Part shown: one piece after another, positions 1 through 22,422 of the stretch
Layout of the letters: every line of letters starts with the position of its first letter
Position numbering within the stretch: position 1 is the first letter of the stretch
IMG/VR virus record: IMGVR_UViG_3300033066_001266
Coordinates: 1 to 22,422 of that record
From: a virus
Taxonomy: Duplodnaviria > Heunggongvirae > Uroviricota > Caudoviricetes
Reading direction: 5' to 3' (one strand)
Length of the DNA: 22,422 nt
Notes under the pieces: model-generated
Told to the model about the DNA's origin: nothing
Database searches by the model: none
What the model saw: only the letters and a program-made list of their open reading frames with translations
Made by a program: the position numbers and the translations under genes

Positions 1-347
1 AAGAATATAAATTTCTTAGTATAAGCTTTATACACTACATCTCTATTATAATTTCTTATACCAAAAGATGCATATCCCTTTAACTTTATATTTAATCTCC
101 AATGTTTTCCATTAACTGGATCTCTATGCCAATTAAGCTTTGTAAGCGCTTCGTACTTAAGTATATAGGCATCAAAACCCCATTTCCATATTCTAAATGA
201 CCAAAGACAGAATTTTTTATATTTTGTACCCTTTTGTCTTCCTTCTTGCCATTTCCAATATTTTATATCTGGAAAAATAGCTTTAAATGCTACAAATATA
301 CCAAAAGTGTAGAACATCATCAACAATATAAATAAAATATTTGTCAT
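1..347 (-). CDS. partial gene running off the window edge; N-terminal hydrophobic helix plus putative 2OG-Fe(II) oxygenase-like domain
   Basis: Not in the ORF track. Hand-translated from ATG 347 (ATGA overlap with the stop of 344..919) and open to position 1: MTNILFILLMMFYTFGIFVAF...FDAYILKYEALTKLNWHRDPVNGKHWRLNIKLKG. The YILKY...HxD...RLNI pattern resembles the dioxygenase DSBH core. The distal His would lie outside the window. Confidence 0.5.
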   Translation of the reverse strand, partial: MTNILFILLMMFYTFGIFVAFKAIFPDIKYWKWQEGRQKGTKYKKFCLWSFRIWKWGFDAYILKYEALTKLNWHRDPVNGKHWRLNIKLKGYASFGIRNYNRDVVYKAYTKKFIF

Positions 348-919
348 TTTCTTTTGTTTATAGGATTTCTAAATGATGATTTTAAATCGAATCCATGACT
401 AACTATTTTTTCTTTATTAGTCTGCGTATTAATTATCTCTTTCTCTCTCATTAAAAAATTAGATATTTTTATAAAAGCATTTTCTGGGTTTACAACTTTA
501 GAAAAACCAAAATCTGCCAATCTTACATTTAATTCTCCTTGCTCTCCATTTAAAATTACAGGGCAATTTAATTTTTCATTGAGATTTTCATATTTAGTAC
601 CTTTATATAAAGGATCATTTGTGTCTCTTCCAAGAGGATCCATTGTTTGACCTCTATATACTTTCATTCCTGCATCATTTTTTCCTAATATTCTTGGTAT
701 ATAATTTTCAGCATCTTTACCATAGTAAAATTTTCCTTTATAATAATGTCCAAAGTAAGTTACATTACAAAAATGAATACGAAAAGCTTTATATTCGAGA
801 GGTTCTAATTCAAAATGAGGATTATATTTGTTATTTCTTATATAAATACATTTTTCATCTATGCCGTATTTAGCTATTATAAAATCATAATAGTCTTTAA
901 AATTACTTATAAGCTTCAT
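344..919 (-). CDS. hypothetical phage protein (191 aa)
   Basis: Long ORF with A/T-rich leader, a terminator upstream and translational coupling to the next gene; no catalytic motif recognised. Confidence 0.8.
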   Translation of the reverse strand: MKLISNFKDYYDFIIAKYGIDEKCIYIRNNKYNPHFELEPLEYKAFRIHFCNVTYFGHYYKGKFYYGKDAENYIPRILGKNDAGMKVYRGQTMDPLGRDTNDPLYKGTKYENLNEKLNCPVILNGEQGELNVRLADFGFSKVVNPENAFIKISNFLMREKEIINTQTNKEKIVSHGFDLKSSFRNPINKRK

Positions 920-938
920 AATTTAAATTTAAAAAGGA

Positions 939-968
939 ACGGGTTAAAAGCTTTCACTCTTAACCCGC
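939..968 (-). terminator. intrinsic terminator-like hairpin
   Basis: Minus strand GCGGGTTAAGAG-TGAAAG-CTTTTAACCCGT (12 bp with two G-U pairs), followed by TCCTTTTT. Confidence 0.7.
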
Positions 969-1129
969 TAATAAGAATAATTCGGTAATACGTTTTATAT
1001 TTTGTATCTTATATTTTACTGAAAAACAAATTAATAATTAATTTTTACAATTCTTAATCTTAATCGTAATCAGGGTGCTGCAAAAACCATTTCTGGTTTT
1101 CATAGCTTAAGTTTGTTGAATTATCCTTA

Positions 1130-1426
1130 CTACATGCTATCAAAGTTTTTCCTGTTATCATTCTTTTTCTTTTTAGTATATAATCTATACAATTTGAACA
1201 TTAAATTATTCCATACTCTACAATAAAAGATATTAAATATTTGTTTATCTTTATTAGCATATAATTTCTTAAAATCAAATTTAGTTTCTATTTTCATAAA
1301 TAAAATATCGAGAGGCCAATAATTTACAAGCCATATTAGACTTCTATCATTAAACCCTGTGTGAATATGAAATAATCTAAATACATACTTATTACAAATA
1401 ATCCAAAATATTGCAGGTATTTTCAT
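1130..1426 (-). CDS. hypothetical protein (98 aa)
   Basis: ATG with AAATTTAAATT leader; same strand as neighbours. Confidence 0.65.
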   Translation of the reverse strand: MKIPAIFWIICNKYVFRLFHIHTGFNDRSLIWLVNYWPLDILFMKIETKFDFKKLYANKDKQIFNIFYCRVWNNLMFKLYRLYTKKKKNDNRKNFDSM

Positions 1427-1461
1427 AATTTAAATTTAAAAGGTCTGTAATCGACTTGTTT

Positions 1462-1535
1462 TACAGATAGACAGACTTGAACTGTCGACCCTCTGTCCGC
1501 AAGACAGATGCTCTAACCAACTGAGCTATATCATC
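1462..1535 (-). tRNA. tRNA-like element, anticodon TGC (Ala), defective acceptor stem (possible pseudo-tRNA)
   Basis: D arm GCTC-AGTTGGTTA-GAGC, anticodon arm TCTGT-CTTGCGG-ACAGA, T arm GACAG-TTCAAGT-CTGTC. The acceptor GATGATA/TATCTGT has two mismatches and no G3:U70. Confidence 0.6.
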
Positions 1536-1578
1536 AAGAGACTACAGACCATTTTAAAAAATTGGTATAAATAAAAAT

Positions 1579-2016
1579 TTATATTTGAGAAAGATATACA
1601 TAAGCTCTAAAATATTTTTCAATCCTATCGAGATCTACTTTAGATAAGCCTTTTGATCTTTCAATATCCGAATTATCCTTTAAATCTGCTCTTTTTACAT
1701 TCGTTGCTCTTTGGGATGTGGCAATTTTCTTAATATATACATTAAGATAATCATCTTTTTCTTTATCGTGAGTAAGAAGTTTTAAATCATCAAGAATATC
1801 TTCAGGAAAACCTAAATTTCTTAATTCATCTATAGATATAACTCCATCTTCAGGGCAATCATGTAATACAGCTAAGATTTTTTCTTCAACTGTATCTACA
1901 CTATTCATAACCCTAATACAATGTAGAATATATGGTTTACCATGTTTATCTAATCTTTTTGAAAAGCCATTTGCAGCTATGGCTATAGCTAATGCTAATA
2001 ATTTATTTAAGTTCAT
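1579..2016 (-). CDS. HD-domain phosphohydrolase, RelA/SpoT hydrolase-like (small alarmone hydrolase-like)
   Basis: KHGKPYILHCIRV ... AVLHDCPED ... VKRADLKDN motifs. Confidence 0.85.
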   Translation of the reverse strand: MNLNKLLALAIAIAANGFSKRLDKHGKPYILHCIRVMNSVDTVEEKILAVLHDCPEDGVISIDELRNLGFPEDILDDLKLLTHDKEKDDYLNVYIKKIATSQRATNVKRADLKDNSDIERSKGLSKVDLDRIEKYFRAYVYLSQI

Positions 2017-2275
2017 AACTTATATAGTATATAATTTTATAAGGTGAATTTGCATTATAAAGATACTCTGAACTAGTTATACTAGGACCATTTTTAATGT
2101 AATTAGTTCCATTATTTGATCCCCAATAAAATCCTCGATGATTAATAGCTATAACTGTATCGTTATTATTAGGATAAAATATTATATATTTTAATTCCCA
2201 ATTTTTATTTAAATTATCAGATTCACAACTATTTAATAAAAAAAGCACAAATAATCCTATTATTAGTTTTTTCAT
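2003..2275 (-). CDS. putative lipoprotein
   Basis: MKKLIIGLFVLFLLNSC: basic N-terminus, hydrophobic stretch and a lipobox Cys. Confidence 0.7.
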   Translation of the reverse strand: MKKLIIGLFVLFLLNSCESDNLNKNWELKYIIFYPNNNDTVIAINHRGFYWGSNNGTNYIKNGPSITSSEYLYNANSPYKIIYYISYELK

Positions 2276-2730
2276 AGTATTTTTTTATATTTTGCTTTTA
2301 TAAGTCGTACAGCAGCTTTTAGCTCTTTTGGAGAATCGAATACAGCTATGAAATTATTTAGAGCTTGTATTTCAGGCATAGAAACTACAGTAGATGTAAA
2401 ATTAGATCTGCTGAAAATTCTTGATTTTTCCACTTTTGCTATAAAATGATGTTCGTGACTTTTTGTAGATAATACTATCACATGACATGTACCATCATCT
2501 TCTTTTTTAAATACTACACATGGATGATTTTGACCAGAAATATCAAATAATATTACATCTCCAAATTCTATTGATTTTGGTATGTCAAGATTCGATTTTA
2601 TATTTTGATTTTTATCTATCCATTTTTTTAATATCATTATGATAGTGTCTTTATCATATGTTCTTGTAGTTTCAAATAAATTATATAAGCTTGTTATATC
2701 TCTTGGTTTACTTATATCAGTTTGAGACAT
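2272..2730 (-). CDS. hypothetical protein with a possible PemK/MazF-like domain
   Basis: GDVILFD...HPCVVF...VIVLSTK resembles the PemK GD...RPxLVV...VVPLTS pattern; ATGA-coupled to the next gene. The gene is well supported; the fold call is weak. Confidence 0.45.
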   Translation of the reverse strand: MSQTDISKPRDITSLYNLFETTRTYDKDTIIMILKKWIDKNQNIKSNLDIPKSIEFGDVILFDISGQNHPCVVFKKEDDGTCHVIVLSTKSHEHHFIAKVEKSRIFSRSNFTSTVVSMPEIQALNNFIAVFDSPKELKAAVRLIKAKYKKIL

Positions 2731-2741
2731 TTTTTATAATT

Positions 2742-3074
2742 TTAGATTACTATATCAGAGCTTTCAAAAGTGAAAATCTGAAATTGTTTAATAAAGTTTC
2801 TCCAATCTACTACTGAAAATTGTTTAGTAGAAGCGATTTGCATATGTTCTTTAAATCTTTCGTGAATAACATAGCGTTCATCTCCGGTAGCATCCCTAAC
2901 TAAATCTACTTTGAAAAAATAGGCATCTCTACATTCTTTAGTTGTAGTTAGGTTATTCTCTTCCATTATTGTAAAAGTACAAGTTCTGCCTTTTAATTGT
3001 TGGAGATATTTAGCAATTTGATCTGCACCTTTAACTATCTTTCCATGTTCATTTATTGTTACTGAAAATTGCAT
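2742..3074 (-). CDS. NinB/YbcN-like recombination protein (tentative)
   Basis: IHERFKEH...STKQFSVVDWRNFIKQ...ESSDIVI resembles the NinB-family C-terminal pattern. Confidence 0.45.
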   Translation of the reverse strand: MQFSVTINEHGKIVKGADQIAKYLQQLKGRTCTFTIMEENNLTTTKECRDAYFFKVDLVRDATGDERYVIHERFKEHMQIASTKQFSVVDWRNFIKQFQIFTFESSDIVI

Positions 3075-3076
3075 AA

Positions 3077-3292
3077 TTAATCTGTTTGATAAGCACCTTC
3101 ATTACAAATAAGACATCTCCATAAACCGCTTGGATCTACTTTATTCATAGCACCATGAAGAATGCAATGAGGAGTTTCTTTTTGTCCTTCTACTGTACTT
3201 TTTAATATTACTATACCTTTAGAAATAGAGTCAAAACCATTTTTGGCTTTGCTATCTTTATAAGGACTATCTTTTAAATCAATTATTATCAT
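3077..3292 (-). CDS. small protein with a possible Zn-binding motif
   Basis: CxxH...CxxC (HCILHG...WRCLIC); coupled to upstream gene. Confidence 0.65.
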   Translation of the reverse strand: MIIIDLKDSPYKDSKAKNGFDSISKGIVILKSTVEGQKETPHCILHGAMNKVDPSGLWRCLICNEGAYQTD

Positions 3293-3483
3293 ATAAATCT
3301 TATATTGTTAACTAACCATATTATTGCTAATATAGGATATAGAAATAAGCTTACTAATGCACAAATAGTCATTAAAAACATCCAAATAATTTGCCAGTGA
3401 GAATGTAATCTATAAGCAATATAGCCTATAGTACTAAATATTACTAATAATATTAGAGGCAACCACATTAATTGTATTGTCAT
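3289..3483 (-). CDS. small membrane protein (two predicted TM helices)
   Basis: Two hydrophobic stretches; ATGA overlaps at both ends. Confidence 0.75.
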   Translation of the reverse strand: MTIQLMWLPLILLVIFSTIGYIAYRLHSHWQIIWMFLMTICALVSLFLYPILAIIWLVNNIRFI

Positions 3484-3827
3484 ATAATAGTTAAATTTGA
3501 TTGTAAATGAAGCGATTCTATAGCTTTTTCAATATTTTGAGTTTTAAATATCTCATAAGTTTCAAGACATACGGAAGCGGTTGTATTAGTTAATTTACTA
3601 TTTATAAGCTCTATTAAAGAATATTCTTCTTTTTCATTACTATCAGCTAATTTAACTTTAACAACTATTGGTATTCTATGCTTTGCATAAAAATAGCGTT
3701 CTATATCAAACTGCTTACGTTTAACCTCTCTTTTTAATTCACTTTCTGCTTTATAAGCTTTTAAAGAAGTAGTTCTGTTTTCCTCTCCATAAATCATATT
3801 TACTTTAATTCCCTTTAATTCTTCCAT
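3480..3827 (-). CDS. hypothetical protein (115 aa)
   Basis: Coupled ORF in the same operon. Confidence 0.75.
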   Translation of the reverse strand: MEELKGIKVNMIYGEENRTTSLKAYKAESELKREVKRKQFDIERYFYAKHRIPIVVKVKLADSNEKEEYSLIELINSKLTNTTASVCLETYEIFKTQNIEKAIESLHLQSNLTII

Positions 3828-4240
3828 TATTTTTGCTTTAATAAATATTTAATAATTGCTTGTTTACACCACATTATTTCTTTAAATGCTTCTGGATTGT
3901 TAGTATGGGGAGTAAAATCAATAAATTCCATTCTTCCCATTATAATATTTTCCTCAAGATATTGAGCGACTCGCTTTCCTTCTGTATAACCTGTACCTAA
4001 ATCATTATCAAGACTTATAAATTCTACTTTTCCCTTTTTTATAAGACCAATAACTTCTTCTACTGTTCTTGCATGATAATTAAATCCTTTGGGCATTTTT
4101 CTTTCATCATCAAGCCATACAATAAGTTTAATTTTTCTTTCATACTGTATGTTAGATTTAGGATGGATTTCACTATTATTCTCAGCTATAACAGATACAG
4201 GAAACCAATTATCTGGTTTTATTGTTGAAAACTTTTTCAT
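3827..4240 (-). CDS. cyclic-phosphate-processing receiver (REC-like) domain protein
   Basis: IVWLDDER.MP.GF...ARTVEE.I.LI....VEFISLDNDLG.G...G..VAQYLEE...HTNNP matches that family pattern. Start moved from the track's 4288 to ATG 4240 (MKKFS). Confidence 0.7.
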   Translation of the reverse strand: MKKFSTIKPDNWFPVSVIAENNSEIHPKSNIQYERKIKLIVWLDDERKMPKGFNYHARTVEEVIGLIKKGKVEFISLDNDLGTGYTEGKRVAQYLEENIIMGRMEFIDFTPHTNNPEAFKEIMWCKQAIIKYLLKQK

Positions 4241-4496
4241 TGTAATTTTTATAATATTCAAAAAATTCCCGAATACTTGATCCCACAAGTACTCCTCCGC
4301 TTCTTTTAGTTTCTTTAAGCCATACTTTAAATATATGTACTATATTATCAGGAATAAATCCTAAGAATATAATATCTTTTCTTTTTCCTTCTATAGGATA
4401 TAAATCAAAATCCATACTATTTTTAGGAGTATAGTAATATCTATTACTTACTACCCATTTCTTTTCTGTGAAAAGACTAACTTGTATGATAAGCAT
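4209..4496 (-). CDS. hypothetical protein (~95 aa)
   Basis: The track start (4541) lies inside a terminator hairpin, so ATG 4496 is preferred. Confidence 0.6.
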   Translation of the reverse strand: MLIIQVSLFTEKKWVVSNRYYYTPKNSMDFDLYPIEGKRKDIIFLGFIPDNIVHIFKVWLKETKRSGGVLVGSSIREFFEYYKNYNEKVFNNKTR

Positions 4497-4513
4497 ATAA
4501 TAATTTAAAATGA

Positions 4514-4546
4514 AAAGCATGTTACTTTTTGAAGGTAACATGCTTT
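4514..4546 (-). terminator. terminator downstream of the tmRNA/tRNA pair
   Basis: Perfect 12-bp inverted repeat AAAGCATGTTAC/GTAACATGCTTT, followed by TCATTTT on the minus strand. Confidence 0.75.
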
Positions 4547-4609
4547 AATTAGGGGCATTCGATTTTATTCATTTGCCACTCCACCAGACTATTTCTGTTA
4601 AAATAGACG

Positions 4610-4682
4610 TTGACCCTACTGGGTATGATCCAGTGACCTAATGATTATGAGTCATTTGCTCTACCAACTGAGCTAAGGATCA
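4610..4682 (-). tRNA. tRNA-CAT, most like tRNA-Ile2 (elongator Met not excluded)
   Basis: TGATCCT-TA-GCTC-AGTTGGTA-GAGC-A-AATGA-CTCATAA-TCATT-AGGTC-ACTGG-ATCATAC-CCAGT-AGGGTCA-A: full cloverleaf with a body similar to enterobacterial ileX. The T loop ATCATAC is atypical and CCA is not encoded. Confidence 0.82.
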
Positions 4683-4710
4683 ATAATTGACTAACAATCA
4701 ATTAATTAAG

Positions 4711-5103
4711 TGGACCCGACCAGAATCGAACTGGTGTCCAAACAAATACTTAACCTTTAAGTTACGTGTGTGTAGGTTTTTTATTGTCGTATTAAGTTAT
4801 AAATAACACTACCGACTATCTCATTGTAAATGAGCAACTTGTAATCTATTCGTCAACATACGAATTAATTAGTAGGGAAGTTTATCTTTTTATATGGGAT
4901 AAAACACATATTTGTTGGTTTTAAATTAGGCAGCAACCGCTACTCTTTCTTTGCTAAAGCATCCTGCGATGATTTTAGCGCCAACTGCTTGATGATCAAC
5001 TGTGTTGTCATTTATTAGTTTATATACATTTGTCAAAGCGGTATATACTTCCGCTTACACGCCTATCAACCAAATACCTTGCTGTCAAAACCAAAACGGG
5101 CCC
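4711..5103 (-). ncRNA. ssrA: transfer-messenger RNA (tmRNA)
   Basis: 5' GGGCCCG-TTTTGGTTTTGAC pairs with 3' CGGGTCC-A and includes G3:U70. T arm ACCAG-TTCGATT-CTGGT; pk1-like GCGG/CCGC; resume context AATAAAT-GAC. Tag frame 5009-4926 encodes DNTVDHQAVGAKIIAGCFSKERVAVAA*. Confidence 0.93.
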
Positions 5104-5112
5104 AATAAAAAA

Positions 5113-5140
5113 GGGAGCTATACATGGAAATGTTACTCCC
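5113..5140 (-). terminator. terminator-like hairpin just upstream of the tmRNA
   Basis: GGGAG-TAACAT-TTCC-ATGTATAG-CTCCC followed by TTTTTT on the minus strand. Confidence 0.55.
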
Positions 5141-5150
5141 AAACCTAAAA

Positions 5151-5450
5151 TTATGACTTCTCTTTAACAAATTTGTTATCAGTCACAATTTTCTTTTCTT
5201 CTATTTGATCTCCTTCAGAGATAAAGCTTTGCATTTCTAATATTTCCTGAGATTCTTCCAATAAAGGTTGATCACTTAAGATATTAGAAGCTTCTTTAAA
5301 GAAAACTGTACTTCTAGAATCTGTAGCAACTTTCTTATCTATATCAGCAAGAAAATTATTAATATTATCAAATTCCTCTTCAGAAGCAATCTTCGCTACT
5401 TCAGGTAAAGATACAGTTTTTTTTTTAAATAATCTTTTTAAAAACATCAT
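5151..5450 (-). CDS. hypothetical acidic protein (99 aa)
   Basis: ORF with A/T-rich leader. Confidence 0.7.
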   Translation of the reverse strand: MMFLKRLFKKKTVSLPEVAKIASEEEFDNINNFLADIDKKVATDSRSTVFFKEASNILSDQPLLEESQEILEMQSFISEGDQIEEKKIVTDNKFVKEKS

Positions 5451-5461
5451 TTTAATTTAAT

Positions 5462-5863
5462 TTATACGTCAAAATTATCAATATGTATTCTTTGCACTTC
5501 ATTAGGAGATACTTCGAGTAATTTCCTAAAGTCAACATGTGGATTAATAACTATTTGATTATCAAATTTAAATCCTTCCATAATTTCATGTTTTACAGCA
5601 GCTTCGCAAGCACTATATGCAGTGAATATTACTTCAGATTCAGTCATATGTGGAGATAGATACCATTTTCTACCTTTCCATTCTTCTATTTTACCTGTTT
5701 TTGTACATGGAGCATTATAAAATATCTGTAGATATAAGCGTTTTCCCCACTTTTTATCTTCAAATACAGTTATAAATAATTTTTGATTAAATATAGAAAA
5801 ACTTAAGTGAGATATGAGTTTTCTTATTGATTTTAACCAATCTTGTCTTTCTTTTTTAGTCAT
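5462..5863 (-). CDS. conserved hypothetical phage protein (133 aa)
   Basis: GRKWYLSPHMTESEV...KHE...NPH motif. Start moved to ATG 5863 because the track's GTG start is inside the tRNA-like T arm. Confidence 0.8.
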   Translation of the reverse strand: MTKKERQDWLKSIRKLISHLSFSIFNQKLFITVFEDKKWGKRLYLQIFYNAPCTKTGKIEEWKGRKWYLSPHMTESEVIFTAYSACEAAVKHEIMEGFKFDNQIVINPHVDFRKLLEVSPNEVQRIHIDNFDV

Positions 5864-5877
5864 AATCAGATTTTTAG

Positions 5878-5968
5878 ATGCTATGGCAAGGATCGAACTC
5901 ACAACCCAGCAGGAGCTGGTTTTTACCGAAGATACTGTTGATTTTCTCTTTTTTAAGTATACATAGCA
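5878..5968 (-). pseudogene. degenerate type-II (Leu-like) tRNA
   Basis: Perfect acceptor TGCTATG/CATAGCA, T arm GTGAG-TTCGATC-CTTGC and variable arm TCC-TGCT-GGG. The D loop is oversized (TACT-19 nt-AGTA) and the anticodon arm is collapsed (TCGGT-AAAA-ACCAG). Confidence 0.5.
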
Positions 5969-6020
5969 CTCCCCTCTCCAATAGATTGTTGTCTATTAGT
6001 TAAGTGAGAAGTTTAATTAT

Positions 6021-6248
6021 TTAAATTTGTTGACCATTATATCCCCACAAACTACCGTAGGAATTAGGATTTGGATAATGTATAATTCTCCTTGTTCCGG
6101 GATATCTGGGATTTTGAATAAGTTCTGTTGTTCTATTTTCTCCTTCTCCTGTAGTTTGTCTTATAAATGCAGATTCAGGAGCAAATTGATACCTTTGTCC
6201 TCTTGATAATTTTCCTCTTTTATTAATTGGTTTTCTGTTATTTGCCAT
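6021..6248 (-). CDS. small basic hypothetical protein
   Basis: Arg/Lys-rich ORF directly downstream of the ABC ATPase. Confidence 0.7.
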   Translation of the reverse strand: MANNRKPINKRGKLSRGQRYQFAPESAFIRQTTGEGENRTTELIQNPRYPGTRRIIHYPNPNSYGSLWGYNGQQI

Positions 6249-6253
6249 TAAAT

Positions 6254-7066
6254 TTAGTTTATAAATTGTGTGTTAATTTTATTAATAAGACTGATAAATT
6301 GAGGATTTTCTCTTATATCAGGTGTGTAAGCAAGCCCCATTTCTAGTAAATTATATCTATTAATGATAGTTGCTCCCTCTACTTTTTCAAGTATTACATC
6401 AGTTTCTGTAGCAACACTTTGCTTATATTCATTCCCAAGCATTATAGCTGTATCTGATACTGCTAAAGCAGGTGTTAGAATATGAGAACTGATGATAATA
6501 GTGTTTTCACTATCAAGATCAGCTAATTTTCTGATATTTTCAGAAAGTTTTCTTGTAGCTAATGGATCAAGTCCTGAAAAAGGCTCATCTAATAAGATAA
6601 ATTTCTCTGATGATAATATTTGTTGAATAATAGCAACTCTTTGTCTTTGACCTCCTGAGATTTCAAAAGCATATTTATTTTTGTGAGCTGATACTTCAAA
6701 ATATTCAAGTAAATCATTTATTCTATTGTTATCATTAGATACTAACTTTAAATTAGATAATACTGTTCTATGTTCAAATAAAGGATATGTTTGAAGAACC
6801 ATACCTACTTTACCAGCTTGAGTTGGTTGTTTATCAAATCCTATTAAAACAGTACCTGTAGTTGGTTCTTGTAATCCAGCGATAATCTTCATCAACTGAG
6901 TTTTACCAATTCCGCTAAGACCAAGCAATGTAATTACTTGACCTGTAGTATTTAAACCTATTATATCCTTAATATCTAAATTAATATCTCTTAATACAAG
7001 CTTGCTTCCAAAAGATAAAGAGAGATTCTCAATAGTTAATACTGATTCTCCATATGAATAACTCAT
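6254..7066 (-). CDS. ABC transporter ATP-binding protein, NitT/TauT (SsuB/TauB-like)
   Basis: Walker A GLSGIGKT, signature ISGGQRQRVAI, Walker B ILLDEPFSGLD, H-loop ISSH. Start at ATG 7066 with AAAACTTAAAATT leader. Confidence 0.93.
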   Translation of the reverse strand: MSYSYGESVLTIENLSLSFGSKLVLRDINLDIKDIIGLNTTGQVITLLGLSGIGKTQLMKIIAGLQEPTTGTVLIGFDKQPTQAGKVGMVLQTYPLFEHRTVLSNLKLVSNDNNRINDLLEYFEVSAHKNKYAFEISGGQRQRVAIIQQILSSEKFILLDEPFSGLDPLATRKLSENIRKLADLDSENTIIISSHILTPALAVSDTAIMLGNEYKQSVATETDVILEKVEGATIINRYNLLEMGLAYTPDIRENPQFISLINKINTQFIN

Positions 7067-7077
7067 AATTTTAAGTT

Positions 7078-7320
7078 TTAACAATTTTCTAACTCAAATT
7101 GATAAACAATATGTAATGTATTATTACCATCTTTTATAAGATAATCGTGTCTTTTTGTTTCCACTATCATGACAACTTCATTTGTTGAAATTTTAGTTTC
7201 AGATAATTTGTAATTTGAAATACGAGCAAAATCTCCTTTGCTGTATCTTTTTTGAAGTGGGGTAGAATAACCCAAATTATTATCGAATTTGTTTATTAAA
7301 TTCCACAATATTTTTAACAT
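7078..7320 (-). CDS. hypothetical protein (80 aa) between permease and ATPase
   Basis: Fills the gap between the two ABC genes; the C-terminal half is SH3/KOW-like by eye. Confidence 0.7.
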   Translation of the reverse strand: MLKILWNLINKFDNNLGYSTPLQKRYSKGDFARISNYKLSETKISTNEVVMIVETKRHDYLIKDGNNTLHIVYQFELENC

Positions 7321-7321
7321 A

Positions 7322-8110
7322 TTAAGCTTTTTTAAGCGATAAATAAGGATATTTCCAATTAATCAGAAAATTAAATATATAATCTACTATTATACCTGTA
7401 AATAAAATAAGCAATTGTAAAGCATATATATTCTCAAGCTTGAAATATTTTCCACTTTCTGCAAGTATTACTCCTATTCCACCTGATGATTTAGCAATAT
7501 TTTCAACACTGGCTAAAAGCATCCATGCAATAGCAAAATTACTAACAGCCATTATTAGAAATGAAGGAAACTTATTATAAATAACAAGTTCTCTAAATAT
7601 TTCCCACTTAGATAAGCGTAAGCTCTTTGCATAATTCACATCATCTTTAGATATTGATAAAGCTATACCAACAGCTCCATCAATCATATATGTAGTTATA
7701 CCAAATATCATCATCCAACTCATAGTAACGGATATAGAACCACTTGTATTAAGCTTCATAAATAAAAAGCTAAGACCCACAGATGGTAAAAATCTAAATT
7801 TTCTACAAAATATTGCAAAAGATTCAAATAACGGTATTCTGGCAATTAACATAAAGACAAATGCTATTAACGATGCGTAAAACATTGATTTAAAGCAGAA
7901 TATAAGAGATATACTAAAATTATCAATAAGATCATTTTTATCAAGCAATGTTGGAATTGCTCCTAATATATCAAGAAGTGGTGGAAATATATTATTAGGC
8001 AGTATAAACCATATAATAACAGGCACTATTATTAATGATGCCCATTTAACCATTTTATCTTTCCCATTACCTTCGAATGGAATCAGAAATTTATAGATTA
8101 TCTTTTTCAT
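7322..8110 (-). CDS. ABC transporter permease, NitT/TauT (SsuC/TauC-like)
   Basis: About six hydrophobic segments and an EAA-like loop (DVNYAKSLRLSKWEIFRELV); clustered with the ATPase and binding protein. Confidence 0.88.
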   Translation of the reverse strand: MKKIIYKFLIPFEGNGKDKMVKWASLIIVPVIIWFILPNNIFPPLLDILGAIPTLLDKNDLIDNFSISLIFCFKSMFYASLIAFVFMLIARIPLFESFAIFCRKFRFLPSVGLSFLFMKLNTSGSISVTMSWMMIFGITTYMIDGAVGIALSISKDDVNYAKSLRLSKWEIFRELVIYNKFPSFLIMAVSNFAIAWMLLASVENIAKSSGGIGVILAESGKYFKLENIYALQLLILFTGIIVDYIFNFLINWKYPYLSLKKA

Positions 8111-8268
8111 TTTTTAGGTTTTAATTCTTCAATAACATACCAAGCGAGGGTTAACATACCAAGAAAAGCAAATCCTGCTGCTATTCCATAATCTTTATTT
8201 TCTATAGAGTAGACAATAAGACCTCCATAAATAAGGAATTCTATTACATAAATCCAAGACCATTTCAT
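8107..8268 (-). CDS. small two-TM membrane protein (53 aa), not in the ORF track
   Basis: MKWSWIYVIEFLIYGGLIVYSIENKDYGIAAGFAFLGMLTLAWYVIEELKPKK*; AAATTTAAAATT leader; ATGA overlap with the permease start. Confidence 0.75.
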   Translation of the reverse strand: MKWSWIYVIEFLIYGGLIVYSIENKDYGIAAGFAFLGMLTLAWYVIEELKPKK

Positions 8269-8279
8269 AATTTTAAATT

Positions 8280-8627
8280 TTAACGATATAAAGAAACTGT
8301 TATTGGTTGTACATTATATGCTATTTTTGTATCATAAGTACCCCATTCAATATATTCTTTCCAAATATCTATTGAAATTTCTTCTTTAGGAAAAGTTTTT
8401 ACTATTAAATTTTTAATTTGGTCTTCTAACTTTTGTCCTAAATCTAATAATTCTTTAATTTTTAAATTTGAATTATTTACATTTATTCTAAGAGTCCCTG
8501 TACTATTAGTAGATACACTGCCTTCAGCATAGGTACAATAACCATTAGATAGACCACCATTATCAAGTAAAAATTTACCTATTAATTTAGCTATATTTGC
8601 TAATAAATCTTGATATTTCTTTTTCAT
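8280..8627 (-). CDS. hypothetical protein (~115 aa)
   Basis: The track start (8654) is inside a hairpin, so ATG 8627 is preferred. Confidence 0.65.
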   Translation of the reverse strand: MKKKYQDLLANIAKLIGKFLLDNGGLSNGYCTYAEGSVSTNSTGTLRINVNNSNLKIKELLDLGQKLEDQIKNLIVKTFPKEEISIDIWKEYIEWGTYDTKIAYNVQPITVSLYR

Positions 8628-8640
8628 TAAGCCAAATTTA

Positions 8641-8669
8641 AAAGCTGGTAGCATATAGCCACCAGCTTT
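8641..8669 (-). terminator. terminator-like hairpin after the SBP-OmpA gene
   Basis: AAAGCTGGTGGC-TATAT-GCTACCAGCTTT, 12 bp with one G-U pair. Confidence 0.7.
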
Positions 8670-8681
8670 ATTATTAATTAA

Positions 8682-10466
8682 TTACTTAGAACGAGAGAGT
8701 TTTATCTCTACTCTTCTATTTTTAGATCTACCAAGATCTGTAGCATTATCACCTAATGGTTTGGTTGAACCATAGCCATCAGAATCTAATCTATCAGATA
8801 ATGTAGGGTCTTTTGATAAAAAGTATTGGAGTACAGCATTAGCTCTCTGTTTGGAGAGAGGTATATTTACCTCATCTGATCCAGAGTTGTCTGTATGTCC
8901 TGCGATATCTACAAATAAATTATCACCAATATTAAGCTGAGCATATATCTTATCTAATATGGAATAAGAAGCAGGTTTAATAACAGCTGAATTACTATTG
9001 AATTCAATACTATACGATGTATTACCTACTACTTCATTAGATTTTGTGGCATCCTTAAAATCAACTTTACTTACATTACCTGCTTTGGCTTTATACTTGT
9101 TGTAAGCTGCTCTTAAAAAGCTATAATCTACTGCTTCCTCATACGGAATAAAACTGGGTATAATTTCAGGATATGCCTCAACATCTATATTACCAAAGGT
9201 ATTATAAACTATTTTATACTTATCCTGACCACCAGCTATACCAGCATAACTAGCAGCATCTGCTAAATTAAATACTCTAGATCCACCTACATTAACTACA
9301 TTTCCATCTTCATCTGTAACATCATAAGAACCATATGCTTTTACAATATCTTCTTCAGTCATAGATGAAGCAAATACTTCTTTACCTGCTTTTGCAGCAT
9401 ATTCTAAAGCACTTCTATGTGATTTAACCTGATCTCCGCCAAGTCCAATAGCAGCAATAAAATTTTCAACTTGTTCTCTGTTATCTTCAGCCCACTTGGT
9501 AATAAATACCATTGTAGTAGCCATCTGACTTCCAAAGTCTTTAGTAGAAGCTATAGATGTAAGACCACCTTTTTCCATTACTGCATTAAGATCACCGGGA
9601 AACCATGTAGATACTCCTGAACATTGTATAAGTGTATCTTTACCTGTAAATTTACCATTTTTAACGAGTTTAAGAGTTACTTTACTACCTGTTGCATAAA
9701 ACTTAGCTGCTTCAAGATAATCATCATTTGGAGCCGCTACAAAATTTACTTTAGTAGGATCATAAGTACCATCCTGAAAATTAACAGGCCATCCCATTAA
9801 TTGAGATTTCATTACACATATATTCCAATCTCCGTCTCGAATTACTGTACATGTTAATGAACCACGAGCATCTTTAGCATATTTGTTCTTTACAAGCCAT
9901 TTATCTTCTCCTGCTGAGGCTCCAGCAAAAGTAATAGCCTTTGCTTGATATTCGGCTCCAAAGTCCTTAGTAAGTCTCTGATTAAGCCCTACAAGATATG
10001 ATGGTAAACCATCACCCATCCAACATGTAAAATGTGCTCCTTTTGTAGGATTTGGATTACCTGAATGGAGTTCATCTGCAAATGCATAGAGATCTTCAGC
10101 TTGTTTAACACAAGAATTTTGAACATCTAAAACTACATTTACTTTTAATTCTTCACATATACTACCTACTGTAGTAAATTTACCTCCTACAGCATAAAGT
10201 AAACCTGATTGGGCATACCATTCCATAAGATGCCCTCTAATTTGAGGAGTTTCCACAACTGCCTGATTACCAAAGTCTGGTACAGCATGGAATGGTGCAT
10301 TTGAATTTTTATCATATGCTAATGGTGGTAAACTGGTTGCTTTTGTTTTTACCTGTACATTTTTAGCTTTTTTAGGATGTAATTTATCCCATACTATTTT
10401 TCCTGCAATGAGTGCAAGGACTCCAAGACCTATTAGAAATCCCTGACCTTTTTTTGTAAGCGCCAT
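8682..10466 (-). CDS. membrane-anchored NMT1/THI5-like ABC substrate-binding protein fused to a C-terminal OmpA-like peptidoglycan-binding domain
   Basis: N-terminal TM anchor GFLIGLGVLALIAGKIVW. Clear OmpA C-terminal motifs: IEFNSNSA.I, IAGHTDNSG, N..LSKQRANAV, GYGSTKP, NRRVEI. The binding-protein call for the middle region is inferred from context. Confidence 0.85.
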   Translation of the reverse strand: MALTKKGQGFLIGLGVLALIAGKIVWDKLHPKKAKNVQVKTKATSLPPLAYDKNSNAPFHAVPDFGNQAVVETPQIRGHLMEWYAQSGLLYAVGGKFTTVGSICEELKVNVVLDVQNSCVKQAEDLYAFADELHSGNPNPTKGAHFTCWMGDGLPSYLVGLNQRLTKDFGAEYQAKAITFAGASAGEDKWLVKNKYAKDARGSLTCTVIRDGDWNICVMKSQLMGWPVNFQDGTYDPTKVNFVAAPNDDYLEAAKFYATGSKVTLKLVKNGKFTGKDTLIQCSGVSTWFPGDLNAVMEKGGLTSIASTKDFGSQMATTMVFITKWAEDNREQVENFIAAIGLGGDQVKSHRSALEYAAKAGKEVFASSMTEEDIVKAYGSYDVTDEDGNVVNVGGSRVFNLADAASYAGIAGGQDKYKIVYNTFGNIDVEAYPEIIPSFIPYEEAVDYSFLRAAYNKYKAKAGNVSKVDFKDATKSNEVVGNTSYSIEFNSNSAVIKPASYSILDKIYAQLNIGDNLFVDIAGHTDNSGSDEVNIPLSKQRANAVLQYFLSKDPTLSDRLDSDGYGSTKPLGDNATDLGRSKNRRVEIKLSRSK

Positions 10467-10527
10467 AATTTTAATTTTAAGTTTTATTTTTTATAAAATC
10501 GTTTAAGAAACTTTAATGTAAATATAA

Positions 10528-10547
10528 TGCCTCCTATGAAGGAAGCA
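10528..10547 (-). terminator. hairpin between the beta-barrel-like gene and the SBP-OmpA gene
   Basis: TGCTTCCT-TCAT-AGGAGGCA (8 bp, one G-U) followed by TTATATTT. Confidence 0.5.
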
Positions 10548-10563
10548 AGAATTAAAAACAATA

Positions 10564-10977
10564 TCATAAGTTAAGCATTAAACTTACAGTATAACATACA
10601 GCTGTATTTTTAACTACAGGCACACTAACTGTAAATTGAGGTGAAATTACTTTTGTTAAGTCATATACTACACTTGCTCCTGGTTCATAATATAATTTTC
10701 TTTGATTAAAATTATAGTTAACAGAATTATAAAGCCAAAGGCCAGCTTTATCGTATTTTGCAAGTTTATTGTACAAATTTACACTGGTATAATGTTCTTT
10801 ACCTGTGGGTTCATATGTATAATCAGCTGATACCCATGTCTTCTCAAAACATAAGCCCGCTTCTAATCCATAATAATTTGTCTTATCAGCATAGCTTACA
10901 TAAGGAGAAATAAATACTGATTGAGCAGAGGCATTAATTGACAGGGCAATCAATGCAATTAATATTAATTTTTTCAT
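10564..10977 (-). CDS. secreted protein, probable small outer-membrane beta-barrel
   Basis: Sec signal MKKLILIALIALSINASA-Q and alternating aromatic/polar beta-strand pattern. Confidence 0.65.
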   Translation of the reverse strand: MKKLILIALIALSINASAQSVFISPYVSYADKTNYYGLEAGLCFEKTWVSADYTYEPTGKEHYTSVNLYNKLAKYDKAGLWLYNSVNYNFNQRKLYYEPGASVVYDLTKVISPQFTVSVPVVKNTAVCYTVSLMLNL

Positions 10978-11933
10978 ATTTTGTATTTTGATTTTACTTC
11001 TATATAATCAATATCTTCTACCTTAGGAACAAATGTTTGATAATTTGGAAGTTTAAGATTGTTATCTTTTGTTAATTCTTCAAGTAAAGCCATTGCATCA
11101 TTTTGATCAGCTTGCTTTTTAACTTTCATATCAGTTATAAGTGGTTGAGCTTTCTTTTCAAAGTCTTCAACATAAGCTAATTTTTGTGATACATCTGCTT
11201 CAAGTGCTTTAAGCGACTCTGCAAACAATTGAGCTTCAGGAGAGCCATTAGATAATAAATCTTCAATTGATTTAAGGCCGTTATACATTGATTTAAGAGT
11301 TTTAAACTCTTCTCTCTTAGCTTCGATTGTATAAGCTAATGTATCAATTGTATTAATCCATGTTTCCTGCATTTCACCAAGATTCTTAGTACTTGTCTGA
11401 TATTTATTAAATATTGGTGTATATAATTCTACACTTTTCTTACAACTTAATGCTTTTTGAGCATTTGCTTGAGCAGATGTTGTAACTCCTTGTTGCTGAG
11501 CTGCTTTGGCAAGTCTGGTAAATTCAGTAAACTCTTCAGTCTTTTTATCAATTATACGTCCAAGTTCAATTTTTTTACCATTAAGAAATAAAAGTGTAGC
11601 AGCTAAATTCTTAGATTTTTTTCTTAATCTGATAAGATAGCCGTCCATAATAGATAATGGATCCATAGCTACAATCCATCTTGTAATTTTCTTACAAAAT
11701 CCTGTGAACCACATCCATATAGTCTTATGATTGAAAGCAACCATCAATGTTAAAGCTACTGCTGGAACAACCATAGCTATAAATAGCCAGAAGTTTTCTG
11801 CTGCTTTAAGAATTGTGGGTGCTAACGCATTCCATAGTTTTAATCCACCAAATATTAATCCTGCTGGTATAGCAAATTTTAATATTTTTTCTAATAGTGG
11901 AGATTTTTGATTAGTCGAAGGCATTAATTGCAT
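10974..11933 (-). CDS. two-TM plus long coiled-coil protein, PspA/IM30-like (tentative)
   Basis: Two N-terminal hydrophobic helices followed by ~230 aa of heptad-rich helix. Confidence 0.55.
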   Translation of the reverse strand: MQLMPSTNQKSPLLEKILKFAIPAGLIFGGLKLWNALAPTILKAAENFWLFIAMVVPAVALTLMVAFNHKTIWMWFTGFCKKITRWIVAMDPLSIMDGYLIRLRKKSKNLAATLLFLNGKKIELGRIIDKKTEEFTEFTRLAKAAQQQGVTTSAQANAQKALSCKKSVELYTPIFNKYQTSTKNLGEMQETWINTIDTLAYTIEAKREEFKTLKSMYNGLKSIEDLLSNGSPEAQLFAESLKALEADVSQKLAYVEDFEKKAQPLITDMKVKKQADQNDAMALLEELTKDNNLKLPNYQTFVPKVEDIDYIEVKSKYKI

Positions 11934-12538
11934 TATAAATAGGTTTTAATATTATTAACAATTGTTTGGATAGTAGCTTTTTCTCTATCTACCATACTGT
12001 TAAATGATTGTAATTTTGTTGAATAATTCTGTGTATTTTTATTAACCTCAGAATTTAATTTAACAATATTAGTCATGTTTTCCTGAATTTGCTTTTGAAG
12101 TTTTGCATTTTCTTCTGCAAGTCTATTAGACTCTTTTGTTTTAGCTTGAATTTCAGTCTGATTATATTGTTCTAATGTCTTATCAAAAATAACTTTTTCA
12201 TCATCTACAGCTTTTAAATATACTGTTGATGTTTCAATCATTTTATCTTTTGTAAGCCCCATAACTTGTAACCCAGTAAAAGCCATAATATACTTTTGCT
12301 GTTCAGGTAATGGTTGATTTTCAAGAGCTTTTAAAGTCTTGAAAAATTCACGAAAATCAGGACCAGGAAGATTTACTTTTTCAAAAGCTTCATCTAATAC
12401 TTTAGTGTATAAAGTTCTATCTTCATCAATAATATTGATGTCTGTGATAGGCGCAGTAATTGCAGCTACTTTAACAACTTTTTTTTCTGGTTTGACTTTG
12501 TCTTCATTTTTAGTAAATAATCCGTCAAATAATCCCAT
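11933..12538 (-). CDS. coiled-coil hypothetical protein (201 aa), first gene of the envelope cluster
   Basis: Helical with a C-terminal heptad run; TAATG-type coupling to the next gene. Confidence 0.8.
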   Translation of the reverse strand: MGLFDGLFTKNEDKVKPEKKVVKVAAITAPITDINIIDEDRTLYTKVLDEAFEKVNLPGPDFREFFKTLKALENQPLPEQQKYIMAFTGLQVMGLTKDKMIETSTVYLKAVDDEKVIFDKTLEQYNQTEIQAKTKESNRLAEENAKLQKQIQENMTNIVKLNSEVNKNTQNYSTKLQSFNSMVDREKATIQTIVNNIKTYL

Positions 12539-12564
12539 AATTTTAAGTTTAAATTAAAAGAAAG

Positions 12565-12590
12565 GTACTGTAGGATTTCACCTACAGTAC
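12565..12590 (-). terminator. terminator downstream of tRNA-Arg
   Basis: Perfect 10-bp stem GTACTGTAGG-TGAAAT-CCTACAGTAC followed by CTTTCTTTT. Confidence 0.75.
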
Positions 12591-12701
12591 TTTTACTTGA
12601 TTCAAATTATTTTCGGTTTCTTAAAACATTGTATATACTTCTCACGCTCGAAAGCAGTACCTGATAAATACGATTTTAATTGGCTTCGTAATTTGAATTT
12701 G

Positions 12702-12775
12702 TAGTCTTTAATGGATTCGAACCATTGGCCCCAAACTTAGAAGGTTTGTGCTCTATCCAGCTGAGCTAAAAGACC
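12702..12775 (-). tRNA. tRNA-Arg(TCT)
   Basis: GGTCTTT-TA-GCTC-AGCTGGATA-GAGC-A-CAAAC-CTTCTAA-GTTTG-GGGCC-AATGG-TTCGAAT-CCATT-AAAGACT-A: canonical cloverleaf, 74 nt. Confidence 0.95.
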
Positions 12776-12837
12776 AAGTAAATTTAAAGGTGACCTGACG
12801 AATCTAATCGTTACTCCTTTAAATTACACATCTAGAA

Positions 12838-13038
12838 TTATTTGTGAGATTTTGCCTTAAATTTAAATATCCTATTAATTAATCGGGAAATAGGATTATG
12901 ATCTAATATTTTTTTAGGAGCAATTTCTTTTTTGGCATTGATCTCTTTGTATGTTTCCTTTATATTATCTGATAATAGAGGATTATATCTTCCTTTTTCA
13001 TCAAGATATTTATTAATAGGCGGTTCTTTCGTTAGCAT
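12838..13038 (-). CDS. hypothetical protein (66 aa)
   Basis: ORF in the operon upstream of the tRNA. Confidence 0.6.
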   Translation of the reverse strand: MLTKEPPINKYLDEKGRYNPLLSDNIKETYKEINAKKEIAPKKILDHNPISRLINRIFKFKAKSHK

Positions 13039-13055
13039 TGGTTATAATTTATAGG

Positions 13056-13232
13056 TTAAACAACTTCGTGAGATGTAGCAGTTGGCTCTAAATCTAAAGC
13101 TAATCGCTTAAATTCCTCATTATTGATTTGACCTTTTTTACCAATACCATTAAAATCCGCTGTAACATTTATAGCTCTTAATAATAAATTTTCACCATTA
13201 GATTCTCTTCTATAGATTAATAATTTTTTCAT
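13056..13232 (-). CDS. hypothetical protein (58 aa), not in the ORF track
   Basis: MKKLLIYRRESNGENLLLRAINVTADFNGIGKKGQINNEEFKRLALDLEPTATSHEVV*; ATGA-coupled to 13229..13441. Confidence 0.7.
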   Translation of the reverse strand: MKKLLIYRRESNGENLLLRAINVTADFNGIGKKGQINNEEFKRLALDLEPTATSHEVV

Positions 13233-13441
13233 ATTTCAGTTTCTTTAATATTAGATGTTTTTTTGATGTGTGTAACAGTTACAGCAATATCTTTCAATGC
13301 CTCTGGATTTACAGATATCATTTCGTCTGTTATATCATTTGTAGTTATGTTTAATTGTCGTGCTCCAAATATTTTAACCCATTCCACAATATCTTTAAGA
13401 GTGTAGGTTATTTGTTGAGTTGTTATTTCTTCATATACCAT
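13229..13441 (-). CDS. hypothetical protein (70 aa)
   Basis: A-rich leader; coupled to the downstream ORF. Confidence 0.7.
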   Translation of the reverse strand: MVYEEITTQQITYTLKDIVEWVKIFGARQLNITTNDITDEMISVNPEALKDIAVTVTHIKKTSNIKETEI

Positions 13442-13704
13442 AAAATTTTTTTAGTTATAGGAATGTGGAGACTAAGGATTGTTTACCATTATATCTCCAC
13501 TGTTAATTGATTATTCATCTCATCACTTTTCCTAAAAATTTAAAAGGCTTTACCTACCTTTAGTGAGAATGTATGGTTAGACCCATATATTCAAGAGCTT
13601 AGCTAGTTAAATAAATTTGCTATTTACCGCTATTTTTAATTTTGTCGCTTATAATAGCGACTACTGATTGAGTCTCCATTTTAATTGATTTTAGTTATAA
13701 AATA

Positions 13705-14013
13705 TTATTTTGTAGGATTTAACAGAATCATGCAGAGTTGTTGTCTAATACCAAATTGTCGTGTAGGTAAAGAATTAAAATTTGTTTGTTTATTTAAAAC
13801 AACTTTATTAAAATCTTCTACAAAACGATCTATGATTAAATTCATTTCCTTGACCATAAATGGTTCACTTCTACCATTTATTATTCCATTTTCACCCCAT
13901 ATATTAATTATACATTCTTTTAATTCTTCTACTGTTTTAGTTTTATTAATACTATTCCAAATATCTAATTCGTTCATTTTACTGTATTTTATAAGTTTAA
14001 GATACTTGCTCAT
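13705..14013 (-). CDS. hypothetical protein (102 aa)
   Basis: Minus-strand ORF ending RQFGIRQQLCMI. Confidence 0.7.
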   Translation of the reverse strand: MSKYLKLIKYSKMNELDIWNSINKTKTVEELKECIINIWGENGIINGRSEPFMVKEMNLIIDRFVEDFNKVVLNKQTNFNSLPTRQFGIRQQLCMILLNPTK

Positions 14014-14236
14014 CTATTAATTTAAATCCAAATCTATTTAACCTACCTTCTTTGTCAAAAAGCGGTTTTTCAGATTCTGACTTTAAATTATATATAGTTT
14101 TACTTTTTTCATTTTTAGTTTCAACTATATAATTAGATTTTAAAGCTACCCATCATGCCCAAGCACCTTTTGTTATTTTTTGATATTTTACATCACCTAC
14201 ATAACAAATAGTATCTTTTGCAAATAATTGCTTCAT
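13997..14236 (-). pseudogene. 79-codon reading frame interrupted by one in-frame TGA (14155-14153)
   Basis: MKQLFAKDTICYVGDVKYQKITKGAWA*WVALKSNYIVETKNEKSKTIYNLKSESEKPLFDKEGRLNRFGFKLIDEQVS*; good leader, and no in-frame ATG after the TGA. Confidence 0.55.
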
Positions 14237-14248
14237 AATTTTAGTTTA

Positions 14249-14372
14249 ATAATAGCTCCTTATAACGTCTTTTCTATGCTATAAGGTTTCATCTTGTAGC
14301 AGAATCTACCTCTATTACACTTTTCCACTCCAGCTACTTCGGAGGAAATTCTTAGCTATAAGGAGCTATTAT
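14249..14372. repeat. perfect 16-bp inverted repeat enclosing 92 nt
   Basis: ATAATAGCTCCTTATA (14249-14264) / TATAAGGAGCTATTAT (14357-14372). Confidence 0.8.
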
Positions 14373-14378
14373 GATTTG

Positions 14379-14453
14379 CAAGTGAGATTGGATTTGAACC
14401 AATACCCTAAAGACCAAATGCCTTTAGCAGACTACCAATTAGCGTACTCACTT
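14379..14453 (-). tRNA. tRNA-like element with an extended anticodon stem; identity unclear (TTT or TGG in the loop)
   Basis: Acceptor AAGTGAG/CTCACTT (8 bp with C-1:G73) and T arm ATTGG-TTCAAAT-CCAAT. The D stem is weak; the anticodon arm is CTAAAGG-CATTTGG-TCTTTAG (7 bp). Confidence 0.55.
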
Positions 14454-14567
14454 GATATTAAACAATATATTAAATAATATACCAATTAATAATGCTACTA
14501 TACCTATAAATAGCCAAAAATTTATTTCTTCTTTTTTTTCTTGTTTTTCATCAAATAAATCTTTCAT
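14448..14567 (-). CDS. small membrane protein (39 aa), not in the ORF track
   Basis: MKDLFDEKQEKKEEINFWLFIGIVALLIGILFNILFNIK*; its stop lies in the tRNA-like 5' acceptor strand. Confidence 0.55.
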   Translation of the reverse strand: MKDLFDEKQEKKEEINFWLFIGIVALLIGILFNILFNIK

Positions 14568-14568
14568 T

Positions 14569-14799
14569 TTACAACCATTTAGGTGAATTATCAGCAAGTT
14601 TATTTCTAATAAAATCTACAAATATAAATACTAAATAAAAACATACAATTATCCAAGAAAAGAATGACAAAAGCAAATTAAAACCTACATCATCTCAACA
14701 ATACAAAGTTTTTATATTCGATTTTACATTATCTCTTAATATTGCGTAAGTTATAATATAACCTATTATATAAAATATAATTATAACTATTGTTACTAT
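14569..14799 (-). pseudogene. membrane-protein reading frame with an ATA start and an in-frame TGA (14697-14695)
   Basis: IVTIVIIIFYIIGYIITYAILRDNVKSNIKTLYC*DDVGFNLLLSFFSWIIVCFYLVFIFVDFIRNKLADNSPKWL*. It exactly fills the slot between the upstream stop (TAATA where TAATG coupling is expected) and the next ATG. Confidence 0.6.
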
Positions 14800-14990
14800 T
14801 ATTTTACAGTGTTTAATATATTGTTAACAAAATCTCTATATTTAGGAAGCCATAGCTTTATATAGAATTTACCATTTTCTTTTTTATGAGCTATAATACC
14901 AGCAGCTTGAGTTTTCAATATATTATATTGATTTTCAGATACTTCTGTTTTTACATTATATTTTAGCATAGATATTTTTTTTAATTCCAT
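14799..14990 (-). CDS. hypothetical protein (63 aa)
   Basis: Track ORF, same strand as neighbours. Confidence 0.7.
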   Translation of the reverse strand: MELKKISMLKYNVKTEVSENQYNILKTQAAGIIAHKKENGKFYIKLWLPKYRDFVNNILNTVK

Positions 14991-15066
14991 GATAATTAAG
15001 TACCCTTGGGGTTTCAGTGCAGTTTAAGTCTCTGTTGAAACGTTAATTATAAGGGAATTGAATAAG

Positions 15067-15201
15067 TTAATCTTCTTCCTCTTTTTCTTGAGGTTGATTT
15101 GCTTTTATAATGTTTTCTTCTTTTAAATTATATAGCACATCCCCAAGCGAATCTTGAGATATAATATAATTTTTTATTTCTTCGATAGTGAACTTTTGCA
15201 T
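15067..15201 (-). CDS. small acidic protein (44 aa), not in the ORF track
   Basis: MQKFTIEEIKNYIISQDSLGDVLYNLKEENIIKANQPQEKEEED*, with AAATTTAAATTT leader. Confidence 0.65.
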   Translation of the reverse strand: MQKFTIEEIKNYIISQDSLGDVLYNLKEENIIKANQPQEKEEED

Positions 15202-15222
15202 AAATTTAAATTTAAATTAAAA

Positions 15223-15246
15223 AAGTGGGGATTGTTTACCCCACTT
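15223..15246 (-). terminator. intrinsic terminator
   Basis: AAGTGGGG-TAAACAAT-CCCCACTT followed by TTTT. Confidence 0.75.
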
Positions 15247-15289
15247 ACCAAGGCTAATGTTTTATCATTTGCACAATGGATTCGTTTAG

Positions 15290-15436
15290 TTATTTTAAAT
15301 TTTGTCCTATTAAAATAGGCATAAATATAGGCGATAATAATATTACAACCGCTTTATCTGCATCATTTAAAATTGGAGAATCTTTATAATAACCAATACC
15401 AATTAACCACATAAATATACAATATAATAATATCAT
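15290..15436 (-). CDS. small membrane protein (48 aa), not in the ORF track
   Basis: MILLYCIFMWLIGIGYYKDSPILNDADKAVVILLSPIFMPILIGQNLK*. Confidence 0.65.
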   Translation of the reverse strand: MILLYCIFMWLIGIGYYKDSPILNDADKAVVILLSPIFMPILIGQNLK

Positions 15437-15453
15437 AGTTTAATTTTTAATTA

Positions 15454-15591
15454 TTATTGAATAAACATCATCCATCTAGCAACTTTATAAATAGTATCTC
15501 TTGTTTCTAAATGTTCTATATCTTTAATTCATTCTATAAAAATTATTGCAGTACCAATAAATAAAAAGCCTAATCCAAAAATTTGTTTGGT
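15454..15591 (-). pseudogene. possible decayed membrane-anchored ORF (no ATG, in-frame TGA 15531-15529)
   Basis: TKQIFGLGFLFIGTAIIFIE*IKDIEHLETRDTIYKVARWMMFIQ*; start uncertain. Confidence 0.35.
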
Positions 15592-15612
15592 ATTTAGTTT
15601 AAATACTTGGCA

Positions 15613-15642
15613 TACATTGATAATCAATGAGTTAATAAAGAG
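15613..15642. repeat. copy 1 of the ATAA-TCAATnnn-TTA motif
   Basis: tacattgataa-tcaatgag-ttaataaagag. Confidence 0.6.
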
Positions 15643-15716
15643 TGGAGTTCAAAACTTGCAAGGGCTATTTCGTTAGAAATACCTCCCTTTCGAGAAGCCT
15701 GCCACCACTCTTTATT
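15634..15716 (-). ncRNA. candidate small structured RNA (multi-stem junction)
   Basis: 12-bp closing helix AATAAAGAGTGG/CCACTCTTTATT encloses TTCTC-GAAA-GGGAG and TATTTC-TAAC-GAAATA. The G-U pairs work on the minus strand only. Confidence 0.5.
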
Positions 15717-16193
15717 TTAATATTCTAATCTTGTGAATTTACCAGTAATACCATTAGAATCAGGAACAATATTAGAAGCAAACCATGATTCATGATTTTT
15801 ACATATTACCTGAATCATTTGATTATTATTAGCACGAATGCTGTTAATTAAAGAGTGAGGTATATAATTTATTTCTTGTTTTTCTTTTTTAACAAAAGCA
15901 GAACATGAATAAACTATTATACCATTAGGTGCTTCTAACTCGATATCTTGAAAATAACCGTGATCATATCCACTTGCAATAATTCTATCATCAACCCCTG
16001 TTTTAATTACTTTAAATGCTATATTTTTAACAATAGTATCTAATCCAAAAATAAGTGGATACTTATAAACAATTGCAGGATAATCAATAGTAGCATCCTT
16101 AATAGAAAAACCGGATCCATCGATAAATTTTACAAAATCTCCTACTTTAATATTTTTATCTATACGTTTAGTAGCAATAAATGATTTTTTCAT
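15717..16193 (-). CDS. hypothetical protein (~158 aa)
   Basis: Start moved to ATG 16193 (MKKSF); the track's upstream extension runs through a hairpin. Confidence 0.75.
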   Translation of the reverse strand: MKKSFIATKRIDKNIKVGDFVKFIDGSGFSIKDATIDYPAIVYKYPLIFGLDTIVKNIAFKVIKTGVDDRIIASGYDHGYFQDIELEAPNGIIVYSCSAFVKKEKQEINYIPHSLINSIRANNNQMIQVICKNHESWFASNIVPDSNGITGKFTRLEY

Positions 16194-16332
16194 AATAAGT
16201 TTTTTAAAGGTTAATACCCTGTCGGGTGATATAAGTACCAAGCAATTAGCTTGTTGTGTCCTAAGTTTTTTAAGTTATCCTTATATCTTTAGTTAATATT
16301 GCTCAGATACCAACTAATCACAATGAGCTATT

Positions 16333-16479
16333 TTAAGATTGAAGATCAATTATTATATAGGAAAATATAGCCATAAATATTAATCTATCAATTGCTTCTT
16401 TTAATGTTTTATCAAATAATGCAGAGTATATAATAGTTACTACTAAAATACAAAGCCATCTTATTAATTTAATATTCAT
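16333..16479 (-). CDS. small two-TM membrane protein (48 aa), not in the ORF track
   Basis: MNIKLIRWLCILVVTIIYSALFDKTLKEAIDRLIFMAIFSYIIIDLQS*. Confidence 0.6.
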   Translation of the reverse strand: MNIKLIRWLCILVVTIIYSALFDKTLKEAIDRLIFMAIFSYIIIDLQS

Positions 16480-16498
16480 AAGTTTGATTTTAAATGGT

Positions 16499-16672
16499 TT
16501 ACATTCCAAATTTATTATATGTTAGTCTACATATAACAATGGCACATTTAGCAACATTAGGATAGCTTACAAGAGCATCATTATGTTCAATACAATGGAA
16601 ATTTCTCGTATCTACATTATATGCATTATAGATATTAAAATCTATTTCTTGATAGAGAATCCAATTGTCCGT
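16499..16672 (-). pseudogene. 57-codon frame starting with ACG instead of ATG
   Basis: Leader AATCAATAAACT, then ACG GAC AAT TGG...: (M)DNWILYQEIDFNIYNAYNVDTRNFHCIEHNDALVSYPNVAKCAIVICRLTYNKFGM*. Confidence 0.45.
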
Positions 16673-16719
16673 AGTTTATTGATTTAATTGATGGAATGCT
16701 ATATAAAGAATGAAATGTG

Positions 16720-16917
16720 TTATTGTTTATGATTACTACAATTTCCTTTATGAACAAAAGATAGGCTTAATCCATTATGAAATTGTATATATTGACATTT
16801 ATCAACAATAATAATATCATAGCCTTGTGTTTTTTTAGTCTCTTTGCCACTTGTAGATTTACCAATAAGTAAGAACATGACTATGATAAGTATTGCTGTG
16901 TATAATAGTTGTTTCAT
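16720..16917 (-). CDS. small membrane-anchored or secreted protein (65 aa)
   Basis: N-terminal hydrophobic helix; IIIVDKCQYI...HKGNCSN motif with two Cys. Confidence 0.75.
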   Translation of the reverse strand: MKQLLYTAILIIVMFLLIGKSTSGKETKKTQGYDIIIVDKCQYIQFHNGLSLSFVHKGNCSNHKQ

Positions 16918-16942
16918 AATTAGTTATTTAGTTAATAATGAA

Positions 16943-17188
16943 TTAGTTATGTTTAAATCCTTCTTCAAGCTTGTATGTGAGGTTGGTTGAATGAATGTCT
17001 TTATTATTTATTCCGGTGCAAAATGACATATATCTACCATCAAATTTCTCTGGTTGTCCTTGCTTATCTAATTTACAACCCCAAATGGTGCTATCATCAA
17101 TTTTTAAACATATAAATAGACCATTATTCCAAGAAAATGAGGGATGTGAAAGGCGTAAGCTATATACATTTCCTATTTTATATTCCAT
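16943..17188 (-). CDS. hypothetical protein (81 aa)
   Basis: Track ORF with A/T leader. Confidence 0.7.
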   Translation of the reverse strand: MEYKIGNVYSLRLSHPSFSWNNGLFICLKIDDSTIWGCKLDKQGQPEKFDGRYMSFCTGINNKDIHSTNLTYKLEEGFKHN

Positions 17189-17362
17189 AATAAATGAATT
17201 TATATGTTTTATAATGTTGTTTTAATGCTATTGATGGACGTAATGCGTAGCCATTTGACTACATATTCGATGTTGTTAATAATCTAAGGATGTGTTTACA
17301 CCCCCTAAATCACACATTTTACTCCATTTCAATCATTATTTACCAATAGTTGTCATAAAACA

Positions 17363-17392
17363 TCTATTGATAATCAATGAGTTATGATAAAA
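17363..17392. repeat. copy 2 of the ATAA-TCAATnnn-TTA motif
   Basis: tctattgataa-tcaatgag-ttatgataaaa; the right arm matches the XerD arm TTATGTTAAAT at 9/11. Confidence 0.65.
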
Positions 17393-17493
17393 TAGTGCCA
17401 ATTAGTCTGTTTTTGCCACAAGGGTAAGACAAATAAATTAATTATATCCTCACCACCATATTACAGAGTGTATTGGATATAACTAAGACATAT

Positions 17494-17775
17494 TTAACCG
17501 AATGTTGTGTCTTCTTTTACCATGGGCTTATGGATTTCATGATATTTAGTAGCTATTTTAACGAGATATAGATGCTCATCCACAACATTTCCCATTTCTT
17601 CTATACTATTACTACCATCAATAAGGGCTTTCAATCCAGTTTTAAGCTCTTTTAAACTTGAAGGCTGGAAATGCTTAAAGAATGAAGCTAATAATTTCTT
17701 ATCAACAACAGCTTTTTCATCAGAAGTAGACACTGTAGATAGGTCTAATGATACATACGTGGGTTTCATTGCCAT
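17494..17775 (-). CDS. hypothetical protein (93 aa)
   Basis: Isolated ORF with AACTAAAACAATTAAATC leader. Confidence 0.75.
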   Translation of the reverse strand: MAMKPTYVSLDLSTVSTSDEKAVVDKKLLASFFKHFQPSSLKELKTGLKALIDGSNSIEEMGNVVDEHLYLVKIATKYHEIHKPMVKEDTTFG

Positions 17776-17846
17776 GATTTAATTGTTTTAGTTAGTGATT
17801 ATCTCTCATTGAAGAGCACAACGACATTTTCACATCCATTTTATAA

Positions 17847-17876
17847 TGTCTTGATAATCAATATGTTAGTATTTCA
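17847..17876. repeat. copy 3 of the ATAA-TCAATnnn-TTA motif
   Basis: tgtcttgataa-tcaatatg-ttagtatttca. Confidence 0.55.
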
Positions 17877-17891
17877 ATAATTCAAATAAGT

Positions 17892-17915
17892 GTGTTTTCG
17901 CCATAGGGAAAACAC
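17892..17915. terminator. terminator-like hairpin, possibly bidirectional
   Basis: GTGTTTTC-gccatagg-GAAAACAC; TTTTTTATTTT follows on plus and ACTTATTT on minus. Confidence 0.6.
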
Positions 17916-17929
17916 TTTTTTATTTTATT

Positions 17930-18790
17930 CCCCTCTGCACTCAGTTGAAATTGCATTAGCCCCAATATTGTTATTTCAAATATTGATAATATCTCTATGC
18001 TATTCTATTACAACTGTCTCATCCTTGGGAGCTGATTAATCCAGTAGTACTACAACATTACTGTTGTCCATTGCTGAATAACTAACGCAGCATTACCTGT
18101 AGTTAGTTTCAATTAATCAGGTAGTTTCACATCTTAGATACAATGTAGATTGTATTTTACTCAAACACATGGGAATGAGGATTCCAAACATAATACAAGT
18201 TAACCAAAGCAACTTTAACCCAAATGGGACTAAGGATACCTCTTTATTTGCATATATCAGAGGCTACAGACCTTACCTGTAGTGTATTGTTACATCGTTC
18301 TAAGAAGTCTTTATATCTACATGAGAATGGTGCATTAATGGAAGAGGTTTCTTTCCGTACTCTCCCAATTACGTCGCTTGCCAAGCATTTTCTTTTGACT
18401 CTTACATCTCCTAGCTTAACGGAGAACGGTACATTTTGTGTATTTCATAATAGTTCGGCTTGCCAAACCTAGGTTTGAGGGAATTACATCTCCAAGGCAA
18501 TAAGGAGAACACCACACTACTGTGCTGGAACGTCAGTCGACATCACACCAAATAGCTGGTGGATATCTCAACCTATTCCTGTGACTAATAGAGAAATCTG
18601 CTTAATATTTATAATCAAGCAGACTTTGAAACTGCATCTTTTCAGATGAGTTAATAATTAATTTCAGAGGCTCAGCTGATTCCATAAATCTTTTTGATAT
18701 TATGATCAGCACACTTTTCCTCCGGGAACCTATCTGTATCTTTTTCAGAATCAGCTATCCCATATTACACTGATAATGTAATATTTCATG
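17930..18790 (-). ncRNA. candidate large structured non-coding RNA (~860 nt; boundaries approximate)
   Basis: No credible ORF. GC is 229/600 (38%) over 18001-18600 by hand count, above the AT-rich flanks. There are more than 10 nested or adjacent helices, GNRA loops on the minus strand, and an internal ~82-nt duplicated module. Confidence 0.6.
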
Positions 18791-19057
18791 TTTTTAAGCC
18801 TTATCAGAGCTTATTATCATAATACTAGTTATTTTGTAGTTATTACGTTTCATTAAAGACTATAGTATGTAATATATTGACTATTAATAAACTCTAAGGT
18901 CCACTCTTTAGTCCATATACCTGAGTATATAAAGAATGTTGAAGTTTGCGAACAACTACCGCTATGAGCATTTATTAGTAATCAATATATTACATCTGAG
19001 TAATAAAGATTTAATTATTAATCTTTTGATTTTGTACCATAATAGGTATAGAATATT

Positions 19058-19234
19058 CTATTGTAAACGTAAGCTAATTTTAATGATGAGTAGTACTATT
19101 CCAAATATCATGGCAACCGCTATCACACTATGATAAACAATCATAAGCATAGTTAAGTCTATATCACTATTTGGTATGTTATCAGCATCTTCAGTAAACA
19201 TTCCATAGATAGGTATCCATTTACTTCCTTTCAT
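19058..19234 (-). CDS. small membrane protein (58 aa), not in the ORF track
   Basis: MKGSKWIPIYGMFTEDADNIPNSDIDLTMLMIVYHSVIAVAMIFGIVLLIIKISLRLQ*, with TATTTAACT leader. Confidence 0.65.
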   Translation of the reverse strand: MKGSKWIPIYGMFTEDADNIPNSDIDLTMLMIVYHSVIAVAMIFGIVLLIIKISLRLQ

Positions 19235-19330
19235 AGTTAAATAGTAATATATTGCGCCATTTTTTGGCCCAATTCATTGTTTATTGATAATATTACTCTT
19301 AGCAATTAAAGAGATATAATACCCTCCTAT

Positions 19331-19360
19331 TTCCCTCATAATCAATTGATTACGTTAAAA
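19331..19360. repeat. copy 4 of the ATAA-TCAATnnn-TTA motif
   Basis: ttccctcataa-tcaattga-ttacgttaaaa; core TAATCAATTGATTA is a perfect 14-bp palindrome and the right arm is 9/11 to TTATGTTAAAT. Confidence 0.65.
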
Positions 19361-19686
19361 ATAAACGGTTTGCCCCAATTTCTATCCATAAACCGCTATG
19401 TTGTACCCAAATCCAACAATTTTTTAAAATAAGAGGAGAGAATGTTTACTCCCCTCTATTTTATTCTTCGCTTTAACACTAAAGCGGTTTTAAGAATCAT
19501 TTGAAAAGCGGTTTGCCTCGTTATTAACCTAAATAACTGGGAAACCGCTTTGTAAGAACTGTTGTTTTACCTAAACTTGCCATTCCATAGTTGGTTTGAG
19601 TTCAGGTAAATATATTGAAGCCAATTGGCTAAATTATCATTTTAATTGTACCTCCTTAAATTAATGAATAGACTAAATAAAAAAGA

Positions 19687-19712
19687 GGAAGCAACTCTGT
19701 TGAGTCGCTTCC
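19687..19712 (-). terminator. intrinsic terminator after 19736..20173
   Basis: GGAAGCGACTC-AACA-GAGTTGCTTCC (one G-U) followed by TCTTTTTT. Confidence 0.8.
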
Positions 19713-19735
19713 CTTAGTCCATATTTCATTATCAA

Positions 19736-20173
19736 TTAAGACACAGGTGCAAGATCAACTACAGGTGCAGGTGCTGCAGCCAAATTGCTTGAATTCAGCC
19801 CAGGAGTAGTTGCATTAGCATTCAGGATAACATTCTCTGCTGTATTATTTTCGGTAGTCGTTACGTCAACTACAACAGGTGCTCCAAGCTCTTTACGAAG
19901 CCCAATAATTTCACTTACTTCAACGGGACCAAGCACTGTATGGTTAAATCTTCTACCATAAACAGGATCAGCTGTGCCTTCGTTGATCATTACCAAAACT
20001 GTAGTACCAGCTACAAGACTTGCTCTCTCGGCTACTGTACCAGCTACAACCATGGCACGATTAGGAAGTTTACCAGCAATAGGAGTTAACCAAACTGCGT
20101 CTTTGCCGTTCTTATCAGTCTTGTTTTCACCTTGGAAAGGACTAACAACTACAGCTACGATTTCATTGTACAT
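19736..20173 (-). CDS. hypothetical protein (145 aa), monocistronic, probably highly expressed
   Basis: Higher GC with GCT/CGT/AAC-type codons; strong terminator; beta-rich core and low-complexity Ala/Pro tail. Confidence 0.8.
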   Translation of the reverse strand: MYNEIVAVVVSPFQGENKTDKNGKDAVWLTPIAGKLPNRAMVVAGTVAERASLVAGTTVLVMINEGTADPVYGRRFNHTVLGPVEVSEIIGLRKELGAPVVVDVTTTENNTAENVILNANATTPGLNSSNLAAAPAPVVDLAPVS

Positions 20174-20235
20174 AAAACTTTATTTAAATTTTTGGAATTT
20201 CCCCCAGAATTCCTGAATATTGATTATAATCATTG

Positions 20236-20335
20236 AGGATAGGCGGGGGTAGCCGTCCTCTCTCAAATTGACGAAGGGTTGATAGGGGGAGAGTACTTGA
20301 GTATTATATACAGGGGGGGTTTTATATACGGGGGT
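20236..20335. other. G-tract cluster at the transcription strand switch
   Basis: G5 (20245-49), G5 (20285-89), G7 (20313-19) and G6 (20330-35) in AT-rich DNA; hairpin GAGGAT..GGC/GCC.GTCCTC at 20236-20260. Confidence 0.7.
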
Positions 20336-20359
20336 ACTTTATAATAAAGGTGCTTTTAC

Positions 20360-20390
20360 TTGGAGGATTAGTATTCTTTATGTATATTTG
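20360..20390 (+). promoter_or_regulatory. Bacteroidota primary-sigma promoter
   Basis: TTG (20360-62), 20-nt spacer, TATATTTG (20383-90), then CA; fits the -33/-7 TTTG/TAnnTTTG consensus. Confidence 0.6.
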
Positions 20391-20394
20391 CACT

Positions 20395-20532
20395 ATGATA
20401 CATAATATGATATTATTAGGATATAGAGTTTATAGATATTCTGGAGATCCACAGAAAAGGATGTTTATAGAGATGGTTAAGCTTGAGGAATATCCTCACC
20501 TTATATTTATAAAGAATAAAAAGCAGTTATGA
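20395..20532 (+). CDS. small hypothetical protein (~45 aa)
   Basis: ATG 20395 directly follows the promoter; its TGA overlaps the ATG of the methyltransferase stub. Confidence 0.5.
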   Translation: MIHNMILLGYRVYRYSGDPQKRMFIEMVKLEEYPHLIFIKNKKQL

Positions 20533-20570
20533 ATGTACTAAGCGTTTTTGATGGTATAATAATTAATTAA
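20529..20570 (+). pseudogene. stranded 5' stub of the C5 DNA methyltransferase gene
   Basis: ATG AAT GTA CTA AGC GTT TTT GAT GGT ATA ATA ATT AAT TAA = MNVLSVFDGIIIN*. NVLSVFDG is identical to motif I at the start of 21219..22361. Confidence 0.8.
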
Positions 20571-20610
20571 GTTTATTTGATAGTATGAAAAATTTGTCGT
20601 ATATTATATT

Positions 20611-21237
20611 ATGAGTTTAATATATTGTATAACAAATAGAATAAATAACAAAAAATATATAGGTCAAACTATAAATAGTGCTGATTTTAGACTTAGGAAA
20701 CATATAAGTTGTATTAATTGTAAAAATATTTGCTCAGCACTTTACAGTGCCATTAAAAAATATGGAAAAGAAAATTTTTTTATAAAAGAGATAATCTCTG
20801 GTGAATTTTCAAAAGAGGAATTAAATATTTTGGAGGAAAAATATATAAAAGAATATAATACTATAAGTCCATATGGATATAATTTACAAACAGGTGGTGG
20901 AAGTTTTAGAGTTTCAGAAGAAGTAAAAGCTAAAATGAAAGTAAAAATGAAAGGAAGAAAAATAACATGGGGGGATAAAGTAAGTGAAAGTATGAAAAAG
21001 AAATGGAAAGATCCTGAATATAGAAAAACTCAAATTTTACAAAGACATGAAAAGAGAGGAAAATATAAAGAAGGGATAGTTAAAGAAAAACTTCGTGTTA
21101 AAATAGATGAAGAAGAGTTTACAAACGATTATAAAGATGGAATGAAACTTAAAGAGTTAAAAACTAAATATAATATATCTGTTCCAACTATTTATAGAAT
21201 AATAAAAACTAATAATATATGCAAAAGAAGGGATTAA
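20611..21237 (+). mobile_element. GIY-YIG homing endonuclease gene (NUMOD3-like linker, C-terminal HTH)
   Basis: LIYCITNRINNKKYIGQT...RLRKH...LEEKYI...GYNL; SEEVKAKM..KMKGRK repeat-like segment; GMKLKEL.TKYNISVPTIYRII HTH. Confidence 0.9.
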
Positions 21238-22361
21238 ACGTTCTGTCGGTTTTTGATGGGGTGAGTTGTGGTAGGGTAGCGCTTGAACAAGCGGGTATCC
21301 AAGTAGATAGATACTTTGCAGCAGAGATAGACAAGTTTGCCATAAAGGTTAGTCAGGATAATTTTCCTGATATTGAAAGATTGGGGGATATCAGACATAT
21401 AGAAGTATCTGCGCTTCCCCTAATTGATTTATTTATAGGTGGTTCACCTTGCCAAAGCTTTAGTTTTGCAGGTAAGATGAAAGGAATGTCTACCACAGAC
21501 AATATTGAGATAACTAATCTTAGACAATACTTAGATTTAAGAGATAGCGGTTTTCAGTTTCAGGGTCAGTCTTATTTGTTTTGGGAGTATGTTCTTATCT
21601 TAGAGCAGTTAAGGGTTAAAAATCCCGATGTTTTATTTTTATTAGAGAATGTAGCCATGCATAAGAAATGGGAAGATGTTATTTCTCAAGCACTTGGAGT
21701 ACAACCCCATAAAATCAATAGTAATAAATATTCTGCCCAAAATAGAAAGAGACTATATTGGACTAATATACCTAATGTTCAAGATAAGGAAGAAGATGAT
21801 TTAAAGCTAATGCTTGCAGATGTACTTCTTGAAGAAGCAGATTTCACATTTCCCACTAATATAAGAATTAAATACATAGAATCAAGAAAGGAGAAAGGGC
21901 GTAGTAAAGGAGTTATAGAAGATTTTAATCAAAAAGCACCTTGCTTACTTGCCTCCATGTATAAGAATATGAGTCAACACACTATTTACAATAGAAGTAA
22001 AGGCTTTGGAGAAGTGGAAGCAATAGTTTCTGATGGGGATTCACTATTTGTTCAAGAGGGTACTAAGAAAGGCTTTGTAGAAGTTAAGAATGGTCAGTTT
22101 TTCGATTATTCATATCCAAAGTCTGCGACAAGAAGAGGTAGATTAATGAAAGATAAATCACATTGCCTTCTTGCATCTGCTAATAATTTTGTAAGATGGA
22201 AAGATAATACAATTAGATTCTTACATCCTATAGAAGCGGAGCGTTTGCAAGGTCTTCCTGATAATTACACAGCTTCTGTATCTACTTCCCAAAGACTTAA
22301 ATGCCTTGGTAATGGATGGAATGTTCCTACAATAACACACATATTTAAAAATCTATGCTAG
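21219..22361 (+). CDS. dcm: DNA (cytosine-5)-methyltransferase
   Basis: Motif I VLSVFDGVSCG, EID, GDI, motif IV GGSPCQSFS, motif VI LLENV, R.RLYW, motif IX EAERLQG, motif X LGNGW. No cognate restriction enzyme in the window. Confidence 0.95.
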   Translation: MQKKGLNVLSVFDGVSCGRVALEQAGIQVDRYFAAEIDKFAIKVSQDNFPDIERLGDIRHIEVSALPLIDLFIGGSPCQSFSFAGKMKGMSTTDNIEITNLRQYLDLRDSGFQFQGQSYLFWEYVLILEQLRVKNPDVLFLLENVAMHKKWEDVISQALGVQPHKINSNKYSAQNRKRLYWTNIPNVQDKEEDDLKLMLADVLLEEADFTFPTNIRIKYIESRKEKGRSKGVIEDFNQKAPCLLASMYKNMSQHTIYNRSKGFGEVEAIVSDGDSLFVQEGTKKGFVEVKNGQFFDYSYPKSATRRGRLMKDKSHCLLASANNFVRWKDNTIRFLHPIEAERLQGLPDNYTASVSTSQRLKCLGNGWNVPTITHIFKNLC

Positions 22362-22422
22362 ATATCAATACTATATATACTGGGGCAGCTCTCGCAGGTT
22401 CGGGAGCACTCATATATTCTTT

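Follow-up and report, generated by a model that had tools for sequence, protein, structure and literature searches.

We consider it probable that the minus strand of the window, by which we mean the whole 22,422-nt stretch of phage DNA analyzed here, carries a self-contained promoter-RNA-terminator unit running from 18840 to 17890, and that the 3′ 410 nt of this unit form an enlarged type-P1 twister ribozyme variant, predicted to cleave itself at U18337|A18336. Covariation among its homologues establishes the fold of the ribozyme part, and our data place the RNA on the minus strand. The features that we refer to throughout are collected in Table 1.

Results

A gene-free, structured stretch in a tRNA-rich phage genome

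The stretch analyzed opens an 86.4-kb IMG/VR record of an uncultivated phage, taking up its first 22.4 kb. As a whole, the record holds 24–25 tRNA genes and one tmRNA gene along with genes for GroEL, the large terminase, and portal; neither RtcB nor RNA ligase was found in the 56% of the genome that it is estimated to cover. Genes occupy the minus strand from 1 to 20173. A Shine-Dalgarno sequence precedes only 1 of the 67 long ORFs in the record. Near-absence of this signal is the pattern of Bacteroidota and their phages and suggests a host of the Bacteroidota type.

An earlier note, made from the letters of this DNA, had placed a large noncoding RNA at 17930–18790 and saw no plausible gene there. 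Our coding tests over 17776–18935 bear out the latter point: no ORF of at least 85 aa exists under code 11 or with TAG read as Gln or TGA as Trp, and reading TAA as Gln yields just frames of 59–97 aa, each requiring 1–4 read-through stops. A protein gene under another code was dropped as a candidate since none of these three reassignments opens one. The longest code-11 frame of the region, an 82-aa ORF at 18224–18472 (+), has identical copies only and zero other relatives among 5.8 billion proteins. The G+C content does rise above that of the flanks as had been described (0.35–0.41 over 18000–18750 versus 0.26–0.32), and all six helices that the earlier note listed are present at their positions. 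Among the listed elements, three, namely the CTGATTAAT/ATTAATCAG helix, the CAGTTG/CAACTG helix, and the terminator, are comparative-grade helices of the ribozyme family described below.

When folded as the minus strand, the whole 921 nt reaches −239.7 kcal/mol against a shuffle mean of −210.5 (z −4.43, 0/20 as good), so that the element folds better than shuffled sequence at this length, as anticipated. Since the plus strand gives a similar value (z −4.36), energy alone leaves the strand undecided, and a local 240-nt folding scan did not single out the element. Rfam searches, at the gathering threshold and at E ≤ 10 over 17400–19800, returned chance snoRNA-type matches only. As far as Rfam models reach, RNase P, introns, GOLLD, and ROOL are excluded (no match, E ≤ 10); the suggestion that the element belongs to GOLLD or ROOL was thus not supported by the cmscan-type check that had been called for. 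Lastly, blastn of the whole region or of a compact family copy against GenBank phages found nothing.

Covariation across a probable phage ribozyme family

A profile search with the flanking 93-aa protein led to contig L078, where a 1.5-kb gap harbors a divergent homologue of the element's 3′ half. We used blocks common to the window and L078 as exact patterns, and found more than 119 IMG/VR contigs with the 17-mer CAACTGAGTGCAGAGGG and 31 with AAGATGTGAAACTACCTGA. By nhmmer, the IMG/VR homologues align to 18370–17920 of the window alone and never to the 5′ 470 nt. The family yielded 105 distinct parsed copies and has the core UU|AAUGCACC A-N2-3 [CUCAC UUCCCAAGG GUGAG] [CAGUUGUAAU ... AUUACAACUG] AG UGCA GAGGG.

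From 44 compact copies we built a covariance model, which identified 86 copies in 73 loci. It matches the window at 18056–17917 (−) with 50.4 bits (E = 7.6e-12) and detects no copy besides this one in the 86-kb record. Across the 86 copies, 18 of the 19 modelled pairs have changed on both sides with 94.6% of cells paired, a result that 0 of 500 shuffles reach, and slid-partner controls also lie far below the observed pairing. The compensatory changes that were expected in homologues are therefore seen. In the P5 helix, pairing holds in 97.4% of cells, and 9 of 10 pairs have both-side changes; counting the helix strands, the P5 region spans 5–171 nt across the family. In 92 of the 105 distinct copies all P4 pairs are formed, and more than nine pair types occur, among them CUCAC/GUGAG, UCUAC/GUAGA, CCUGA/UCAGG, CUAUC/GAUAG, and CUAGC/GCUAG. 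In contig L010, P4 is CUCAU/GUGAG, where the U-G wobble is strand-specific. Covariation, strand-specific G-U pairs, and co-oriented flanking genes together support the proposal of a structured noncoding RNA on the minus strand.

These data bear on whether there is an RNA gene here at all. A DNA-level element (an iteron origin, a recombination site, or a nonautonomous mobile element) would account for the modules repeated at 82-nt spacing, for the differing position of the element in two phages, and for the similar z value of the plus-strand fold. However, long-range helices with compensatory changes in over 100 copies can only be explained by a fold of single-stranded nucleic acid, the G-U pairs are strand-specific, and the ends lack inverted repeats. 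A decayed protein gene was rejected as well, there being no ORF under four codes and no protein relatives. We regard either of these explanations as very improbable.

Most family members have a hairpin at the place of P0. The typical copy sits in an array of co-oriented small genes, 50–600 nt behind one ORF and 35–300 nt ahead of the next, and some copies are arranged head to tail. Other ribozymes are found close by: hatchet ribozymes lie ∼1 kb upstream of two copies (in two loci), and a near-canonical type-P1 twister lies 110 nt away from one variant copy.

Feature-by-feature comparison with twister

Twister ribozymes have been known since 2014, when the class was reportedly described by Roth et al. 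We took the order of elements from RF03160 and the literature (PMC5408937) as P1, U|AA, P2 (four pairs), L2 GC(C), optional P3, P4, L4 (G)UCCCAAGC(C), optional P5, P2′, GAGGG, and P1′. The stem and pseudoknot definitions follow the same source (PMC5408937), in which T1 joins L4 CCC with GGG and T2 joins L2 GC with L4 GC. The consensus of RF03160 reads ccuu-UAA-cgCc-GCC-[P3]-cCG-GUCCCAAGCC-CGg-UAAA-gGcg-GAGGG-aagg, and the window reads AUU-UAA-UGCA-CC-AUU-CUCAU-[insert]-CUCCCAAGG-AUGAG-[P5]-AG-UGCA-GAGGG-GAAU.

In twister ribozymes, cleavage occurs after a U of lower conservation and before a strongly conserved A that adjoins P1 (PMC5408937). In the window, the corresponding residues are U18337|A18336 followed by A18335, and UAA is found in 101 of the 105 distinct copies. 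P2, the length of which matters in twister (PMC5408937), is UGCA/UGCA in our family; among the model-found copies all four pairs show some both-side change, and C18330-G17940, which RNAalifold draws, is a possible fifth. Loop L4 is closed by P4, with five pairs in the window (CUCAU/AUGAG). For T1, CCC/GGG is present in 61 of the 86 aligned copies, with 18029–18027 facing 17933–17931 in the window, and compensated variants occur among the model-found copies (CCA/UGG twice and CCU/AGG once). P1, which in type-P1 twisters connects the bases preceding the cut with those following GAGGG, pairs beyond what chance would give: copies of the family average 3.38 consecutive pairs, whereas mismatched partners average 2.54 ± 0.10 and never exceed 2.89 over 200 trials. 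The window has only AUU/AAU, ∼3 bp.

The conserved T2 letters GC/GC are absent from the family. L2 CC and a GG at the end of L4 are found instead in 90 of the 105 copies, such that the T2 pairing is kept as a family-wide swap to CC/GG, without covariation inside the family. A-A, UCCCAAG, and GAGGG match the RF03160 consensus, whereas the T2 letters differ and L4 contains an extra base or an inserted domain. The Rfam twister models RF03160, RF03154, and RF02684 gave no match on the window at E ≤ 10, nor on the compact copies; the only Rfam twister match was to a separate, more canonical element in contig L186 (48.5 bits, threshold 67.2). The models likely miss our copies because the type-P1 model has P3 and no P5, and the copies reverse this. 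Judged from sequence, the phage family is a twister variant by architecture and not a member by the criterion of the catalogue.

The window's copy and an expanded subclass

None of the family's core nucleotides is altered in the window, where U|AA, L4, and GAGGG are all kept. The window's copy belongs to an expanded subclass, represented by the 22 distinct copies, window included, that could be parsed with both Pa signature motifs. These have 110–290 nt between the P4 5′ strand and L4. The insert starts with GU(A/G)GAUAUAAAGACUUCUUAG, contains CUAAGAUGUGAAAC(U/C)AC, and has as its last part a second hairpin, CUGAUUAA...UUAAUCAG. Pa covaries, with GUGG/CCAC in 11 sequences, GUAG/CUAC in 9, and GCAG/CUGC in 1. 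For Pb, which exists in several sequence types, 14 of the 22 sequences form 9 consecutive pairs, and P4 covaries across the insert (CCUGA...UCAGG in contig L148 and CCUAC...GUAGG in L215). RNAalifold, applied to a plain, unfitted MAFFT alignment of 17 expanded copies, yielded P2, P4, Pa, Pa2, Pb, and P5, and compensation is seen at 17 of the 41 pairs. When the corresponding 413 nt of the window are folded in isolation, the minimum free energy (MFE) structure has these helices too. Against shuffles, the 3′ part is thermodynamically ordinary (z −1.2). Activity could be affected by any of three features: the possible fifth pair of P2, the changed T2, and the insertion in L4.

Table 1. Features of the RNA unit and its surroundings (positions in the window; "w/" marks pairing partners)
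Feature	Position	Strand	Detail
Small gene upstream of the RNA unit	19234-19058		
Promoter-like site	18813..18840	minus	-35 ACTACA (18840-18835), 16-nt spacer, -10 GATAAT (18818-18813)
5′ RNA, ~470 nt (candidate)	18338..18806	minus	chain of hairpins, several long
Helix AGCTGATTC / GAATCAGCT	18674-82 w/ 18748-56		listed in the earlier note, confirmed
Hairpin CATCT-GAAA-AGATG	18635-48		listed in the earlier note, confirmed
Helix TCTGCTT / AAGCAGA	18597-18623		listed in the earlier note, confirmed
Hairpin of 5′ RNA	18527..18579	minus	pairing kept through 13 substitutions in L011
Two copies of module GUUCUCC-N9/10-GGAGAUGUAA-N17-UUGGCAAGC	18510-18458 and 18427-18376	minus	hairpin and flank, 82-nt spacing
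Hairpin GGGAGAG...CUCUUCC	18340..18366	minus	just 5′ of the predicted cut; place of the optional P0 of twister
Twister core, 5′ side	18321..18337	minus	U18337|A18336 A18335 (predicted cut), P2 UGCA 18334-18331, L2 CC 18330-18329, AUU, P4 5′ strand CUCAU 18325-18321
L4-inserted 289-nt domain	18032..18320	minus	5′ side of loop L4; two hairpins
Helix Pa	GUAG 18320-17 w/ CUAC 18124-21	minus	followed by conserved internal loop
Helix Pa2	18307-00 w/ 18137-30	minus	closes 158-nt variable arm
Helix Pb	CUGAUUAAU 18120-12 w/ AUUAAUCAG 18040-32	minus	closes variable domain VD1 (18111-18041)
Helix CTGATTAAT / ATTAATCAG	18032-40 w/ 18112-20		listed in the earlier note, confirmed
Loop L4 CUCCCAAGG and P4 3′ strand	18031-18023; AUGAG 18022-18018	minus	
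P5	CAGUUG 18016-11 w/ CAACUG 17947-42	minus	closes variable domain VD2 (18010-17948)
Helix CAGTTG / CAACTG	17942-47 w/ 18011-16		listed in the earlier note, confirmed
AG, P2 3′ strand UGCA 17939-36, GAGGG 17935-31	17931..17941	minus	T1 partner GGG; guanine catalytic in twister
Terminator-like hairpin	17892..17915	minus	after A-rich linker
93-aa protein gene	17775-17494	minus	flanks the stretch on the 3′ side of the RNA

The 5′ RNA

The 5′ RNA, to which the GNRA-capped hairpin at 18648–18635 belongs, has an MFE of −127 kcal/mol compared to −106.0 for shuffles (z −3.44, 0/100 as good). It is known from few wastewater and aquatic phage contigs only, with 100% identity in L010, L012, and L041 and 96% in L011. 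Searches of IMG/VR and GenBank phages, nhmmer included, found no homologue, and two scans with pieces of the RNA gave chance matches. A condensed version is possible in L078, although the global alignment is unconvincing, and terminator-like hairpins stand there between the two halves.

Sequence variation in L011 provides a view of the fold. There, 13 of the 24 differences in the shared block fall in the hairpin 18527–18579, where two pairs are altered on both sides and four by wobble. The hairpin has 97.6% of cells paired versus 24–52% with slid partners, in a comparison of two sequences only that has low power and in which 120 of 500 shuffles did equally well. Many of its G-U pairs would be A-C mismatches if read from the other strand. 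Another L011 difference enlarges a loop, and a change at 18342 converts a G-U pair to G-C in the hairpin 18340–18366. Such changes are what a structured RNA transcribed from the minus strand would show. Because there are three sequence variants only, it is one hairpin and the folding energy that carry the fold of the 5′ RNA. The GUUCUCC module is confined to this element and its near-identical copies; scans of viral, metagenome, and genome collections with the module gave chance matches where checked (by eye or blastn), the near-identical L041 excepted.

The earlier idea of one large RNA of a known or new class thus fails for the 3′ 410 nt, which are a twister variant by architecture, and survives only for the 5′ 470 nt, which stay unclassified and may represent a new phage RNA.

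Borders of the unit and its exchange between phages

A word search with the flanking 93-aa protein found a 72%-identical relative that led to the ENA/Logan contigs L010–L013. As a query, the protein retrieved no IMG/VR locus, and seven further relatives are without adjoining RNA. L010 has almost no genes in common with the window's phage. From 18838 to 18112 the two are 99.86% identical, with 100% identity over 18820–18112, compared with 80% for the flanking gene that they share. The sole difference in the block, at 18821, falls inside the promoter spacer. The block lies downstream of the shared gene in L010 and upstream of it in the window, and the upstream neighbor gene in L010 differs from that of the window. 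Beyond the block, the interiors of two hairpins (VD1 and VD2) are wholly replaced in L010 and the closing helices CUGAUUAAU/AUUAAUCAG and CAGUUG/CAACUG are kept; identity returns at GAGUGCAGAGGGG, followed by a terminator hairpin unlike that of the window. A 38-nt piece of the L010 VD1 recurs in other loci; this, together with the complete substitution of both variable domains in cassettes that are otherwise identical, suggests that the hairpins at the periphery can be swapped as modules. These comparisons define the borders of a cassette that has been exchanged between phages. Since terminal inverted repeats are absent from its ends, we dropped a transposon-type element as a candidate.

The exact 5′ border of the identity block is the promoter-like site, which in L010 reads TTTACA-16-GATAAT (10/12 consensus matches); in the window, the −35 element is poor. 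We called this promoter solely by its match to a sigma-70-type consensus, and because the host looks to be of the Bacteroidota type, other rules may apply. An RNA initiated here would start at ∼18806. On the other side, the 3′ end that had been proposed at the hairpin 17915–17892 is supported: L010 has another terminator hairpin in the same place, after a conserved GAGGGG. The element is thus slightly longer than the 17930–18790 first assigned to it, extending from ∼18840 (promoter) or ∼18806 (RNA) to ∼17890.

About 20 sequencing runs contain part of the stretch. Each of the four that we examined, including two RNA libraries, holds one ∼150-nt contig that is 100% identical and covers a different part. 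These look like carry-over, uninformative on transcription, strand, or cleavage.

The borders of the cassette are informative regarding two further explanations. According to the first, the ribozyme is real and the 5′ 470 nt are functionless, a structured leader or 3′ UTR of the gene at 19234–19058 that the ribozyme cuts off. Most family copies are indeed intergenic in co-oriented gene arrays, terminator prediction found none from 19058 to 18840, and the poor −35 element fits this explanation too. However, the identity block begins at the promoter-like site and not at the upstream gene, the place of which is taken by a different gene in L010, and the ribozyme is itself followed by a terminator, leaving no gene downstream to be processed. 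The 5′ part also folds better than shuffles, and one of its hairpins has kept its pairing through 13 substitutions. We therefore consider a functionless leader or UTR unlikely.

According to the second, the element is a single, uncleaved ∼0.9-kb ornate RNA of a new class resembling GOLLD and ROOL, in which the twister-like core serves as a scaffold or is an inactivated relic. That the block from promoter to GAGGG is 100% identical in unrelated phages save for the replaced hairpins would agree with a single RNA, as would the MFE fold of the whole element, which pairs 5′ GCUCUG with 3′ CAGAG, and P1 in the window's copy is weak. An inactivated core, however, is at odds with the intact family core nucleotides. 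A single RNA is at odds with the IMG/VR homologues, which cover the 3′ 410 nt only, and with the L078 halves, which are parted by terminator-like hairpins; the GOLLD and ROOL models are without a match. We find an uncleaved RNA quite unlikely, and return to the more probable reading of a ribozyme that ends a promoter-to-terminator unit.

Discussion

From the sequence, we infer the following course of events. Transcription would begin at the promoter-like site, from ∼18806, and continue to the terminator at 17915–17892. The ribozyme core, which is split by the L4-inserted 289-nt domain and by a P5 with a variable tip, would be catalytically active and cut between U18337 and A18336, right after the closing hairpin 18366–18340. 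The 5′ product would be a structured RNA of ∼470 nt with a 2′,3′-cyclic phosphate end, and the 3′ product would start with a 5′-hydroxyl and comprise the ribozyme and the terminator. In this scheme the ribozyme would act as a 3′-end-forming device for the upstream RNA. Since the unit is gene-free and has its own terminator, the ribozyme cannot separate two coding regions here, and the lack of any coding region in the unit indicates RNA 3′-end formation as its job.

We tentatively entertain the possibility that the 470-nt RNA constitutes a new class of phage noncoding RNA, the 3′ end of which is made by a dedicated ribozyme, and that VD1, VD2, and the Pa arm are exchangeable cargo, recombined between phages at conserved closing helices. 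If so, phage twisters would serve to release and stabilize small functional RNAs rather than only to cut mRNA. As for what the 5′ RNA might do, our guess, and the weakest step in our account, is that it is a stable RNA of the phage with a host or defence factor as its target.

Three things are new: a subclass with an insertion in L4, a ribozyme set in a cassette without genes, and the movement of that cassette from phage to phage. The unit offers an unusually clean natural case, gene-free from promoter to terminator, where the only plausible job of the ribozyme would be the shaping of a noncoding RNA. The wholesale swapping of peripheral domains over an identical core hints at modular RNA cargo. 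In addition, because Rfam models miss a twister variant that is present in more than 119 phage contigs, censuses of phage ribozymes are incomplete.

GOLLD and ROOL are large ornate RNAs of phages and prophages. The element in the window is likewise long, ORF-free, structured, and borne by a phage with a tRNA-rich genome. It differs in that neither covariance model matches it at E ≤ 10, and in that half of it is explained by the ribozyme fold, the other 470 nt being very narrowly distributed.

Phage gene neighborhoods rich in ribozymes have been described, with hammerhead, twister, hatchet, and pistol representatives, and processing of polycistronic RNA has been proposed for them, although their purpose is still open (PMC6765202). 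Our variant copies also lie near canonical-type twister and hatchet ribozymes and between small co-oriented genes. The ribozyme in the window instead closes a gene-free unit with its own terminator.

The closest comparison is with type-P1 twister itself. The phage family shares with it, in unchanged order, P1, U|AA, a P2 that may likewise have four pairs, a two-nucleotide L2, P4 with UCCCAAG, an optional P5, the P2 3′ strand, GAGGG, and the P1 3′ strand, as well as T1 in the form CCC/GGG and an optional P0 hairpin 5′ of P1, and both sit in phage-type gene arrays beside other ribozymes. In twister, T2 is GC/GC, with two L2 and two L4 nucleotides that are more than 97% conserved, whereas the phage family has CC/GG. 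The phage family is without P3, and a fifth P2 pair is possible. Its L4 has one extra 5′ nucleotide or, in the expanded subclass, a conserved two-hairpin domain of 110–290 nt in that place, an insertion site not described for twister, and its P5 holds 30–170 nt of variable RNA.

Gene and RNA neighborhoods of the cassette

In the window, the RNA cassette lies 220 nt downstream of a 58-aa ORF on the same strand, whose product, judged from its hydrophobic stretch, is probably a small membrane protein (Table). No terminator was predicted in the gap between this ORF and the cassette. Farther out, a GIY-YIG homing endonuclease gene directly 5′ of a DNA methyltransferase gene overlaps the start of the latter. 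Our folding scan of positions 12001-22320 placed the strongest local signal at 19321-19800, with z scores of -5 to -8 on both strands. This stretch contains repeats of AAACCGCTTT as well as two terminator-like hairpins, and it could be a further small RNA or a cluster of terminators. Outside the window, ∼3 kb near the end of the record (G000:C1:82226-85207) lacks any ORF of at least 60 aa; this segment is also free of variant twister copies and of Rfam matches that reach the gathering threshold.

The cassette also occurs in L010, the contig of an otherwise unrelated phage, where an Acb2/Tad1 hairpin domain is encoded 0.9 kb away. The family of this domain, PF24729, is one of anti-defense sponges. 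Close by are genes for an HNH endonuclease and for an N6/N4 methyltransferase, and the cassette surroundings in L010 are an accessory, counter-defense neighborhood.

Features located in the window and in related phage contigs (L numbers)
Feature	Location	Strand	Remarks
58-aa ORF	window 19058-19234	-	single long hydrophobic stretch
Terminator-like hairpin	window 19457-19432	-	inside 19321-19800
Terminator-like hairpin	window 19713-19686	-	inside 19321-19800
GIY-YIG homing endonuclease gene	window 20611-21237	+	phrog_314, E 3e-29
DNA methyltransferase gene	window 21219-22361	+	phrog_116
Acb2/Tad1 hairpin domain gene	L010:3476-3709	opposite cassette	PF24729
VD1 38-nt piece	L149:3444-3481		97% identity; within twister insertion
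VD1 38-nt piece	L100:1598-1635		92% identity; ∼1 kb upstream of twister
Head-to-tail variant twisters	L229:9857-10174
Head-to-tail variant twisters	L222:1669-1993
Head-to-tail variant twisters	L161:2070-2226
Hatchet ribozyme	L124:5635-5767		RF02678, 78 bits; ∼1 kb upstream of variant twister
Hatchet ribozyme	L137:1172-1310		RF02678, 77 bits; ∼1 kb upstream of variant twister

Variant twisters and other ribozymes

In L010, the variable hairpin domain VD1 is replaced; a 38-nt piece of this replacement (L010:5989-6027) was found again in two further contigs, and it may be a sub-motif moving among peripheral domains. In three contigs, variant twisters stand head to tail, with the conserved GAGGG of one copy followed within a few bases by AAUGCACC of the next. 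Unit-length RNAs released from such arrays by cleavage at both ends would have a 5′-OH and a 2′,3′-cyclic phosphate, which are the substrate ends of RtcB-type ligases.

Hatchet ribozymes occur near variant twisters in two contigs. In L186, a near-canonical type-P1 twister at 855-923, which scores 48.5 bits against RF03160 and falls below the threshold of 67.2, is followed 110 nt downstream by a variant copy. Because UUAAUGCA and UGCAGA are common to this near-canonical twister and the variant, it looks like a link from the canonical to the variant form.

Follow-up and report, generated by a model that had tools for sequence, protein, structure and literature searches.

A probable GIY-YIG homing cassette that replaces the start of a phage C5-cytosine methyltransferase gene without splicing

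The closest published analogues of the locus presented here appear to be the endonuclease gene hybrids of fungal mitochondria and the MobA element of T4-like phages. The hybrids (mORFs) have been described in atp6 of Allomyces macrogynus (Paquin et al. 1994, as related in PMC3630166) and in atp6, atp9, cox2 and nad3 of Glomus (PMC3630166): a free-standing endonuclease ORF of the GIY-YIG or LAGLIDADG type lies within a protein gene, that gene is kept whole by a divergent version of its displaced end, in which most changes are synonymous, the native end persists as an unexpressed remnant, and uninvaded close relatives define the insertion point. The MobA element is a phage homing-endonuclease cassette made of the mobA HNH endonuclease and gene 60, located in the gene for the topoisomerase II large subunit (bioRxiv 10.1101/2022.08.31.505936). 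It has inserted repeatedly and independently at one site of this conserved gene, its clean ends were defined by occupied/empty pairs, and it carries a diverged homologous replacement region (HomR) in the N-terminal extension of the downstream ORF. The free-standing GIY-YIG endonucleases of T-even phages, the Seg family, home without introns and are structural relatives of I-TevI (PMC2988022); they have a catalytic domain of the I-TevI type, joined by a linker to a C-terminal helix-turn-helix (HTH), are polymorphic for presence/absence among related phages, and co-convert flanking markers. In nrdA of Aeromonas phage Aeh1, the free-standing endonuclease gene mobE lies inside the coding gene, whose function is kept without splicing, an arrangement called 'genes-in-pieces' (Friedrich et al. 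2007, via PMC10448857; PMC3045599); there both halves of the gene yield polypeptides that assemble, and no replacement segment is duplicated.

We studied a 22,422-nt stretch of DNA from a tailed phage (IMG/VR record IMGVR_UViG_3300033066_001266), hereafter the window, in which a free-standing GIY-YIG endonuclease gene lies between a short methylase start, the stub, and an intact C5-methyltransferase (methylase) gene (Table 1). The traits given above for the mORF hybrids recur here in mirror image: the hybrids replace the C-terminus (in the order foreign end, endonuclease, native end), whereas the window cassette would replace the N-terminus, so that the 3' end of the endonuclease gene has to provide a new start codon. 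Further differences are the upstream position of the remnant, which stays coupled to the gene before it, the phage host and the DNA methyltransferase target. The cassette would thus work like the mORF family, but it does not belong to it by descent because the endonuclease clade and the host differ. The MobA traits listed above also recur, yet the window cassette is not a MobA element. MobA has an HNH enzyme, removes 55-75 nt of its target and leaves the gene divided between two polypeptides that must reassemble, with a 50-nt stretch to be bypassed in translation, whereas the window cassette leaves a stub and would restore a single full-length protein without bypass, with a GIY-YIG enzyme and a methylase target. 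With the Seg type it shares the I-TevI-like catalytic domain, a location outside introns, presence/absence polymorphism and flank co-conversion, and perhaps the linker and HTH; however, Seg and Mob genes are normally intergenic and cut the neighbouring gene, whereas this element is inside a coding sequence and would repair it, and I-TevI, unlike the window endonuclease, is encoded in an intron. The likeness to mobE is the free-standing gene within a phage coding gene whose function would be kept with no splicing; here, in contrast, the upstream piece would be a ten-codon remnant without a role in the enzyme.

Table 1. Features of the methylase locus in the window (positions are those of the whole stretch)
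Feature	Position	Strand	Remarks
Small upstream ORF	20395..20532	+	Likely ATG at 20395; mechanical ORF start GTG at 20350
Stub, putative native methylase start	20529..20570	+	MNVLSVFDGI (20529-20558), probably native, plus three putative cassette-derived codons and TAA
Putative cassette left end and 5' untranslated spacer	20559..20610	+	Begins ATAAT
Free-standing GIY-YIG homing endonuclease gene (predicted)	20611..21237	+	PF01541; 208 aa
Putative cassette-borne methylase replacement start	21219..21260	+	Leader MQKKGL 21219-21236; NVLSVFDG copy 21237-21260
Intact C5 cytosine DNA methyltransferase gene (predicted)	21219..22361	+	PF00145; 380 aa

The TGA stop of the small upstream ORF overlaps the stub ATG (20529) as ATGA. 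The stub comprises 13 codons, MNVLSVFDGIIIN, closed by TAA at 20568-20570, and 40 nt separate it from the endonuclease ORF. The methylase ORF starts MQKKGLNVLSVFDG (MQKKGL-NVLSVFDG); its first 19 nt, with the MQKKGL codons, lie within the 3' end of the endonuclease gene. The eight codons shared by the stub and the methylase start (20532-20555 versus 21237-21260) have 7 differences in 24 nt, none of which changes an amino acid. When the whole window was scanned in all six frames, the motif [VIL]LS[VLI]FDG occurred only in the stub and the methylase start, hence their match is not due to chance. A first-pass annotation of this DNA had described the stub/endonuclease/methylase anatomy, and every detail of it was confirmed; it had also placed the insertion in motif I, but the insertion point is just past the FDG of that motif (codon 9-10) and not within it. 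Uninvaded relatives read ...GATGGTATA/ATT, so the native-derived portion of the stub probably reaches about 20558 (ten codons, MNVLSVFDGI). Two of them, P0002 and P0005, start MNVLSVFDG(M/I)SCGR with nucleotides nearly those of the stub.

The endonuclease ORF matched Pfam PF01541 (E 1.9e-7). A phmmer search of the protein against the PDB gave nothing, and a family profile was needed for matches: it hit the I-TevI catalytic domain (1MK0/1LN0) at E ~1e-10. Residues Y5, Y16, R27, H31, E75 and N91 were invariant in 27 homologues, and we take them to be the catalytic residues of I-TevI; the endonuclease looks active. Matches at residues 160-200 to Mor (E 4e-4) and HTH_28 were weak and below Pfam cut-offs, and with the family profile residues 161-204 gave a weak resolvase HTH match (E 0.02-0.1); the profile also hit 2LVS at 1e-4. 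The protein would consist of a catalytic domain of the I-TevI type, a linker and a putative C-terminal HTH. The methylase ORF matched PF00145 (E 2.3e-37); its translation contains VFDGVSCG (motif I), GGSPCQSFS (IV), LLENV (VI) and LGNGWNVP (X), conserved motifs that point to a C5 cytosine DNA methyltransferase. Conservation of the layout suggests that it is translated from ATG 21219. A scan of GTDB species genomes yielded only distant GIY-YIG domains, and thus the host was not inferred.

The most probable reading, to which we assign roughly 0.85, is that a mobile cassette inserted by homing into a resident phage C5-methyltransferase gene and gave it a replacement start. The cassette would consist of a short 5' spacer, the free-standing I-TevI-like GIY-YIG gene and the replacement methylase start, whose ATG sits inside the endonuclease 3' end, and it would have entered right after codon 9-10. 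The original first ten codons would stay upstream as a dead stub, ATGA-coupled to the preceding gene, and methylase translation would begin at the cassette ATG, gaining a six-residue leader, with codons 2-9 duplicated and respelled; the restored gene would require no splicing. In uninvaded methylase genes the endonuclease may recognise roughly the initial 40 nt, ATGAATGTAYTRAGYSTTTTTGATGGNAT..., and a break there would be repaired with an occupied genome as template, whose stub and upstream DNA would supply the left homology and whose methylase body the right. The different spelling would stem from a diverged donor allele, having arrived as part of the cassette, and may protect the regenerated gene from the endonuclease.

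Endonuclease-free alleles in which the stub sequence runs straight into the methylase body, as the first-pass annotation had predicted, were found in L027, L032 and L033 (lineage A, the window's own), L141 (lineage B) and L004/L138 (lineage C). No stub was found in any of the examined relatives lacking the endonuclease; a stub in such relatives is what the same annotation had named as evidence against itself. The lineage A methylases start M(N/T)VLSVFDG and are 76-77% identical to the window methylase body; the closest uninvaded methylases, with 75% identity and syntenic neighbours, begin with MNVLSVFDG. The upstream ORF of the window is 78% identical over 45 aa to its homologue in L033, which overlaps the ATG of the uninterrupted methylase, and 61% identical to an ORF of L032; L032 also has a homologue of the downstream AAA ATPase (68%), and L027 and L033 have homologues of the minus-strand ORF (52-57%). 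Polymorphism in the window lineage is defined by these more distant empty alleles, the closest being ~72% identical at the nucleotide level; as a near-identical one was not found, the extent of the donor tract is not measurable in the window, and clustering of differences in this lineage was not significant (p = 0.19-0.35).

One metagenome, scanned with a pattern from the end of the upstream ORF, yielded an unrelated contig as its sole match and no closer empty allele of the window lineage. BLAST against INPHARED phage genomes gave distant methylase matches only; the exact 26-mer of the stub had no match in IMG/VR, where a degenerate pattern did give matches; and the downstream AAA ATPase retrieved only relatives at 38% identity or less. 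The endonuclease alignment was over-general as a query, with mostly distant GIY-YIG genes and L047 and L048 as its only useful results, and four of the nine matches to an endonuclease-end/methylase-start pattern (L128, L129, L132 and L133) were chance matches without an endonuclease. Note that P0003, a relative of 392 aa, has an N-terminal extension ending ...ATKGINVLSVFDG and, upstream, a 500-nt gap without genes; it may be a decayed cassette.

The cassette was present in at least six other phage lineages, with the replacement-start layout in L035, L037, L126, L048, L156 and L173, and two lineages had matched uninvaded versions. In both, an insert of ~690 nt was flanked by a 31-nt target duplication. 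Between the empty L138 and the occupied L126 the flanks aligned at 92% and 95.8% over 5.6 kb, and the two alignments overlapped by 31 nt, corresponding to the duplicated target, around an insert of 691 nt. To the right of this insert identity was 67-75% for ~180 nt, then 85% over 60 nt, and thereafter it was 85-100%, mostly above 90%; the differences numbered 63/210 near the insert versus 36/850 beyond (p = 4e-24). For the empty L141 and the occupied L037 the respective values were 9/36 and 42/744 (p = 2.6e-4). Judged from these alignments, the divergent tract to the right of the insert, 36 to ~210 nt long, is donor-derived, and both pairs present the combination of presence/absence polymorphism and flank co-conversion expected of a homing endonuclease. 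An assembly artefact was ruled out since the layout is repeated in independent ENA, JGI and Logan assemblies.

These comparisons also bear on the idea that stub, endonuclease and methylase arose once and move as a unit, the window methylase being foreign and no homing having occurred here. Phage-to-phage transfer of methylase genes is frequent, the stub has the ATG as its precise beginning wherever it occurs, and its ATGA would stop any upstream frame entering it, all of which would suit such a unit. However, the window methylase body groups with the uninvaded syntenic methylases (76-77%), whereas it shares 41-54% with the other full-length occupied ones (a comparison that leaves out L035/L036, with a partial gene). 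Between lineages the endonucleases are 64-79% identical and the methylase bodies only 47-55%, while occupied and empty bodies within lineages B and C are 96-97% identical, with divergence limited to the 36-210 nt beside the insert. Movement as a unit is accordingly given very little credence, and the endonuclease appears to have spread horizontally into resident methylase genes.

A second alternative assigns the endonuclease gene to a self-splicing group I intron, or to what remains of such an intron, with the stub as exon 1 spliced at ~21261. The stub ends in T (GATGGT) and the putative intron in G (GATGGG), which is group I-like, and in lineages B, C and D the stub end TTTGATGG pairs with CCATCAAA 17-25 nt downstream in a P1-like hairpin. 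Nevertheless, neither Intron_gpI nor any other Rfam family matched positions 19500-22422 of the window at E up to 10, or L047, L048 and L036 at E up to 1. The room for a ribozyme is 52 nt (20559-20610) before the endonuclease ATG and 0 nt after its stop, the fold of the window stub and spacer was not above that of shuffled sequence (z = -0.14), and the locus has no group I ribozyme core (P3-P9). The supposed intron 3' end, moreover, is a conserved methylase N-terminus with only synonymous change across lineages, which would be unexplained if it were spliced out. The first-pass annotation had dismissed a group I intron for lack of space, a conclusion which stands together with the missing Rfam signature, and we regard splicing as scarcely credible.

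The spelling of the replacement start is informative under the homing reading. Six lineages have in common the codon changes GTA to GTT/GTG, YTR to CTN and AGY to TCN/GGA, as well as an MQxxxx-type extension, and thus the spelling is, on this comparative evidence, inherited with the cassette without local rewriting. The earlier proposal that the endonuclease carries its own recoded copy of the lost N-terminus holds as to the carriage, but not as to rewriting in place, since the leader travels with the cassette. GC3 in the first 20 codons of the window methylase is 0.45 versus 0.05-0.10 in uninvaded relatives. In the 14 codons past the six-codon extension, all eight differences between the lineage B and C leaders are synonymous, indicating that the leader is under coding constraint; the lineage B stub carries G9D, a sign that the stub is decaying. 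The lineage C leader is the start of the donor-derived co-conversion tract of ~210 nt.

It is possible, although we consider it rather unlikely, that the insertion is real and the leader spelling only hitch-hiking donor sequence, with the insertion itself, or e.g. methylation of the site, providing the protection. The lineage C tract has 18 non-synonymous codons, as plain co-conversion from a diverged donor predicts, and in T4 the polymorphisms of the MobA replacement region alone failed to block nicking (bioRxiv 10.1101/2022.08.31.505936). The new-spelling copy in the window retains TTTTTGATGG, and an intact target-like 25-mer opens paralogous methylase genes in occupied lineage B and C genomes (L126:3368, L130:4245); this coexistence implies that recognition needs more bases or that such sites are tolerated. 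On the other hand, the same codons are changed relative to native starts in six lineages (leader GC3 0.45 versus 0.05-0.25), the divergent tract of lineage B is just 36 nt at the insertion point, and an unchanged spelling would let the duplicated leader plus body recreate a complete target. Self-immunity by the new spelling would be a logical outcome, and the cleavage specificity may likewise be presumed. The I-TevI cleavage motif CNNNG was rejected as a discriminator: judged by eye, it did not separate native starts from leaders.

The surroundings of the cassette were compared in nine sampled members of the endonuclease clade (44-73% identity). A C5-methylase ORF was directly downstream and overlapping in all nine, and a stub of at least 8 codons was present in seven, with no clear stub in L157 and L172. 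The genes upstream of the stubs were unrelated (sigma-70 factor, DUF3310, PAPS reductase and others). The spacer starts with ATAAT in the window and in lineages B, C and E; positions 20570-20586 (AGTTTATTTGATAGTAT) resemble the target core, of which they form a second, degenerate copy, and TATTTGAT(G/A)G is repeated in the spacers of other lineages, direct in L035 and L173 and inverted in L037, L126 and L048. We tentatively suggest, at somewhat less than even odds, that this clade (dozens of 90%-identity clusters; roughly 60 full-length clusters) is specialised on the first ~40 nt of phage C5-methylase genes and persists as a self-repairing start-replacement cassette, of which the stub and the conserved target-core copy of the spacer would be functional parts. 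In lineages B, C and D the core copy TATTTGATGG, direct or inverted, would pair with the stub in a hairpin. Stub and spacer copy could be a left homology arm for jumps between unrelated genomes, and also an operator or RNA switch setting endonuclease expression, by analogy with I-TevI, which autorepresses its expression.

To our knowledge, homing endonucleases are thought to persist in essential or useful genes only by means of introns or inteins, or else between genes. The window cassette would represent a third phage route, a spare respelled gene start: the element brings a differently spelled start and so the host gene would be rebuilt at the DNA level. The same methylase genes of relatives contain inteins, which makes phage methylase genes hot spots for selfish DNA. 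From the occupied/empty pairs the insertion ends are known exactly, together with the target-site duplication and the co-conversion tracts, which makes the homing site and the immunity rule accessible to bench tests on short synthetic substrates. For genome annotation, short ORFs that repeat the start of a neighbour and odd N-terminal extensions of methylases may be footprints of such elements. If the clade is indeed specialised in this way, with a functional stub and spacer, it would represent a general, undescribed form of intron-free and intein-free colonisation of phage coding sequence.

The window, which has a G+C content of about 28%, comprises the initial 22.4 kb of an uncultured virus contig of 86 kb. 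The layout described in the first-pass annotation was reproduced and is accurate: a short stub ORF, whose ATG shares bases (ATGA) with the TGA of the small ORF before it, is followed after 40 nt by a GIY-YIG endonuclease gene, and the start of a C5-methyltransferase (methylase) ORF sits 19 nt within that gene and reads MQKKGL then NVLSVFDG. The stub and methylase copies of NVLSVFDG differ at 7 of 24 nt, all seven differences being synonymous, and a six-frame scan of the window found no third copy. Motifs I, IV, VI and X are all retained in the translated methylase. The window also contains four tRNA genes and a tmRNA with a 27-residue tag, and is poor in ORFs from 13 to 19.7 kb. About 7 kb downstream of the methylase, the same phage genome (G000:C1, L019) has a separate endonuclease gene of the HNH type that also encodes a MerR-type HTH; in the related contig L032, an HNH_3/NUMOD4 gene occupies the equivalent neighbourhood.

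Features of the window, of its phage genome and of related loci
Feature	Position or locus	Strand	Remark
Short stub ORF	20529-20570	+	reads MNVLSVFDGIIIN, then stop
Target-core copy in spacer	20570-20586		direct
Endonuclease ORF, 208 codons	20611-21237	+	GIY-YIG catalytic domain, PF01541
C5-methyltransferase ORF, 380 codons	starts 21219	+	PF00145, E 2e-37
tRNA genes (Ala, Met, Arg, Lys) and tmRNA	1461-1536, 4609-4682, 4710-5103, 12701-12775, 14378-14453 (minus strand)		
HNH endonuclease gene	G000:C1 29182-29673 (L019:11183-11674)		
Stub	L035		MNVLSVFDGI..
Stub	L037		MNVLSLFDDI..
Stub	L042/L126		MNVLSLFDGI..
Stub	L048		MKILSLFDGIG..
Stub	L156		MNVLSLFDGI..
Stub	L173		..KLNVLSLFDY, then stop
Uninvaded methylase P0005	L032:450-2234		594 aa
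Tandem C5-methylase genes	L126:3368, L127, L130:4245, L037:5417, L042:6068		occupied phages, lineages B and C
Intein-bearing methylase or neighbouring genes	L172:2621-4576, L173:2620-4599, L157:1-1576		PF14890, LAGLIDADG_3

A search of 5.8 billion proteins gave four methylases at 74-75% identity to that of the window. Three of them begin M(N/T)VLSVFDG(M/I)SCGR, with neither an upstream endonuclease nor the leader (the extension plus the differently spelled motif copy), and their contigs (L027, L032 and L033, of the window's lineage A) are syntenic with the window. The window's upstream small ORF has a counterpart in L033 (78%), and there its stop and the uninterrupted methylase ATG overlap; L032 has homologues of that ORF (61%) and of the downstream AAA ATPase (68%), and the minus-strand 145-aa neighbour is also present in L027 and L033 (52-57%). 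Because the uninvaded starts, ATGAATGTAYTNAGYGTTTTTGATGGTAT... at the nucleotide level, agree with the stub to about 20558, the stub is, on this match, the original start of the methylase gene. Endonuclease-free alleles with the stub contiguous to the methylase, proposed earlier as a check, were found in these three contigs. In the methylase P0005, about 215 aa are inserted in frame after ERLQGLP (motif IX region) and ahead of the motif X block; the inserted stretch is low in complexity and asparagine/lysine-rich, has no Pfam family on record and may be a further mobile insert that is translated in frame. In P0003, a 392-aa relative (Logan SRR23086375), the N-terminal extension ends ..ATKGINVLSVFDG, like the leader, and no endonuclease was called in the gene-free gap of about 500 nt upstream; this may be a cassette (spacer, endonuclease gene and leader) with a decayed endonuclease.

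About 60 full-length relatives of the endonuclease were found, at 39-73% identity, and genomic contexts were compared for eight of them and the window. In all eight, and in the window too, a C5-methylase ORF follows the endonuclease gene directly and overlaps it. A stub of at least eight codons stands 50-100 nt upstream of the endonuclease ATG in the window and in six of the eight; a clear one was not found there in L157 and L172. The upstream neighbours of the stub are unrelated between loci (sigma-70 factor, DUF3310, PAPS reductase, small ORFs). At each locus the methylase begins anew from a short extension that the cassette encodes (MQKKGL, MQTKIR, MQKEIK, MQSKNGL, MKNKSF or MKDF), and then has a differently spelled motif I. 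Codons of six leaders, leaving out L173, were compared with native starts: the Val codon GTA became GTT or GTG and the Leu codon YTR became CTN in all six, and the Ser codon AGY became TCN or GGA in five, L035 retaining AGT. The GC3 of the first 20 methylase codons was 0.45 in the window versus 0.05-0.10 in uninvaded relatives. The I-TevI catalytic domain (1MK0, 1LN0) is matched at E about 1e-10 by a profile built from 27 clade members, which also hits helix-turn-helix domains weakly (residues 161-204). Residues Y5, Y16, R27, H31, E75 and N91 are invariant in these members and correspond to the I-TevI catalytic residues; the endonuclease is probably active.

Searching IMG/VR with a degenerate stub pattern gave 26 loci, most of them ordinary methylase starts. 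Three are empty versions of phages occupied by the cassette: in lineage B, L141, which shares the sigma-factor gene end with occupied L037; in lineage C, L004 and L138, which share the DUF3310 gene end with occupied L042/L126. Between L138 and L126, the left-flank alignment reaches to and through the stub, and the right flank is alignable from codon 2 of the leader copy on (95.8% over 5.6 kb); the two alignments share 31 nt of L138, the duplicated target, and the insert in L126 is 691 nt. Identity in successive 60-nt intervals right of the insert was 68%, 75%, 67% and 85%, and farther right 85-100%, mostly above 90%, that is, 63 differences in 210 nt near the insert versus 36 in 850 beyond (Fisher p = 4e-24). 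Judged by this clustering, the divergent stretch of about 210 nt reflects co-conversion with a diverged donor. Between L141 and L037 the divergent tract spans just 36 nt (9/36 versus 42/744 differences, p = 2.6e-4); six of its codon changes are synonymous and one is non-synonymous. The empty alleles of the window's own lineage, at about 72% nucleotide identity, are too distant for the donor-tract test to be significant (clustering of differences, p = 0.19-0.35), and the case for the window itself is weakest at this point. From the occupied and empty alleles, the insertion falls directly behind GATGGN of codon 9, to within 2-3 nt, since the first bases are ATAAT in the cassette and AT in native codon 10.

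Endonucleases of lineages A, A', B and C share 64-79% identity, but their methylase bodies only 47-55%. Within a lineage, methylase bodies of occupied and empty alleles agree at 96-97%, and the window's body falls with the uninvaded relatives syntenic to it (76-77%). Since the endonucleases are more alike than the methylase bodies, and these are near-identical within lineages, endonuclease and leader have, by these identities, repeatedly entered resident, diverged methylase genes, rather than the whole module having moved as one unit. Insertion point, target duplication, donor tract and horizontal spread are established at the level of sequence comparison. The empty alleles, the recurrence and the matched pairs support the earlier reading of a free-standing endonuclease that invaded the methylase with its own copy of the start. 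Its further claim, restoration without splicing, is also supported: Rfam gave no match in window positions 19500-22422 (E up to 10) or in three related loci (E up to 1), folding of the window's stub and spacer does not exceed that of shuffled sequence (z = -0.14), and coding conservation shows in the stretch ahead of the methylase body, where, in the 14 codons past the six-codon extension, the B and C leaders have eight differences, every one synonymous.

In the mechanism that we propose, the endonuclease would cut the first 40 nt or so of uninvaded methylase genes, the leader spelling would block self-cleavage, and methylase translation would begin at 21219. Two observations are unexplained by it. 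Occupied phages of lineages B and C have two or three tandem C5-methylase genes, and the paralogues among them have an intact target-like 25-mer at their start, yet are uninvaded. In every lineage the stub-endonuclease spacer contains an additional copy of the target core, TATTTGAT(G/A)G, direct in the window, L035 and L173, and inverted in L037, L126 and L048 (lineage D), where it pairs with the stub end as a hairpin (z = -1.5 to -2.2); that of L035 reads as a second, decayed stub (..NLISLFDSM). This copy could be an older stub carried along, an RNA hairpin or, on the model of I-TevI autorepression, a binding site for the endonuclease.

The closest published layout is that of endonuclease gene hybrids in fungal mitochondria, where a mobile endonuclease ORF carries in a foreign version of the C-terminus, synonymous for the most part, that displaces the native one (PMC3630166), whereas the window's cassette replaces the 5' end. 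The closest phage case is the MobA element, whose insert also carries a diverged homologous replacement region; there the native segment is deleted, the gene is split into two proteins and translational bypass is required (bioRxiv 10.1101/2022.08.31.505936). No description of a phage methylase gene with a cassette that replaces its 5' end came up in our literature search. The comparative evidence for such an endonuclease start-replacement cassette is unusually clean: the observation is confirmed, and its interpretation is supported by the sequences compared. Inteins occur in methylase or neighbour genes of L157, L172 and L173, and these intein-bearing genes adjoin endonucleases of the window's clade; these phage methylase genes are therefore hot spots where selfish elements of several kinds occur.
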